Shown here: positions 1-12,766 of the stretch, one piece after another
How the letters are laid out: each line of letters starts with the position of its first letter
Position numbering within the stretch: the first letter of the stretch is position 1
From: a plasmid
NCBI RefSeq assembly: GCF_056746865.1
Contig: NZ_JBWKMP010000007.1
Direction: 5' to 3' (one strand)
Length of the DNA: 12,766 bases
Program-made: the position numbers and the translations under genes
Notes under the pieces: generated by a model
Told to the model about the DNA's origin: nothing
Databases searched by the model: none
The model's input: the letters and a program-made list of their open reading frames with translations, nothing else

Positions 1-260
1 GAGGTATCCGGTAAGCGGCAGGGTCGGAACAGGAGAGCGCACGAGGGAGCTTCCGGGGGGAAACGCCTGGTATCTTTAAGTCCTGTCGGGTTTCGCCACC
101 TCTGACTTGAGCGTCGATTTTTGTGATGCTCGTCAGGGGGGCGGAGCCTATGGAAAAAGCGCCTCCTGCGCGGCCTTTTCTGGGGTCTTCGTTTTTTGCT
201 CACATGTTCTTTCCGGCGTTATCCCCTGATTGTGTGGATAACAGTATCACCGCTTTTGAG
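1..260 (+). other. ColE1-type replication origin, distal part (3' region of the RNA II primer and RNA/DNA switch)
   Basis: Recognised by eye as the pMB1/ColE1 origin segment (ggtatccggtaagcggcagggtcggaacaggagagcgcacgagggagcttcc ... ttttgctcacatgttctttcc). Continues the RNA II region that starts at 12371 if the molecule is circular. RNA/DNA switch estimated near 160-200 by distance (about 555 nt) from the RNA II start. Confidence 0.85.
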
Positions 261-399
261 TGAGCAGACACCGCTCGCCACAGCCGAACGACCGAGCGCA
301 GCGAGTCAGTGAGCGAGGAAGCGGAAGAGCATCGGCATCTGCATGTTCTCCTTACGCATCTGTGCGGCATTTCACACCGTACATGGTGCACTTTTCATA

Positions 400-520
400 C
401 AATCCGCACCGATGCCGCATGACTAAGCCAGTATACACTCCGCTATCGCTACGTGACTGGGTCAGGGCTGCGCCCCGACACCCGCTAAAACCTGCTGACG
501 CGCCCTGACGGGCTTGTCGG
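400..520 (-). promoter_or_regulatory. oriT: bom / oriT (basis of mobility) with candidate nic motif CTGG/CTTA on the minus strand near 424-431
   Basis: Sequence tatacactccgctatcgctacgtgactgggtca...gccccgacacccgc matches the pBR322/ColE1 bom region from memory. The reverse complement of 424-431 (taagccag) is CTGGCTTA, the nic motif I recall for ColE1-type oriT. Lies between ori and rom, as in ColE1. Confidence 0.55.
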
Positions 521-573
521 CTCCCGGCATCCGCTCACAGACAAGCTGTGACCGTCTCCGGGAGCTGCATGTG

Positions 574-765
574 TCAGAGGTTTTCACCGTCATCCCCGAA
601 ACGTGCGAGGCAGCTGCGGTAAAGCTCATCGGCGTGGTCGTGAAGCGATTCACAGATATCTGCCTGTTCATCCGCGTCCAGTTCGTTGAGTTTCTCCAGC
701 AGCGTTAATGTCTGGCCTCTGATGAAGCGGGCCATGTTAAGGGCGGTTTTTTCCTGTTTAGTCAC
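574..765 (-). CDS. rom: Rom/Rop, RNA I-RNA II interaction modulator (63 aa)
   Basis: Translation VTKQEKTALNMARFIRGQTLTLLEKLNELDADEQADICESLHDHADELYRSCLARFGDDGENL is near-identical to Rop as I recall it. GTG start at 765 with GGAGG 7 nt upstream on the minus strand. Confidence 0.9.
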   Translation of the reverse strand: MTKQEKTALNMARFIRGQTLTLLEKLNELDADEQADICESLHDHADELYRSCLARFGDDGENL

Positions 766-796
766 TGATGCCTCCGTGTAAGGGGGATTTCTGTTC

Positions 797-1153
797 ATGG
801 GGGTAATGATACCGATGAAACGCGAGAGGATGCTCACGATACGGGTTACTGATGATGAACATGCCCGGTTACTGGAACGCTGTGAGGGTAAACAACTGGC
901 GGTATGGATGCGGCGGGTCTGCCTGGGGGAGCCGGTTGCCCGTTCCGGGAAGCTGCCGACACTGGCACCGCCGTTACTGCGTCAGCTGGCCGCCATCGGG
1001 AATAACCTGAATCAGACCGCGAGGAAGGTGAACAGCGGGCAGTGGTCTTCCGGTGATCGGGTTCAGGTGGTGGCCGCACTGATGGCCATCGGGGATGAGC
1101 TGCGCCGGCTGCGTCTGGCCGTCAGGGAACAGGGGGCGCGGGATGATAGTTAA
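797..1153 (+). CDS. mbeC: Mobilisation accessory protein MbeC (MobC-like relaxosome component)
   Basis: 118-aa ORF immediately upstream of and overlapping the relaxase gene, in the ColE1 mbeC position. Start codon uncertain (ATG at 797, 806 or 815); purine-rich stretch aagggggga upstream. Confidence 0.75.
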   Translation: MGVMIPMKRERMLTIRVTDDEHARLLERCEGKQLAVWMRRVCLGEPVARSGKLPTLAPPLLRQLAAIGNNLNQTARKVNSGQWSSGDRVQVVAALMAIGDELRRLRLAVREQGARDDS

Positions 1154-2717
1154 ATTTCATGCCAGGGGAAAAGGTGGTGGCAGTGGTCCGGTTGATTACC
1201 TGCTGGGGAGGGAGCGTAACCGCGAAGGCGCAACGGTGCTTCAGGGTAATCCGGAAGAAGTCCGGGAACTCATCGATGCCACGCCATTTGCGAAGAAATA
1301 CACGTCAGGCGTTCTGTCGTTCGCGGAGAAGGAGTTGCCGCCGGGAGGACGTGAAAAAGTGATGGCGAGCTTTGAGCGCGTACTGATGCCAGGTCTCGAA
1401 AAGAATCAGTACAGCATCCTGTGGGTGGAGCACCAGGACAAGGGACGGCTTGAGCTGAATTTTGTCATTCCGAACATGGAGCTACAGACCGGAAAACGTC
1501 TCCAGCCGTACTACGACCGGGCAGACAGGCCGAGAATTGATGCCTGGCAGACGCTGGTGAATCACCATTACGGGCTGCATGACCCCAACGCCCCGGAGAA
1601 CCGCCGGATACTGACTCTCTCTGATAACCTGCCGGAAACGAAACAGGCGCTTGCTGAGAGCGTCACACGCGGGATAGACGCTCTTTATCATGTAGGGGAG
1701 ATAAAAGGCCGTCAGGATGTGATTCAGGCGCTCACAGAGGCGGGGCTTGAAGTGGTCAGGGTGACGCGAAGCAGCATCAGCATTGCAGACCCGAACGGCG
1801 GGAAGAATATCAGGCTGAAAGGAGCGTTTTATGAGCAATCTTTTACAGACGGGCGCGGAGTTCGAGAAAAAGCTGAAAGAGAGAGCCGAATCTACAGAGA
1901 AAGTGCTGAACAACGAGTTCAGGAGGCTCGGCGAATCTGTAAGCGAGGTTGTGACATCAAACGAGACGAAAATCAGAGACGCTATAGCCCTGTTCACAGC
2001 CTCGACAGAGGAATCGCTGGAGAAACACCGGGAAGGGGTGAAAGAGGCGATGAGGCAGCACAGGAAGGACGTGTTAAAGCTGGCAGGGAATACGGGCATG
2101 ATGTTACTGGGGATAGTCTTTCTCCTGTTTACCGCGAGTGGCGGGACGCTCTGGTATCTTGGCGGGAGGATACAGGCGAACCTGGAAGATATCAGGAAGC
2201 AGGAAGAGACATTGCAGAAACTGAACGCGAAGACATGGGGCGTGGAGTTCGTGCAGGACGGGAACAGGAAATTTCTGGTCCTTCCGTACGGGAAATCAGC
2301 AGAGGTGATTCCCTTTCAGGGGAAAGAGTGGGTACATCTGAAGGAGTGACACAGAGTGACAGAGCTGGAAACACATTTGCTGAACGCCTTAGAGCAGCTG
2401 CAACAGGACTATATGCAGCGGCTGAACGAATGGGAGAGCGCCTTCGTGGAATTGCAGAAGATGTTTTCGCTTACGCAACGGGACAACGCGATGCTGAACG
2501 AGCGGGTCATGCAGTTGAGTCAGCAGGTGCAGCACTTGAGCGAGCAGACAGAACACTTGAGCGAGCAGACAGAACACTTGAGCCAGTTATACAGCGAGAG
2601 CAGGAGATAAGGGACGAACTACTGATACAGGAACGTGAACATGAGCTATTCCTAGAGCGTGAGCGCCATCTGGAAATACAGGAACGGACACTGGATGGCC
2701 CGTCGCTGGGATGGTAA
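1143..2717 (+). CDS. mbeA: ColE1-type relaxase MbeA (MobA, HEN/MOB-P family)
   Basis: 524-aa ORF starting MIVKFHARGKGGGSGPVDYLLG with internal ATG at 1143, matching ColE1 MbeA from memory. Contains WVEHQDKGRLELNFV region. Overlaps mbeC 3' end by 11 nt. Confidence 0.9.
   Translation: MIVKFHARGKGGGSGPVDYLLGRERNREGATVLQGNPEEVRELIDATPFAKKYTSGVLSFAEKELPPGGREKVMASFERVLMPGLEKNQYSILWVEHQDKGRLELNFVIPNMELQTGKRLQPYYDRADRPRIDAWQTLVNHHYGLHDPNAPENRRILTLSDNLPETKQALAESVTRGIDALYHVGEIKGRQDVIQALTEAGLEVVRVTRSSISIADPNGGKNIRLKGAFYEQSFTDGRGVREKAERESRIYRESAEQRVQEARRICKRGCDIKRDENQRRYSPVHSLDRGIAGETPGRGERGDEAAQEGRVKAGREYGHDVTGDSLSPVYREWRDALVSWREDTGEPGRYQEAGRDIAETEREDMGRGVRAGREQEISGPSVREISRGDSLSGERVGTSEGVTQSDRAGNTFAERLRAAATGLYAAAERMGERLRGIAEDVFAYATGQRDAERAGHAVESAGAALERADRTLERADRTLEPVIQREQEIRDELLIQEREHELFLERERHLEIQERTLDGPSLGW
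1831..2349 (+). CDS. mbeB: Mobilisation protein MbeB, encoded in the +1 frame inside mbeA
   Basis: 172-aa ORF fully nested in mbeA in another frame, with a hydrophobic segment (MMLLGIVFLLFTASGGTLWYL). Same size and position as ColE1 MbeB as I recall it. Confidence 0.7.
   Translation: MSNLLQTGAEFEKKLKERAESTEKVLNNEFRRLGESVSEVVTSNETKIRDAIALFTASTEESLEKHREGVKEAMRQHRKDVLKLAGNTGMMLLGIVFLLFTASGGTLWYLGGRIQANLEDIRKQEETLQKLNAKTWGVEFVQDGNRKFLVLPYGKSAEVIPFQGKEWVHLKE
2356..2610 (+). CDS. mbeD: Mobilisation protein MbeD (about 9 kDa), nested in the 3' part of mbeA; GTG start
   Basis: 84-codon ORF beginning with GTG at 2356 directly after the mbeB stop (2347-2349). Coiled-coil-like sequence. Position and size match ColE1 mbeD from memory. 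Confidence 0.55.
   Translation: MTELETHLLNALEQLQQDYMQRLNEWESAFVELQKMFSLTQRDNAMLNERVMQLSQQVQHLSEQTEHLSEQTEHLSQLYSESRR
2533..2583. repeat. Perfect 21-bp tandem duplication (cacttgagcgagcagacagaa x2, plus 9-bp partial third copy) inside overlapping mbeA/mbeD
   Basis: Direct reading: units at 2533-2553 and 2554-2574, partial at 2575-2583. In frame in both genes (ERADRTL x2 in MbeA, EQTEHLS x2 in MbeD). Confidence 0.9.
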
Positions 2718-2825
2718 CCAAAGACAGGCTAAAGTGTTGTCAGCGCGTTTCCGGTGCATTTTTTTGGATAATGGTTGGTTCAGGGCACTAGGAACTAGCT
2801 TCAGTCAGGCCTTGCTGAAAACACA

Positions 2826-2961
2826 GGAACGCGTTAAAACGCATACGGACGCGTTTCTGGCGCTCAAAAACCATGGGGTTAGTGTGGGTAGTGTGTATAG
2901 CAACAGGAGCCTGGAACGCGTTCCGCTTCTTCTGTAATCGACGCCAGAATGCGTTTAATGC
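2826..2961. promoter_or_regulatory. Cluster of dyad-symmetric motifs (GGAACGCGTT x2 including perfect palindrome GGAACGCGTTCC; inverted pair gacgcgtttctggcgc / gacgccagaatgcgttt)
   Basis: Direct reading: ggaacgcgtt at 2826-2835 and 2913-2922; gacgcgtttctggcgc at 2848-2863 with inverted partner cgccagaatgcg at 2942-2953. Function unknown; may be protein-binding sites. Confidence 0.3.
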
Positions 2962-3100
2962 TTCTTCTGATGGTATCAGAGAGGAGCTGCTTGAGTTATT
3001 CCTGTTGGCCACAGAGCGTAATTATCTCCTTTTCAGATCCACACGGGGATACGTCAGAATCGGAACTGAGCAAGGATTACTGAAAGATACTGTTTGCCAG

Positions 3101-3125
3101 AAAAAAAATCCTCATACATGATGAG
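3101..3125 (-). terminator. Hairpin followed by T8 on the minus strand (candidate intrinsic terminator for minus-strand transcription leaving the AT-rich island)
   Basis: Plus strand aaaaaaaatcctcatacatgatgaggat: 8-bp stem atcctcat/atgaggat, 5-nt loop. The A8 run on plus becomes a U-tract after the stem on the minus strand. Confidence 0.45.
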
Positions 3126-3420
3126 GATAAAGTCTTAAAGGTCCATTCTATGGAGTGTCGGATTGAAAAATTTCTCCGGATGATATCCTTCACAGTTTAA
3201 ATGTGATTTCAACCATAAGTTTTTTATGGATTTTGTTAAATAAAAAAGAATTGAGTCGTGTTTCTGATATGTCTGAATATAATAAGTGAACAGTTATAAA
3301 ATAATTGTTTTATATTTATTGTGAGTTTGATGTTATGTTCTGCATAAATAACTGTAGTTTAGAATATTATTCTTTTATATTTATAGCTGTGAGATGATAA
3401 ATTATAAGTGTTCTTTGTGC

Positions 3421-3448
3421 TATAAAGAACCCCCCGTATAAGGGGGGG
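3421..3448 (-). terminator. C6/G7 hairpin (ccccccgtataaggggggg) with U-rich tail on the minus strand
   Basis: Stem 3430-3435 / 3442-3448. Minus-strand reading gives the stem followed by ttcttta. Confidence 0.35.
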
Positions 3449-3564
3449 TAAAAGATGGGTTTACTTCTTTTTAGTCCATGCCCTGGTGAGCTACATGAAG
3501 CTCGACACTACAGTAAAGATTTGCAGTTTTTTTGAACTTTACGCAAGCAATTTATTTACATTGT

Positions 3565-3593
3565 AAAGAAAACCCCCTCAATTCCGGAGGGGG
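3565..3593 (-). terminator. Hairpin ccccctc-aattccg-gaggggg with U-tract on the minus strand
   Basis: Stem 3573-3579 / 3587-3593. The plus-strand A-run 3566-3572 becomes ttttctt 3' of the stem on the minus strand. Confidence 0.4.
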
Positions 3594-3898
3594 AGTGTAG
3601 GGAAGTGCCTGATTTATTTTATGTACGCGCAAAAATGAGATAGCTTTTATTAGATATCATCAGCCCTGTCTGCATCAGTCAGCTCCTTACAGCGTCAGGA
3701 GTACTGATGAAGGGGGGGAACGTTCCTGCGTTTTTGCAAAGGCAATCCGGCTAGAGGCTTTACTACGCAGAAACATTCCGGACAACTTTTTACCCCAGTG
3801 TAACTTGTAGATCAACCAGATTTTGTTGCAGTAAAAATACAGTGGTTTCGAATTTGTAACATTTGTCACAAAAATAACATCAATATGTTGGTTTTCTG

Positions 3899-3928
3899 TT
3901 GATAAATGGTTTGGTCGCTGATTATGAT
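3899..3928 (+). promoter_or_regulatory. Sigma70-like promoter candidate (TTGATA, 18-bp spacer, TATGAT)
   Basis: -35 ttgata at 3899-3904; -10 tatgat at 3923-3928. Followed by a leader hairpin gtactcc/ggagtac (3935-3952) that would sequester the AGGAG at 3944-3948. Confidence 0.3.
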
Positions 3929-3992
3929 TTCCTTGTACTCCACAGGAGTACAGTCATGTGCATACTAAAATCCGTGTTTTCGATAAAATTAA

Positions 3993-4020
3993 GGCCGTGA
4001 TACAGAATCACGGCTTTTTT
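3993..4020 (+). terminator. Rho-independent terminator (ggccgtga-tacagaa-tcacggc + T6)
   Basis: 7-8-bp GC-rich stem 3993-4000 / 4008-4014, T-run 4015-4020. Confidence 0.6.
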
Positions 4021-4056
4021 CTTGCCTGAAAGGATCATTTACGCTAGAAGAATTAT

Positions 4057-4119
4057 GAGCGCGTCTCTGGTGTTTGTTGCAGGGATAATATCTAATATGG
4101 GGCACCGGAAACGCGCTCT
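4057..4119. repeat. Dyad module A: 16-bp imperfect inverted repeat (gagcgcgtctctggtg ... caccggaaacgcgctc) around a loop of about 31 nt
   Basis: Direct reading. Paralogous to module B; the arms differ from B by a compensatory change (gcgcg/cgcgc in A versus gcgtg/cacgc in B). Confidence 0.5.
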
Positions 4120-4197
4120 CCCTTCGTATACAGAATGCCCATTAATTTCTTCTTCCTGATTTTCCAGACATATATTCTTGTGTAAATTAAAAAACAG

Positions 4198-4272
4198 AGC
4201 GTGTTTCTGGTGTGAATTTGTTGGCTACAATGTGCATTGTTGTTCTGTGTTCCAGAAACACGCTTCTTTTTT
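4198..4272. repeat. Dyad module B: 13-bp perfect inverted repeat (agcgtgtttctgg ... ccagaaacacgct), loop about 38 nt, A-run upstream and T6 downstream (bidirectional terminator-like)
   Basis: Direct reading: arms 4199-4211 and 4252-4264, T-run 4267-4272, A-run 4190-4195. Confidence 0.5.
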
Positions 4273-4395
4273 GAGATGCACATCGGTCTTATACAAAGAG
4301 GGATGGTTGTATCTGTGTCAGAGTTTTGTTATTTTTTGTATGCTCAGTTATTGATGGTTAATAATATCAAGAAAATCAGCAAGTTCCTTACACTA

Positions 4396-4421
4396 CCCCT
4401 CTTCAGTAGAGGGGTTTTTTT
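4396..4421 (+). terminator. Rho-independent terminator (cccctct-tcagt-agagggg + T7)
   Basis: Stem 4396-4402 / 4408-4414, T-run 4415-4421. Confidence 0.65.
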
Positions 4422-4490
4422 ATCTGGTACGCCGTAAAACCCGGTCCTTCAGGGCGTAGAGGATGTCAAAAATTTCTTCGAAAGGTAATA

Positions 4491-4721
4491 CCCGGTATCC
4501 CGCTCATGCTGGCGAACCCAGACACGCAGGGTCTCTGGCGTACAGCCAATCTTTGGAGCAATGGAACAAATTGCCGCCCATTGTGAGTCATATTCGCCCT
4601 GGCTTTCCAGAACCATACGAACTGCCCGTTGACGGACTTCGGGGGAAAAACGAGTATTTTTAGTCATCCTGTTTACATCTTTCTCAGGAAGTTTAGTCTC
4701 CAGGATTTCCGGGGCGGTTCA
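4491..4721 (-). mobile_element. 5' remnant of an IS3-family element (IS629/IS1203-like): terminal inverted repeat plus the first 59 codons of orfA, truncated
   Basis: Minus-strand ORF 4449..4667 begins [59 protein letters not shown], which matches IS629-type OrfA from memory, then diverges into an unrelated 13-aa tail. The reverse complement of 4690-4721 is the IS-end-like tgaaccgccccggaaatcctggagactaaac. Confidence 0.7.
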
Positions 4722-4949
4722 GTCCGGCAGAGATAAATTGCCACGGGAAGTTAGAGAAAAGTGCGGGAAAATGTCTTAAGAATGATTCTGGAAGAACGAA
4801 AAGTAAGAAGCGCAAAGGCTATGAGGGCAAAAGAGTATCGTGCCGCAGCGAATACTTTTACCTGGCAGCCTGTACAGCGCAGGTGAATAGACATTCCCCT
4901 GACTCATCCTGCTCCCCTTGGCGGCGAAGGGGATTAATCCCTATCCTGT

Positions 4950-5200
4950 AACTTCTATTTTGTGGAATCGAAAACAGCTGAAAATTGTGAAAAAAAACCG
5001 TTTCAGTCGTCTCAGTAAGGAAATTCGCTTGTGATTCACCTGGATGCATAGGTATGCATAAGGTTAAAATTTATCAGGCGCGATCGCGGTAGTTTTTCGG
5101 GGGGGTTGTTGCGATTTTTACCTGTCTGCTGCCGTGATTGCGCTGAATGCATTTCAGCGGTGCGTACAATTAAGGGATTATGGTAAATCCACTTACTGTC
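4950..5200. other. cer: cer-like multimer resolution site with XerC/XerD core ggtgcgtacaa-ttaaggga-ttatggtaaat at 5159-5188
   Basis: Core is identical to the ColE1 cer crossover site as I recall it. Upstream accessory region (gcataaggttaaaatttatcaggcgcgatcgcgg ...) also resembles cer, including paired tgcata half-sites near 5042-5060 (possible ArgR box). Confidence 0.7.
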
Positions 5201-5612
5201 TTCCCTCGTAGCCATCGAGATAAACCGCAGAAATCGTCTCAGCCAGCAGCCTGGATTTTTTCGGGGTAAGGTCTTTGCTGCGGTAATCAGTACCCGCAAA
5301 TTGAGTTGTGCCCCGGAGTGAGTTTAAAAATTCCTGGCTGTGAAACTGCTGAATGCGTTGCTGCACATCACTCCGTGATTTTCCTGTCGCTTTATCCTTT
5401 GCTCCCATATCCCAGAACTGCCGGAAAAAAGGCACCATCATTCGTGTTGTGTCGGCCTTCTGGGTGGAAAAGTTAGGATCAAAACCATCGTCTGATGCAT
5501 AAACGTAATGCCGGGTATGTTGTTCCACACTGCCCTTTGGCGTGCAGGCTGTCAGGACCGTTGCCGCTGTCAGCAGGGCGATAAGATACAGTGTGCCGCC
5601 GGAACGTCTCAT
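5193..5612 (-). CDS. Putative lipoprotein of unknown function (139 aa; signal peptide with lipobox LTAC)
   Basis: N-terminus MRRSGGTLYLIALLTAATVLTAC has a basic n-region, hydrophobic core and L-T-A-C lipobox. Mature protein is hydrophilic. I do not recognise the family. Confidence 0.55.
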   Translation of the reverse strand: MRRSGGTLYLIALLTAATVLTACTPKGSVEQHTRHYVYASDDGFDPNFSTQKADTTRMMVPFFRQFWDMGAKDKATGKSRSDVQQRIQQFHSQEFLNSLRGTTQFAGTDYRSKDLTPKKSRLLAETISAVYLDGYEGRQ

Positions 5613-5695
5613 GAGTGTCTCCTTACCTTTAAATCTTTGTACTCAGTGACTTATATTTAACCGCTGACTATCTTATCATCACTTGCAGTCGGTGC

Positions 5696-6133
5696 TCACC
5701 GGCTGAACAGTCTGGCCCAGAATCCCCGTTTTTTTTCCTGCTCCAGTGCCTGCCTGAGCTGCTCTATCTCTTTATGTAGCTGTTCCCGTTCGGCTTCCTG
5801 GCGCCGGCGTTCCGTAGCCTGTGCCTGTTTGTCCTCAAGCATCAGTGTCAGGCATTGTCTCAGCTCATTCAGCTCCCGGAGAATGCGTTCTGTCTGCTGA
5901 TCATGTGGATTTTCTGCCTGTCCCGCACTGTGCCTTTCTGGTGTCTCATCCTGCTTTAATTCGCCGTATGCCCGGATCAGTTCACTGGTTTCAAACTCCC
6001 GCCGTCCGTCCTGGCCTGTACGATAACTGACAAGGCCTGCGCGCATATCACGGTAAAACTGTGAACGCGATCTGCCTGTCATTTTCAGTGCGTTCTGGAG
6101 TGTGTGCCATGCCATGAAGTGACAGTGTCCCAT
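5696..6133 (-). CDS. Putative small DNA-binding protein with N-terminal helix-turn-helix-like segment and C-terminal coiled coil (start codon ambiguous)
   Basis: AWHTLQNALKMTGRSRSQFYRDMRAGLVSY looks like an HTH. C-terminus RRRQEAEREQLHKEIEQLRQALEQEKKR is a charged heptad-like helix. No strong RBS at any of the three candidate ATGs. Confidence 0.5.
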   Translation of the reverse strand: MGHCHFMAWHTLQNALKMTGRSRSQFYRDMRAGLVSYRTGQDGRREFETSELIRAYGELKQDETPERHSAGQAENPHDQQTERILRELNELRQCLTLMLEDKQAQATERRRQEAEREQLHKEIEQLRQALEQEKKRGFWARLFSR

Positions 6134-6281
6134 TAATGTCTCATATCATGGTTTCAGTAAAACATACTGGGGCCGGAGAACGGTAATGTTTGTGCTGGTT
6201 TTTGTGGCATCGGGTGGGAATAGCACGTGGTGTGGGTGGCTGTTTTTTTGATCGTTTTCACAAAAATGAAAATCCACAGGG

Positions 6282-6346
6282 TTGACAGGGAAAATGCAGC
6301 GGCGTAATTTTAAGCTGTATATAAAACCAGTAGTTATATATACAGT
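6282..6346 (+). promoter_or_regulatory. Colicin SOS promoter: -35 TTGACA (6282-6287), -10 TAATTT (6305-6310), tandem LexA boxes beginning CTGTATATAAAACCAG (6315-6330) and extending to 6346
   Basis: gctgtatataaaaccagtagttatatatacagta matches the dual CTGT-N8-ACAG LexA operator arrangement known for colicin E1-type promoters. RBS agagga lies 7 nt before the ATG at 6393. Confidence 0.8.
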
Positions 6347-6392
6347 ATATTGCTTTTAACTATTTGTTTTTAATGTCAAAGAGGATTTTATA

Positions 6393-7456
6393 ATGGAAAC
6401 AGCTGTAGCGTACTATAAAGATGGTGTTCCTTATGATGATAAGGGGCAGGTAATCATTACTCTTTTGAATGGTAATCCAGACGGGAGTGGCTCTGGCGGC
6501 GGTGGTGGAACTGGAGGTAGCAAAAGTGAAAGTTCTGCAGCCATTCATGCCACAGCTAAATGGTCTACTGCTCAATTGAAGAAAACGCAGGCAGAACAGG
6601 CTGCCCGGGCAAAAGCTGCCGCAGAAGCACAGGCTAAAGCAAAAGCAAACCGGGATGCGCTGACTCAACATCTGAAGGATATTGTGAATGAGGCGCTTCG
6701 TCATAATTCCACTCATCCGGAGGTTATTGACCTGGCTCATGCCAATAATGCAGCGATGCAGGCAGAAGCAGAGCGGTTGCGCCTTGCAAAAGCAGAAGAA
6801 AAAGCCCGTAAAGAAGCGGAAGCTGCGGAAAAGGCTTTTCAGGAGGCAGAACAACGACGCAAAGAGATAGAGAAGGAGCAGGCTGAAACAGAACGCCAGT
6901 TGAAACTGGCTGAAGCTGAAGAGAAACGGCTGGCAGCATTGAATGAAGAGGCCCGGGCAGTGGAGGTGGCACAAAAAAATCTTGCTGCTGCACAATCTGA
7001 GCTGGCGAAAGTGGATGAAGAGATTAAGACTCTCAATACCCGTTTAAGCTCCAGTATTCATGCCCGTGATGCAGAAATGAATACGCTGTCCGGAAAACGA
7101 AATGAGCTGGCTCAGGCATCTGCTAAATATAAGGAACTTGATGAACTGGTCAAAAAATTGTCACCAAGAGCTAATGATCCGCTTCAGAGTCGTCCTTTTT
7201 TCTATGCCACCAGTCGACGGACGGGAGCCGGTAAGATTATGGAGGAAAACAAAAACAGGTAACAGCATCAGAAACGCGTATTAACCAACTTAATGCTGAG
7301 ATAAATGGAATTCAGGGGGCTATGTCTCAGGCTAATAATAATCGTAATACAGCTGTTTTACGTGTTCATGAATCTGAAGAAAATTTGAAAACAGCGCAGA
7401 CTAATCTCCTGAACTCGCAGATTAAGGATGCTGTGGATGCAACAGTTAGCTTTTAT
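6393..7456 (+). pseudogene. cea: Colicin E1-type gene, 5' part (translocation and receptor-binding domains), with a 1-nt frameshift in an A-run (7246-7249) and truncated by the IS21-family insertion at 7456/7457
   Basis: METAVAYYKDGVPYDDKGQVIITLLNGNPDGSGSGGGGG... matches colicin E1 from memory. Frame 0 stops at 7260-7262; the colicin-like reading continues in the -1 frame (VTASETRIN...DAVDATVSFY) to 7456. Confidence 0.85.
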
Positions 7457-7658
7457 TGCAAAATGGCATCTGAATCGATCGCAGTTTGGCATTCGAATCG
7501 ATCATGATTTGGCATCCATCTCCGATCACAGTTTGGCATCACAATCGATCACGATTTGGCATGCTTCCGATCATTGATTGGCATCCTGCCAGTCACTCCG
7601 GGAATTAACTCTTTTCACCACAGTCTCCATTGCCGTGTTTAAACCAGTGGAGACGTCA

Positions 7659-9224
7659 ATGTCCAGAAAGAGAAAATCCAGGAGCACTATGGAAACCTGT
7701 TTTAAGATTCTTCAGCTCAAGTTCGACAAGAAGCTGACTAACCGTTGTATCGGACTGACGTTACACATCAGCGCCTCAACCGTTTTTGAGGTTCTTGCCC
7801 GCTTCAAAGCCTCTTCTCTGTCATGGCCATTACCTGCTGATATATCCCATGACACGCTGGAGAAACTCATTTTTCCGCCCAAAGACACCTTTGCATCAGA
7901 GCTTGTAATGCCTGACATGTTGTACCTCGATACGGAAATGAGAAAACCAGGTGTGACGCGGCAACTGTTGTGGATGGAATACAAGGCACAGGCGGGTAAC
8001 AAAGCGATGGGATACTCGCACTTCTGCCGTTGCTACCGGGAGTGGAAAAAAACGCGACGTCTCTCCATGCGCCAGGAGCATCGTGCCGGCGAAAAGCTTT
8101 TTATCGACTTCTGTGGTCCTACGGTTCCTGTTATTAATCCGGACACCGGTGAGATACGCCGCGTGGCAATCTTCGTGGCCGTAATGGGGGCGTCCAACTA
8201 TACCTACGTTGAAGCGTGCGAAGGTCAGGACATGATGTCATGGTTAAATGCCCACAGCCGTTGCCTGACCTTCCTGGGCGGCGTACCGAAGCTGCTCATC
8301 CCCGATAACCTCAGAAGCGCAGTGAAAAAGGCCGATCGATATGAGCCTGTCATCAACGACAGTTATCAGGCACTGGCTGAGCACTATGGCACGGTTATCA
8401 TCCCGGCCCGACCACGCAAACCTAAAGATAAACCAAAAGCAGAAAACGGCGTCCTCATCGTCGAACGATGGCTTCTTGCCCGCATCCGTAATGAAACCTT
8501 CCACACGCTCAGGGCGCTGAATGCGCGCCTTAGGGAGTTACTGACAGACATGAATAACCGGCCAATGAAGGGGTACGGCAATCAAACCCGTGCAGAACGC
8601 TTCCGCATACTGGATGCGCCAGCACTCTCTCCGCTGCCTCTGGCACCTTATGAATACACGGAATACAAAGCTGTGAAGGTTGGCCCTGACTACCACGTTG
8701 AATATGCCCGTCACTGGTACTCCGTTCCACACGAACTGGTCGGTCAGCGTCTGTCACTGAAGGCGGGGCAGTCGGTGGTACAGCTCTGGCACAAGGGGCA
8801 GTGTGTGGCGCAACATCCGCGCAGCACACATGAATATAAACACACAACCAATCCGCTTCACATGCCAGAGCGCCACCGGCAGCACGGGACATGGACACCG
8901 GAACGCCTGATCGAGCAGGGAAAACGTACGGGCCCGTCCACAGGCCGGGTGGTTGAATCCATGCTGAAGGCAAAACCCCATCCGGAACTGGCTTATCGTG
9001 CAGTTCTGGGGCTGCTGGCACTTCAGAAAAAATACGGCCCGGAACGGCTGGAAAAGGCCTGTTACGTTGCCCTGCACTATAACGCCCCTGACAGACGCTT
9101 TATCGACAATCTGCTGCGTCACCATCGGGAGAACCTGGAGCTTCCATTATCCCGCCAGGGCGAACAACATCCGGCATATGCTTCAGAGCATGAAAACCTG
9201 CGTGGTCCGGGCTACTACCACTGA
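7659..9224 (+). CDS. istA: IS21-family transposase IstA (521 aa)
   Basis: Long ORF with a DDE-type integrase core and the IstA-typical layout; followed 16 nt later by istB. ATG at 7659 preceded by ggag. Confidence 0.85.
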   Translation: MSRKRKSRSTMETCFKILQLKFDKKLTNRCIGLTLHISASTVFEVLARFKASSLSWPLPADISHDTLEKLIFPPKDTFASELVMPDMLYLDTEMRKPGVTRQLLWMEYKAQAGNKAMGYSHFCRCYREWKKTRRLSMRQEHRAGEKLFIDFCGPTVPVINPDTGEIRRVAIFVAVMGASNYTYVEACEGQDMMSWLNAHSRCLTFLGGVPKLLIPDNLRSAVKKADRYEPVINDSYQALAEHYGTVIIPARPRKPKDKPKAENGVLIVERWLLARIRNETFHTLRALNARLRELLTDMNNRPMKGYGNQTRAERFRILDAPALSPLPLAPYEYTEYKAVKVGPDYHVEYARHWYSVPHELVGQRLSLKAGQSVVQLWHKGQCVAQHPRSTHEYKHTTNPLHMPERHRQHGTWTPERLIEQGKRTGPSTGRVVESMLKAKPHPELAYRAVLGLLALQKKYGPERLEKACYVALHYNAPDRRFIDNLLRHHRENLELPLSRQGEQHPAYASEHENLRGPGYYH

Positions 9225-9240
9225 CAGAAGGAACAACAGT

Positions 9241-9996
9241 ATGAGTGATAACCTGTTAAACAAACTGACCCAACTGAAACTCCCGGCGATGGCCGGGAGC
9301 CTGATACGGCAGCGGGAAACGCCTCAGACCTACGACGAACTGTCGTTCGAGGAAAGGCTGACGCTGCTGGTTGATGACGAGCTTCTGAGCAGGGAAAACA
9401 GCCGTGTGGCACGGTTGAGAAAAAATGCCGGCCTGAAATACCAGGCAACACCGGAAGGGCTGCGCTATCCGGCCTCAAGAGGTCTGCGGGCTGAACAGAT
9501 GAGAGAACTGCTGAACGGCCACTACATAACCCACAGGAAAAACCTGCTGATAACCGGTCCGACAGGATGTGGCAAGAGCTGGATAGCCAATGCGCTGGGC
9601 GAACAGGCATGTCGACAGAAACACAGCGTCCGGTACTGTAGAACCGGGCGATTACTGGAACAACTGGCTCAGGGACGTGTTGATGGCAGCTGGCTGAAAT
9701 ATCTGAAACAGTTGCAAAAAATACAGGTTCTAATCCTGGACGATCTGGGGCTGGAACAGTTAAGTAACGCCCAGTGTAATGACCTTCTGGAGCTCATAGA
9801 GGATCGTTACGGACAAAGCAGCACGATAGTGGTAAGCCAGTTCCCGGTAGATAAATGGCATGGTCTGATGGAGAACCCAACAACAGCAGATGCCATCCTG
9901 GACAGACTGGTACATAACTCACACCGGGTGGTCCTTCAGGGAGAGTCACTGAGGAAAAATCCCCCGGTAGTGGAAAGCAGCGAAAAAACGCGTTAA
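9241..9996 (+). CDS. istB: IS21-family helper ATPase IstB (251 aa)
   Basis: Walker A GPTGCGKS and Walker B VLILDDLG motifs. RBS gaagga upstream of the ATG at 9241. Confidence 0.9.
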   Translation: MSDNLLNKLTQLKLPAMAGSLIRQRETPQTYDELSFEERLTLLVDDELLSRENSRVARLRKNAGLKYQATPEGLRYPASRGLRAEQMRELLNGHYITHRKNLLITGPTGCGKSWIANALGEQACRQKHSVRYCRTGRLLEQLAQGRVDGSWLKYLKQLQKIQVLILDDLGLEQLSNAQCNDLLELIEDRYGQSSTIVVSQFPVDKWHGLMENPTTADAILDRLVHNSHRVVLQGESLRKNPPVVESSEKTR

Positions 9997-10095
9997 AAAG
10001 CGGTAGAAAAAGTTAAGTTCCCGGTTGATCGAATGGATGCGAATCGCTGATCGGACTTCGATGCCAATCCGTGATCGAATAGAGCGGAATACGCA

Positions 10096-10593
10096 CTTTT
10101 ATCAAACGCTATCTGAAAAATATGGTGAAAAATATTCAAAAATGGCACAGGAACTTGCTGATAAGTCTAAAGGTAAGAAAATCAGCAATGTGAATGAAGC
10201 TCTAGCTGCTTTTGAAAAATACAAGGATGTTTTAAATAAGAAATTCAGCAAAGCAGACCGTGATGCGATTTTCAATGCACTGGAATCGGTTAAGTATGAA
10301 GACTGGGCTAAGCATTTAGATCAGTTTGCTAAGTACTTGAAGATTACGGGACATGTTTCTTTTGGATATGATGTGGTATCTGATATCCTAAAAATTAAGG
10401 ATACAGGTGACTGGAAGCCACTATTTCTTACATTAGAGAAGAAAACTGTAGATGCTGGAGTTAGTTATATTGTTTTAGTGTGCTTGCTGGAACTACATTA
10501 GGTATCTGGGGGATTGCTATTGTTACAGGCATTCTATGTGCCTTTATTGACAAGAATAAACTTAATACTATAAATGATGTGTTGGGTATTTAA
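10096..10593 (+). pseudogene. cea: Colicin E1-type gene, 3' part (pore-forming domain), carrying a roughly 10-nt deletion/frameshift near 10473 in the hydrophobic helical hairpin
   Basis: [28 protein letters not shown]...[20 protein letters not shown] matches the colicin E1 channel domain from memory. Frame stops at 10499-10501; the remaining C-terminus ([35 protein letters not shown]) is in another frame ending at 10591-10593. Confidence 0.8.
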
Positions 10594-10931
10594 TTATTCT
10601 TTATTGATATAAACAGTCCTAGCAATCCAAATGGGATTGCTAGGACCAAACAAAGTAGATTGTATAGCATAAATAGGTTTAATTTTGCCACGGGGGCATT
10701 ATTTAGATTTTTTCTTTTTCTGAAAAAATCTTTCTTTATGAACTTAAAAAATATGTGTTCAATAGCATATTTTGAATATGGGCATAGAATAGTGCTTATC
10801 ACGATTGCGTATAGCATCTTATCTGACGCTAGGAAATAATACCCTTCGTTGTTTTTTGTTATAAGGTATATATATATAAGTGTGCAATATAGGCCAAACA
10901 AAATGTTTTTTATGTAGTATCTTAAACTCAT
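10590..10931 (-). CDS. imm: Colicin E1 immunity protein (113 aa, integral membrane), intact
   Basis: [113 protein letters not shown] matches ColE1 Imm from memory. Convergent with cea. Confidence 0.9.
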
Positions 10932-10978
10932 AAATTAAACCTCGTTATATATTCTTTTCATTTTATAAGGATCGAGTT

Positions 10979-11040
10979 ATGAGGAAAAGATTTTTTGTGG
11001 GAATATTAGCTATAAACCTCCTTGTTGGATGTCAGGCTAA
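10979..11040 (+). pseudogene. kil: Colicin lysis (release) lipoprotein gene, 5' part (MRKRFFVGILAINLLVGCQA...), interrupted by IS5 after codon 20
   Basis: RBS taagga; signal peptide with lipobox LVGC as in ColE1 Kil. Reading frame enters the IS5 end at 11041. Confidence 0.8.
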
Positions 11041-12235
<1,195 letters not shown>

Positions 12236-12315
12236 CTAACTATATACGTGATGTTCAGGGAGGGACTGTGGCTCCATCATCTTCTTCTAAACTGACGGGG
12301 ATCTCTGTTCAGTAG
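12236..12315 (+). pseudogene. kil: Colicin lysis lipoprotein gene, 3' part (...[25 protein letters not shown])
   Basis: Continues the kil frame across the CTAA duplication; stop at 12313-12315. Confidence 0.8.
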
Positions 12316-12334
12316 AAAAGATCAAAGGATCTTC

Positions 12335-12363
12335 TTGAGATCCTTTTTTTCTGCGCGTAATCT
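12335..12363 (+). promoter_or_regulatory. RNA II (primer) promoter: -35 TTGAGA, 17-bp spacer, -10 TAATCT
   Basis: Positionally and sequence-wise equivalent to the ColE1/pMB1 RNA II promoter (ttgagatcctttttttctgcgcgtaatctgctgc). Confidence 0.7.
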
Positions 12364-12370
12364 GCTGCCT

Positions 12371-12766
12371 GTAAACGAAAAAACCGCCTGGGGAGGCGGT
12401 TTGATCGAAGGTTAAGTCAGTTGGGGAACTGCTTAACCGAGGTAACTGGCTTCAGCAGAGCGCAGATACCAAATACTGTCCTTCCAGTGTAGCCGTAGTC
12501 GGGCCACTACTTCAAGAACTCTGTTGCACCATTTGCGCCATCATCGCTCTGCTAACCAAGTTACCAACGGCTGCTGCCAGTGGCGCTTTGTCGTGTCTTA
12601 CCGGGTTGGACTCAAGACGATAGTTACCGGATAAGGCGCAGCGGTCGGGCTGAACGGGGGGTTCGTGCACACAGCCCAGCTTGGAGCGAACGACCTACAC
12701 CGAACTGAGATACCAACAGCGTGAGCTATGAGAAAGCGCCACGCTTCCCGAAGGGAGAAAGGCGGA
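12371..12766 (+). ncRNA. RNAII: RNA II replication primer precursor, 5' portion (continues into 1-about 160 if circular)
   Basis: Homology by eye to the ColE1 RNA II 5' region, with stem-loops such as ccgcctggggaggcgg (12384-12399). Downstream sequence is near-identical to pMB1 (ggtaactggcttcagcagagcgcagataccaaatactgtcctt...). Confidence 0.75.
12372..12479 (-). ncRNA. RNAI: RNA I antisense copy-number control RNA (about 108 nt)
   Basis: Complement of the first roughly 108 nt of RNA II. The minus strand begins acagtatttggtatctgcgctctgctgaagccagttacc as in pMB1 RNA I, and ends in a stem-loop plus U-tract (complement of aaaaaaccgcctggggaggcgg). Confidence 0.7.

Follow-up and report, generated by a model that had tools for sequence, protein, structure and literature searches.

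Comparison of the mobilisation regions of ColE1-type plasmids suggests that the perfect 21-bp tandem array in the mbeA/mbeD overlap of one mobilisable colicin plasmid very probably represents a recent slipped-strand expansion, and that this expansion is probably near-neutral. As a slipped-strand tandem-repeat allele that stays in frame in known genes, the array itself is ordinary. The modest addition that can be made from the alleles compared here is a recurrent heptad polymorphism of one to four copies, which is read in two overlapping frames and is present family-wide in the ColE1 family. An in-frame slippage site is hence situated in DNA that codes in two frames, within a mobilisation module that is very common. 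A literature search on mbeA/mbeD (covering ColE1, entry exclusion, the C-terminal region and duplication) did not recover a description of this polymorphism.

The array and the mobilisation module that contains it

The window, by which we mean the whole 12,766-bp stretch of plasmid DNA that was analysed, has ends that directly adjoin each other in the 8899-bp plasmid NZ_CP128975.1, implying that it represents a complete circular plasmid. It can be described as an 8.9-kb colicin plasmid that has acquired two insertions, namely an IS21-family element and an IS5-like element. When these insertions and the 21-bp duplication are set aside, the differences from NZ_CP128975.1 are limited to two SNPs and an additional G within a G-run. 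More generally, the window shares the same repeat unit and 99.7% identity over the common 8.9 kb with the 8.9-kb E. coli colicin plasmids (such as NZ_CP128975.1, pSMS35_8, NC_010485.1, and their relatives), whereas these carry a single copy of the unit and the window carries two copies in addition to the two insertions.

The organization of the module is that of ColE1 (NC_001371), with mobC upstream of mbeA, and with the latter enclosing mbeB and mbeD in another frame, as annotated in ColE1 and its relatives (Table 1). As in the ColE1-type region, the Pfam Relaxase, MbeB_N, MbeD_MobD and MobC profiles all find their matches here. The MbeA protein matches PF03432, the MobA/VirD2-like relaxase nuclease domain, with 30.8 bits (cut-off 24.6), and shows 92% identity with 100% query cover to 517-aa clusters named 'plasmid mobilization relaxase MbeA'. 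In an alignment of 41 sequences with the window protein as the first row, Y19, H97, E104 and N106 form invariant columns; we take these to be the catalytic tyrosine and the metal-binding trio, in the numbering after Varsaki 2003. The metal-binding trio of ColE1 MbeA is His-Glu-Asn (PMC3297438). The nested MbeD protein is recovered by its own profile, PF04899, covering profile positions 1-69 of 70 (E=3.9e-34, 117 bits). The third gene of the nested set, mbeB, is untouched by the duplication and is annotated at the equivalent position in the relatives.

Table 1. Genes of the mobilisation module and components of the repeat array in the window
Feature	Coordinates	Strand	Basis
mobC/mbeC, relaxosome accessory gene upstream of mbeA	797..1153	+	Pfam PF05713 MobC and PF21983 NikA-like; annotated MobC in L002
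mbeA, ColE1-type relaxase, 524 aa	1143..2717	+	ORF; Pfam PF03432 at residues 51-127
mbeB, 172 aa, lying inside mbeA in a different frame	1831..2349	+	ORF; Pfam PF04837 MbeB_N
mbeD, 84 aa from a GTG start, lying inside mbeA in a different frame	2356..2610	+	ORF; Pfam PF04899 MbeD_MobD
Older diverged 21-bp unit CAGTTGAGTCAGCAGGTGCAG, same register as the array	2512..2532	+	By-eye comparison
Period-21 tandem array, perfect, 2.43 copies	2533..2583	+	Tandem Repeats Finder and direct reading
Array copy 1	2533-2553	+	Direct reading of sequence
Array copy 2	2554-2574	+	Direct reading of sequence
Array partial third copy, 9 bp	2575-2583	+	Direct reading of sequence

Tandem Repeats Finder (TRF) recovers the array over its full extent with a period of 21, 2.4 copies, 100% matches, 0 indels and a score of 102, and reports the repeat unit as CACTTGAGCGAGCAGACAGAA. 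Direct reading gives the same picture, with the region consisting of CACTTGAGCGAGCAGACAGAA CACTTGAGCGAGCAGACAGAA CACTTGAGC, that is, of perfect head-to-tail copies of the kind seen in VNTR-type repeats. In a self-match scan over lags of 4-500, the array emerges as the sole perfect self-match of at least 14 bases in the whole window, with 30 positions matched at lag 21, and approximately 6e-12 such runs are expected by chance given the base composition. The array is therefore real and lies well beyond chance.

In the MbeA frame the array reads ALERADRTLERADRTLEP, corresponding to residues 464-481, and the added residues are ERADRTL. In the MbeD frame it reads HLSEQTEHLSEQTEHLSQ, corresponding to residues 60-76, where exactly one heptad (LSEQTEH) has been added. 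The CTTGAG core of the unit specifies a leucine in both frames, as CTT in mbeA and as TTG in mbeD. Given that the 21-bp unit amounts to seven codons, both overlapping frames stay open. TRF, direct reading and the ORFs thus bear out the original prediction of a perfect in-frame 21-bp duplication read in two frames, in mbeA and in mbeD, together with its doubling of seven residues in each protein. The further proposal that this duplication accounts for an MbeA of 524 aa, as against about 517 aa in ColE1, turns out to be exact: a single unit goes with an MbeA of 517 aa and an MbeD of 77 aa in ColE1, and two units go with 524 and 84 aa respectively in the window. The units of the two plasmids also differ, being of the AG type (MbeD heptad LSEQTER) in ColE1 and of the AA type (LSEQTEH) in the window.

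Immediately upstream of the array, and in the same register, lies an older and diverged version of the unit, which is identical to the array unit at 13 of 21 positions and encodes the MbeD heptad QLSQQVQ. In a homologous locus (L001), TRF calls a period-21 array at 2445-2484, which matches the region of this diverged unit. A cis-acting DNA element at the array, such as an iteron or a binding site, is unsupported, and the two coding frames account for the conservation seen here. Iteron-like repeats occur in the window solely at 7464-7585, where they belong to the end of the IS21-family element. A minus-strand ORF overlapping the array (2389-2577, 62 aa) is likewise unsupported and is taken to be spurious.

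Copy-number variation across the ColE1 family

The array in family members can be written as the pattern GCA(CTTGAGCGAGCRGACAGAACR){n}CTTGAGCCAG, and its copy number was surveyed with a 131-bp probe, using the geometry of the BLAST alignments (one-piece versus gapped) in the matches listed. Among these, 34 two-copy records were found in PLSDB, where 785 records had a match, and 20 in the complete E. coli genomes of RefSeq, where 651 had a match. Two-copy alleles hence make up approximately 3-4% of the ColE1-family records, and about 96% have one copy, among the matches listed. In intact mobilisation regions, two-copy alleles occur in E. coli, E. fergusonii, Shigella flexneri, Salmonella enterica and Klebsiella pneumoniae, and five metagenome contigs contain at least two copies, all of the AG or GG type. 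Records with the 8.9-kb backbone of the window and one copy number 15 in PLSDB and at least 18 in RefSeq complete genomes; in these the probe aligns over 110 of its 131 bp, with one unit missing and the remainder identical. The two-copy allele of the AA type found no one-piece 100% match to the 131-bp probe among the matches listed from PLSDB and RefSeq complete E. coli. Outside the window it was recovered once, through an exact look-up of the 84-aa MbeD protein (HGC2369989.1), which is identical to that of the window and is encoded by a 3655-bp draft contig with two copies (L006, GCA_044690825.1). This contig differs from the window by five SNPs and two indels, and the two have no derived SNP in common.

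Closely related plasmids that differ in copy number are seen in more than one lineage. On the AA backbone, one copy is present in L002, two in the window and in L006, and three in L003, an 8941-bp contig with an MbeD of 91 aa, all these being at most five SNPs apart. A comparable series is found in the ColE1 clade with its AG unit, in which plasmids of 6647 bp (L023), 6668 bp (L015) and 6689 bp (L005) have one, two and three copies respectively, and are 1-3 SNPs apart over approximately 4.8 kb. The largest number, four copies, occurs in a Salmonella Schwarzengrund plasmid (NZ_CP130093.1, L028). The third version of the unit, GG (LSERTER), is present as a single copy in ColJs and as two copies in pSTEC310_3, pC5107 and two metagenome contigs; single-copy alleles are thus known for the AA, AG and GG units alike. 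The natural ColE1 plasmids of 6668 bp (for example NZ_AP024129.1) and pEC158 (NC_019076.1) resemble the window in having the site duplicated, with an MbeA of 524 aa and an MbeD of 84 aa, but their units are AG (LSEQTER twice) and not AA (LSEQTEH twice), and approximately 66-68 of 1552 flank columns differ.

The unit variant is always that of the lineage itself, namely AA in the clade of the window, AG in the ColE1 clade and GG elsewhere. Within any one plasmid the copies are identical, the exception being L005, in which the middle unit differs by one A>G substitution. When 1.5 kb of flanking DNA is placed in a neighbour-joining tree, multi-copy alleles are dispersed among single-copy ones, with the former over-represented as the loci compared were picked for multi-copy alleles. 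The near-identity of the copies and their lineage-specific character, taken together with this dispersal, indicate that expansion has been recurrent rather than ancestral. Such a pattern would be predicted if the array had expanded and contracted repeatedly, independently and in recent times, and would not be predicted by a single ancestral duplication. The duplication in the window is, on this comparative evidence, not a one-off event and belongs to a polymorphism that recurs across the ColE1-type plasmids.

The lengths of MbeD follow the same logic, falling at 70, 77, 84, 91 and 98 aa, in steps of whole heptads. The 70-aa variant (P0070) is without exactly one older heptad (VMQLSQQ) situated just upstream of the array, and two distant homologues (P0078 and P0099) possess an extra diverged heptad at the array site. 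The C-terminal part of MbeD as a whole thus seems to have been built up, in the course of time, by one 21-bp duplication after another.

Probable slipped-strand expansion and competing explanations

In the Levinson and Gutman model, slipped-strand mispairing gives rise to deletions and duplications between short direct repeats. A substrate of this type is present in the one-copy AA allele of L002, which has the form GCA-CACTTGAGC-GAGCAGACAGAA-CACTTGAGC-CAG, with the 9-bp direct repeat CACTTGAGC occurring twice, 21 bp apart; the corresponding direct repeat in the AG and GG lineages is 7 bp. These 9-bp repeats in the nearest one-copy relatives lend support to the replication slippage that had been proposed for the window. 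In the one-copy allele, the nascent strand would misalign between the two 9-mers, resulting in duplication of the 21 bp between them. With its 30 bp of perfect self-homology, the 2.4-copy array formed in this way could then undergo further expansion or contraction, and the site acts as a small VNTR with one, two, three or four copies in nature. We infer both slippage as the molecular event and the direction from one to two copies in the window plasmid, the latter on the basis of allele frequencies.

In several respects the array resembles the VNTR-type repeats of bacterial coiled-coil genes: the copies are head-to-tail, the short allele contains microhomology, a series of copy numbers exists, and the unit is a multiple of three that amounts to one heptad. 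It departs from the usual VNTR-type repeat in that its unit is read in two frames at once, with a leucine at every seventh residue in both. Nor is it a contingency repeat of the on/off type, which works through frameshifting.

The alternative that survives best, although it is improbable, holds that the two-copy state is ancestral, or contracted from three copies, and that the widespread one-copy state reflects repeated deletions. Contractions are indeed expected at arrays of this type, and a three-copy allele is found on the very backbone of the window (L003). The diverged additional heptads of P0078 and P0099 and the occurrence of two-copy AG alleles on fairly divergent backbones could also be accommodated by this explanation. 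Against it stands the great predominance of one-copy alleles among the matches listed, which include ColE1 and the near-identical 8.9-kb plasmids; the two-copy members of the family, which might have testified to an ancestral repeat, are AG or GG in type and dispersed. An old duplication would, moreover, need concerted evolution, given that the copies are identical (L005 apart) and specific to their lineages, and the consensus of the 41-sequence MbeA alignment contains a single unit. As regards contraction from three copies, it would involve the same mechanism as expansion from one and would give the same sequence, such that the two cannot be separated on these data.

Selection on copy number appears somewhat less probable still. 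Here the number of heptads would tune the coiled coil of MbeD, the C-terminal helix of MbeA, or both, thereby changing exclusion or compatibility with helper plasmids. In its strongest form, to which we attach an equally small likelihood, the array would be a selected, hypermutable 'heptad ruler' acting in both frames at once and giving altered exclusion specificity or coupling-protein compatibility. In its favour, every length variant consists of whole heptads in both frames, entry-exclusion activity has been ascribed to ColE1 mbeD (Yamada 1995, as cited in PMC2831885), and the C-terminus has been reported to be the variable part of MbeA (PMC6118388). However, only multiples of three keep both genes open and the DNA repeat itself sets the 21-bp period, with the result that whole heptads are expected in any case. 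Furthermore, multi-copy alleles are rare among the matches listed, at the frequency given above, and the records seen display no association with host or cargo. None of the observations calls for selection.

An artefact of assembly or sequencing in this particular record is very unlikely. Short tandem repeats can be assembled wrongly, and the listed PLSDB and RefSeq complete E. coli matches lack the AA two-copy allele; on the other hand, the identical allele is present in the independent assembly of L006, which differs at five other sites, two to four copies are found in many finished plasmids and in metagenome contigs, and the repeat is perfect and in frame. Import of the allele by recombination or gene conversion from a two-copy ColE1-type plasmid, the least probable of all, would be in keeping with the mosaic nature and frequent co-residence of ColE1-like plasmids (PMC2831885) and with the presence of two mobilisation regions in several census records, but it is rejected on the identity of the unit variant and the flanks. 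Every two-copy donor that PLSDB, RefSeq E. coli and the metagenomes yielded is AG or GG with different flanks, and in the window both units and flanks are those of its own AA lineage, no foreign SNPs being present near the array.

Predicted effect on MbeD and MbeA

Slipped-strand expansion as the probable origin of the array leaves the matter of its consequences for the two proteins. MbeD is predicted by AlphaFold (as a monomer, from a 26-sequence alignment) to form a single uninterrupted helix spanning residues 3-83, with a mean pLDDT of 96.6. A single a/d heptad register extends over its whole length and is unbroken through the duplication, with 16 of the 24 a/d positions being hydrophobic. 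On account of this predicted long helix and its unbroken register, the seven extra residues of MbeD are likely to constitute a conservative insertion, adding approximately two helical turns with no shift in register.

The model of MbeA is weak, with a mean pLDDT of 54. It nevertheless includes a predicted helix at residues 451-517, which comes after a long low-confidence segment (282-414) and contains the duplication, with pLDDT values of approximately 58-81 there, and is suggestive of a C-terminal helix around the repeat. The duplicated residues are distant from the N-terminal relaxase domain. The natural occurrence of two-copy alleles in the five enterobacterial species listed above suggests that the extra heptad is tolerated, and the duplication is most likely neutral, or nearly so, with respect to both mobilisation and entry exclusion, as far as the predicted structures indicate.

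The series of natural alleles provides a ready set for probing the roles of the C-terminal helices of MbeA and MbeD, and the array, as a marker that evolves fast, could also be used to track small Col plasmids. For the interpretation of database entries, MbeA proteins of 517, 524, 531 and 538 aa and MbeD proteins of 70-98 aa are to be regarded as alleles of one locus, and not as other genes or annotation errors. By the same token, plasmids of 6647, 6668 and 6689 bp, or of 8899, 8920 and 8941 bp, can be one and the same plasmid.

Plasmid form and insertion elements

The first and last positions of the window (1 and 12766) map to the neighbouring positions 7290 and 7289 of NZ_CP128975.1, the colicin plasmid of near-identical backbone. 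As the ends adjoin there, the window represents a complete circular plasmid of 12,766 bp, which consists of a ColE1-like colicin backbone of 8.9 kb and two IS insertions (see table).

Coordinates and defining features of the mobile elements and private differences in the window
Feature	Position	Length	Basis or detail
IS21-family element	7457-10095	2639 bp	IstA-like and IstB-like ORFs, ends, target duplication
IstA-like ORF	end at 9224		
IstB-like protein	9241-9996		PF01695 match, E=1e-60
Target duplication, IS21-family element	7450-7456 and 10096-10102	7 bp	CTTTTAT
Terminal multiple repeats, IS21-family element	7464-7585		TRF repeats of 23/47 bp
IS5-like element	11041-12235	1195 bp	transposase, terminal repeat, target duplication
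DDE_Tnp_1 transposase	11073-12089		
Short ORF (- strand)	4449-4667		similar to IS3-family transposase N-terminus
SNP	167		private to window
C>T	1949		private to window
Extra G in G-run	about 3712	one G	private to window

The IS21-family element has TG...CA termini and lies within the gene for a colicin-like pore-former, and the IS5-like element, with the terminal repeat GGAAGGTGCGAA and the target duplication CTAA, lies within the colicin release (lysis) gene. Given these two sites of insertion, both the production and the release of the colicin appear to have been knocked out in this plasmid. The repeats detected by TRF near one end of the IS21-family element represent the terminal multiple repeats of the element itself and not iterons of the plasmid. 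The short ORF with similarity to an IS3-family transposase is a remnant residing in the backbone, rather than a new insertion, because NZ_CP128975.1 has an annotated partial transposase pseudogene at the equivalent site.

The three small differences were recognized by comparison with the near-identical plasmids. Of these, the C>T change is silent in MbeA (G269) and results in A40V in the overlapping MbeB.

Annotation and length alleles of mbeA and mbeD

In ColE1-like plasmids, including the loci L002 and L012 among others, mbeA frequently has no gene-table entry or is flagged as a pseudogene, and it is absent from the PLSDB gene tables examined here; 487 mis-classified ORFs of this kind have been reported (PMC11229322). 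Hence, a census of MbeA lengths drawn from annotation alone would be unreliable.

Four copies of the 21-bp mbeA/mbeD unit, in its AG variant, are found at 405-488 of the locus L028 (NZ_CP130093.1, Salmonella Schwarzengrund, 4694 bp). The MbeD frame with this allele would be 98 aa; the RefSeq annotation has only a shorter CDS with an internal start. A three-copy allele is seen at 4496-4558 of L005, a colicin E1 plasmid contig of 6689 bp, with an A>G change in the middle unit, which thereby reads LGEQTER in MbeD. Given this change, the three-copy allele is old enough for a point mutation to have arisen within it.

Other MbeD homologues differ in length at sites nearby: a 70-aa version (P0070) is devoid of one older heptad, VMQLSQQ, and a 101-aa version (P0002) contains a 24-aa (72-bp) tandem duplication, with two copies of NEWENAFVELQKMFSLTQRDNAML, at a site further upstream.

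Follow-up and report, generated by a model that had tools for sequence, protein, structure and literature searches.

The window analysed here, a 12,766-nt stretch of plasmid DNA, belongs to a ColE1-type colicin plasmid. Between mbeA (1095-2717) and the XerC/XerD core of what we take to be cer, named by the established ColE1 cer consensus, the GC content falls to 0.28-0.43 over positions 3001-4500, compared with 0.49-0.64 in the mob region. A first, sequence-only reading had marked out about 1.3 kb of this AT-rich DNA (3126-4440, hereafter the island) as free of any credible gene, and our scans for GC content and open reading frames (ORFs) agree. The AT-rich stretch is real, but the limits drawn for it were too narrow: ColE1 backbone homology ends at 2860 and restarts at 4982, leaving a foreign segment (2861-4981) larger than the island between the mob operon and cer. 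The features of this region are collected in Table 1.

Table 1. Features in and around the island (positions in the window; RNA-related assignments are predictions; A, B and C are the plasmid lineages described in the text).
Feature	Position	Strand	Description
Backbone dyad d1	2741..2802	+	just after the mbeA stop; degenerate in the window, intact in other ColE1-like plasmids
Backbone dyad d2, 5' arm	2849..2860	+	ACGCGTTTCTGG
Left part of foreign segment	2861..3099	.	normal GC; non-coding or degenerate
Predicted intrinsic terminator for leftward transcripts	3100..3128	-	8-bp stem and run of 8 T
38-nt block	3133..3170	-	100% identical in A and B; directly upstream (minus strand) of the 3128 terminator
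Variable stretch	3200..3440	.	most AT-rich, 27% GC; A/B identity ~45-60%
C/G-rich hairpin, terminator-like	3429..3449	-	weak in lineage B
26-aa ORF	3455..3535	+	MGLLLFSPCPGELHEARHYSKDLQFF; Shine-Dalgarno site; within a block ~95% identical in A and B
M2, 65-nt module	3563..3628	-	AAATCAG..TTCCYTACACT, terminator hairpin 3573-3593, T-run; 74.7 bits
D3 hairpin	3717..3780	-	15-bp stem, 33-nt loop with invariant ATCCGGCTAGAG; kept in A, B and C
T1 sigma-70-like promoter	3899..3928	+	TTGATA-18-TATGAT, 10/12
T1, candidate sRNA of ~88 nt	3935..4023	+	5' hairpin, A/U-rich single strand, terminator, U-run
D1 dyad	4057..4118	+	16-bp stem, 30-nt loop; folding z = -3.4
D2 dyad	4190..4272	+	14-bp stem with A/T extension, 41-nt loop, T-run; folding z = -4.4
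T2 leader	4304..4359	+	A/B 97%, C 83%; poly-T tract of variable length
T2, 65-nt module	4360..4424	+	terminator 4395-4415 and run of 7 T; 86 bits
R element, 50-bp repeat	4419..4469	+	no copy in lineage B; 3 copies on Col8282 plasmids
IS3-family (IS629/IS1203-like) remnant	4491..4721	-	231 bp
81-aa basic ORF (WP_045148228.1 family), 3' remnant	4722..4886	+	truncated by the IS remnant
cer XerC/XerD core	5159..5188	+	GGTGCGTACAATTAAGGGATTATGGTAAAT; marks the right-hand backbone; read from sequence

On the right-hand side, the IS3-family remnant is missing from the ColR plasmid L009, and its insertion is therefore secondary. We considered and rejected a tie of the island to the adjacent 81-aa ORF, as homologues of this ORF occur on other small plasmids without the island modules. 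In Stx1 phages a copy of the R element precedes stx1A, the sole match (55 bp) from the phage collection; by eye, only GGTGCG in it matches a XerC half-site. More than 30 public records carry the same DNA with no annotation across the island, and the literature on pSMS35_8, colicin R, mbeE and Col8282 says nothing about the region.

Similar DNA is present on ~40 of 72,556 plasmids, every one from E. coli. The island is thus shared among plasmids, as the sequence-only reading had asked, and its carriers form three lineages: small Col plasmids (lineage A); IncK/I plasmids with an IS-flanked copy that is 81% identical (lineage B); and Col8282-type plasmids with rearranged modules (lineage C). All carriers are mobilisable or conjugative. 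Carriers of A, B and C are often found in one cell, and the three plasmid types habitually co-reside in poultry- and human-associated E. coli cells. GTDB species representatives hold no copy of the element. Searches for further lineages with the core of T1, described below, gave one chance match inside a coding region in GTDB genomes, nothing in viral contigs, and in metagenomes one chance match besides the three known lineages. Covariation is therefore confined to three lineages.

The island is non-coding. Its longest ORF is at most 66 aa, six-frame translations matched nothing in NCBIfam, and a concatenated six-frame query matched none of 5.8 billion proteins. Only 2 of the 17 indels between A and B are multiples of three, the other 15 being frame-breaking; similarity between A and C is equal across all frames, with stops in every one. 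Farther left, 2861-3099 has its frames disrupted by A/B indels of 8, 12 and 1 nt. Just three ORFs persist in both lineages, of 14, 26 and 34 aa, and no membrane-helix peptide is among their products. The 14-aa one does not survive in lineage C, and the 34-aa ORF (4055-4159) has no Shine-Dalgarno site and carries 6 non-synonymous versus 2 synonymous changes. Between A and B, both of which have it intact, the 26-aa ORF differs by 1 non-synonymous, 2 synonymous and 1 stop-to-stop change; it is frameshifted in L009, varies in its Shine-Dalgarno spacing and has no counterpart that we could find in lineage C; it is probably not a gene. A 128-aa ORF annotated in one lineage B record has a length of only 60 aa in A and does not persist in C, and the left flank (2861-3126, normal GC) contains an 82-aa ORF in A.

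Conservation within the island is strongly uneven. Lineages A and B are 82% identical overall, with blocks of 97-100% beside stretches of ~55%. Perfect runs reach 38, 37, 35 and 51 nt, where ~0.2 runs of at least 35 nt would be expected by hand arithmetic from the 18% divergence. These high-identity blocks coincide with structured units, spanning promoter to terminator or a single hairpin. In lineage C, which is 61% identical, the same cores hold the invariant positions, namely the loop of D3, the core of T1, and T2; a further short block, 3309-3375, shows ~70% similarity. Module order differs between A/B and C, and gene conversion between co-resident carriers could explain some of the identical patches.

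We scanned for intrinsic terminators, defined as a G+C-rich stem with a 3-8-nt loop followed at once by a T-run on the transcribed strand. The 9 matches represent 6 distinct hairpins, compared with 1.4 +/- 1.3 in shuffles. In agreement with the counts of the sequence-only reading, two of them lie on the plus strand (3991-4017 and 4395-4415) and three on the minus strand (3128-3108, 3449-3429 and 3593-3573); dyad D2 also has a terminal T-run. All six qualify as predicted intrinsic terminators. The three on the left face left and the three on the right face right, the opposite of what convergent read-through from mob and exc would need, and the promoters should therefore be internal. Promoter-like sequences are indeed present (7 sites), but they show no excess over shuffles (4.1 +/- 1.5), and the leftward arm yielded no conserved promoter on the minus strand. 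Lineages A and B have the same stem and loop in the leftmost terminator. For T1 and T2, the terminator stems vary in sequence by lineage and keep their pairing.

T1 is the best-defined unit of the island. Its 5' hairpin (3934-3950) and terminator (3991-4017) are joined by an A/U-rich stretch with the 22-nt core CGTGTTTTCGATAA..TTAAGG (3973-3994), invariant in A, B and C. A 51-nt perfect A/B run extends from 3944 to 3994, and conservation sets in at ~3917, just upstream of the -10 element. In lineage B the promoter reads TTGCCG-18-TATGAT, with the -10 kept, and the terminator carries a C-G to U-A compensatory pair and an inverted loop. Folding z-scores are -4.4 in A, -4.4 in B and -0.5 in C. 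Promoter, 5' hairpin and strong terminator are all missing from lineage C, where the core is kept as primary sequence alone; this retention would also fit a DNA-binding site. The complement of the core occurs nowhere else in the window, and a possible pairing of T1 with 4269-4283 (15 nt) was rejected, the match not being kept in B. No target was recovered for any of the predicted RNAs. By eye, the core has one 7-mer in common with the Col8282 iteron, and no more.

Two kinds of paralogous module, M2/T2 and D1/D2, bear out the paired dyads noticed earlier. M2 and T2 are C-rich terminator modules in inverted orientation that score 75-86 bits under one covariance model. This model found no further members except a marginal match at 3419-3475, where the 3429-3449 hairpin scores E = 0.12. 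In the common T2/M2 stem 83% of cells are paired, with covariation no better than in shuffles; the T2 stem differs in sequence among A, B and C, and the hairpin is kept in each. A promoter-like site for T2, TTGTAT-18-AATAAT with its -10 ending at 4365, is kept in A and B. Relative to the 26-aa ORF, M2 and the 3429-3449 hairpin are on the other strand, and no promoter was found for either.

The long-loop dyads link the island to the plasmid backbone. Their arms carry the motif GCGYGTYTCTGG, present 6 times where 0.19 would be expected. We define the backbone dyad family by arms GCGYGTTTCTGG and CCRGAAACRCGC, a loop of 30-45 nt, a total length of 62-69 nt and alignability with d1/d2. Aligned over stem and loop, D1 scores 24 against d1, versus 7.2 in shuffles (z = 13), and D2 reaches z = 8.3 against d1 and 7.1 against d2. 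By these measures, D1 and D2 belong to the family. The view that the island was not recognisable from the ColE1 backbone thus fails for ~220 bp (D1-D2), which are paralogous to backbone hairpins just after mbeA. The D2 core spans 4197-4265, its T-run makes it a long-loop terminator, and its loop has a 14-nt deletion in lineage B. Lineage C dyads have only the arms in common with the family (z = 2-3). ColE1 backbone homology ends exactly after the d2 arm, and lineage B homology starts at 2847. The d1/d2 region of ColE1-like backbones is sometimes annotated as a 122-aa hypothetical ORF.

Most of these hairpins have a preferred strand. D1 folds at -31.3 on the plus versus -25.2 on the minus strand, and intact d1 at -31 to -34 kcal/mol on the plus strand (L012/L028), with a C-G / U.G / U-A series across plasmids. 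The plus strand is favoured by 4-10 kcal/mol in D1, D2, d1, d2 and the lineage C dyad Cb; in a second lineage C dyad, Ca, the difference is only 0.7. D3 has the opposite preference, at -27/-33/-25 on the minus versus -20/-24/-23 on the plus strand (1-10 kcal/mol in favour of minus), and its plus-strand mismatches are all C.A, which become G.U on the minus strand. In D3, 88% of cells are paired, against 32-53% in slid controls, with 3 compensatory pairs distinguishing A/B from C. Such strand-asymmetric energies, computed by folding, are as expected for RNA.

We propose that the island is a cluster of candidate small non-coding RNA units, of a known kind and in no described family, a reading to which we give a probability of roughly 45%. 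Small RNAs are the best reading because the DNA is non-coding, shared, conserved in blocks that match the units, marked by compensatory changes and strand-asymmetric; expression and function are predicted. At the gathering threshold, Rfam 15 recovered only RNAI in the window, outside the island. Permissive searches gave best island matches of 13-22 bits versus thresholds of 40-144, so the island holds no described RNA family. The small-RNA proposal of the sequence-only reading stands as conserved structured units. Its suggestions of a type I toxin-antitoxin system and of partition-like sites find no support, the former on grounds given below; the latter would call for repeats, whereas the island has no iterons, tandem repeats or arrays and only two-copy short repeats. 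A CsrA-sequestering RNA was also considered and rejected, GGA occurring 15 times on the plus and 17 times on the minus strand against 15.9 +/- 3.5 expected.

In our working model, portable modules with secondary structure would make up the island as a non-coding mosaic and would most likely work as RNA. From starts inside it, two arms of transcription would lead outward, with intrinsic terminators to stop them short of mob (left) and cer (right). The leftward arm, on the minus strand, would comprise the D3 hairpin, the M2 terminator module and another two terminators; the rightward arm, on the plus strand, would run through T1 and hairpins D1 and D2 to T2. The predicted T1 RNA of ~88 nt would start from a sigma-70-type promoter of its own and consist of a 5' hairpin, an A/U-rich single strand of 45 nt bearing the core, and a strong terminator; it may base-pair through the core with a host or plasmid mRNA or with an antisense minus-strand transcript. 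T2 and M2 could be paralogous RNAs of ~50 nt, or the 3' ends of longer RNAs. D1 and D2, as copies of the hairpins that would close the mob mRNA in ordinary ColE1 plasmids, may act as RNA 3'-end or stability structures.

The modules are found on three unrelated backbones. It would be a long shot to conclude from this portability that T1, T2/M2 and D3 form a regulatory RNA set exchanged among ColE1-like Col, Col8282 and IncK/I plasmids, tuning a common host target or each other, a plasmid-to-plasmid or plasmid-to-host cross-talk without a described relative.

Another account, which we find rather doubtful, is that the island is functionless recombination debris: leftover 3' ends, hairpins and IS scars, with identical patches from recent gene conversion. 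Much about the locus fits this, including its mosaic build with modules rearranged between A/B and C, the IS remnant in A and the IS flanks in B, a backbone junction exactly at a repeated dyad arm, rarity among plasmids and absence from GTDB species representatives, co-residence of the carriers in the same strains, and decay of modules (the 3429 hairpin in B, T1 in C). However, debris would not be expected to place its identical blocks at unit boundaries with cores invariant in lineage C, nor to keep compensatory pairs in D3 and the T1 terminator or consistently strand-asymmetric hairpin stability. The 1.3 kb of non-coding DNA would also have outlasted ~18% divergence on small plasmids, which should readily lose such DNA by deletion.

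We consider it improbable that the island instead provides cis-acting DNA sites, either single-stranded hairpins that prime complementary-strand synthesis (ssi or primosome assembly sites) or protein-binding sites. With nic (GTATACTGG/CTTAG) at ~427 of the minus strand, minus is the strand transferred, and D3 is the more stable on it. That every carrier is mobilisable or conjugative, that the hairpins, at 62-69 nt, are near the size of known priming hairpins, and that the T1 core persists as primary sequence where RNA structure is lost all point the same way. Yet D1, D2 and the backbone dyads favour the plus, non-transferred strand, and the position of nic would bring the island into the recipient late, just before mob. 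There is no AAGCGG motif, conserved DnaA box, iteron or tandem repeat, and the outward terminators with their T-runs are left unexplained.

A type I toxin-antitoxin system, with the 26-aa or 34-aa ORF as toxin and M2/T2 or T1 as antisense RNA, is very unlikely. Neither peptide has a membrane helix, no Rfam toxin-antitoxin family or protein matched, and the defects of the two ORFs described above (frameshift, variable or missing Shine-Dalgarno site, absence of the 26-aa ORF from C, an excess of non-synonymous changes in the 34-aa ORF) argue against both. What the idea does accommodate is the 26-aa ORF, whose Shine-Dalgarno site, start and stop persist in both A and B, most changes being silent, and which is flanked by two minus-strand terminators; the 34-aa start codon at the base of hairpin D1; and the likeness of T2 to M2 (24/29 identical by hand count), through which T2 could pair with a plus-strand RNA crossing 3586-3615.

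We give still less credence to a non-autonomous mobile element of 860 bp (3563-4424) with M2 and T2 as 65-bp terminal inverted repeats. The two modules are paralogous, inverted and flank 730 bp, and the modules occur on three backbones; but 3563/4424 show no target-site duplication, no empty site, presence/absence polymorphism or independent insertion was seen, lineage C has a single T2 in another module order, and no transposase is associated. Least credible is one or more degraded protein genes, the outcome that the sequence-only reading had set against its own proposal: the 128-aa and 82-aa ORFs might suggest it, but translated, six-frame searches found no family or protein homology, the 128-aa ORF is short in A and lost in C, and indels do not come in threes, although short, very diverged gene remnants may lie within the island.

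Small mobilisable plasmids are usually seen as origin, mob and cargo, with any unannotated DNA left aside. In the present case, conserved non-coding DNA makes up ~15% of a Col plasmid, and its modules recur on two unrelated backbones in the same strains. If expressed, the units would be new plasmid-borne small RNAs and would suggest a function for the hairpins conserved downstream of the mob operon, where ~800 ColE1-like plasmid records match, a subset of them through the dyads. If not expressed, the locus documents the shuffling of non-coding modules by recombination at a repeated hairpin arm. Either way, the consequences for plasmid biology are probably modest and local.

Several known systems resemble parts of the island. 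Like hok/sok and par of pAD1, it combines small ORFs with sequestered starts, convergent short RNAs (here predicted) and terminators at a plasmid site; unlike them, it has no hydrophobic toxin, no ORFs kept across lineages and no family match. With ssi or primosome assembly hairpins it has in common a size of ~60-70 nt, a location in non-coding DNA of mobilisable plasmids and, in D3, a preference for the transferred strand, whereas D1 and D2 favour the other strand and the AAGCGG motif is absent. D1 and D2 resemble backbone dyads d1 and d2 in arm motif (GCGYGTTTCTGG), length (62-69 nt) and plus-strand preference, but are ~30% diverged, lie 1.2 kb from the mob operon rather than directly behind it, and in D2 have gained a T-run. 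The non-coding region of Col8282-type (Rep_3/MobQ) plasmids differs in module order, has a degenerate T1 and lacks counterparts of M2, the 26-aa block and the D1/D2 loops; it is likewise unannotated, and it matches the island in T2 (83%) and in the T1 block with D3 (61%), with three copies of the R element and two dyads bearing the same arm motif. Finally, the island units match no Rfam family and T1 lies opposite no gene, unlike ColE1 RNAI (12375-12477 in this plasmid), Rcd of cer, Sok, FinP and CopA. With these RNAs the candidate units nevertheless have in common a size of 50-90 nt, a sigma-70-type promoter, stem-loops, an exposed single strand, an intrinsic terminator and a place between the genes of a plasmid.

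Among 72,556 plasmids, only about 40 have DNA resembling the island (3126–4440), and a survey of 5,426 complete E. coli genomes gives 36 that do; the host is E. coli in every case, and no copy is chromosomal. The island is thus common to several plasmids, as a BLASTN check had been meant to establish, and its carriers form three lineages. Lineage A, whose members differ by at most 1.2%, comprises ColE1-like plasmids with genes for colicin R or a colicin 10-like protein. Lineage B is a copy 81–82% identical on IncK/IncI-type conjugative plasmids, a fragment starting at 2847 that lies between pemIK and trbC, enclosed by IS elements of the IS3 family and of other kinds. Lineage C, on Col8282-type Rep_3/MobQ plasmids of 5.3–5.6 kb, holds the same modules in changed order within a 1.7-kb unannotated region. 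On the Col8282-type plasmid L013 and its kind, this structured DNA lies downstream of the Rep_3 gene; upstream of the gene are 22-bp iterons (AGGCAATATGATTTAAGGTAA; L013 607–745) in direct and inverted copies. The most conserved 22-mer, used as a query against GTDB species representatives, viral contigs and JGI metagenomes, surfaced no further lineage. Plasmids of different lineages often occur together in one E. coli strain (LH10-b-1, GF43, TUM1886, strain 135, PKF4 and PKF11 are examples), and most such isolates are associated with poultry.

The window is a ColE1-type colicin plasmid whose nearest public records are 8.9-kb plasmids of 99.5–99.7% identity. It exceeds them by 3.8 kb, the sum of two insertions, an IS21-family element in the colicin gene and one of the IS5 family in the lysis gene. 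The former (about 7457–10095) splits the colicin gene (6393–10564), and the latter (11041–12235, flanked by a CTAA duplication) interrupts the lysis gene (10979–12315), so that both lethal genes of the plasmid are knocked out. ColE1 backbone homology, common to about 800 plasmids, stops at 2860 and restarts at 4982; the foreign segment is therefore 2861–4981. Besides the island, it contains a basic 81-aa ORF cut down to its 3′ end. The ORF is intact on IncK plasmids (8728–8973 in L003), frameshifted in the ColR plasmid L009 (5440–5684), and disrupted here (4491–4886) by an IS629-like remnant. This very basic ORF begins MSWMKLTEAERKR behind a strong Shine-Dalgarno site and has no Pfam domain; its rare homologues adjoin rop on 3.9-kb plasmids. 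The R element (GGTRCGCCGTAAAACCCNGTCCTTCAGGGCRTRGAGGATGTCAA), absent from lineage B, recurs on Col8282 plasmids (L013 2327–2377, 2589–2639 and 3154–3212), where an inverted pair of 51 bp with 92% complementarity encloses 211 bp. Stx1-converting phages carry it too, at 89% identity, some 40 nt upstream of stx1A (L027 701–755).

Features of the plasmid and of its foreign segment (window coordinates)
Feature	Position	Strand	Remarks
oriT nick sequence	near 427	minus	
mbeA	1095–2717		
Left piece of foreign segment	2861–3099		GC normal, non-coding
Terminator	3100–3128	minus	leftmost; followed by a perfectly conserved 38-nt block
Terminator-like hairpins	3128–3108 (leftmost terminator), 3449–3429 (weak hairpin), 3593–3573 (in M2)	minus	terminator scan
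Weak hairpin	3429–3449	minus	
M2	3563–3628	minus	65-nt module with terminator
D3	3717–3780		15-bp stem; 33-nt loop holding invariant ATCCGGCTAGAG
T1 promoter (predicted)	3899–3928	plus	TTGATA-18-TATGAT; -10 retained in B
T1	about 3935–4023	plus	candidate sRNA
Terminator hairpins	3991–4017 (in T1), 4395–4415 (in T2)	plus	terminator scan
D1	4057–4118	plus	fold z = -3.4
D2	4190–4272	plus	fold z = -4.4; T-run at end
T2	4360–4424	plus	65-nt module; conserved leader from 4304
R	4419–4469		50-bp repeat
IS629-like remnant	4491–4721		231 bp
cer XerCD core	5159–5188		
exc2 and exc1	5193–6133	minus	
Pore-forming colicin gene	start 6393		
Colicin immunity gene	10590–10931		
RNAI	12375–12477	minus	

A terminator scan of the island gave nine hits, amounting to six distinct hairpins (1.4 ± 1.3 in shuffles), and recovered both plus-strand terminators and all three minus-strand hairpins of the sequence-only reading. 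The promoter-like sequences it had listed are present, with seven found, but are not enriched (4.1 ± 1.5 in shuffles), and no conserved minus-strand promoter was found in the island. All three terminators of the left half point left, and all three of the right half point right. The flanking operons are convergent, mob rightward and exc leftward; terminators against their read-through would point the opposite way. We infer that the layout would stop transcripts started inside the island. Hairpin strand preference agrees with this geometry: D3 favors the minus strand on the left, D1 and D2 the plus strand on the right. Beside T1, terminator geometry is the main reason why we prefer internal non-coding transcription units. 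The structured island is real, and small RNAs are tentatively its best available interpretation (probability about 0.45), judged from anatomy and conservation.

T1 combines a 7-bp 5′ hairpin, with AGGAG buried inside, and a 45-nt A/U-rich single strand carrying the invariant CGTGTTTTCGATAA..TTAAGG with an 11-bp 3′ terminator, folding at z = -4.4 in both A and B. In B, the terminator loop is inverted and one pair changes from C-G to U-A. In lineage C, promoter, 5′ hairpin and strong terminator are all lost (z = -0.5), yet the 22-nt core is invariant, which would also suit a DNA site. No target for the core was found within the window, and a 15-nt match of T1 to 4269–4283 is not conserved. T2 retains a promoter-like site (TTGTAT-18-AATAAT) in A and B; its terminator stem differs in sequence among the three lineages while pairing persists in each, with covariation no better than shuffles. 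A single covariance model picks out T2 and M2 across all lineages, with scores of 64–86 bits, and matches nothing else. A CsrA sponge was excluded by motif counts.

Across the island, A and B are 82% identical, with perfect runs of 38, 37, 35 and 51 nt adjoining stretches at 45–60%; by our own arithmetic, about 0.2 runs of at least 35 nt are expected at 18% divergence. A variable, very AT-rich stretch separates the 38-nt block from the weak hairpin, and a block with a 26-aa ORF lies between that hairpin and M2. Lineage C is 61% identical, and its invariant positions coincide with the A/B-conserved cores. Since carriers of different lineages co-reside, gene conversion is a possible complication. 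Recombination debris without function, a less likely reading, would account for the mosaic make-up, the IS scars and the rarity, but the compensatory pairs, the strand asymmetry and the cores coinciding across three lineages do not fit it.

D3 illustrates such pairing: comparison of A/B with C shows three pairs in which both partners have changed, and pairing holds in 88% of cells versus 32–53% with the partner slid. Its plus-strand mismatches are all C.A, and the minus-strand RNA is 1–10 kcal/mol more stable. D3 and the mobilizable carriers would fit DNA sites such as priming hairpins; that D1 and D2 prefer the non-transferred strand, and that the outward terminators go unexplained, makes such sites improbable.

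Two dyads of the island have relatives in the ColE1 backbone. Ordinary ColE1-like plasmids carry two conserved 62–66-nt long-loop hairpins, d1 and d2, directly after the mbeA stop (window 2741–2860; 1715–1905 in the ColE1-like plasmid L012). D1 aligns with d1 across stem and loop (score 24, shuffles 7.2, z = 13), and D2 matches both d1 and neighboring d2 (z = 7–8). Six copies of the arm motif GCGYGTYTCTGG are present in the window, where 0.19 would be expected. Some records label the backbone dyads a 122-aa hypothetical ORF, a frame broken by indels in other plasmids. One stem pair varies among C-G, U.G and U-A, and stability of the dyads is far greater on the plus strand, that of the mob mRNA. 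Their function appears to be undescribed. The description of the island as unrecognized from the ColE1 backbone is partly wrong, since D1 and D2 are diverged copies of these hairpins; the island is not wholly foreign to ColE1. Because the junction 2860|2861 falls exactly after the d2 5′ arm and lineage B begins at the same arm, the island probably entered, or was reshuffled, via recombination at repeated dyad arms.

The island is non-coding, in line with the claim of AT-rich DNA without a credible protein gene: GC drops to 0.28–0.43, the longest ORF is 66 aa, and more than 30 PGAP-annotated records place no feature here. Only three ORFs, of 14, 26 and 34 aa, survive intact in A as well as B. 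The first, inside T1, is reduced to ATG-TAA in C. The second (3455–3535) comes with a Shine-Dalgarno site, and its changes are mostly silent, but spacing varies, L009 has a frameshift and C has no counterpart. The third (4055–4159) has no Shine-Dalgarno site and six non-synonymous versus two synonymous changes. None of the three encodes a membrane helix, so the type I toxin-antitoxin suggested earlier, which fails this defining test, is quite unlikely. A MITE bounded by M2 and T2 failed a defining test of its own and is slightly less probable still. Least probable is pseudogene debris, the longer degraded gene that homologues might have revealed: six-frame translations matched no NCBIfam family and none of 5.8 billion proteins, of 17 indels between A and B, 15 have lengths not divisible by three, and A–C similarity is equal across all frames, with stops in each.

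Three points are new and useful: portable modules are common to three co-resident plasmid types, terminators point outward, and the conserved hairpins that follow the mob operon of ColE1 have paralogues in the island. In kind, the units are familiar (small RNAs of plasmids, terminators and hairpins at mRNA 3′ ends), but they fall into no described family.

Follow-up and report, generated by a model that had tools for sequence, protein, structure and literature searches.

Two G/C hairpins in an unannotated module of a ColE1-type colicin plasmid as candidate 3′ ends of minus-strand RNAs

Do two closely spaced hairpins in an annotation gap of an E. coli colicin plasmid end small RNAs made from the minus strand, or do they mark something else? 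The window, that is, the whole stretch of 12,766 nucleotides analyzed here (contig NZ_JBWKMP010000007.1, assembly GCF_056746865.1), is by its sequence a ColE1-type E. coli colicin plasmid; two insertions excepted, it gives a 99.6–100% alignment over its whole length to AP026459 (pMTY1886_NA4, 8899 bp; also NZ_CP128975). Both insertions are absent from the 8899-bp reference: the pore-forming colicin gene is split by an IS21-family element (istA/istB, 7457–10095), and an IS5-family element (11041–12235) lies between the lysis gene and the replication origin. The region 2600–4450 is without any RefSeq annotation, and after this gap the RefSeq gene order continues with a truncated IS3-family transposase (−), exc2 and a second gene (−), and then the colicin, immunity and lysis genes. 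The gene order therefore places both hairpins in the gap between the mob genes and the IS remnant, where they form part of a 1.5-kb module (Table 1). A cer-site identity of the hairpin region was ruled out, since the exact XerCD core lies elsewhere in the plasmid. A literature search on the module region found nothing.

Table 1. Features of the module and its surroundings, in window coordinates, with the identity between the two lineages of the module.
Feature	Position	Strand	Identity between lineages	Details
mobC, mbeA, mbeB, mbeD	up to ~2600	+		RefSeq annotation
Unannotated module	2847–4394			1.5 kb; contains both hairpins
Segment	3095–3215		93%	
Third hairpin	3108–3128	−		ATCCTCAT...ATGAGGAT; U8 tail 3101–3108; terminator scan, score +11
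Segment	3216–3429		57%	
Hairpin 1 U-tract	3421–3429	−		interrupted; minus strand TTCTTTATA; tail score 2.4–3.1
Hairpin 1	3430–3448	−	47%	CCCCCC (3430–3435), loop GTATAA, GGGGGGG (3442–3448); sequence, terminator scan
87-bp block	3449–3535		95%	flanks 57% and 68%
ORF26	3455–3535	+		26 codons, MGLLLFSPCPGELHEARHYSKDLQFF; inside the 87-bp block
Segment	3536–3572		68%	
Hairpin 2 U-tract	3565–3572	−		TTTTCTTT; 8–9 uninterrupted T in the diverged lineage
Hairpin 2	3573–3593	−	81%	CCCCCTC (3573–3579), loop AATTCCG, GAGGGGG (3587–3593); sequence, terminator scan
3′ module of hairpin 2	3594–3613	−		ATCAGGCACTTCCCTACACT; conserved, single-stranded, 20 nt; directly 5′ of hairpin 2 in the RNA sense
18-codon ORF	3619–3691	−		MQTGLMISNKSYLIFART; AAGGAG SD, 7 nt, ATG (3675); ORF proper 3675–3619, ends 25 nt before hairpin 2
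Candidate sRNA (d)	3899–4023, promoter included	+		~88 nt, ~3935–4023; promoter TTGATA-18-TATGAT (3899–3928)
Segment	3931–4025		90%	
Promoter-like site	4186–4159	−		conserved
Unit (e)	4305–4422	+		inverted paralogue of the hairpin-2 3′ module; score +30
cer XerCD core	5159–5188			exact ColE1 XerC/XerD site, GGTGCGTACAATTAAGGGATTATGGTAAAT
RNAI	12375–12477	−		Rfam match above gathering threshold

The initial annotation had placed hairpins at 3430–3448 and 3573–3593, about 120 bp apart, with their U-tracts on the minus strand. Both are present at these positions in the sequence, the bracketed stretch measures 124 bp (3449–3572), and the terminator scan and the combined hairpin and tail score agree that the U-tracts (scan tails TCTTTATAGC and TTTTCTTTAC) belong to the minus strand only. 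Each hairpin has seven pairs, six of them G–C, around a 6–7-nt loop, within the bounds used for a G/C-stem terminator (at least 5 bp, loop of 3–8 nt), with predicted energies of −13.8 kcal/mol for hairpin 1 and −13.2 kcal/mol for hairpin 2. Runs of five or more C occur only three times in the window; two of the three are the 5′ arms of these hairpins and face a run of five or more G at most 12 nt away, which argues against a chance origin of the arms. When read on the plus strand, the hairpins score −35 (hairpin 1) and −48 (hairpin 2) on a d'Aubenton-Carafa-type scale; we note that this score uses ViennaRNA energies and is approximate, as is its threshold, the known RNAI terminator itself scoring −6.

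Comparison with canonical E. coli intrinsic terminators, such as that of RNAI (12381–12402), reveals a similar G/C-rich stem of 6–7 bp, a loop of 6–7 nt, a U-rich tail that follows directly and on one strand only, and predicted energies in the same range (−12 to −14 kcal/mol). Both hairpins differ from such terminators in their arms, which are homopolymeric C and G runs and rare in this plasmid, and hairpin 1 differs further in its interrupted U-tract (UUCUUUAU) and in not being conserved as a terminator in a sister lineage of the module. We infer that both are Rho-independent terminator-type structures that would act on minus-strand RNA in vivo. On their own, two intrinsic terminators are routine features and the hairpins are ordinary. 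The whole window holds 29 terminator-like sites, compared with 13.3 ± 3.9 in shuffled sequences.

The evolutionary evidence comes from the distribution of the module, which was found in 36 of 5426 complete E. coli genomes, on plasmids in every case and never on a chromosome; in this complete-genome search, E. coli plasmids were its only hosts, and a search of a phage collection gave no match. The copies fall into two lineages that are ~80% identical to each other. Those of the first are at least 98% identical and reside on ColE1-like plasmids of 5.7–15 kb with E1-type or Y-type colicin genes; those of the second, the diverged or sister lineage, reside on conjugative plasmids of 93–384 kb, mostly from poultry. 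The large-plasmid copies have IS elements on their flanks, and one adjoins remnants of a relaxase and of a “tolA-like” gene, the latter read here as a piece of a colicin gene. In the 175-kb plasmid L004 (NZ_CP184146), an IS3 transposase fragment, a “tolA family” gene fragment and a frameshifted relaxase stand beside the diverged module (5017–8250). This “tolA family” gene is probably the N-terminal part of a colicin, and the arrangement suggests that the large-plasmid copy is part of an integrated, diverged or decayed small colicin plasmid. No third lineage emerged when GTDB species genomes and metagenomes were scanned: four GTDB matches to the pattern of the 3′ module, in unrelated marine and soil MAGs, lack a following hairpin and were dismissed as chance, and a codon-degenerate ORF26 pattern retrieved from metagenomes the same two lineages and one chance match. 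Because only two real lineages exist, all covariation evidence presented below rests on very few independent substitutions.

From this comparison, the case for hairpin 2 as a minus-strand intrinsic terminator is convincing. On the minus strand it scores +15 in this plasmid and +31 in the diverged lineage. The latter keeps the stem with one change at its foot (7 to 6 bp), has AATTTTA in the loop in place of AATTCCG, and has a longer U-run (8–9). The 20-nt segment that precedes hairpin 2 in the RNA is common to unit (e) and to a copy on a MOBQ plasmid, and the combination of ATCAGnnAnTTCCnTACACT, a hairpin and a run of Us thus exists in three paralogous copies. The three stems differ and each is self-complementary: CCCCCTC/GAGGGGG, ACCCCTCT/AGAGGGGT and ACCCTCA/TGAGGGT. 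Paralogues with differing and yet self-complementary stems constitute the strongest evidence that hairpin 2 has been selected as the 3′ end of an RNA. We favor a reading in which a small transcript of the minus strand would have hairpin 2 as its functional 3′ end; this end, composed of the single-stranded 20-nt segment (AUCAGGCACUUCCCUACACU), the G/C hairpin and the U-tail, would have the layout of a base-pairing regulatory RNA, with the 3′ module duplicated in inverted orientation at 4375–4422 and a co-resident MOBQ plasmid carrying it once more. Large plasmids also retain the hairpin 2 unit, with IS elements on both flanks and no adjoining mob or exc genes. In variant L005 (NZ_CP158424), ISEc12 (IS21 family) is inserted inside the hairpin 2 loop, at ~3183.

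The 5′ portion of this putative transcript is less sharply drawn. Its promoter is weakly defined, the candidates being TTGATC-17-TAAAAA, which is without the T at position 6 of the −10 element, and ATGATA-17-CATTTT (7/12 matches to consensus). The 18-codon minus-strand ORF upstream of hairpin 2 has its SD and AUG within a predicted local hairpin, and its coding capacity is doubtful because the diverged lineage has lost both this SD and the stop codon. A role as leader peptide of an attenuator was rejected for the same loss and because no ORF follows downstream. A long-range pairing between the 3′ module and the SD, of the fbi type known from hok, can be drawn by hand at 15 of 18 positions; it was likewise rejected, as it is absent from the minimum-free-energy fold and the hand pairing shows no compensatory change in the sister lineage.

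Neighboring units of the module possess good promoter and terminator pairs on their own strands. The initial annotation had also listed a third minus-oriented terminator at 3101–3125, and this is essentially right: the hairpin occupies 3108–3128 and is flanked by A8 on the plus strand (3101–3108). It is invariant between the lineages and is preceded in the transcript by a body (3129–3215) that is 93% conserved; most likely, it functions as an intrinsic terminator that ends a short and probably regulatory minus-strand RNA. On the plus strand, 3899–4023 is a strong candidate for an unannotated sRNA of 88 nt, termed (d). Both lineages retain its promoter, which agrees with the consensus in 10 of 12 bases. 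In the predicted RNA, an AU-rich linker connects a 5′ hairpin to a terminator (3991–4017) with an 11-bp stem and a U6 tail (fold z = −4.4, no Rfam match), and the terminator stem shows a compensatory change from C–G to T–A in the sister lineage.

Unit (e) contains the 3′ module of hairpin 2 as an inverted paralogue, made up of ATCAGCAAGTTCCTTACACT (4375–4394), a terminator (4395–4415) and a U7 tail. A 120-nt homologue, 83% identical and with a co-varying terminator stem, lies at 2999–3117 (−) of L007 (AP026461), an unrelated 5.6-kb MOBQ plasmid. Plasmids of this type occur in seven of the 5426 complete E. coli genomes, and all seven genomes also carry the 1.5-kb module (36/5426), which is either a striking co-occurrence or the product of a shared poultry epidemiology. 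Two different IS3-family elements are inserted at the same base, equivalent to window position 4394 and directly 5′ of the unit (e) terminator, in separate large plasmids (L008 and L009; L004, L011 and L021). The complementarity of the candidate trans-acting RNAs (d) and (e) is short, and an ungapped RNA target scan returned one match above shuffles, in the colicin gene. There, the unit (e) seed ATCAGCAAGTTCCT (4375–4388) has a perfect 14-nt complement at 10149–10162 (+), in the pore-domain coding sequence of the E1-type colicin (AQELAD motif). Next to this complement lies AAGAAAATCAGCAA, which recurs as a direct repeat at 10176–10189, and both the complement and the repeat are absent from the colicin Y gene of a module-bearing plasmid. 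The 14-nt match may be chance.

Two further repeated elements were observed. A motif of 14–17 nt, GAGCGYGTYTCYGGTG, has direct copies at 2741–2757, 2850–2863, 4057–4073 and 4197–4213 and inverted copies at 4102–4118 and 4252–4265, forming two large imperfect palindromes (4057–4118 and 4190–4272); a role as protein-binding site or as RNA hairpin is conceivable. An element of ~50 nt, GGTACGCCGTAAAACCCGGTCCTTCAGGGCGTAGAGGATGTCA (4416–4474), is found on most of the 735 plasmid records that match a 4290–4480 query, with hosts including Escherichia, Salmonella, Klebsiella and even Xylella. Its neighbor in the window is the truncated IS3-family transposase; the MOBQ plasmid has it as an inverted pair ~215 bp apart, and an IncI-gamma/K1 plasmid carries it a short way upstream of the putative promoter of a pndA-like (Hok/Gef) gene.

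The arrangement of the terminators would also fit a purely passive role, in which three minus-strand terminators in series insulate a zone of convergent transcription and stop leftward read-through from running antisense into mob, with no dedicated small RNA. On the plus strand, the mob operon runs to about 2937, and the next terminator comes only at 3991 (the terminator scan found no plus-strand site from 771 to 3991), while transcription from the exc genes (5193–6133, −), the IS3-family remnant and possibly other promoters farther right would meet no strong minus-strand terminator before hairpin 2, the scan giving between 5193 and hairpin 2 only a weak site at 4014–3994. Terminators of falling quality, hairpin 2 and then hairpin 1, are what back-up termination would produce. 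Insulation leaves unexplained, however, the 95% conservation of 3449–3535 and the conserved 20-nt segment before hairpin 2, the existence of paralogous copies, one of them on another plasmid, and the retention of the hairpin 2 unit between IS elements in large plasmids, away from any adjoining mob or exc gene. We consider insulation as the sole function rather unlikely.

Hairpin 1 is a different matter from hairpin 2, and as a minus-strand intrinsic terminator or 3′ hairpin it is marginal on sequence grounds. Its minus-strand score varies with the stem limits chosen (+6 or −11) and falls to −31, with a poor tail, in the diverged lineage. There, the plus strand reads CCCCCATATCAGGGAG, and only CTCCC/GGGGG (5 bp) is left of the stem. 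This remnant pairs only in the minus sense (CUCCC/GGGGG, with one G·U), the plus-sense hairpin carrying a C·A mismatch. In the favored reading, hairpin 1 would be a weaker, lineage-specific second stop, or a hairpin that protects a 3′ end, catching read-through from hairpin 2, and the read-through RNA would be antisense to the 87-bp block and ORF26. The proposal of the initial annotation that the terminators together imply short minus-strand transcripts is thus sustained as to their orientation and the terminator-like character of hairpin 2 and of 3108–3128, and weakened at hairpin 1.

Between the hairpins, a 95% conserved block beside a flank of 57% identity indicates that 3449–3535 is under constraint. 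A sigma-70-like promoter on the minus strand that is conserved in both lineages was not found in this interval; a separate transcript of ~120 nt confined to it, as had been envisaged, is therefore not indicated. Any minus-strand RNA made from there is more likely a read-through product past hairpin 2 or a processed product. As to the nature of the constrained product, RNAalifold analysis of seven distinct variants yields −31.7 kcal/mol for the minus strand (covariation −1.57) versus −29.4 kcal/mol for the plus strand (−0.36), and the five one-sided substitutions in the helices predicted for the minus strand all permit G·U pairing. Since the comparison represents essentially one evolutionary split, this minus-strand preference is suggestive only, and it weakly favors a minus-sense RNA as the constrained product.

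The competing candidate for the constrained product is a plus-strand micro-gene. According to this explanation, ORF26 would make a 26-residue peptide, and hairpin 1 would not be a terminator: it would be a 5′-UTR structure that occludes the SD and would control translation or stabilize the mRNA, and, together with minus-strand read-through RNA, the locus would resemble a type I toxin–antitoxin (TA) system or an antisense-regulated small ORF. Read on the plus strand, the G-run of hairpin 1 does resemble an SD and precedes the ATG at 3455 by 7 nt, and ATG and SD-like run (3442–3457) are present in all ten variants despite indels of 1–4 nt between them, the run taking the forms GGGGGGG, GGGAGA and GGGAGGT, a pattern that fits hairpin 1 at least as well when viewed as a translational element. 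Frame and length of ORF26 are kept in both lineages, which differ by G11V, D22N, L23F, synonymous changes at A17 and Q24, and a change of stop from TGA to TAA. A promoter-like site with its −10 ending at ~3402 is likewise present in both, although the sequence there has diverged. Against this, three variants (L005, L010 and L023) carry a 1-nt insertion that puts the last four codons out of frame, and codons 1–10 show no change, third positions included, a pattern indicative of constraint at the nucleotide rather than the protein level. Neither the ORF26 peptide (MGLLLFSPCPGELHEARHYSKDLQFF) nor the 18-codon peptide (MQTGLMISNKSYLIFART) contains a hydrophobic stretch of transmembrane length on reading of the sequences, the former has no family match, no plus-strand terminator follows ORF26, and the plus-sense hairpin 1 has the C·A mismatch in the diverged lineage. 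From these sequence features, coding by ORF26 is equivocal, and we regard the micro-gene as an unlikely explanation of the hairpins. Of the two small ORFs to which minus-strand RNA had been proposed to be antisense, the one at 3455 thus keeps its ATG and SD with coding equivocal, while that at 3497 is not conserved: the lineage alignment shows several non-synonymous changes and a lost stop, so it does not appear to be coding.

Protein- and RNA-family searches give the module no known identity. Rfam, searched at gathering thresholds and at E ≤ 10 over 2800–4700, returned only RNAI at the origin as a passing match, all matches within 2800–4700 lying far below their gathering scores; weak “Hrs1” matches on both hairpins belong to these and were discarded. 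Selected small ORFs in and beside the module, together with a 128-aa ORF, have no match in Pfam or NCBIfam. The 128-aa ORF, annotated by PGAP in the diverged lineage, is the only long ORF annotated in the module region; its protein database matches are to the same locus only, and a decayed-gene reading was rejected. Frame-breaking indels separate the lineages, and neither relatives outside the module nor a family that would identify a protein-coding gene or pseudogene were found.

Plasmid antisense and seed RNAs and type I TA loci (hok/sok and pndA/pndB; on chromosomes, tisB/istR-1, zorO/orzO and shoB/ohsC) are among the closest known systems: like them, the module would have short, terminator-bounded transcripts on a plasmid. 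It also includes a small ORF whose SD could be sequestered in a hairpin and which an opposite-strand RNA would overlap, and a sequence repeat provides RNA complementarity, with 16 of the 18 bases at the SD/AUG region 3674–3691 pairing by eye with unit (e). The element at 4416–4474 is a remnant of sequence found upstream of pndA in IncI plasmids. Unlike these systems, however, the module has no match to Hok/Gef or another toxin family, neither small peptide is hydrophobic, and no promoter was found for an antisense RNA between the hairpins; in Rfam, matches to Sok, FinP, CopA and RNAs of that kind are absent, and the complementarity of unit (e) to the SD/AUG region is not maintained in the diverged lineage.

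A likeness to the terminal inverted repeats of MITEs and IS elements also had to be weighed, since the region holds two hairpin-bearing, inverted copies of ~55 bp (3565–3621 and 4370–4425). The whole locus could then be a functionless relic, decaying DNA left by IS-mediated rearrangements, in which the hairpin 2 region and 4370–4425 are the ends of a dead miniature element and the conserved blocks reflect recent recombination. The inverted copies do face outward around ~860 bp, IS remnants always adjoin the module, and IS insertions lie in or beside the hairpins (ISEc12 in L005; the two IS3-family elements before the unit (e) terminator). This likeness ends at several points: no target-site duplication is seen at the outer ends, conserved sequence runs on outside the repeats, the module homology extending 700 bp left of the supposed left end, only a single arm is present on the MOBQ plasmid, and there is no multi-copy family, the searches of E. 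coli genomes, GTDB species genomes and metagenomes having yielded no additional copies. The stems have, moreover, changed in compensatory and G·U-compatible ways, which speaks for selection on structure. We hold a functionless relic to be highly improbable.

In sum, we consider that the hairpins of the module may be Rho-independent terminators of minus-strand RNAs, with hairpin 2 ending a small RNA and hairpin 1 acting as a secondary stop, an explanation to which we give about an even chance. Together with the 3108–3128 terminator, the module would then be a row of short, terminator-bounded and probably regulatory units in place of protein genes. The transcript starts and RNA targets named here are predictions from the same sequences. 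We note that this explanation and its three rivals are not mutually exclusive.

If the hairpins do end small RNAs, a poultry-associated family of E. coli colicin plasmids carries a regulatory-RNA module that is invisible to current annotation, every record giving “none” under the region, and large plasmids of the IncK/IncI/F type contain embedded relatives of it. Such modules could have effects on the maintenance or mobilization of plasmids, on colicin expression or on the interactions between co-resident plasmids. A more far-reaching reading, which we regard as very unlikely, is that the module is a cassette of several small regulatory RNAs (at least the hairpin-2 RNA, (e), (d) and the RNA ending at 3108), one of them antisense to a conserved micro-ORF, with a seed-plus-terminator module shared with the MOBQ plasmid. 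Were it true, it would imply cross-talk at the RNA level between co-resident plasmids, which might reach as far as the E1-type colicin mRNA through the 14-nt perfect complement to the unit (e) seed.

Follow-up and report, generated by a model that had tools for sequence, protein, structure and literature searches.

A palindrome with mirrored start signals in an unannotated plasmid island and the putative minus-strand RNA unit around it

The window analysed here, a stretch of 12,766 nucleotides (assembly GCF_056746865.1, contig NZ_JBWKMP010000007.1), is a ColE1-type E. coli plasmid. In addition to the RNAI gene, the bom and cer sites, and the mobilisation genes listed in Table 1, it carries exc genes and a pore-forming colicin, the latter disrupted by an IS21-family insertion, with an element of the IS5-like type further along. 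Neither tRNA nor tmRNA genes were found in the window. Homology to other ColE1-like backbones ends at ~2860 and resumes at ~5040. Between these points lie an AT-rich island of ~1.65 kb (2847-4500, 29-44% G+C) and an IS3 fragment, both absent from the ColE1 backbone, and the palindrome under study is part of this island. In none of the records is any feature annotated on the island, which also lacks a conserved long ORF and a Pfam match. An 82-aa ORF at 2873-3121 was rejected as a gene because non-triplet indels break its frame in a relative, and a protein pseudogene was likewise rejected, since the ORFs of both lineages compared are without a Pfam match. A 128-aa ORF of plasmid p135-2, searched against 5.8 billion proteins, matches only these same plasmids.

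Relatives of the island fall into three lineages. The first comprises ~99% identical, 8.9-kb Col plasmids such as pSMS35_8; the second, ~80-84% identical and referred to below as the 84% lineage, is found on large conjugative plasmids such as p135-2, always among IS elements; and the third consists of scattered modules on 5.3-5.6-kb Rep_3/MOBQ 'Col8282' plasmids, represented here by L019. The three plasmid types are often found together in one E. coli strain, and most such strains are associated with poultry. Searches for homologues suitable for covariation analysis, covering plasmids, E. coli genomes, phages, metagenomes, viruses, and species-representative genomes, returned only these three lineages. 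Two matches in Pseudomonas were discarded as chance 19-mers inside unrelated sequence, and no chromosomal copies of the island or of its hairpin family were found in E. coli. A full-text literature search found no account of this plasmid region or its motifs.

Table 1. Coordinates of the palindrome, the surrounding modules, and the plasmid loci referred to in the text
Feature	Position	Strand	Description
bom/oriT	475-289		reverse orientation
MobC + MbeA relaxase	797-2717		
Intrinsic terminator T1	3565-3593	-	stem 3593-3573, then UUUUCUUU
AU-rich tract and conserved 3' motif	3594-3654	-	motif AAAUCAGGCACUUCCCUACACU at 3615-3594
18-codon ORF behind AAGGAG	3619-3675	-	MQTGLMISNKSYLIFART; no conserved gene
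Stem-loop 2 (pairing A1)	3655-3711	-	closing stem 3657-3663/3704-3710; inner CCTG/CAGG 3665-3668/3696-3699
Palindrome, outer stem	3673-3679/3703-3709		CATCAGT/ACTGATG, 7 bp, read from the sequence
Palindrome, inner stem	3683-3686/3698-3701		CTCC/GGAG, 4-6 bp, read from the sequence
15-codon ORF behind AGGAG	3707-3754	+	MKGGNVPAFLQRQSG; no conserved gene
C-rich single-stranded linker	3712-3716	-	G run on the plus strand
5' stem-loop H3	3717-3779	-	15-bp stem, ~31-nt loop with invariant motif CUCUAGCCGGAU
Promoter-like box	3815-3787	-	-35 TTGATC 3815-3810, 17-nt spacer, -10 TAAAAA 3792-3787
Collinear paralogue U5	4143-4428	+	promoter-like box, hairpin 4190-4272, second hairpin, same 3' motif and terminator
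Exact cer core	5159-5188		
RNAI	12375-12477		Rfam, 87 bits; only Rfam family passing threshold in the window

The palindrome that an earlier note on this DNA had reported at 3673-3709 is real and present at that position. Its outer and inner stems are separated by an internal loop, consisting of cag after the left outer arm (3' of 3679) and a single t before the ACTGATG that begins at 3703, and the apical loop is 11 nt long (ttacagcgtca). On the plus strand, 5 nt separate AGGAG (3697-3701) from the downstream ATG (3707-3709), and on the minus strand 7 nt separate AAGGAG (3688 down to 3683) from its ATG (3675 down to 3673); the Shine-Dalgarno (SD) spacing lies within 5-9 nt of the start codon on both strands. 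The 'mirror' arises because the 3' arm of the dyad reads GGAG..ATG, and it follows from the symmetry, so that it counts as one observation and not as two. Both the SD and the AUG are buried in the stem of the palindrome on either strand. The combination itself is at chance level: GGAG-N4-9-ATG occurs 14 times in the window, compared to 10.3 +/- 3.1 by chance.

The 37-mer folds as plus-strand RNA with -15.5 kcal/mol (z -4.0, 0 of 200 shuffles) and as minus-strand RNA with -14.0 kcal/mol (z -3.5), which is slightly less stable. Its rank is 24th when all 37-nt windows across the 12.8 kb are compared. Hairpins of -15.5 or lower number 24 in the whole window, compared to 8-23 in shuffles, whereas in the AT-rich island two are observed and 0.25 expected by chance, with at least one appearing in 20% of the island shuffles. 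The stability of the palindrome is only mildly unusual and not exceptional. Moreover, the palindrome fails as an intrinsic terminator, being followed by GAAGGGGGGG on the plus strand and by CAGACAGGG on the minus strand and having an 11-nt loop, and it was not called in a terminator scan, though T1 was. It is neither a cer/XerCD site nor an oriT (bom), both of which lie elsewhere; a comparison of bom with 3560-3800 gave only chance words of 8-14 nt. No Rfam family covers 3673-3709, and the best matches in 2700-4700 have E-values of at least 0.5, far below the threshold.

The two ORFs behind these signals are 15 codons (plus strand) and 18 codons (minus strand) long, in agreement with the range of 15-18 codons given earlier. 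In the window, a run of seven G residues directly follows the ATG AAG of the plus-strand ORF, whereas the near-identical sequenced relatives examined (L001, L005, and L011) have six; the ORF therefore has 15 codons in the window and 31 codons, in another frame, in these relatives. Over 3560-3840, all 22 near-identical E. coli records differ from the window, those listed reaching at most 99.6% identity (one difference in 281). In the 84% lineage the start codon is changed from ATG to ATA, and a 5-nt indel, polymorphic inside that lineage, shifts the frame again; in L019 an ATG without an SD opens 63 codons. Altogether, the length of the plus-strand ORF is 15, 31, 39, or 63 codons across the relatives, with ~21 codons in pPKF11 according to our own reading of the alignment. 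The minus-strand ORF fares no better: in p135-2 its SD is altered from AAGGAG to AAAGAC and its stop codon is lost (TAA to CAA), the substitutions amounting to two synonymous, four non-synonymous, and one stop-loss change, and in L019 neither the start nor the ORF is found, though the nucleotides can be aligned with indels. SD, start, frame, and length are thus unconserved in the homologues of both ORFs, neither of which shows a coding pattern of substitution. A type I toxin-antitoxin locus was also looked for, but the ORFs are neither conserved nor hydrophobic, and there is no Hok/Sok or other match. Judged from these alignments, the mirrored SD-ATG signals start no conserved gene. This bears out the earlier suggestion that the site is something other than a gene. 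A divergent translation initiation region finds no support, because the paired signals derive by symmetry from a single motif and both ORFs lack conservation.

The dyad itself is not conserved either. Compared to the 84% lineage, the left arm carries three substitutions (T3679C, C3683G, and C3686T) and the right arm one (G3709A), none of which is compensatory, and a 22-nt stretch comprising the 11-nt loop and most of the right arm is invariant. In L019 no counterpart of the left arm is found. Across the three lineages, the palindromic pairing, here termed A2, leaves 74% of cells paired and has zero pairs changed on both sides. Hairpins that serve as internal controls in the same alignment behave differently: the terminator at 3991-4017 shows compensatory C>T/G>A changes plus loop changes, and the hairpin at 3935-3952 and T1 change in the loop only. 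The palindrome shows the opposite pattern, with an invariant loop and mutated stems.

On the minus strand, the palindrome forms the apical part of a larger structure, stem-loop 2, whose pairing A1 (closed by AUCAG/CUGAU, 3710-3657) competes with A2 for the arm 3696-3710. RNAalifold applied to the three lineages picks A1, with 89% of cells paired and without covariation; the closing stem never covaries because its sequence is conserved. In the window, A1 and A2 are isoenergetic as minus-strand RNA (-19.4 and -19.6, respectively), whereas the minimum-energy structure of p135-2 is a fold of the A1 type (-21.6, z -3.8), and a slight shift of the A1 register accommodates all three of its substitutions T3660G, C3664T, and G3709A. 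The regulatory hairpin that had been proposed for the site is consequently left with weak support. A hairpin can form at the site, but the palindromic pairing is unconserved; a different, conserved hairpin uses the right arm of the palindrome, and the left arm is missing in the third lineage.

Stem-loop 2 is one of a series of modules arranged collinearly on the minus strand (Table 1), for which the predicted start of transcription is ~3780. The promoter-like box lies seven nt upstream of H3 on this strand and scores 8.2 in both lineages in our own PWM scan, a score that recurs roughly every 300 nt in DNA of this AT content; a consensus scan did not call it. Its hexamers, TTGATC and TAAAAA, are identical in the 84% lineage, in which 8 of the 17 spacer bases differ and the spacer length is constant, and in L019 TTGCGC-17-TAAAAG precedes H3 by the same distance. 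The final T of a -10 box is highly conserved, and both TAAAAA and TAAAAG are without that T. The box and the terminator are conserved in position, with an atypical -10 element.

H3 folds with -27.3 (z -4.8) on the minus strand and -20.2 on the plus strand, and the corresponding values in p135-2 are -32.2 and -24.0, so that the minus-strand form is more stable by 7-8 kcal/mol in both lineages. In the three lineages 100% of cells are paired, and three pairs show changes of both partners, such as GGAA/UUCC to GGGG/CCCC; indels occur only in the loop, where most of the substitutions are found as well. The linker that follows is C-rich also in p135-2 (CCAUCC) and L019 (CCCCAC). Further downstream, 60-80 AU-rich nt separate stem-loop 2 from the minus-strand terminator. 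T1 retains its stem in p135-2, with three loop bases changed and a longer U run, and in L019 the corresponding minus-strand position is occupied by a different, non-homologous terminator of 12 bp. The architecture is shared by the three lineages, in all of which the implied RNAs are ~215 nt long and fold with z of ~-3 to -3.8. Since only three lineages enter the alignment of the unit, the power of the structure conservation test is low. Folding of the whole unit does not discriminate between the strands (plus -72.2, z -3.2; minus -65.3, z -3.0). The unit matches no Rfam family in searches of the window and of L019, and no target complementary to the conserved H3 loop was found on the plasmid.

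Similar modules recur within the island. The 3' motif and terminator of the unit are paralogous to 4366-4419 on the plus strand (40 of 54 positions match), where they close the collinear paralogue U5. The hairpin-arm repeat GCGCGTTTCTGG is present in six copies at no more than one mismatch, all within 1.5 kb (2743-4263), and the island family consists of imperfect palindromes of 70-90 bp with GCGCGTTTCTGG/CCAGAAACGCGC arms, which the palindrome at 3673-3709 does not have. Hairpins of -14 or lower number seven in the island, compared to 0.95 expected and a maximum of five in 40 shuffles. The promoter-like box recurs before the paralogous hairpins, at a fixed distance in each family member, and for each of the six H hairpins tested the better fold is the one on the strand with this box upstream. 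An 857-bp element with terminal inverted repeats (3569-3622/4366-4419) was rejected because the motif occurs only once in L019 and each arm forms the 3' end of one of two outward-facing units. A sigma-54 promoter in H4 was also rejected, the GG-N8-GC spacing being wrong by eye.

The explanation that we favour, with modest confidence, is that the palindrome represents an incidental, lineage-specific alternative helix in stem-loop 2 of a putative minus-strand non-coding RNA of ~215 nt. Such an RNA would be initiated at ~3780 downstream of the promoter-like box and would comprise H3, the C-rich linker, stem-loop 2, the AU-rich tract, and the conserved 3' motif, in this order, before ending at T1. 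In its stem-loop 2, the conserved arm (5'-UCAUCAGUACUCCUG in the minus-strand RNA, 3696-3710 in plus-strand coordinates) would normally pair with 3657-3668; in the lineage of the window, a second CATCAG..CTCC (3673-3686) would offer a nearer partner and thereby create the dyad. The mirrored RBS-ATG signals could then be regarded as a by-product of symmetry, and no peptide would be expected from a conserved ORF. We infer the transcription of the unit, its strand, and its ends from the positions of the box and terminator and from the strand preference of H3. A regulatory role of the RNA would presumably be exerted through the invariant H3 loop or the C-rich linker.

Several other explanations have to be weighed against this one. 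It is possible, if on balance doubtful, that the palindrome arose purely by chance in decaying IS-associated filler and that nothing at 3655-3815 is transcribed or selected. The rarity figures are compatible with this, given 0.25 such hairpins per shuffled island, at least one in 20% of the shuffles, and a rank of 24 in the window; furthermore, the surrounding segment is ~85% identical to its relative, which is the island-wide average, and IS fragments flank the island wherever it occurs, while no record annotates it. Chance alone, however, would hardly account for the hairpin excess of the island (7 vs 0.95), the covariation in H3, the strongly patchy conservation, by which stems and terminators are spared and loops and spacers changed, and the same module order in an unrelated Rep_3/MOBQ plasmid. 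It is improbable that single-stranded DNA, and not RNA, is the form in which the hairpins act, for instance in priming of the ssi/primosome-assembly type during mobilisation. Long imperfect hairpins are typical of ssi signals, and those of the island resemble them in this respect and in their location in non-coding DNA of mobilisable plasmids, adjoining the relaxase genes. H3 is moreover most stable on the minus strand, which, given the ColE1 nick site and the reverse orientation of bom, would presumably be the transferred one. The comparison, made by shape and strand preference, nevertheless reveals a mixed orientation, in that the paralogous hairpins H2, H4, and H5 favour the opposite strand, and the orientation relative to the relaxase differs among plasmid contexts. 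A promoter-like box before each hairpin and the terminators that end U3 and U5 would also be needless for single-stranded DNA signals.

Two coding explanations seem less probable still. A small plus-strand protein, 31 aa long in the relatives with six G residues (MKGGTFLRFCKGNPARGFTTQKHSGQLFTPV), might be translated from the sequestered SD/AUG, with the copy in the window being a frameshift mutant; we consider this very improbable. The SD and its spacing are good, L001 (31 aa) and L019 (63 aa) keep this ATG and frame open and share K..PAR.FT.QKH, and p135-2 gains an in-frame ATG five codons downstream. Nevertheless, the start is ATA in the 84% lineage and L019 is without an SD, while the G7 run and the 5-nt indel cause frameshifts and the length varies among 15, 31, 39, and 63 codons. 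The shared residues are encoded by the invariant loop and the stem of H3, where the differences fall mostly at first and second codon positions, and the covariation of the H3 arms is unlike what coding constraint would predict; neither Pfam nor the databases yield a relative outside these plasmids. The least probable explanation, which we find scarcely credible, is an 18-aa minus-strand peptide, a leader or type I toxin-like product whose translation is gated by the hairpin. The strong SD (AAGGAG) 7 nt before the ATG, the position of T1 20 nt after the ORF, and the conservative nature of the four amino-acid changes in p135-2 speak for such a peptide. Against it stand the destroyed SD (AAAGAC) and lost stop codon of p135-2, the absence of a start or ORF from L019, and a hydrophobicity too low for a membrane toxin.

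If the preferred reading of a minus-strand RNA is adopted, the unit is comparable to several known systems. Like ColE1 RNAI, R1 CopA, IncI/B Inc RNA, Sok, and Rcd, it is plasmid-encoded and within the range of tens to a few hundred nt, with a 5' stem-loop bearing a conserved loop, a rho-independent terminator, and no conserved ORF. Unlike these RNAs, it has neither an Rfam match nor a complementary target on the plasmid, is longer than the classical antisense RNAs, and lies outside replication, partition, and killer loci. The placement of GGAG and AUG on the 3' side of a stem, the very short ORF, and the terminator are reminiscent of the SD-sequestering hairpins in type I toxin mRNAs (hok, tisB) and in leader peptides, from which the locus differs in that its ORFs, SDs, and starts are unconserved, the peptides are not hydrophobic, and no attenuation target lies downstream. 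With its GCGCGTTTCTGG/CCAGAAACGCGC family of imperfect palindromes, the island also resembles repeated extragenic palindromes and MITE-like repeats; unlike these, the family is absent from E. coli chromosomes and has a promoter-like box for each member. The island module family is unannotated and, by literature search, so far undescribed, and the putative unit is functionally closest to known plasmid regulatory RNAs.

A palindrome that contains GGAG and ATG always shows 'mirror' starts, and here neither serves a conserved gene. The island that surrounds it is of modest interest, being an unannotated, ORF-free 1.65 kb with repeated and partly covarying hairpin, promoter, and terminator modules, which recur on two other plasmid types in the same strains. 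Tentatively, and at no more than a low probability, a plasmid small-RNA family that has so far gone undescribed, with members of ~215-235 nt, may be encoded by the island and its relatives and be common to co-resident plasmids. In each member, the promoter-like box may be followed by a 5' stem-loop whose arms are of the GCGCGTTTCTGG type, then by a second hairpin and an AU-rich tract, and finally by a terminator; the paralogues on each plasmid may include U3 (minus strand), U5 (plus strand), and perhaps H2 and H4, and the family may span ColE1-like, Col8282-like, and large conjugative plasmids. Such RNAs could mediate cross-talk between plasmids or between plasmid and host, and in the lineage of the window the two isoenergetic pairings of stem-loop 2, A1 and A2, could serve as a conformational switch. 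Should the modules prove to be small RNAs, they would join the few regulatory RNAs of plasmids that are encoded away from replication and killer loci. A minor observation concerns GGCAATCCGG, which is similar to the sfx sites of shufflons, probably by chance.

A family of imperfect palindromes, 60–90 bp long with arms GCGCGTTTCTGG / CCAGAAACGCGC and loops of 27–47 nt, recurs in the window, in L019, which represents the Col8282-type plasmid lineage, and in a further sequence, L016 (Table). Six arm copies with at most one mismatch were found, every one of them inside 2743-4263 of the window, where about 0.06 would be expected by chance according to our own estimate, which was not computed by a tool. 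The arms are retained between lineages and the indels fall in the loops. The pattern TTGnnn-17-TA(A/G)AAn is located 6–8 nt upstream of most members, and the strand bearing it is the better-folding strand for all of them. Members are also present 3′ of mbeA in ColE1-like plasmids that lack the island. The left edge of the island suggests recombination at an arm of this family, because the window shares the junction motif with NZ_LR890611, a backbone that lacks the island, and with the large-plasmid relative.

Table. Coordinates of repeats, putative units, and the island edge
Feature	Sequence and position	Strand	Remarks
Palindrome family	window 2741-2800, 2849-2921, 3717-3779, 4057-4118, 4190-4272		
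Palindrome family	L019 1876-1940, 2420-2478		
Palindrome family	L016 1029-1090, 1134-1192		
Left junction, ColE1-like backbone/island	window 2846-2860		inside motif GGRCGCGWTTCTGG
Nearly invariant block	window 3100-3180	-	ends with minus-strand terminator 3128-3108 and T8
sRNA-like unit	window 3899-4022	+	promoter match, hairpin, invariant block, terminator
45-codon TTG ORF	window 4022-4186 region		34 aa if started at ATG 4055: MSASLVFVAGIISNMGHRKRALPSYTECPLISSS
Unit U5	window 4143-4428	+	paralogue, collinear with the minus-strand unit holding the dyad 3673-3709
Short element (..CGCCGTAAAACCCGGTCCTTCAGGGCGTAGAGGATGTC..)	window 4414-4474; L019 2328-2377, 2595-2638, 3150-3189		

The putative unit U5 opens with a promoter-like box and the hairpin 4190-4272; a U-rich linker then leads to a second hairpin at ~4274-4314, after which come an AU-rich tract, AAAUCAGCAAGUUCCUUACACU, and the terminator 4395-4415. 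A relative of its 3′ half (80–83%) is carried by Col8282-type plasmids. Within this region the strongest promoter match, TTGATA-18-TATGAT with a conserved -10, belongs to the unit at 3899-4022. This unit includes the hairpin TGTACTCC-aca-GGAGTACA, in which lineage changes are confined to the loop. It also contains a 51-nt block without any change between lineages, a 14-codon ORF, MCILKSVFSIKLRP, with AGGAG in front, and a terminator (3991-4017) that shows a compensatory C>T/G>A change; its 3′ part is recognisably matched by L019 3106-3134. Furthermore, ATCACA-16-TATCAT (3207-3180), which is promoter-like on the minus strand, immediately precedes the nearly invariant block 3100-3180, and the two could form another putative sRNA-like unit of ~70 nt.

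The best-conserved block of the island, 3452-3537 (+), has 4 differences in ~85 nt compared with the 84% lineage of large conjugative plasmids. It coincides with a 26-codon ORF, MGLLLFSPCPGELHEARHYSKDLQFF, in which two changes are synonymous, one is non-synonymous, and the stop is changed from TGA to TAA, and it is flanked on either side by minus-strand terminators. The 45-codon TTG ORF is of equal length in both lineages and overlaps the island stem-loop H4, and the N-terminal half of its 34-aa form is hydrophobic. On the minus strand, the conserved promoter-like sequence TTTACA-16-GAAAAT (4186-4159) is predicted to drive antisense transcription over this ORF, toward the bidirectional terminator 4014-3994. 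As read from the sequence, this layout of ORF, antisense promoter-like site, and bidirectional terminator resembles a type I toxin-antitoxin locus.

The stretch 3200-3440 is the most AT-rich (G+C 29–30%) and the least conserved, with 30–75% identity to the relative. A pair of 26-nt direct repeats, 3294-3319 and 3359-3384, lies in it with a spacing of 65 bp, and a short match links 3309-3338 to L019 1945-1974, within the AT-rich stretch of that plasmid. The homopolymer at 3712-3718 is G7 in the window, whereas it is G6 in those near-identical relatives whose sequences were examined. Of 22 near-identical E. coli records, not one is identical to the window throughout 3560-3840. The G7 is a mutation private to the window or else a sequencing error in the homopolymer.

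Matches to the short element containing CGCCGTAAAACCCGGTCCTTCAGGGCGTAGAGGATGTC are 40–55 nt long at 85–95% identity, and the element underlies the matches seen in 4,205 E. coli genomes out of 5,426, almost every one at a chromosomal place. Two of its three copies in the Col8282-type plasmid are inverted, and it looks like the end of a small repeated or mobile element.

Compared with the 8.9-kb relatives, the window has two insertions, 7456-10096 and 11040-12236. One is an IS21-family element (transposase and IstB) that splits a pore-forming colicin gene, and the other is an element with an IS5-type DDE transposase. The three plasmid types bearing these modules are often found together in single strains (53 records, 36 genomes), which are mostly poultry-associated and include 135, EF5-18-41, TUM1886, GF60, GF43, PKF11, LH10-b-1, and LH50-c.

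Follow-up and report, generated by a model that had tools for sequence, protein, structure and literature searches.

A candidate small RNA gene with an overlapping 14-codon reading frame on a ColE1-type colicin plasmid

A short unit at about position 3900 to 4023 of a ColE1-type colicin plasmid most likely represents an undescribed plasmid-borne small RNA gene, possibly translated as well, judging from its sequence features and from the comparison of two plasmid lineages (the window, i.e. the whole stretch of DNA analyzed here, comprises 12,766 nucleotides). We tentatively read the unit as an independently transcribed small RNA gene of ~85–90 nt with an architecture like that of Hfq-dependent sRNAs, an assignment that we hold with slightly less than even confidence. 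A small structured transcript starting at ~3935 is suggested because conservation sets in at the −10 element, the loops change freely while the stems are kept, and the unpaired core is invariant. Furthermore, the setting resembles that of RNA genes, since the surrounding 1.3-kb stretch holds further units that resemble sRNAs and end in terminators, two of them paralogs of each other. The sequence-only reading of this DNA had offered two options, a leader-peptide-like regulatory element or a roughly 90-nt small RNA, and the comparative data favor the small RNA (~88 nt) over the leader.

Promoter-like site, predicted fold and reading frame

The σ70-like promoter that had been proposed at 3899–3928 of the plus strand is present (Table 1), with TTGATA and TATGAT separated by 18 nt; it is a 10/12 match to σ70 promoters and the top-scoring site within 3000–4800, although a match of at least 10/12 arises in 53% of dinucleotide shuffles of these 1.8 kb and is not significant alone. 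From its position we infer a transcription start at ~G3935, 7 nt past the −10, where a hairpin with a predicted energy of −8.1 kcal/mol begins. This is the leader hairpin, gtactcc paired with ggagtac, that was thought to sequester AGGAG (3944–3948), and indeed four of these five bases (GGAG) are paired in it. The 14-codon frame claimed at 3956–4000 translates to MCILKSVFSIKLRP, and its TGA stop codon (3998–4000) lies, as the earlier reading had it, within the stem of the terminator, in the 5′ arm of an 11-bp hairpin. Shuffling the 88 nt 5000 times gave an AGGAG followed after 4–9 nt by ATG in only 15 cases; since the arrangement seen here, with 7 nt in between, is unlikely to arise by chance, the mini-ORF may be translated. 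The frame contains no run of regulatory codons, and the 14-aa peptide predicted from it is basic and amphipathic. A second 14-codon frame starting with MCI had also been pointed out, and it exists (4230–4274, MCIVVLCSRNTLLF), ending in the T-run of the hairpin at 4190–4272; the suggested kinship of the two frames fails, however, as indels destroy the second one in the other lineage, where it reads MFIASVPCSRTRLFLRRMSV.

Downstream of the 5′ hairpin follows a linker with a high predicted unpaired probability, which is a candidate core for base pairing or Hfq binding. The strong terminator placed by the earlier reading at 3993–4020 corresponds to a hairpin at 3991–4017 with a predicted energy of −14.8 kcal/mol, followed by TTTTTT; on the minus strand the same hairpin scores as a weaker terminator with 8 pairs. 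Terminator-like sites are in general enriched seven-fold in the stretch, with nine seen versus 1.3 ± 1.3 expected. The RNA from 3935 to 4022 (88 nt) is predicted to fold into the 5′ hairpin, a weakly structured linker and the terminator, with −26.8 kcal/mol and z = −4.5, and none of 200 shuffles was equally stable. The only alternative helix available to the terminator is a weak, long-range one of 8 bp, in which the start-codon region (3953–3961) pairs with the terminator 5′ arm.

In the proposed mechanism, RNA polymerase would start near G3935, ~7 nt past TATGAT, and the transcript would open directly with the 7-bp hairpin, continue with the largely unpaired, A/U-rich segment of 39 nt, and end with the 11-bp, GC-rich intrinsic terminator and its U tail. 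The 5′ hairpin would shield the end of the transcript, the unpaired core would have a sequence-specific function, namely pairing with target mRNAs and/or contacting Hfq, and the terminator with the U tail would serve as Hfq anchor. Enterobacterial Hfq-dependent trans-acting sRNAs typically have such a layout, with a structured 5′ end, an unpaired core and a terminator with a U tail. The 14-codon frame may be translated too, giving a dual-function RNA of the Spot 42/SpfP kind; initiation would then be throttled by the 5′ hairpin, and a ribosome at the stop codon in the terminator 5′ arm would counter termination.

Table 1. Features of the candidate unit, its surroundings and the host plasmid (window coordinates)
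Feature	Position	Strand	Details
MobC, MbeA, MbeB, MbeD	~800 to 2590		
MbeD	2356–2589		
−35-like hexamer	3899–3904	+	TTGATA
Conserved block	3918–3934	+	CTGATTATGATTTCCTT; contains −10 TATGAT (3923–3928) and discriminator
5′ hairpin	3935–3951	+	GUACUCC-ACA-GGAGUAC; stems 3935–3941 / 3945–3951; at predicted 5′ end
Linker	3952–3990	+	mostly unpaired, A/U-rich; invariant; overlaps mini-ORF codons 1–12
14-codon ORF	3956–4000	+	MCILKSVFSIKLRP, then stop; ATG 3956, 7 nt past AGGAG
Intrinsic terminator	3991–4023	+	11-bp stem 3991–4001 / 4007–4017, 5-nt loop, then TTTTTT
Adjacent element	4055–4159	+	module A hairpin (4057–4072 / 4103–4118) and 34-codon ORF MSASLVFVAGIISNMGHRKRALPSYTECPLISSS
Promoter-like site	4159–4186	−	TTTACA-16-GAAAAT; 9/12, AT-rich DNA
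IS3-family transposase fragment	4449–4667	−	
cer XerC/XerD core	5159–5188		GGTGCGTACAATTAAGGGATTATGGTAAAT; exact match
Exc2	5193–5612	−	
RNAI	12375–12477	−	sole Rfam match in window

Comparison of two lineages

The 1.3-kb stretch is found in a Col-plasmid lineage, at least 98.7% identical to the window, and in a second lineage, ~80% identical over 1.3 kb, in IncK2/Z conjugative plasmids; three alleles of the unit were found in these two lineages, the third of which is common among the IncK2/Z records. Identity between the lineages ranges from ~45% to 100% along the 1.3 kb, and the unit lies in the longest near-identical block. The −10 and discriminator differ at one of 17 bases, compared with 10 of 23 immediately upstream, in the −35 and spacer (3895–3917), where the −35 of the IncK2/Z lineage reads TTGCCG and retains only the TTG. 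The stems of the 5′ hairpin are unchanged (0/14), whereas two of the three loop bases differ (ACA to TGA), and the linker shows no difference at its 39 positions (binomial P = 1.7e-4 at a 20% background). In the terminator three of 22 stem bases changed, and pairing is kept in all cases: the C3995–G4013 pair became T–A, a double compensatory change, and G3993·T4015 became G–C. Three of the five terminator loop bases are changed as well, and since ACAGA to TCTGT is an exact reverse complement, this amounts to a single inversion event. The terminator tail differs at one of 12 positions; UUUUUU in the Col lineage corresponds to only UUUUCCUU in the IncK2/Z alleles, with the 11-bp stem in both. 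In allele 3, the change of G3999 to A breaks one terminator pair and weakens the stem.

Loops thus differ from stems plus linker with a Fisher P of ~1e-4 when counted by bases, but the contrast is weaker when counted by events, because the change in the terminator loop is one inversion. A formal covariation test on the three sequences was not significant (181 of 500 shuffles match it), and our case is therefore built on where the changes fall and not on covariation statistics. The mini-ORF is uninterrupted in all three alleles: between the lineages its last codon changes from Pro to Ser via the compensatory stem change, in allele 3 its stop changes from TGA to TAA, and none of its synonymous sites varies between the lineages. 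As the synonymous sites are invariant and the lone amino-acid change is dictated by the stem, the constraint acts on the nucleotides and not just on the peptide, as would be expected of an RNA segment that pairs with other RNAs or binds a protein. High conservation extends downstream to ~4127, so that the 3′ boundary of the unit is unmarked by conservation and the unit may belong to something longer; other high-identity islands are also present in the 1.3-kb stretch.

With respect to orientation, the plus strand is favored because conservation sets in at the −10 of this strand, because the G3993·U4015 wobble would be an A·C mismatch on the minus strand, and because the stem is longer and the T-tract better on the plus strand. 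Two minus-strand reading frames were discarded, namely a 128-aa "hypothetical protein" annotated in some IncK2/Z records, which is broken by indels in the window, and an ORF at 3922–4038, which loses its ATG in the IncK2/Z lineage. A search of the small ORFs in the stretch against NCBIfam gave no match, and none of the protein-coding readings thus holds up as a competitor.

No Rfam family covers the unit at the gathering threshold, the best sub-threshold match being suhB/mmgR, which scores 19.6 bits where 41 are required (E = 0.35). When targets of the core were sought with RNAduplex in the window and in the whole IncK2/Z plasmid pHB42-5, the results stayed within the shuffled background. A 15-nt complement at 4269–4283 was rejected as a target, and a 14-nt complementarity between 3648–3661 and the loop of module A was also rejected, as neither is conserved. 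The loop of the 5′ hairpin is not conserved either, which argues against its being a CsrA site, and paralogy of the unit with the neighboring units is not supported. The core sequence and the peptide appear in no paper of the searched literature, and nothing relevant was found in a literature search on pSMS35_8 and IncK2 small RNAs.

Distribution of the two lineages

In PLSDB and 5,426 complete E. coli genomes, the 1.3-kb stretch occurs on plasmids only, with 40 records in PLSDB and 46 records in 36 of the 5426 genomes. A colicin R plasmid also carries the Col-type stretch, as does a 5.7-kb derivative without the colicin genes. In the IncK2/Z plasmids, the copy is located between trbC and the relaxase gene and is always flanked by IS elements. 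Its homology to the window begins ~35 nt before the hairpin at 3108–3128, within an unannotated ORF that ends at 3121, and because it starts inside this ORF the IncK2/Z copy seems to have been captured from a diverged plasmid of the Col type. In 100,044 species genomes there was no match to an exact 21-mer of the core, which matched eight loci in the JGI metagenomes, seven from the same two lineages and one chance match in GC-rich DNA; exact-pattern scans of these two collections yielded no third lineage.

Both lineages co-occur in seven of the 36 genomes (LH10-b-1, 135, EF5-18-41, GF43, GF60, PKF11 and PKF4), where fewer than 0.1 would be expected if they were independent (based on our own count of ~22 genomes of each type). 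Most of the isolates are from poultry. Co-residence fits a mobilization of the Col plasmid by an IncK2/Z helper and leaves scope for recombination between the copies.

Host plasmid and neighboring elements

The window is a pSMS35_8-like ColE1-type colicin plasmid with two extra IS elements, and it aligns end to end with the 8.9-kb plasmids pMTY1886_untypable_2 and pSMS35_8. One extra block (7457–10095) is an IS21-family element within a pore-forming colicin-like gene, with IstA/IstB-like ORFs at 7578–9224 and 8998–9996; the other (11041–12235) is an IS5-family element with its transposase at 11073–12089, inserted downstream of the lysis gene region. These two insertions explain why the window measures 12.8 kb instead of 8.9 kb. 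The cer crossover core is a perfect ColE1 one, consisting of the XerC arm, an 8-nt spacer and the XerD arm, and directly adjoins the gene of the Exc2 lipoprotein. The unit itself sits in a 1.3-kb AT-rich stretch (3122–4445, GC 34–40%), in which no gene is annotated in the RefSeq records. Between MbeD and this stretch, two overlapping ORFs lie in different frames (2659–2937 and 2873–3121); the closest RefSeq records annotate neither of them, and an NCBIfam search gave no match. At the place matching 2659–3121, the annotation of the colicin R plasmid pNRZ14408_3 lists a hypothetical protein of 98 aa, and the ORF pair may be a frameshifted gene.

The adjacent element at 4055–4159 is ~95% identical between the lineages, and its 34-codon ORF is open in both, with two synonymous and six non-synonymous codon changes and no NCBIfam match. 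A transcript that reads through the terminator would enter this element, whose membership in the unit is uncertain. Modules A (4057–4118) and B (4190–4272) are hairpins with long loops and with a 17-nt motif, GAGCGYGTYTCTGGTGT, common to their arms, of which a partial copy lies at 3257–3271 (within 3254–3271); module B, with T-runs on both strands, resembles a terminator that works in either direction. Two inverted, paralogous sRNA- or terminator-like units, at 4367–4420 (plus strand) and 3570–3632 (minus strand), flank a center of ~740 bp that holds the 88-nt unit. They share the pattern AAATCAGnnAnTTCCYTACACT, followed by a GC hairpin and a T-run. The same pair is seen in a related locus, L003, at ~7240–7290 (plus) and ~6440–6500 (minus), and a fifth copy is carried by small MOBQ plasmids of the Col8282 type, beside the AT-rich region upstream of rep (L008, ~960–1018). 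The hairpin stems of these paralogs differ yet mostly stay paired, with two pairs changed on both sides, which is not statistically significant. A degenerate motif search for this repeated unit returned chance matches only.

Terminator-like hairpins face left at 3108–3128, 3429–3449 and 3573–3593 (all minus strand) and right at 3991–4017, 4252–4272 and 4395–4415 (all plus strand), a mirror arrangement, as if small transcription units diverged from ~3650–3900. Conserved islands at 3110–3190 and 3440–3540 lie just upstream of minus-strand terminators. The AT-rich stretch is a hot spot for IS elements. Those that abut or cut the 4395–4415 hairpin (4393–4445, with equivalents in L003–L006) differ from plasmid to plasmid, a further IS3-family copy besides the fragment in the window is inserted at ~4318 in pTB-nb2, and IS1 is found at ~3240–3300 in several IncK2/Z copies. 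Where the alignment of the island stops, the terminal sequences of these IS elements differ between plasmids.

Taken to its furthest extent, the small RNA reading would make the 1.3-kb stretch a protein-free island of RNA genes that moves between mobilizable Col and IncK2/Z plasmids and carries several terminator-ended sRNAs, including the two inverted paralogs. Within it, the 88-nt unit would be a dual-function riboregulator that yields its peptide only when the 5′ hairpin is opened, and whose translation would disable its own terminator, so that a longer read-through RNA would be made in place of the short trans-acting sRNA. As a whole, this combination is very unlikely.

Alternative explanations

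A translation-gated attenuator with a leader peptide, which we consider unlikely, would account for several features of the unit. Transcription from the promoter at 3899–3928 would normally stop at 4017, whereas opening of the hairpin and coupled translation of the mini-ORF would bring a ribosome to 3998–4000, where it would cover the terminator 5′ arm and permit read-through into 4021–4160, with module A and the 34-codon ORF, and beyond. Of the leader-peptide-like option in the sequence-only reading, the geometry stands: the spacing between Shine-Dalgarno and ATG is good and improbable by chance (the 15 in 5000 shuffles given above), the stop codon lies in the terminator arm, and a stop is kept as TAA in the third allele although G3999 to A breaks a stem pair. 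Yet the RBS of this leader is occluded, whereas classical leaders need constitutive translation, and a sensor peptide fails to explain the invariance of all synonymous sites. Beyond the terminator, 110 nt are ~95% conserved, no promoter-like site is found on the plus strand between 4020 and 4450, and the alternative helix, albeit weak, could form before the 3′ arm is made; however, a strong antiterminator and a regulatory codon run are both lacking, as is a conserved protein gene downstream on the plus strand. The 34-codon ORF has a dN/dS of ~1 and no family match, and the stretch terminates in IS elements in every lineage.

Similarly, we assign a low probability to the view that there is no dedicated RNA gene at all, and that a plain (bidirectional) terminator or a DNA-level structure lies in an AT-rich, IS-bombarded spacer, with promoter and ORF arising by chance and the identity stemming from recent gene conversion or from a DNA-binding site. 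Seven of 36 genomes carry both lineages, which makes recombination possible, and the patchy identity could partly be due to gene conversion between lineages that often share a cell. A conversion tract would, however, homogenize both of the loops that flank the invariant 39 nt at a distance of ~60 nt from each other, yet these loops differ. The covariation is statistically insignificant, but the terminator is as diverged as the background (~25%) and all of its stem changes nevertheless keep pairing. In such DNA, chance alone would yield promoter-like sites as good as this one; by contrast, the co-occurrence of Shine-Dalgarno and ATG is improbable, and the onset of conservation lies exactly at the −10. 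The island is also rare, being confined to plasmids in 36 of the 5426 complete E. coli genomes, and several further high-identity islands are present in the stretch.

The least probable alternative is a convergent sense/antisense pair similar to type I toxin-antitoxin systems, in which the plus-strand RNA and a minus-strand RNA of ~170 nt would both be terminated by the 3991–4017 hairpin, acting bidirectionally, and would interact through this hairpin, with the 14-aa or the 34-aa ORF encoding a toxic peptide. The minus-strand RNA could conceivably be initiated at the 4186–4159 site and end at this hairpin; both hexamers of the site are retained in the IncK2/Z lineage, despite three changes in the spacer and a 5-nt indel beside the −35. 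The ribosome binding sites of several type I toxin mRNAs are sequestered by 5′ structure, and the unit likewise has its RBS hidden in this way. Although, in addition, the hairpin scores as a terminator on either strand, its loop is exactly inverted between the lineages as if orientation were irrelevant, the minus-strand RNA folds with z = −3.5, and the setting is a plasmid, we regard such a pair as very unlikely: a membrane toxin would have to be longer and less polar than the 14-aa peptide, the hydrophobic run in the 34-aa ORF spans only ~13 residues, the C-terminal half of that ORF drifts freely, the ORFs of 33, 34, 38 and 45 aa have no NCBIfam match at E ≤ 1 (type I toxin models included), no Rfam antitoxin RNA was matched, the minus-strand promoter is just a 9/12 match, and the invariant 39-nt linker lies outside the region of overlap and would be left unexplained.

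Resemblance to known systems

The unit, read as a small RNA gene, is most similar in layout to Hfq-dependent trans-acting sRNAs, with which it shares a predicted promoter of its own, a length of ~90 nt, a structured 5′ end, a conserved A/U-rich single-stranded core, a rho-independent terminator with a U tail and an intergenic location on mobile DNA; plasmid-borne examples of this class have been described for pNDM-HK (PMC5880898). By contrast, the unit has no Rfam family, its U tail is short in one lineage and it is confined to just two E. coli plasmid lineages, so that the likeness is one of layout and not of homology. The dual-function sRNA Spot 42 encodes the 15-aa protein SpfP (PMC8916003). 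As in Spot 42/SpfP and SgrS/SgrT, a short putative RNA of the base-pairing type is combined here with a very small ORF (14 codons) and a proper Shine-Dalgarno sequence; unlike in these systems, the 5′ hairpin locks up the RBS and the terminator stem includes the stop codon, and there is no sequence similarity to them.

The leader-peptide attenuators trpL (14 codons), pheL and hisL, as well as attenuation of the pyrBI type, depend on ribosome coupling. Promoter, short ORF and intrinsic terminator are common to these and the unit, and a translating ribosome could block folding of the terminator, but the unit lacks a downstream biosynthetic or resistance gene, a codon run and a strong antiterminator, and its leader RBS is occluded. 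The par locus of the Enterococcus plasmid pAD1, with the Fst RNA I and RNA II, is a type I toxin-antitoxin locus. Its plasmid location, the possible convergent transcripts with a bidirectional terminator and a 5′ structure hiding the RBS have counterparts in the unit, which differs in having no convincing hydrophobic toxin and no homology to type I toxins, and whose antisense partner is a weak promoter prediction. RNAI, which acts in replication control, and Rcd, encoded at cer, are small untranslated regulators of ColE1, i.e., of the same plasmid family. The unit is at neither location and was rejected as a copy of either, since RNAI is encoded elsewhere (Table 1) and the cer core lies more than 1.1 kb away.

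Implications

Without transcription of the unit, the stretch would be no more than spacer DNA rich in hairpins, an ordinary finding. If it is transcribed, it would be a new regulatory RNA on small colicin plasmids, with a captured copy on the IncK2/Z plasmids that are in circulation among human and poultry-associated E. coli. The catalog of plasmid-borne sRNAs acting on genes of the host or of a helper plasmid is still poor, and in this case the natural comparison of two lineages already marks the nucleotides that are worth mutating. The combination of an occluded RBS, a mini-ORF and an overlapping terminator would furthermore provide a compact test case for the coupling of translation and transcription termination.

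What the first reader, a model, noticed from the sequence alone, without database searches (positions are those of the whole stretch)
4057..4272. Two paralogous long dyad modules with a compensatory base change
Module A (4057-4119) and module B (4198-4264) each have 13-16-bp inverted arms around a 31-38-nt loop containing tttgttg. Where the arms differ (gcgcg versus gcgtg), the partner arm changes correspondingly (cgcgc versus cacgc), preserving pairing. That is the signature of selection on a hairpin or on a dimeric protein-binding site. Module B is flanked by an A-run and a T-run like a bidirectional terminator.
Basis: seen in the sequence. Interest (0 to 1): 0.6.

Follow-up and report, generated by a model that had tools for sequence, protein, structure and literature searches.

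The report
Hairpin-repeat family in ColE1-type plasmids
The two long inverted repeats are real, and they belong to a previously unnamed family of hairpin-forming repeats that fills the non-coding stretch between the transfer genes and the cer dimer-resolution site of ColE1-type plasmids; what the family does is still unproven.

Summary
Module A (4057-4118) and module B (4197-4265, or 4190-4272 with its A and T runs) are strong dyads and significant paralogues.

They are not an isolated pair. The window is a whole ColE1-type colicin plasmid carrying two more copies: 2741-2800, now decayed, and 2847-2923. The same GAGCGCGTTTCYGG arms recur in about 400 ColE1-type plasmids directly after the mbeA stop codon, in Yersinia pestis pPCP1, and as arrays of up to five in gut-metagenome plasmids. 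All genuine copies lie between oriT/mob and cer.

Across the family, pairing is kept by changes on both sides at 6-7 of 16 stem positions. Module A's arms are invariant between two lineages that are otherwise about 80% identical. Models built from the family also find the Rcd hairpin inside cer, but only weakly.

My best reading (about 0.4) is that these are single-strand hairpins, probably RNA in RNAII/mob-sense transcripts, that bound transcription ahead of cer. Only B looks like a terminator. The adjacent "HTH protein" is a truncated IS3 transposase and is irrelevant. No Rfam family, protein family, phage or E. coli chromosomal match was found.

The parts
4057..4118 (+). Module A. A 16-bp stem (4057-4072 with 4103-4118) and a 30-nt loop containing TTTGTTGCAGGGATAAT.
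   Evidence: - Inverted repeat I4; RNA fold -31.3 kcal/mol, z -4.9.
- Covariance model R1 scores it 67.2 bits on the plus strand and 28.9 bits on the minus strand.
- Its closest relative is the post-mbeA dyad of ordinary ColE1-type plasmids (z 13.4).
- Only two substitutions, both in the loop, separate it from the IncK2/Z homologue.
4190..4272 (+). Module B. The core stem is 4197-4210 with 4252-4265 and the loop is 41 nt. It is flanked by AAAAAA (4190-4195) and TTTTTT (4267-4272), which makes it resemble a bidirectional intrinsic terminator.
   Evidence: - Inverted repeat I1; fold -29.2 kcal/mol, z -4.2; R1 score 56.3 bits.
- In the IncK2/Z homologue a 14-nt deletion and a 1-nt deletion weaken it to z -0.48.
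2847..2923 (+). Module C. The arms are 2847-2862 (GGACGCGTTTCTGGCG) and 2908-2923 (AGCCTGGAACGCGTTC). The left arm sits exactly on the junction between the common ColE1 backbone and the 2-kb segment shared with IncK2/Z plasmids.
   Evidence: - R1 score 49.9 bits.
- Backbone homology to about 220 plasmids ends near 2860.
- IncK homology starts at 2847.
2741..2800 (+). Module 0. This dyad lies 24 nt after the mbeA stop codon (2715-2717). Its right arm (2785-2800) is broken in this plasmid by two CG-to-TA changes. It is intact in ordinary ColE1-type plasmids.
   Evidence: - Alignments A2 and A3.
- The window copy folds at z -0.87. The intact copy in L004 folds at -34.6 kcal/mol, z -5.1.
- R1 score 33.4 bits.
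5077..5144 (+). The cer-internal hairpin, which is the Rcd RNA region. It lies downstream of a TAAAAT -10 hexamer (5065-5070) and upstream of the XerCD core (5159-5188). It has the same build (16-bp stem, 36-nt loop containing GTTGTTGC) and is a possible distant relative of the modules.
   Evidence: - The core is an exact match to the ColE1 cer core; fold -38.7 kcal/mol, z -4.0.
- R1, built without any cer sequence, finds the cer hairpins of six plasmids at 12-27 bits (E 1.6e-5 to 0.25). The window copy scores 12.1 bits.
- The reciprocal model R2 gives E 0.04-9. nhmmer finds nothing.
3991..4023 (+). Context only: canonical intrinsic terminator T1, 34 nt upstream of module A. It closes a small-RNA-like unit (3935-4023).
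   Evidence: - 11-bp stem, 5-nt loop and T tract.
- A C-G to T-A compensatory change and a loop inversion separate it from the IncK2/Z copy.

Best explanation
**Shown.** Modules A and B are two copies of a hairpin-forming dyad repeat. The arm consensus is GAGCGCGTTTCYGG(YG), and the loops are variable (25-45 nt between 16-nt arms). The family lives in the non-coding spacer between the oriT/mob module and the cer dimer-resolution site of ColE1-type plasmids. The archetype sits 24 nt after the mbeA stop codon. The copies in this window arose by duplication and by recombination with a second ColE1-like plasmid.

**Inferred.** What is selected is the fold of one strand, not a double-stranded protein site. 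The most likely molecule is RNA made by rightward transcription (RNAII read-through, the mob operon, or small local promoters), which runs toward cer. The stable stems would then mark and stabilise transcript ends and limit transcription entering cer. At cer, control of Pcer/Rcd and assembly of the ArgR-PepA-XerCD complex are reported to be sensitive to incoming transcription. Only B has gained A and U tracts and should act as a true bidirectional intrinsic terminator. A is a conserved stem-loop without a U tract.
For: **Family and location.**
- Copies occur in the window, in ordinary ColE1-type plasmids, in pPCP1, and as arrays in metagenomic plasmids.
- Every genuine copy lies in a ColE1-like replicon or its remnant, between oriT/mob and cer.
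- No copy was found in E. coli chromosomes or in phages.

**Position after stop codons.**
- The dyad lies 24 nt after the mbeA stop.
- In L076 the first dyad overlaps the stop codon of a Rep_1 gene.
- An unrelated 12-bp dyad follows mbeA in a Kosakonia plasmid.

**Selection for pairing.** pPCP1 copy a (TCCGGC/GCCGGA) and its same-loop relative in L020 (TCTGGC/GCCAGA) differ by a compensated pair. L076 copy 4 replaces TCYGG/CCRGA with GAGGG/CCCTC.

**Purifying selection on A.** There are no changes in 32 arm bases against a background of about 15-20% divergence.

**Strand bias.** Non-Watson-Crick stem pairs are mostly G.T on the RNAII/mob/Rcd-sense strand. My tally of well-registered stems is about 10-12 against 2. 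The script's ungapped count is 20 against 8.

**Orientation.** All window copies and the Rcd hairpin face the same way.

**Terminator features and context.** B has A and T tracts. The surrounding 2 kb carries 10 terminator-like sites against 2.0 expected.

**Literature.** Read-through transcription into cer is argued to matter for Pcer control (PMC2831885).
Against: - Most family members, including A, lack a U tract and have loops of 25-45 nt, so they are not canonical intrinsic terminators.
- ColE1 proper has no such dyad between mbeA and cer, so the element is dispensable.
- The window's own post-mbeA copy is broken, and B is degraded in the IncK2/Z lineage.
- The lower 9-10 bp of the stem (GCGCGTTTC/GAAACGCGC) is conserved in sequence in 17-19 of 19 copies. 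A purely structural role does not require this.
- The G.T strand bias could come from strand-biased C-to-T mutation rather than from selection.
- No transcript data were available.
Confidence: 0.4

Rival explanations
1. The modules are single-stranded DNA hairpins that act as priming or primosome-assembly signals (ssi/SSO-like). They would work on the displaced strand during unidirectional ColE1 replication, rolling-circle replication or conjugative transfer.
For: - The stem sequence is conserved while the loops are free to vary.
- In L076, five dyads lie between the stop codon of a Rep_1 rolling-circle initiator gene and an oriT-type inverted repeat. In L020, four dyads start about 10 nt from an oriT-type repeat. 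That position is just behind a nick site, which is where single-strand origins typically sit (my knowledge of rolling-circle plasmids).
- Redundant arrays and individually dispensable copies fit this role.
- The G.T bias marks a single strand.
Against: - The favoured strand is the RNAII-sense strand. It is not the transferred strand, because the nic motif lies on the minus strand at 424-438.
- ColE1 replicons already carry primosome assembly sites near ori (my knowledge; an ssi site is listed as a typical element in PMC2831885).
- Orientation judged from the loops is mixed in L020.
- L076 may be a cointegrate contig.
Confidence: 0.2
2. The modules are decaying duplicates of the Pcer-Rcd hairpin segment of cer, or of the post-mob hairpin, with no present function. 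Their complementarity is kept by template-switch correction of quasi-palindromes rather than by selection.
For: - They resemble the cer hairpin in build and weakly in sequence.
- An A-rich, -10-like element lies upstream of many copies. It is TAAAAT before the post-mbeA dyad, as in Pcer.
- Broken copies exist.
- ColE1 proper lacks them.
- The 2-kb segment is a recombination product.
Against: - A's arms are invariant while its flanks diverge.
- Arrays of up to five well-folded copies with unalignable loops persist in several plasmid lineages.
- Template switching would not lower the substitution rate in the arms.
Confidence: 0.15
3. A and B are extra Rcd-like small regulatory RNAs, each made from its own weak promoter. 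They would act on a protein or RNA target as Rcd acts on tryptophanase.
For: - They have the same stem and loop build as Rcd, and both carry a TTTGTTG-type loop motif.
- Reciprocal covariance-model hits connect the two groups.
- They are co-oriented with Rcd.
- B has TAAATT 10 nt upstream and a terminator-like 3' end.
- Neighbouring units look like small-RNA genes.
Against: - No convincing promoter precedes A. The scan lists none, and the best candidate -10 is altered in IncK2/Z.
- Direct sequence similarity between A or B and cer is not significant.
- The Rcd loop is conserved with covarying arms (A7), whereas these modules show the opposite pattern.
Confidence: 0.1
4. The arms are double-stranded DNA binding sites for a dimeric plasmid or host protein. 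This includes the first reader's version involving the adjacent HTH protein.
For: The lower stem is conserved in sequence in nearly all copies. The arms always occur as inverted pairs.
Against: - Half-site spacing varies from 25 to 45 bp.
- Compensated changes keep pairing rather than sequence.
- G.T is favoured over A.C.
- Rop is the only protein annotated in all the annotated carriers I examined, pPCP1 included.
- The adjacent HTH open reading frame is a truncated IS3 OrfA, inserted at a different place in the sister lineage.
Confidence: 0.1
5. The modules are miniature inverted-repeat transposable elements, or fragments of a known dispersed repeat such as REP or ERIC.
For: They are 60-80 bp units with terminal inverted repeats, and there are many copies.
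Against: - There are no flanking target-site duplications.
- No place was found on an E. coli chromosome among 5,426 complete E. coli genomes.
- Copies are confined to one plasmid region.
- No Rfam match was found.
Confidence: 0.03

Closest known systems
The Rcd-encoding hairpin inside the ColE1 cer site (Pcer/Rcd; PMC4393325)
   Same: - It is on the same plasmid, in the same orientation, with the same build (a 16-bp GC-rich stem and a loop of about 35 nt containing GTTTGTTGC).
- The stem base is similar (GCGCGAT... against GCGCGTT...).
- A -10-like TAAAA element lies about 7 nt upstream in several copies.
- It is found by a model trained only on the modules.
   Different: - The modules lie outside cer, with no ArgR box or XerCD core beside them.
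- Similarity is marginal. nhmmer finds nothing, Smith-Waterman gives z 2-4 for modules 0 and 1, and A and B are not significant.
- In Rcd the loop is conserved and the arms covary. Here the arms are conserved and the loops vary.
Rho-independent (intrinsic) bidirectional terminators
   Same: B has a GC-containing stem flanked by an A run and a T run. The family copy in ordinary plasmids sits right after a stop codon.
   Different: The loops are 25-45 nt instead of 3-8. A and most other copies have no U tract. The terminator scan does not list any of them.
Single-strand initiation signals and single-strand origins of plasmids and phages (ssi, SSO, primosome assembly sites)
   Same: They are long imperfect hairpins in non-coding plasmid DNA. 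In some plasmids they lie next to a nick site or after a rolling-circle rep gene, in several redundant copies.
   Different: I made no sequence comparison with known ssi or SSO classes, and no activity was tested. The favoured strand is not the transferred strand.
Integron attC sites
   Same: They are imperfect inverted repeats with conserved ends and a variable centre. They sit between modules, and one copy lies on a mosaic junction.
   Different: There are no GTTRRRY/RYYYAAC core sites in the arms. No integrase or cassette array is present among the genes annotated or detected on this plasmid.

Membership tests
Intrinsic (Rho-independent) terminator | A GC-rich stem immediately followed by a U/T tract | tested here: met
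   Met for B only. The stem 4197-4210 with 4252-4265 is followed by CTTCTTTTTTG, with a mirrored A run upstream. Not met for A, which is followed by TCTCCCTTCG.
Intrinsic (Rho-independent) terminator | A short loop (about 3-8 nt) that lets the hairpin fold quickly | tested here: not met
   The loops are 30 nt (A) and 41 nt (B). Neither module is listed by the terminator scan.
cer Pcer/Rcd hairpin | Location inside a cer-type site, between the ArgR box and the XerC/XerD core | tested here: not met
   The only XerCD core in the window is at 5159-5188. A and B lie 0.9-1.1 kb upstream of it.
cer Pcer/Rcd hairpin | Detectable sequence and structure homology to Rcd hairpins | tested here: inconclusive
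   - R1 against cer hairpins: 12-27 bits, E 1.6e-5 to 0.25.
- R2 against the modules: E 0.039 (module 0) to 1.1 (A) and 9.3 (B).
- nhmmer: no hit.
- Smith-Waterman for A or B against cer: not significant.
cer Pcer/Rcd hairpin | Its own promoter (Pcer-like -35 and -10) placing the hairpin at the 5' end of the RNA | tested here: inconclusive
   - No plus-strand promoter is listed before A or B.
- TAAATT lies 10 nt before B.
- TAAAAT lies 7 nt before the post-mbeA copy, but with a poor -35.
MITE / dispersed repeat (REP, ERIC) | Target-site duplications and copies dispersed over chromosomes | tested here: not met
   No direct repeats flank the modules. There are 0 chromosomal places in 5,426 E. 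coli genomes. All genuine copies lie in one region of ColE1-like plasmids.
Integron attC | R''/R' core sites (RYYYAAC ... GTTRRRY) and a neighbouring integrase or cassette array | tested here: not met
   The arms read GAGCGCGTTTCYGG ... CCRGAAACGCGCTC. No integrase is among the genes annotated or detected on the plasmid.
Single-strand initiation signal / SSO | Orientation-specific conversion of ssDNA to dsDNA | not testable with these tools
   Only the hairpin prediction and the context are available.
Single-strand initiation signal / SSO | Sequence motifs of known classes (for example the ssoA RSB/CS-6 motifs, or primosome-site consensus) | not tested
Rfam-described RNA families | A match to any of the 4,227 covariance models | tested here: not met
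   Only RNAI passes its gathering score. Nothing credible appears at E up to 5 over 2700-5000 or over the L076 array.

The most novel reading that the evidence does not exclude
The dyads are folded-hairpin recombination sites, analogous to attC sites. ColE1-type plasmids would swap or acquire the segments lying between mob/oriT and cer at these sites. That would explain three observations. One arm (2847-2862) sits exactly on the junction between the common backbone and the imported 2-kb segment. An 89-bp island containing one dyad is the only DNA shared by otherwise diverged backbones. The stem ends are conserved in sequence while the centres are free.
Probability: 0.05. Interest if true: 0.85.

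Novelty: new variant of a known kind. Interest (0 to 1): 0.45.

Why it matters
ColE1 is one of the most studied plasmids, and its relatives include cloning vectors and the Y. pestis virulence plasmid pPCP1. I found no description of a conserved hairpin-repeat family in them.

The family recurs in hundreds of these plasmids and shows evidence of selection for pairing. It also has a possible kinship with the Rcd checkpoint RNA.

If the repeats insulate cer, prime single-stranded DNA or mark recombination junctions, they would explain part of how these small plasmids stay stable and become mosaic. If they have no such role, this is a modest case of duplicated transcript-end hairpins.

Tried and rejected
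**Searches that found nothing**
- Rfam at gathering and E-value thresholds: only RNAI.
- Phage collection and E. coli chromosomes.
- MbeA scan of viral contigs.
- NCBIfam on eight small ORFs, including the 34-aa ORF that starts at A's left arm.
- Protein database search with the 45-aa ORF version.
- Literature search for the arm sequence: only unrelated papers. Literature searches on ColE1 inverted repeats and on Frpo-type ssDNA promoters gave nothing relevant.

**A as a protein-coding start.** I rejected this. The ORF is kept in IncK2/Z, but its C-terminal 13 codons carry 5 non-synonymous changes against 1 synonymous change.

**Sequence identities I considered and rejected**
- Similarity to the ColE1 oriT inverted repeat and nic region: none.
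- Extra XerCD cores next to the modules: none.
- IS-end or MITE identity: rejected because there are no target-site duplications and no chromosomal copies.
- pSC101 par and known IS inverted repeats: compared from memory only, with no resemblance.

**Weak or biased tests**
- nhmmer between the modules and cer found no hit.
- Loop-based orientation is inconsistent in the arrays.
- The ungapped G.T versus A.C count was confounded by mis-registered bulged copies, so I re-tallied by eye.
- About half of the metagenome pattern hits are GC-rich soil coding sequences matched by chance.
- The pattern search requires paired arms, so pattern-found copies are biased toward pairing.

Full report
**1. The observation**

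- Module A has 16-nt arms at 4057-4072 and 4103-4118, 88% complementary, around 30 nt.
- Module B has core arms at 4197-4210 and 4252-4265 around 41 nt. With its A run and T run it extends to 21-nt arms at 4190-4210 and 4252-4272.
- Both loops contain TTTGTTG, and the GCGCG/CGCGC versus GCGTG/CACGC difference is there.

Both modules fold far better than shuffled controls on either strand, with z between -4.2 and -4.9 on the plus strand. A and B are significantly alike (z 6.0). The arm motif occurs six times between 2741 and 4265 against 0.56 expected in the whole window.

**2. Where we are**

The window is a complete circular ColE1-type colicin plasmid. Its ends join, and it is 97-100% identical to the 8.9-kb plasmid pSMS35_8 apart from two insertions. 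The landmarks are:

| Feature | Coordinates |
|---|---|
| RNAI | 12375-12477 (-) |
| oriT nic motif | 424-438 (-) |
| rop | 574-765 (-) |
| MobC-family gene and mbeA | 797-2717 (+) |
| cer XerCD core | 5159-5188 |
| Exc2 lipoprotein gene | 5193-5612 (-) |

The finding lies in a mostly non-coding, AT-rich stretch (GC 29-44%) between mbeA and cer.

The "adjacent HTH protein" (4449-4667, minus strand) is the OrfA remnant of an IS3-family element. In the sister lineage the IS sits at a different position. It has nothing to do with the dyads.

**3. The pair is part of a family**

Window 2847-4394, together with 4722-4886, is 79% identical to an IS-flanked remnant on IncK2/Z conjugative plasmids. 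The common ColE1 backbone, shared with about 220 plasmids, ends near 2860. A further arm copy (2847-2862) therefore lies exactly on the junction.

That arm has a partner at 2908-2923; I call this pair module C. Another copy starts 24 nt after the mbeA stop (2741-2756); I call it module 0. In ordinary ColE1-type plasmids module 0 is an intact 17-bp-stem dyad (-34.6 kcal/mol, z -5.1). It is module A's closest relative (z 13.4), down to the loop motif GGGATAAT and the right arm GGGGCACCGG. In this window its right arm is broken by two CG-to-TA changes (z -0.87).

A second backbone dyad, module 1, lies about 150 bp upstream of the cer hairpin. It occurs in ordinary ColE1-type plasmids, in ColK-type plasmids and in pPCP1.

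A genome-collection scan for the dyad pattern found two further copies, 148 bp apart, in Yersinia pestis pPCP1-type contigs. The rest were chance hits.

A metagenome scan plus a covariance model built from the family (R1) found new loop types, all in ColE1-like replicons. Some plasmids carry arrays:
- Five dyads at a period of about 125-150 bp in L076. They run from the stop codon of a Rep_1 rolling-circle initiator gene to an oriT-type inverted repeat.
- Four dyads in L020, lying between an oriT-type repeat and cer.

ColE1 proper has none; there, mbeA is followed directly by cer. No copy occurs on an E. coli chromosome or in phage records. No Rfam family matches.

**4. What is conserved**

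| Alignment | Copies | Cells paired | Pairs changed on both sides | Shuffles reaching this | Slid controls paired |
|---|---|---|---|---|---|
| A6 | 12 | 86.5% | 6 of 16 | 0-3 of 500 | 29-52% |
| A8 (arms only) | 19 | 84.5% | 7 of 16 (16 cells) | 1-10 of 500 | not recorded |

Clear individual cases are:
- B itself (C-G to U-A).
- Module 1 (U-A to A-U).
- pPCP1 copy a against its same-loop relative in L020 (C-G against U-A).
- L076 copy 4, where TCYGG/CCRGA has become GAGGG/CCCTC.

The lower 9-10 bp of the stem (GCGCGTTTC/GAAACGCGC) is nevertheless almost invariant in sequence, in 17-19 of 19 copies. The loops cannot be aligned between module types.

Between the window and IncK2/Z, A has two substitutions, both in the loop, and none in its 32 arm bases. 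Its flanks are 80-90% identical. B has lost 14 nt and 1 nt in IncK2/Z and no longer folds well (z -0.48). A therefore looks constrained, and B looks dispensable in that remnant.

Non-Watson-Crick stem pairs are mostly G.T on the strand that matches RNAII, mob and Rcd transcription. My tally of well-registered stems is about 10-12 against 2, and the script's ungapped count is 20 against 8. This points to a single-stranded form of that strand. Strand-biased C-to-T mutation could, however, produce the same pattern.

Two caveats apply. Copies found by the pattern search are ascertained for paired arms. The shuffle controls do not correct for relatedness among the sequences.

**5. Link to cer and Rcd**

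cer contains a dyad of the same build. In the window its arms are 5077-5092 and 5129-5144, and the 36-nt loop contains GTTGTTGC (-38.7 kcal/mol, z -4.0). A TAAAAT hexamer precedes it. By my knowledge and by PMC4393325 and PMC2831885, this is the Pcer/Rcd small-RNA region.

The evidence for a relationship is consistent in direction but marginal:
- R1, built without any cer sequence, finds the cer hairpin of six plasmids full-length on the correct strand at 12-27 bits (E 1.6e-5 to 0.25).
- The reciprocal model built from seven cer hairpins ranks modules 0 and 1 as its best non-self hits (E 0.04-0.14). A scores E 1.1 and B scores E 9.3.
- Smith-Waterman with shuffles gives z 3.7-4.2 for module 1 against cer. 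A and B are not significant.
- nhmmer finds nothing.

I treat a common origin as possible but not shown. The evolutionary pattern also differs. In Rcd the loop is conserved and the arms covary, as in the Klebsiella copy. In the modules the reverse holds.

**6. Mechanism**

Shown: this is a duplicated, hairpin-forming repeat family confined to the oriT/mob-to-cer spacer, with pairing maintained.

Inferred: the fold of one strand is what matters. I favour RNA hairpins in rightward transcripts that end or stabilise transcripts and limit transcription entering cer (confidence about 0.4). The reasons are:
- Copies sit right after stop codons.
- All window copies are co-oriented with mbeA, RNAII and Rcd.
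- B has terminator tracts.
- The neighbourhood is dense in terminators (10 against 2.0 expected).
- Read-through into cer is argued to be harmful to Pcer control.

Against this reading, most copies lack a U tract and have long loops, ColE1 proper lacks them, and the conserved stem sequence is unexplained.

The main rival (about 0.2) is an ssDNA priming signal. It is suggested by the arrays next to nick sites and behind a rolling-circle rep gene. It is weakened because the favoured strand is not the transferred one. The other rivals are neutral relics homogenised by template switching (0.15), Rcd-like small RNAs (0.1), duplex protein-binding sites (0.1) and MITEs (0.03).

**7. Novelty and verdict**

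I found no description of this family in Rfam or in the searchable literature. It is best filed as a new variant of a known kind, namely plasmid intergenic hairpin repeats or transcript-end structures with a possible Rcd kinship.

Its interpretation is partly right: selection on a hairpin, and B being terminator-like, are supported. Interest is moderate (0.45).

Noticed in passing
window 3899-4023 (+): A well-formed small-RNA-like unit lies here.
- Promoter-like site TTGATA-18-TATGAT, matching 10 of 12 positions.
- A perfect hairpin (3933-3953) that buries an AGGAG ribosome-binding site.
- A 14-codon ORF (3957-4001, MCILKSVFSIKLRP) whose stop codon lies inside the stem of terminator T1 (3991-4017).

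Both hairpins are kept in the IncK2/Z homologue. T1 shows a C-G to T-A compensatory change and an inverted loop.
   Followed up: partly
window 3429-3593: Two minus-strand terminator-like hairpins (3449-3429 and 3593-3573) bracket a block that is about 95% conserved. The block holds a 26-codon plus-strand ORF (3455-3535, MGLLLFSPCPGELHEARHYSKDLQFF). Its four differences from IncK2/Z are two synonymous changes, one Gly-to-Val change and one stop-to-stop change. This may be a small protein with an antisense RNA.
   Followed up: partly
window 3091-3215: This block is 93% conserved and ends in a minus-strand terminator (3128-3108). Two minus-strand promoter-like sites lie upstream (3239-3212 and 3207-3180). 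It may be a minus-strand small RNA of about 70 nt.
   Followed up: no
window 4300-4423 (+): This stretch is nearly invariant between lineages (4306-4364) and ends in the canonical terminator 4395-4415. It may be another plus-strand small RNA. It has only sub-threshold Rfam hits (OmrA-B, Phe leader).
   Followed up: no
window 2785-2800: The right arm of the post-mbeA dyad is disrupted by two identical CG-to-TA dinucleotide changes (CCGG to CTAG and CGCG to CTAG). This is specific to the pSMS35_8 lineage.
   Followed up: partly
window 7456-10096 and 11040-12236: Two insertions relative to pSMS35_8. An IS21-family element (istA- and istB-like ORFs at 7578-9224 and 8998-9996) interrupts the colicin gene. 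An IS5-family element (transposase at 11073-12089) lies between the immunity region and ori.
   Followed up: partly
window 4449-4722 and 4722-4886: A truncated IS3-family fragment has been inserted into a segment that is homologous to an 81-aa hypothetical gene (WP_045148228) of the IncK2/Z plasmids. That gene is only a remnant here.
   Followed up: partly
L076 2874-3489; L020 3134-3728: Gut-metagenome plasmids carry tandem arrays of 4-5 dyads. The spacers between dyads share motifs (CTCAGA.GCGTTCTAACGTGATTTT ... T run ... GCGTTTTAAGCGCG). The arrays abut oriT-type inverted repeats. In L076 the array starts at the stop codon of a Rep_1 rolling-circle initiator gene.
   Followed up: partly
window 5696-6133 (-): A 145-aa ORF between Exc2 and the colicin gene gives a weak, sub-threshold NCBIfam hit to a plasmid replication DNA-binding protein family (rep_pAB02_ORF2, 38.5 bits against a cutoff of 85).
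   Followed up: no

Follow-up and report, generated by a model that had tools for sequence, protein, structure and literature searches.

An IS629-like remnant in a ColE1-type colicin plasmid and the probable deletion that left it

IEE- and transposase-dependent excision of IS629 produces adjacent deletions ranging from a few nt to >40 kb, and for IEE, closure of IS629 breaks by microhomology-mediated joining has been documented (PMC9943667). The locus described here resembles the IEE-associated IS629 deletions of E. coli O157 in that an IS629-type element, loss of the DNA beside it and closure on a short homology come together. However, the IEE events remove the IS, starting at its transposase-cut ends (PMC9943667), whereas the remnant studied here keeps one end and 231 nt.

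In comparison with IS629/IS1203, the terminus TGAACCGCCCCGG and the leader are shared, and over the surviving stretch the fragment agrees with canonical IS629 at 223/231 nt (96.5%; the reference is the copy annotated 'IS3 family IS629' in LC567824.1, an Stx2a phage, and not the ISfinder sequence). Yet the remnant keeps 231 of about 1,300 nt, without orfB, the frameshift site or the right inverted repeat. The nearest annotated counterpart is the PGAP partial-transposase pseudogene of pSMS35_8 and its sister plasmids, which is the same sequence in the same place; RefSeq labels the site in pSMS35_8 (NC_010485.1) and pMTY1886 as 'transposase; incomplete; partial in the middle of a contig; missing C-terminus'. 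The exact 72-aa protein read from the remnant is present in NCBI nr as 'IS629 transposase orfA' or 'IS629 protein' (BDO58640.1, EGB64219.1) and occurs in 49 contigs. The remnant is already publicly known as a partial transposase and is ordinary; the public annotation of the pSMS35_8-type remnant comes without the insertion target, the breakpoint and the IS-free ancestor, which are given here.

The plasmid and its IS629-like fragment

The window, i.e., the whole stretch of 12,766 bases that was analysed, behaves as one whole ColE1-type colicin plasmid, with RNAI at 12375-12477 and with Rop, MobC, the MbeA relaxase, exc1/exc2, colicin, immunity and a lysis gene, as judged against pSMS35_8 and pMTY1886. 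Local BLAST resolves it into an 8.9-kb pSMS35_8-type plasmid plus two insertions, 7457-10095 and 11041-12235. Reading the window as the 8.9-kb plasmid passed more than once around was rejected, given that no periodicity is found and that the two IS insertions account for the extra length. At least 15 complete plasmids of 8.9-23 kb contain positions 4300-4900 (601 bases) at 99.5-100% identity, and in them the remnant is 100% identical. The features at the locus are the following.

4395-4421, plus strand: hairpin plus T-run ending the AT-rich island (terminator scan, sequence)
4421-4490: original plasmid DNA from the island terminator to the deletion junction, collinear with the two IS-free plasmids (L004 and L005, below) through 4502
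4449-4667, minus strand: chimeric 72-codon ORF, made of OrfA residues 1-59 (the helix-turn-helix part), 13 flank codons and TGA
4491-4502: deletion junction, a 12-nt near-repeat, CCCGGTATCCCG on the plus strand (from comparing the window, the full IS and an IS-free plasmid)
4491-4721, minus strand: left end of an IS629-like element (IS3 family), comprising the terminal inverted repeat, a 54-nt leader and orfA codons 1-59
4722-4886, plus strand: 3' remnant of a small ORF from codon 32 (..S/GRDKLPREV..), the target of the IS insertion, with its 5' part intact in L004

The IS terminus, which starts TGAACCG, lies at 4721, from where the minus strand reads downward to the orfA ATG at 4667-4665. Positions 4721 to 4491 are identical at 231/231 to the beginning (nt 1-231) of a full-length element of the IS3 family on pAPEC-O1-ColBM (L007 2501-3790, 1290 bp), and in alignment residues 1-59 of OrfA match 59/59 in the ColBM copy and 58/59 in the OrfA of IS629. 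Pfam places HTH_Tnp_1 (PF01527) on OrfA residues 1-56 with an E-value of 1.5e-7. Chance similarity is excluded, with the same 230 nt matched by 5,958 E. coli records. Past IS nt 231, alignment to the full element shows the window to be unrelated to the IS. The IS-derived part proper is 4491-4721, of which the last 4 nt (at most 12 nt) are common to the flank and hence ambiguous.

These alignments agree with the initial annotation, which had described the 5' remnant of an IS629-like, IS3-family element reduced to its left end and 59 orfA codons. Its interval, 4449-4721, runs exactly from the IS end to the stop codon of the chimeric ORF, and the alignment to IS629-like elements that it had proposed for locating the breakpoint puts this at IS nt 231.

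As for the traits of the IS3 family, the 5'-TG terminal inverted repeat is present at the left end, as in full-length copies, and the right end is deleted. The N-terminal helix-turn-helix of orfA is also present, while OrfA, 108 residues long when complete, has lost its C-terminal 49. The orfB product, a DDE (rve) transposase made through -1 frameshifting, is absent from the window, where the sequence after nt 231 is unrelated; full-length relatives keep orfB (PGAP 'IS3 family transposase', with an AL1L pseudoknot). Given this absence, the sequence is a fragment of an IS3-family member and not a functional member. Of the target-site duplication, the right-hand copy alone (GTC/GTCC, 4722-4725) can be deduced, from the IS-free site.

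PGAP names the relatives 'IS3-like element IS1203 family transposase', and IS629 belongs to the IS51 group of ISfinder. The threshold for isoforms at ISfinder is about 95% nucleotide identity. The nearest full-length relative, the 1290-bp element of pAPEC-O1-ColBM, is 94.1% identical to canonical IS629 overall and 20 bp shorter, and hence represents a variant at the edge of this threshold. The full-length variant with the identical 231 nt is common on large ColV/ColBM and IncK plasmids of avian E. coli, and identical 231-nt copies on large plasmids are often found in strains that also hold the remnant-bearing small plasmid. Strain LH10-b-1 is an example, and it has an IS-free small plasmid as well.

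Insertion target and deletion joint

Comparing the flanks with other replicons, the second check named in the initial annotation, yielded two IS-free sister plasmids in which the site is undisrupted. These are the colicin R plasmids pLH10-b-1-D (L004) and p14408_3 (L005), which have the same island and the same right flank and no piece of the IS. In place of 4503-4721 they hold 143 bp (L004 8182-8324); otherwise they are collinear with the window at 97-99% identity, and their AT-rich island is 97% identical to that of the window. The 143 bp of L004 contain AGGAGG followed by ATG and 31 codons (MSWVKLTEAERK...AQLKLS), which run directly into GTCCGGCAGAG, i.e., the window sequence from 4722 onward. 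In comparison with these plasmids, the left IS end in the window still adjoins the original target sequence.

The small ORF split by the insertion is homologous to an 81-aa hypothetical protein of the IncK2/Z plasmid pEGY2 (L006 8951-9196). No Pfam or NCBIfam family was found for it. The 81-aa family occurs mainly on small mobilizable ColE1-type plasmids, mostly in Klebsiella (373/400 tblastn hits). In relation to the 81-aa form, the window and the IS-free E. coli plasmids have a -1 frameshift (AAG->AG) in common. Given that the frameshift is already present in the IS-free plasmids, the IS probably landed in a gene that was dead before its arrival.

At the other side of the remnant, the IS and the undisrupted flank share the near-repeat CGGGATA(C/T)CGGG, which agrees at 11/12 positions and reads CGGGATACCGGG in the IS (nt 220-231) and CGGGATATCGGG in the undisrupted flank. 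On the minus strand, with the slash marking the joint, the three sequences are as follows.

Window: ...CAGCATGAGCGGGATACCGGG / TATTACC...
Full IS: ...CGGGATACCGGG / GGCGGTG...
IS-free plasmid: ...CTTCGGGATATCGGG / TATTACC...

At the sole mismatch of the near-repeat (4495), the window carries the IS-type base, which places the crossover within the last four bases, 4491-4494.

The history we favour, with high confidence, is that the island was there first, that the IS629-like insertion came later and that a deletion of about 1.2 kb, guided by the microhomology, followed. In a first step, an IS629-like element transposed into codon 31/32 of the already frameshifted small ORF, between the AT-rich island and cer of a ColE1-type colicin plasmid. 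In a second step, a single deletion of about 1.2 kb would have joined CGGGATACCGGG to CGGGATATCGGG beyond the right IS end. From the IS it would have taken everything from nt 232 onward (the remaining part of orfA, the whole of orfB and the right inverted repeat). The left copy of the target duplication would have gone with it, as would some 150 bp of plasmid DNA, in which lay the ribosome-binding site and first 31 codons of the small ORF. The plasmid lineage bearing the scar would then have spread, mostly in poultry-associated E. coli. That a deletion next to the IS rearranged this spot, as the initial annotation had supposed, is borne out by the joint inside orfA and by the IS-free comparison.

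The comparison shows what the fragment is, where the element inserted, the microhomology at the junction and that the island preceded the IS; a single deletion, made by microhomology-mediated joining, is what we infer. The intermediate predicted to precede it, a full IS with the small-ORF flank and the right IS end, would read CAGTTAAAGTTGTC(C)TGAACCGCCCCGGGTTTCC; no record covering it was found in PLSDB, and hence a one-step and a multi-step deletion are indistinguishable. The joining could be replication slippage or break repair, possibly following a break initiated by transposase or IEE at the right IS end; slippage and break repair are inseparable by sequence, although repair would agree with the account of IS629 and IEE (PMC9943667).

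The transposition machinery might instead have truncated the element by itself, through a transposase-mediated 'adjacent deletion' and not through microhomology joining. Adjacent deletions are commonly generated by IS elements, the IEE/transposase-dependent excision of IS629 deletes DNA beside the IS over the size range given above (PMC9943667), and in pEC332_05 the presence of a related IS goes with the loss of the entire colicin/exc region. However, such a deletion would keep an intact IS terminus at the new joint, whereas here the joint falls within orfA (nt 231) and the one terminus that is left still has its original flank, so that a classic adjacent deletion from a transposase-cut end does not fit. 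The 11/12 near-repeat at the joint is, moreover, a signature of homology-guided joining. We hence regard an adjacent deletion as unlikely. A hybrid course, with a break at the right end, resection in both directions and microhomology-mediated closure, is possible and is counted within the favoured history.

The AT-rich island and the accessory module

The remnant lies inside a larger accessory segment, whose features are the following.

2861-4981: 2.1-kb accessory module holding the island, the IS remnant and the small-ORF remnant; 6.9-kb relatives have about 99 bp instead
3128-3108, 3449-3429 and 3593-3573, minus strand: island terminators (hairpin plus T-run)
3991-4017 and 4395-4415, plus strand: island terminators (hairpin plus T-run)
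5159-5188, plus strand: cer core (Xer recombination site), a 30/30 match with 0 expected by chance

The sequence used as query for the cer core is that of ColE1. In local BLAST against pDEC5A-3 (L003), matches cover 1272-2860 and 4982-7456 and leave out 2861-4981. In comparison with the 6.9-kb relatives, the borders of the module are 2860/2861 and 4981/4982, the right one 260 bp past the IS end and adjoining the cer region; the module thus sits between the mob genes and cer. The AT-rich island was found on plasmids only, in 36/5,426 complete E. coli genomes, mostly from poultry. Large IncK2/Z-type plasmids carry homologues of it, at about 80% identity, in IS-rich surroundings.

In the initial annotation, the remnant marked the junction of the island and suggested that the island had been acquired or rearranged by IS-mediated recombination or deletion. 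On this reading, the remnant would be the recombination junction that acquired or rearranged the island, either as an arm of a composite transposon or by homologous recombination between IS copies, the partner being a large plasmid. GC content is 38% in the island (2861-4420) and 47-52% thereafter, and the remnant lies within 70 bp of this step at the island's right end. The IncK2/Z homologue of the island stands amid IS3-family and other IS elements, one of which, an IS629-like copy, lies some 60 bp away from the left end of the homologue, and some metagenome contigs join the remnant terminus to unrelated DNA exactly at 4719-4721.

The comparisons decide against this origin. In L004 and L005 the island and both flanks are contiguous, with the 5' part of the split ORF intact and 143 bp between island and right flank; hence the IS arrived after the island. 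The module borders, 2861 and 4981, lie away from the IS and carry no IS end. The closeness of the remnant to the GC step is coincidental to the history of the island. The left border has a short shared motif of its own. Since the remnant lies inside the module and the module exists without it, the IS neither bounds nor delivered the island, and the arrangement is not that of a composite transposon or of an IS-bounded island. Given the contiguity in L004 and L005, this reading appears largely refuted, and we consider it very improbable.

The odd contig joins are most simply assembly chimeras. Between eight and ten contigs with the exact 72-aa protein were examined, and the same colicin plasmid accounts for most of them. 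In five MEGAHIT contigs (k=141; ENA), the IS terminus is followed by DNA of the chromosome or of a large plasmid, and the foreign flank of one of them matches chromosomal loci that have a full-length IS in many genomes. The hybrid join is found in 0/5,426 complete genomes. With a full IS at the foreign flank and no complete genome showing the hybrid, these contigs were rejected as evidence of recombination; they are probably chimeras assembled through the 231-nt repeat, and they may also be rare cointegrates formed by homologous recombination. Some caution is hence due with short-read metagenomes, as a 231-nt fragment identical to full-length copies in the same cells appears to seed chimeric contigs. 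Among the ENA contigs (L013, L019-L024), the fused loci are a NERD-helicase, OmpT/Mig-14 and a SPATE autotransporter.

The IS scar matters little in itself. What the comparison provides is the order of events in the plasmid lineage: the island, then the IS629-like insertion and then, in the favoured history, the 1.2-kb deletion. The origin of the AT-rich island must be sought elsewhere than in the scar. Given that the family of the 81-aa ORF is native to small ColE1-type plasmids, the island copy on the large plasmids may be the derived one. At the left module border, the ColE1 backbone, the window (2848-2862) and the IncK2/Z homologue (L006 about 5957) have the motif (G/A)CGCG(T/A)TTCTGG in common. 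The motif may mean that recombination at a short homology joined the module, or else that an integrated ColE1-type plasmid gave rise to the copy on the large plasmids.

The content of the island was also surveyed. Neither Rfam, at gathering and E-value thresholds, nor Pfam, in six frames, gave a match on the island, and no ORF overlapping 2861-4448 exceeds 66 aa, apart from two at the left edge that start in the backbone. The island has 10 terminator-like hairpins, with 1.6 expected. In comparison with the IncK2/Z homologues, near-invariant blocks alternate with diverged ones, and the blocks tend to end in a hairpin plus T-run. The island is possibly a cluster of small RNA or small-peptide genes. 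The best small-RNA candidate is 3899-4022 (plus strand), with a fold z-score of -3.7, a promoter-like TTGATA-18-TATGAT at 3899-3928 and, after it, an almost invariant block of roughly 90 nt ending in the terminator 3991-4017. In pEGY2, the stem of this terminator differs by a compensatory change from C:G to T:A. A 26-codon ORF, MGLLLFSPCPGELHEARHYSKDLQFF, at 3455-3535 (plus strand) is conserved in the diverged island homologues, with two synonymous differences, one non-synonymous and one from stop to stop. Overlapping this ORF is a minus-strand unit (fold z -2.45) whose end is the terminator 3449-3429, and the two are reminiscent of a type I toxin-antitoxin arrangement.

The chimeric ORF and other insertions in the plasmid

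Translation of 4667..4449 confirms the chimeric ORF of the initial annotation, in which 59 orfA codons read into unrelated sequence. The tail of 13 codons is unrelated to OrfA and is read from the flanking plasmid DNA (4421-4490). In the favoured explanation, taken as a whole and with the same high confidence, the remnant and its 72-codon ORF would be an inert scar, the ORF being a by-product of the junction. With one end and no transposase, the remnant cannot transpose.

The region of the insertion is also hit in other plasmids. Four independent IS3-family insertions fall within about 400 bp around the island terminator (window-equivalent 4334-4721) in different plasmids, among them L006 7513-8846, L009 from about 5416 onward and L011 4980-5714. 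IS2 is found near the terminator in two positions and orientations (pEGY2, pTB-nb2). In pEC332_05, a relative of IS629 with 94% identity lies 27 bp from the microhomology site, and the colicin/exc region is lost. The IS629-like element of the window makes up the fourth insertion. Such clustering may reflect a hot spot or simply dispensable DNA. A broader idea is that 4334-4721 is a hot spot for IS3-family elements and that an OrfA' limited to the helix-turn-helix, perhaps expressed by read-through from exc1-exc2, acts in trans on full copies. The support for both the hot spot and the trans-acting OrfA' consists of co-occurrence, and we give this idea very little credence.

A functional remnant was considered as well, in which the helix-turn-helix-only OrfA' would bind IS629-type ends in trans, altering or damping transposition of the full copies on co-resident plasmids, or in which transcription entering or leaving the IS end would run antisense into the island. 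The start codon and the helix-turn-helix domain are intact, and OrfA is a regulator in IS3-family elements (IS911/IS3). The genes exc1-exc2 lie upstream of the remnant on the same strand, and no minus-strand terminator is predicted in the scanned stretch up to 5100. Nor is one predicted for transcripts leaving the remnant, given that the hairpin at 4395-4421 is not followed by a T-run on the minus strand. Hence read-through from exc1-exc2 is possible.

However, the initial annotation's suggestion of a retained IS-end promoter driving transcription into the flanking DNA finds no support in the sequence: the consensus scan of the minus strand (4600-4721) gave no sigma-70-like promoter, and the best hits of a laxer scan of the remnant agree at 8/12 positions and have 19-bp spacers. 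In place of the Shine-Dalgarno AAGAGG of canonical IS629, the remnant's variant reads AAGATG. The leucine-zipper part of OrfA, needed in IS911 for the protein to multimerise and to bind the ends efficiently, is deleted. The 13 residues of the tail are an arbitrary stretch of the flank, and PGAP calls the ORF a pseudogene. Conservation is uninformative here, as all copies of the scar are identical (clonal), so neither selection nor neutrality can be assessed from divergence. Nothing points to a role for the 72-aa product, and we consider a functional remnant very improbable.

The two insertions by which the window exceeds the pSMS35_8-type plasmid are the following.

7457-10095: IS21-family element, 2,639 bp, with TG...CA ends, tandem repeats near the left end and a 7-bp duplication CTTTTAT
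7578-9224: IstA (rve plus Mu-transposase C domain)
8998-9996: IstB
11041-12235: IS5-like element, 1,195 bp, with a 4-bp duplication
11073-12089: 338-aa DDE_Tnp_1 transposase of the IS5-like element

The IS21-family element sits in the colicin structural gene and is absent from every database relative examined, and the IS5-like element sits in the colicin lysis gene. To judge from these positions, the colicin operon is disarmed by the two insertions, with the immunity gene kept.

Follow-up and report, generated by a model that had tools for sequence, protein, structure and literature searches.

A probable ISSso4 isoform in the colicin E1 gene of a small mobilizable plasmid of the ColE1 type

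The colicin E1 gene (cea) of a small plasmid is split by a segment whose two ends carry tandem repeats, which raises the questions of what the segment is, how it came to lie in cea and what it did to the gene. The window, meaning the whole stretch of DNA that was analysed, is a complete ColE1-type plasmid of 12,766 bp. An earlier note, made from the sequence of this plasmid, had read the segment as an apparently intact IS21-family element, probably inserted recently and potentially still active. Our comparisons make it nearly certain that the colicin E1 gene of this small mobilizable plasmid received an intact ISSso4 isoform by transposition. The coordinates of the element and of its surroundings are collected in Table 1.

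A complete IS21-family element and its terminal repeats

The segment encodes IstA and, directly downstream, IstB, with 16 bp between the stop of istA and the ATG of istB and with no internal stop in either gene. Both proteins score above the NCBIfam thresholds, which are curated cut-offs: IstA matches NF033546 (IS21 transposase) at 285.7 bits against a cut-off of 160, and IstB matches NF038214 (IstB helper) at 257.8 bits against a cut-off of 200. The Pfam domains rve and Mu-transpos_C_2 are found in IstA, and IstB_IS21 (PF01695) is found in IstB at 1.2e-60. Both also align to structures from IS5376 of Geobacillus stearothermophilus, the structural model of the IS21 family, at distant homology (IstA to 8b4h/8q4d, E about 1e-14; IstB to 8q3w/5bq5, E about 1e-24). 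The catalytic residues D140, D206 and E252 of IstA align with the motifs of IS5376 IstA, while IstB contains a Walker A motif (GPTGCGKS, residues 106-113) and a Walker B motif (D167/D168). These results uphold the earlier description of uninterrupted istA and istB genes.

The element begins with TGCAAAATGG and ends with GGAATACGCA, and thereby carries the TG...CA termini of the IS21 family. Its terminal repeat units are 22-24 bp long, and Tandem Repeats Finder assigns them a period of 23. The motif TGGCAT-N5-8-GATC matches five times on the plus strand at 7464-7572 and once on the minus strand at 10049-10066, and nowhere else in the 12.7-kb window; these six matches compare with an expectation of 0.14, and none of 200 shuffles reached six. 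The repeats at the right end are the more degenerate, and only R2 matches the strict motif, yet R1 and R3 still end in ...CGATC and stay in the 22-24-bp register. In the 96.2%-identical copy from Shigella sonnei, L1 to early L5 are unchanged and L6 carries three changes. Repeats in the IS21 family are spaced by 23 bp, two of them are required, and the end is a 3′-CA (PMC10122671); here, each end likewise holds multiple direct repeats spaced by about 23 bp. By analogy, L1-L6 are predicted IstA binding sites.

The motif counts and the Tandem Repeats Finder period confirm that both ends carry repeats at intervals of about 23 bp, as the earlier note had described while warning that the array could be mistaken for a CRISPR-like one. 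Tandem units of about 23 bp that share a conserved core could indeed suggest that the array is CRISPR-like or iteron-like and has nothing to do with the IS. In a CRISPR array, however, the repeats are parted by unique spacers of similar length and cas genes usually lie nearby, whereas the units here abut without spacers and no cas-like ORF occurs in the 12.7-kb plasmid. The start of the array coincides exactly with one end of the IS, its units recur in inverted orientation at the opposite terminus, and the array accompanies the IS to every other site. Nor does the window contain an iteron-using replication initiator, its replication being of the ColE1 type (RNAI at 12375-12477, with a rop gene). 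An array unrelated to the IS is thus vanishingly improbable, and we read the repeats as the ends of the insertion sequence.

Table 1 Features of the insertion locus (window coordinates)
Feature	Position	Strand	Remarks
cea promoter, -35	6283-6288		LexA boxes ~6315-6345
cea 5′ part	6393..7456	+	up to codon 355; duplicated bases encode Ser-Phe-Tyr
Target-site duplication, left copy CTTTTAT	7450..7456	.	single heptamer in the empty sites of NZ_CP135675.1 (2849-2855) and NZ_CP128975.1
IS21-family insertion sequence, ISSso4 isoform (named by proxy), complete	7457..10095	+	2,639 bp, 5′-TG...CA-3′
Left terminal repeat array, putative IstA binding sites	7457..7596	+	five or six units, L1-L6
Left-array units L1, L2, L3	7457-7480; 7481-7503; 7504-7527	+
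Left-array units L4, L5, L6	7528-7550; 7551-7572; 7573-7596	+	L6 degenerate
istA, DDE transposase	7689..9224	+	511 aa; PGAP start; alternative in-frame ATG at 7659
istB, AAA+ helper ATPase	9241..9996	+	251 aa; NCBIfam and Pfam matches
Right terminal repeat array	10027..10095	-	inward order: R1 10095-10073, R2 10072-10049, R3 10048-10027
Target-site duplication, right copy CTTTTAT	10096..10102	.	directly outside right end
cea 3′ part, pore-forming domain	10096..10593	+	10-bp deletion between 10472 and 10473

The element resembles IS5376 and IS21 in its istA-istB operon, its TG/CA ends and its direct repeats of about 23 bp, as well as in an IstA with a DDE core and a Mu-transposase-like C-terminal beta-barrel and in an AAA+ IstB. 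It differs from IS5376 in the size of IstA (511 residues against about 400), which here has a C-terminal extension of ~120 residues without a Pfam match, and in the number of repeats, which is two per end in IS5376 but five or six (left) and three (right) here. The duplications also differ, being 4-7 bp here and 5 bp for IS5376 in vitro (PMC10122671). If the steps known from the IS21 family apply, IstA would bind the 23-bp-spaced terminal repeats (L1-L5/L6 and R1-R3), and an IstA tetramer would pair both ends and cut at the terminal 3′-CA. The AAA+ ATPase IstB would bind and remodel the target DNA and then recruit and activate IstA, after which staggered strand transfer and repair would leave the 7-bp CTTTTAT duplication. 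Three points are inferences: that IstA binds the repeats, what the additional repeats do, and that the element is active today.

Insertion into an already damaged colicin gene

The empty site is preserved in two IS-free sister plasmids. In alignment, positions 1-2855 of the 8,910-bp plasmid NZ_CP135675.1 (L004) correspond to 4603-7456 of the window and positions 2849-3803 to 10096-11040, with the seven bases at 2849-2855 occurring once in that plasmid and twice in the window. The uninterrupted junction GCAACAGTTAGCTTTTATCAAACGCTATCTG is found exactly in the 8,899-bp plasmid NZ_CP128975.1 (L002) as well. That CTTTTAT stands only once in these IS-free sisters proves both the insertion and the 7-bp target duplication. 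Target-site duplications in the IS21 family measure 4-8 bp, and the 7 bp at the cea site is a short duplication of this kind. The interval proposed earlier, 7450-10102, is exact to the base and comprises the IS together with both copies of the clean cttttat duplication, which the two empty sites substantiate. With its ORFs, termini, repeats and duplication in place, the element is the intact IS21-family member that it had appeared to be.

Two of the 12 other copies inspected (L001 and L005) are without a clear duplication, and some copies sit in rearranged contexts, as might be expected had the IS come by homologous recombination or in a larger composite structure, with the CTTTTAT flanks a coincidence. 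At this insertion point, however, the extra sequence in the window relative to NZ_CP135675.1 and NZ_CP128975.1 is exactly the IS plus 7 bp, and the sequence on either side is collinear with the colicin gene. A 7-bp match of the flanks would arise by chance with p ~6e-5. We give a coincidental duplication next to no credence and retain transposition as the explanation.

The placement inside cea given in the earlier note also stands, the interrupted gene being a colicin E1 allele that is ~90-92% identical to the colicin E1 chains 2i88 and 6wxh, as counted from printed alignments. The A-run at 7246-7249 has lost 1 bp, which leads to a premature TAA at 7260-7262. The IS-free plasmid NZ_CP128975.1 has the same 1-bp deletion and the same junction of the 10-bp deletion in the 3′ part of the gene. 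Judged by this comparison, cea was already a pseudogene before the IS inserted. Since the frameshift and the 10-bp deletion are common to IS-free relatives, the IS is not the cause of colicin loss, and because these lesions predate it, the insertion was probably neutral.

The plasmid carries RNAI/rop, mbeA-D, exc1/exc2 and the cea-imm-lysis genes, with the lysis gene interrupted by IS5. Its likeness to the 8.9-kb ColE1-type colicin E1 plasmids is close, the backbone sharing 99.4-100% identity with NZ_CP135675.1 in its individual segments and, overall, 99.7% with NZ_CP128975.1. The plasmid is set apart from them by two insertions, of ISSso4 into cea and of IS5 into the lysis gene, and by a tandem duplication of 21 bp in the mob region, a combination for which no record was found in PLSDB or among complete E. 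coli genomes.

Name of the element and its copies elsewhere

We had suspected the element to be ISKox3, which is known from IncX3 NDM plasmids. This identity was rejected, as ISKox3 belongs to the ISL3 family in a published IS table and pCT has ISKox3 and ISSso4 separately. By the ISfinder rule, an isoform shares at least 95% nucleotide identity with its reference. ISSso4 is the IS21-family ISfinder entry from Shigella sonnei, and the copy in S. sonnei pMHMC-001, used as a stand-in for that reference, is 96.2% identical to the element at the nucleotide level. PGAP labels both IstA and IstB of the S. sonnei copy as ISSso4 family; the product name of IstA here is only 'IS21 family transposase', while the S. 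sonnei IstA receives an ISSso4-specific name. A 100%-identical copy in pCE1867-A has been named ISSso4 (PMC9319951). The name ISSso4 rests on the PGAP labels, this one paper and the identity to the stand-in copy, and by these proxies the element is an ISSso4 isoform. By the same comparisons, it is an already known, catalogued IS21-family insertion sequence.

The S. sonnei copy is 2,638 bp long against 2,639 bp here, with a like gene order and terminal array. The left ends agree for 106 bp from the terminus, the right ends differ at one base, and the copy in the S. sonnei plasmid also has a 7-bp duplication. The two differ at 100 nucleotides, at 13 of 511 residues in IstA and at 7 of 251 residues in IstB. 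It is the isoform found here, not the S. sonnei type, that is 100% identical across IncI, IncX3, IncF and IncHI2 plasmids.

Full-length copies with 100% identity occur in at least 25 plasmid records among the matches listed, and 232 plasmid records cover at least 80% of the element. At least five genera have copies, including Escherichia, Klebsiella, Salmonella and Atlantibacter, and a near-full copy is present in 225 of 5,426 complete E. coli genomes. An exact scan with 47 bp of the left end in a set of one genome per species gave 0 matches, and that set gives no information on host range. Identical copies lie on chromosomes as well as on the four plasmid types, and the 12 others inspected occupy 11 distinct sites. 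Ten of these, at nine distinct sites, have duplications of 4-7 bp (7, 7, 6, 6, 6, 6, 5, 5, 5 and 4 bp), the 4-bp duplication being that of two plasmids with one shared IncX3 site. One further copy has a doubtful 3-bp duplication (L001) and one has none (L005), and simple insertion would not hold for every copy.

The cea::IS junction itself was found neither in PLSDB (whole-window query) nor in the complete E. coli genomes (600-bp junction query), collections that do not include the source record. This unmatched junction, the identical copies at different sites and the 99.7%-identical IS-free sisters fit the earlier suggestion of a recent and potentially active element, and recent activity is plausible. 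Alternatively, the element could be a dead relic that looks intact but is transpositionally inactive and plasmid-borne by vertical inheritance only. When 7300-10250 was scanned for promoters and terminators, no sigma-70 consensus site emerged within the element, as might be the case for a relic; the scan found no plus-strand terminator either and is uninformative on istAB expression. In a transposition-capture experiment, moreover, an ISSso4-carrying plasmid yielded ISApl1 events only (PMC9927407). A relic is nevertheless very unlikely, given that the two ORFs are intact, as are the catalytic motifs, that identical copies occupy at least 11 sites on unrelated replicons, most with a duplication of their own, and that the junction is unmatched while the IS-free sisters are so nearly identical.

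Decay of the colicin operon and possible SOS read-through

The colicin operon may have been dismantled in steps, with cea affected by the frameshift, the 10-bp deletion and the ISSso4 insertion and the lysis gene by IS5; the genes for immunity, mobilization and exclusion are intact. ISSso4 lies in the orientation of cea. The cea promoter, which is under LexA control and appears intact, is ~1.1 kb upstream of it, and no plus-strand terminator was predicted between that promoter and the element. With the same orientation and no intervening terminator, SOS induction could transcribe istAB by read-through. The left array, whose five or six repeats make it unusually long (two are enough in IS5376), might be an operator that damps such read-through. 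A loose LexA-box pattern is not enriched in the window (7 matches against 4.8 expected), and one of its matches is at 6315-6330, where the SOS boxes of colicin E1 are expected. Taken jointly, an 'immunity-only' ColE1 derivative with a stepwise-dismantled colicin operon and SOS-coupled transposition of ISSso4 is a speculative and rather unlikely reading. If it were true, DNA damage would be coupled to transposition of ISSso4, with a multicopy, mobilizable plasmid as its launch pad.

The significance of the locus is slight beyond correct annotation. The split colicin ORFs are best annotated as a single cea pseudogene, and the 23-bp array belongs to the IS ends and should be called neither CRISPR nor iterons. 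The plasmid illustrates how a colicin operon can decay step by step without losing immunity. As for the element, its identical copies on IncI, IncX3, IncF and IncHI2 plasmids come from animals, food and people, and this isoform of ISSso4 therefore appears to be spreading now.

Anatomy and identity of the element

The interval 7450-10102 reads CTTTTAT, TGCAAAATGGCAT ... GGAATACGCA, CTTTTAT. It is exactly the insertion sequence (IS) plus both heptamers, as the earlier note had placed it, and the element begins with TG and ends with CA, as DDE elements typically do. Two long plus-strand ORFs fill it. The first runs over 7578-9224 in a mechanical ORF list, with a further in-frame ATG at 7659; we adopt the PGAP start of the identical gene (table). 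The istA-istB gap is 16 bp (window 9222-9240), with no overlap. IstA scores 285.7 bits on the NCBIfam model 'IS21 family transposase' (cut-off 160) and IstB 257.8 bits on 'IS21-like element helper ATPase IstB' (cut-off 200), bearing out the anticipated similarity. Pfam assigns IstA the rve domain and a Mu-transposase C-terminal barrel; IstB matches IstB_IS21 (1.2e-60). Both proteins can be aligned with structures from IS5376, the structurally solved model element (IstA, 8b4h/8q4d; IstB, 8q3w/5bq5). The IstA DDE triad, D140 (FIDF), D206 (IPDN) and E252 (KAEN), lines up with that of IS5376, and IstB has a Walker A motif, GPTGCGKS, at 106-113 and Walker B at D167/D168. IstA residues ~388-511, an extension of ~120 residues past the Mu-transposase-like barrel, gave no Pfam match.

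PGAP labels IstB 'IS21-like element ISSso4 family helper ATPase', and both proteins of a copy on a Shigella sonnei plasmid (L017) bear the ISSso4-specific name. L017, which has its own 7-bp duplication (CTCAGGC), is 96.2% identical to the window element, with 100 differences, and differs at 13 of 511 IstA and 7 of 251 IstB residues. The usual ISfinder rule places elements in the same isoform at 95% identity; judged against L017 as a stand-in for the ISfinder reference, the window element would thus be an ISSso4 isoform.

Five tandem occurrences of the strict motif TGGCAT-N5-8-GATC lie at 7464-7572 and a single inverted one at 10049-10066, with none in the rest of the window; six occurrences compare with 0.14 expected, and 0 of 200 shuffles reach six. 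Tandem Repeats Finder returns a period of 23, and parsing inward from each terminus gives five or six units on the left and three on the right, in agreement with the ~23-bp repeats reported earlier at both ends. The window element and L017 agree at every one of the outermost 106 bp on the left (L1 to early L5) and differ by one base in the right-end array; this conservation supports a function for the outer repeats. L6, with three changes including TGGCAT to TGGAAT, may be vestigial. A CRISPR or iteron array was rejected: the repeats have no spacers, start at the IS terminus, are mirrored at the other end and travel with the IS, and replication is of the RNAI/rop type.

Features of the window and segments aligned to the IS-free plasmid L004
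Feature	Position	Strand	Remarks
Element proper	7457-10095		2,639 bp
CTTTTAT heptamers	7450-7456, 10096-10102		abut both element ends
L1	7457-7480
L2	7481-7503
L3	7504-7527
L4	7528-7550
L5	7551-7572
L6	7573-7596		degenerate
R1	10095-10073		TGGCAT core degenerate; CGATC end and register kept
R2	10072-10049
R3	10048-10027		TGGCAT core degenerate; CGATC end and register kept
istA	7689-9224	+	511 aa; ATG 7689
istB	9241-9996	+	251 aa
IS5	11041-12235		1,195 bp, complete
IS5 duplication, CTAA	11037-11040, 12236-12239
mbeA relaxase	1095-2717
RNAI	12375-12477	-
Aligned segment	1-4602		L004 4331-8910
Aligned segment	4603-7456		L004 1-2855
Aligned segment	10096-11040		L004 2849-3803
Aligned segment	12236-12766		L004 3800-4330

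Insertion into a decaying colicin gene

The whole window is 99.5-99.7% identical to 8.9-kb ColE1-type plasmids. The layout of its alignment to one of them, L004 (NZ_CP135675.1, 8,910 bp), shows that the 12,766 bp of the window are the whole of a circular plasmid, that the element inserted exactly, duplicating L004 2849-2855 (CTTTTAT), and that a second insertion is present. The heptamer is single in the empty sites of L004 and of a second IS-free sister, L002 (NZ_CP128975.1), where the uninterrupted target GCAACAGTTAGCTTTTATCAAACGCTATCTG is also found, which confirms the proposed 7-bp duplication. Arrival by recombination beside a chance repeat is ruled out by the gap of exactly 'IS plus 7 bp' relative to these empty sites.

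The second insertion is IS5, with 100% identity to copies of that element in E. coli genomes and a 338-aa transposase that reaches 365 bits against the IS5 model of NCBIfam. It disrupts the colicin lysis (release) gene (start at 10979), and L002 and L004 both have the site empty. The plasmid also carries rop, mbeB/D, exc1/exc2 and cea-imm-lysis; all but colicin and lysis are apparently intact, and the layout looks immunity-only. A 21-bp perfect tandem repeat, CACTTGAGCGAGCAGACAGAA (2.4 copies, window 2533-2583), has one unit more than in L004, an in-frame 7-codon duplication in the overlapping mbeA and mbeD frames. In the 8.9-kb relatives, the sequences at the two ends of the window adjoin each other.

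Alignment of the intact 521-aa L004 protein to colicin E1 structures gave E 2e-112 for the channel domain (2i88) and E 3e-98 for the N-terminal domain (6wxh), with identities of roughly 90-92% counted from printed alignments. These matches identify the interrupted gene as a colicin E1 allele, and the name cea was correctly given. The insertion point follows codon 355; Ser-Phe-Tyr, encoded by the duplicated bases, lies where the pore-forming domain begins. Relative to L004, cea has lost one A in the run 7246-7249, creating TAA at 7260-7262, and has a 10-bp deletion between 10472 and 10473, in the pore domain. Both lesions are shared with IS-free 8,899-bp plasmids, among them L002, for which no colicin CDS is listed. 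Since L002 has the lesions together with both empty sites, it is most parsimonious that the small deletions came first and the IS insertions afterwards; insertion into an existing pseudogene was probably neutral.

Copies elsewhere and transposition history

At least 80% of the element is covered in 232 plasmid records, and each of the 25 among the matches listed is identical across its entire 2,639 bp (100%). The element is found in hosts such as Escherichia, Klebsiella, Salmonella, Shigella, Enterobacter and Atlantibacter, and of 5,426 complete E. coli genomes, 225 contain it nearly in full and 1,775 contain at least a fragment. We read the duplications at twelve other 100%-identical copies, in 11 distinct sites on IncI, IncX3, IncF and IncHI2 replicons. 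Their length is variable: 7 bp (GTACCGC, CCAAGGG), 6 bp (GGCAAC, ATCAAA, CTTGTA, CCACAC), 5 bp (GTAAC, ACAGG, CCTGG) and 4 bp (AAGC, at one IncX3 site in two plasmids), a range that includes the 7 bp of the window. One copy has a doubtful 3 bp (CTG; NZ_CP023144.1) and another none (pCE1867-A, NZ_CP094826.1); the lack of a convincing duplication at these two sites suggests that a neighbouring stretch was deleted or that copies recombined there.

Identical copies over 11 distinct sites argue that this exact sequence has transposed recently and repeatedly, and with so many of them at differing sites the element is unlikely to be an inactive relic. Coverage of the window stays below 80% in every PLSDB record, and the cea::IS junction is absent from complete E. 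coli genomes, an absence that fits a recent insertion.

Proposed mechanism and relation to the IS21 family

In the IS21 family, the terminal inverted repeats are built from several direct repeats (L1/L2, R1/R2) 23 bp apart; IstA requires the terminal 3'-CA together with two repeats in full, and an intertwined IstA tetramer bridges two supercoiled ends (PMC10122671). The AAA+ protein IstB is described as a regulator with two roles, target-DNA binding and IstA activation (PMC11208146). As the anatomy fits the family point for point, the window element would use the same mechanism, with its repeats as putative IstA-binding sites. The cea promoter and overlapping LexA-box region (6283-6345) look apparently intact, with a G-to-A change relative to L004 at 6332, inside the second LexA box. 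Because istAB lies ~1.1 kb downstream of this SOS-type promoter region in the orientation of cea, and no plus-strand terminator is predicted from 7300 onward in the scanned stretch, read-through is conceivable; speculatively, DNA damage could drive istAB expression.

Compared with IS21 and IS5376, IstA is longer (511 versus ~400 aa, with the unannotated C-terminal extension), terminal repeats are more numerous and the duplication is variable (4-7 bp). These modest peculiarities are not novel within the IS21 family at large. The element is already catalogued and shows every sequence-testable feature that defines the family. The interpretation as an IS21-family insertion in cea is supported overall, and the main value of the result is correct annotation of the plasmid.

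Follow-up and report, generated by a model that had tools for sequence, protein, structure and literature searches.

Does the colicin gene of this plasmid carry a genuine lesion in the hydrophobic hairpin of its channel domain, and what has that lesion done to the gene? The question arises from an earlier note, which read the channel domain in two frames and proposed that a small out-of-frame deletion had removed about three residues of the hairpin. The window, by which we mean the whole stretch of 12,766 nucleotides analysed, is a complete circular plasmid (window 1-12766) whose ends join seamlessly in an 8,899-bp reference. Whole-window megablast against complete E. coli genomes and PLSDB, followed by local BLAST against the fetched loci, resolves it into an 8,899-bp ColE1-type mobilisable plasmid plus an IS21-family element and an IS5. 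The 8,899-bp plasmid is represented by three records, all IS-free: p2_020022 (NZ_CP032881.1, China), pMTY1886_untypable_2 (NZ_CP128975.1, Japan) and AP026459.1. Neither PLSDB nor the complete E. coli genomes contain the form with both insertions. With the IS elements set aside, the backbone, on which annotation and Pfam place MbeA, MobC and Rop, departs from NZ_CP128975.1 by 2 SNPs, one additional 21-nt repeat unit and one additional G. The additional unit, CACTTGAGCGAGCAGACAGAA, is an extra in-frame copy of a tandem repeat at window 2533-2553 and encodes a LERADRT-type repeat in the C-terminal part of the MbeA relaxase ORF; the additional G lies in a G-run near 3712.

The plasmid has the layout of a colicin operon, in which a colicin gene is followed by a convergent immunity gene and a downstream lysis gene on a ColE1-type Mob backbone. 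The colicin gene itself is present in two pieces:

6393-7456, plus strand: 5' fragment of the colicin gene, codons 1-355 of 521, 100% identical to the colicin pseudogene of NZ_CP032881.1 and cut by the IS21-family insertion.
10103-10593, plus strand: 3' fragment of the colicin gene, covering the channel domain (Q356 onward, native stop included), with 100% identity to the 8,899-bp plasmids.

Membership of the E1-type pore-forming colicins is defined by a C-terminal ten-helix channel domain of ~180 aa homologous to that of colicin E1. The family of this gene is assigned through its intact allele, a single 1,566-nt ORF encoding the ‘colicin-like pore-forming protein’ WP_000447001.1, to which the window DNA of the channel domain is identical save for one gap. 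The C-terminal 202 aa of the intact product match the colicin E1 channel-domain structure PDB 2I88 (E=3.9e-114), and the Pfam channel domain PF01024 is matched with E=5.5e-34; NCBIfam gave no match for the intact colicin, immunity or lysis protein. Alignment of the 5' fragment to the intact gene gives 1 SNP and 1 single-base gap.

The proposed deletion is borne out by alignment and can be defined to the base. Relative to the intact 521-aa allele WP_000447001.1, as carried for example by pSMS35_8, exactly 10 nt (TTGTTTTACT) are missing from the window, where ATATTG is followed directly by TTTTAGTG; in the intact allele, TTGTTTTACT separates the two. In codons, the intact allele is GTT AGT TAT ATT GTT GTT TTA CTT TTT AGT GTG (V S Y I V V L L F S V) and the window is GTTAGTTATATTG-TTTTAGTG. 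V480-L481-L482 of the 521-aa allele plus one base have been lost from helix 8 (H8), in agreement with the estimate of about three residues. Aligning prototype ColE1 cea, the check that had been suggested, returns the identical single 10-nt gap, and the apter reference is the E1 variant, whose product is 89% identical to Cea. Three-frame translation of 10001-10620 reproduces the two-frame reading, with both channel-domain frames recognisable as colicin E1-type. The features around the junction are as follows:

10472-10475, plus strand: 10-nt deletion junction, from the alignments; a TT microhomology allows the gap to be placed after 10472, 10473 or 10474.
10499-10501, plus strand: TAG stop of the upstream frame (the frame of codon 10460-62), reached after 8 out-of-frame codons, LVCLLELH*.
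10474-10593, plus strand: orphaned native-frame tail, F483-I521 and TAA, encoding the remainder of H8 with H9 and H10, free of substitutions relative to the intact allele.

The frame of codon 10462-64 runs on to the TAA at 10591-10593. The earlier note had this downstream frame right, but began its quotation at AGTTLG, four residues after the native frame resumes at F483 (FSVLAG...). That frame is undegraded, as had been noted: across the 945-nt colicin/immunity/lysis segment at 10096-11040, local BLAST against pSMS35_8 gives 0 mismatches besides the gap, so that chance coincidence is no concern for the deletion. A terminator/promoter scan of 10096-11040 detected no site at the deletion and no sign of an effect on imm expression signals.

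The position of the loss within the hairpin follows from the colicin E1 literature, in which D473 lies in H8, C505 lies in H9 and the uncharged hydrophobic segment corresponds roughly to the H8-H9 hairpin (PMC2585860). As the variant is one residue shorter than Cea, its residues 480-482 equate to E1 481-483 and thus fall mid-helix 8. On its own, the 10-nt deletion would be predicted to yield a 487-aa product consisting of 479 native residues followed by LVCLLELH, without most of H8 and all of H9 and H10. Pore-forming colicins vary in this region, with hydrophobic segments that span 31-49 residues (PMC2585860), so that some length variation is tolerated across the family, which would leave room for a natural in-frame length variant of the hairpin and a functional, shorter colicin. 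A gap of 10 nt is not a multiple of 3, however; a TAG follows after 8 codons; and the 10 nt are retained in all other full-length matches to a probe spanning the junction (54 E. coli-genome and 65 PLSDB records, in the 80-90% identity band). With aa 480-482 gone and the frame shifted, the window copy does not encode an uninterrupted H8-H9 hairpin, and a functional in-frame variant has practically no chance of being the right reading.

The same alignments uncovered a second lesion of non-IS origin, missed by the earlier note, well upstream of the channel domain:

7243-7246, plus strand: A4 run that is A5 in intact alleles (gene nt 854, codon 285); the first frameshift, from alignment to the intact gene.
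7260-7262, plus strand: premature TAA resulting from the 1-nt deletion; ORF 6393-7262, product ...GKIMEENKNR*, 289 aa.

The position of this stop means that the hairpin would go untranslated even without the IS, including in the IS-free plasmids. The earlier claim that the hairpin lesion truncates the pore-forming helices irrespective of the IS insertion thus holds for the 10-nt deletion taken alone, but translation of the actual gene never reaches the hairpin. Owing to this stop and to the IS at 7457-10095, the three colicin domains (translocation, receptor-binding, channel) are no longer joined in a single continuous ORF. A site probe with 150 matching E. coli records detected the A5-to-A4 loss in the 8,899-bp plasmids and in no others; the two metagenome contigs with the 10-nt deletion share it, so that every known carrier of the 10-nt deletion also has the A5-to-A4 loss. 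Records with only one of the two small deletions are absent from the complete E. coli genomes, PLSDB and the metagenome carriers. Since no record carries just one, the data are compatible with either order, and the 10-nt deletion may have inactivated the gene in the first place or may have accumulated neutrally once the upstream frameshift was there.

Consistent co-occurrence of two frameshifts could also suggest coupling, in which the two deletions compensate for one another or a programmed ribosomal frameshift restores full-length colicin. The arithmetic is against the former: the deletions total -11 nt, a number not divisible by 3, and the frame entered after the first stops 5 codons on, at 7260-7262, 580 nt ahead of the second. 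In the window, the IS additionally lies between the two sites. A programmed frameshift is no better placed, as direct reading of the 0-frame at the junction (T GTT TTA) reveals no X XXY YYZ slippery heptamer, and the upstream stop and IS intervene in any case. We therefore assign a negligible probability to restored full-length synthesis.

The distribution of the 10-nt deletion was assessed using an 80-nt probe centred on the junction against 5,426 complete E. coli genomes and against PLSDB. The complete genomes contain the deletion allele at 100% identity in NZ_CP032881.1 and NZ_CP128975.1, and PLSDB contains it in these two and in AP026459.1; the full 945-nt segment, junction included, is 100% identical to all three. 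An exact scan of metagenome contigs with the 37-nt junction identified two further carriers, SKEX01001018.1 and OKVV01001113.1. Both are without either IS, both differ from the window elsewhere by SNPs and indels, and one has a differing mob-region backbone. The 1,555-nt colicin pseudogene of SKEX01001018.1 is identical. An exact-junction scan of one-genome-per-species contigs gave no match, as expected from a set in which E. coli has a single representative.

These records bear directly on the concern that the lesion is a sequencing or assembly artefact and that the real plasmid has the 10 nt. The companion upstream lesion falls in a homopolymer (A5 to A4), a typical site of long-read error, which lends the concern some weight. 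The 10-nt loss lies outside a homopolymer, where it would be an atypical read error, and the identical junction recurs in three database plasmids from two countries and in two metagenome contigs that differ elsewhere. An artefact is extremely improbable on this evidence. We consider it very likely that the 10-nt deletion is a loss-of-function lesion, fixed and inherited, in the toxin gene of a colicin E1 variant. The hallmarks of a frameshift pseudogene are all found here, namely an intact reference allele, an indel that is not a multiple of 3, a premature stop, and the same lesion in independent sequences. The lesion is also already known, in that PGAP labels the colicin CDS of the 8,899-bp plasmids a ‘frameshifted’ pseudogene; it is present and flagged in public records as an ordinary inherited pseudogene lesion. 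A literature search on this specific colicin pseudogene found nothing specific.

The 80-nt probe also returned 126 chromosomal matches of at least 99% identity, which were rejected as further carriers because they cover only a 33-42-nt fragment (window 10480-10521) and do not span the junction. They mark a decayed, integrated ColE1-like plasmid relic in ~126 E. coli chromosomes, including CFT073, ATCC 25922 and UPEC 26-1. In CFT073 (NZ_CP158446.1, 3216789-3222821), the relic has Exc2 in frameshifted form, and its colicin codons 1-72 are joined to 42 nt from the hairpin-coding region. Only 5-8 nt separate the breakpoint of this fusion from the window deletion junction, possibly by coincidence, possibly because the T-rich spot is fragile. 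Separately, SKEX01001018.1 carries the double-deleted pseudogene within 2849-11673, alongside a diverged mob region whose mismatches fall mostly in window 1-2750 and 2.8 kb of additional sequence, part of which has 85% similarity to the same plasmid; the contig represents a plasmid formed by recombination or cointegration, or else an assembly chimera.

How the 10 nt were lost can be approached from the sequence around the gap. In the intact allele, a search for direct repeats flanking the deletion detected none of at least 6 nt. The surroundings are T-rich, with only the TT microhomology and short repeats (TTG TTG; TTTTA..TTTTA) seen by eye. The composition of the junction points to slippage or microhomology as the probable mechanism: a single replication or repair error in the T-rich stretch, acting where ATATTG precedes and TTTTAG follows TTGTTTTACT with 2-nt TT microhomology at the ends, may have removed the 10 bp. 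The short repeats would equally accommodate two slippage steps, one reducing TTG TTG to TTG (-3) and the other reducing TTTTA-CT-TTTTA to TTTTA (-7). The intact ATA TTG TTG TTTTA CT TTTTA G does offer a tandem TTG as well as a direct repeat of 5 nt at 7-nt spacing; the expected product, ATA TTG TTTTA G, fits the window. No allele with only the -3 or only the -7 step occurs in the 5,426 complete E. coli genomes or PLSDB, however, where the 90-99% identity band is empty, and one event is more parsimonious than two. The two-step route is thus unlikely, and a single microhomology or slippage event is the simplest mechanism. Three helix-8 codons were lost and the frame was shifted, such that the H8-H9 hairpin and H10, which anchor and line the channel, can no longer be made.

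The remaining damage to the operon is due to two insertions, and the immunity gene is spared:

7457-10095, plus strand: IS21-family element, 2,639 bp (istA 7578-9224, istB 9241-9996), delimited by backbone alignment breakpoints; splits the colicin gene after codon 355.
10590-10931, minus strand: immunity gene, intact, 113 aa, identical to WP_000058758.1 (Pfam PF03526, E=3e-35); converges on the colicin gene with a 4-nt overlap.
10979-11040, plus strand: first 62 nt of the lysis (release) gene, mapped from the CDS at 6701-6838 of locus L003; interrupted by IS5.
11041-12235, plus strand: IS5, 1,195 bp (Pfam DDE_Tnp_1, DUF772), with a 4-bp target duplication, CTAA, at 11037-11040 and 12236-12239.
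12236-12315, plus strand: 3' remainder of the lysis gene after IS5, from the alignment of 12236-12766 to L003 6759-7289.

The IS21-family element is flanked by a 7-bp target duplication, CTTTTAT, at 7450-7456 and 10096-10102, and its Pfam matches are IstB_IS21 (istB, E=1e-60), rve and Mu-transpos_C_2. The insertion has created a predicted 158-aa fusion ORF at 10025-10501, which reads from within the right end of this element through the target duplication into the channel domain and stops at the frameshift TAG. An inverted repeat with a 15-bp stem at 10614-10648, which resembles a terminator on the minus strand, falls within the 3' end of the immunity ORF, shortly past the colicin stop.

The colicin gene of the window is accordingly a pseudogene with three lesions (the 1-nt deletion, the IS21-family insertion and the 10-nt deletion), the lysis gene carries one and the immunity gene carries none. 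Judged from these lesions, toxin activity has presumably been lost. The intact lysis product, of 45 aa, matches PF02402 (E=7e-32), and IS5 renders the window copy a pseudogene, so that toxin release is knocked out independently of the toxin gene. The intact immunity gene probably retains its function, and its survival beside broken colicin and lysis genes makes the plasmid look immunity-only.

The IS-free plasmids allow these lesions to be partly ordered. Both small deletions are already present in these plasmids, which otherwise differ very little from the window, and parsimony therefore places the small deletions before both IS insertions. The 10-nt deletion probably arose in an ancestral 8.9-kb ColE1-type mobilisable plasmid, coupled there with the A5-to-A4 loss at codon 285. 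The resulting dead-toxin, live-immunity plasmid would then have spread, and the window lineage would later have gained the IS21-family element in its colicin gene and IS5 in its lysis gene. This history qualifies the earlier description of the lesion as recent: the absence of later substitutions agrees with it, but the lesion predates both IS elements and already circulates in IS-free plasmids in China and Japan. Expression of colicin and lysis proteins is costly, and an immunity-only outcome is expected from that cost. The resulting plasmid would avoid the lethal cost of colicin production and lysis while still encoding immunity, which may confer a selective benefit. Two more adventurous readings can be framed. 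In the first, read-out from the right end of the IS21-family element perhaps drives separate expression of the orphaned 3' tail as a hydrophobic peptide of ~37 aa (start GTG at 10480; the rest of H8, H9 and H10), which might have a membrane activity or titrate out the immunity protein. In the second, more modest one, the four independent lesions in cea and kil, none of them in imm, are the signature of an ‘immunity-only cheater’ plasmid lineage that is under positive selection and circulates internationally. We regard these as very unlikely.

Comparison with known systems places the locus within a recognised pattern. With prototype colicin E1 (cea; WP_000447006.1, pSF-468-3), the variant shares the three-domain architecture and the operon of cea, imm on the opposite strand and lysis gene, with few differences in the hairpin. 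It is not a near-identical cea: protein identity to Cea is 89% (464/522) and DNA identity in the central region is ~86%. RefSeq names true cea apart from the ‘colicin-like pore-forming protein’, and PGAP does not name the variant ‘cea’. In GenBank, the variant is often mislabelled ‘colicin-10’. An E1 variant ~86% identical to the prototype, with the database label ‘colicin 10’ or ‘colicin E1’, has been described previously (PMC6723558). The same surveys of E. coli found truncated colicin genes to be common, with premature stops and persisting immunity genes, although the particular allele and deletion reported here are absent from that description of broken colicin genes (PMC6723558). A plasmid of this kind would be miscalled ‘colicin E1/10 positive’ by in-silico colicin typing, and the main value of the present analysis is correct annotation, together with a clean case of stepwise decay of a toxin/lysis module in which immunity is kept. 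The locus is consistent with established cost-of-colicin ideas and involves no new mechanism.

Among the closest relatives, the 8,909/8,910-bp plasmids (pSMS35_8, NC_010485.1; pMTY9803_untypable2; many chicken isolates) carry the intact variant gene in the same operon layout and belong to the same plasmid family. Unlike the window, they retain the 10 nt and the fifth A and encode one 1,566-nt ORF. The 8,899-bp plasmids lack the IS21-family element and IS5, and their mob region is shorter by one copy of the 21-nt repeat; NZ_CP128975.1 differs from the window by 2 SNPs and 2 small indels. In their pseudogene, both colicin fragments are base-for-base those of the window, including the 10-nt and A5-to-A4 deletions, alongside the same imm, lysis gene and backbone.
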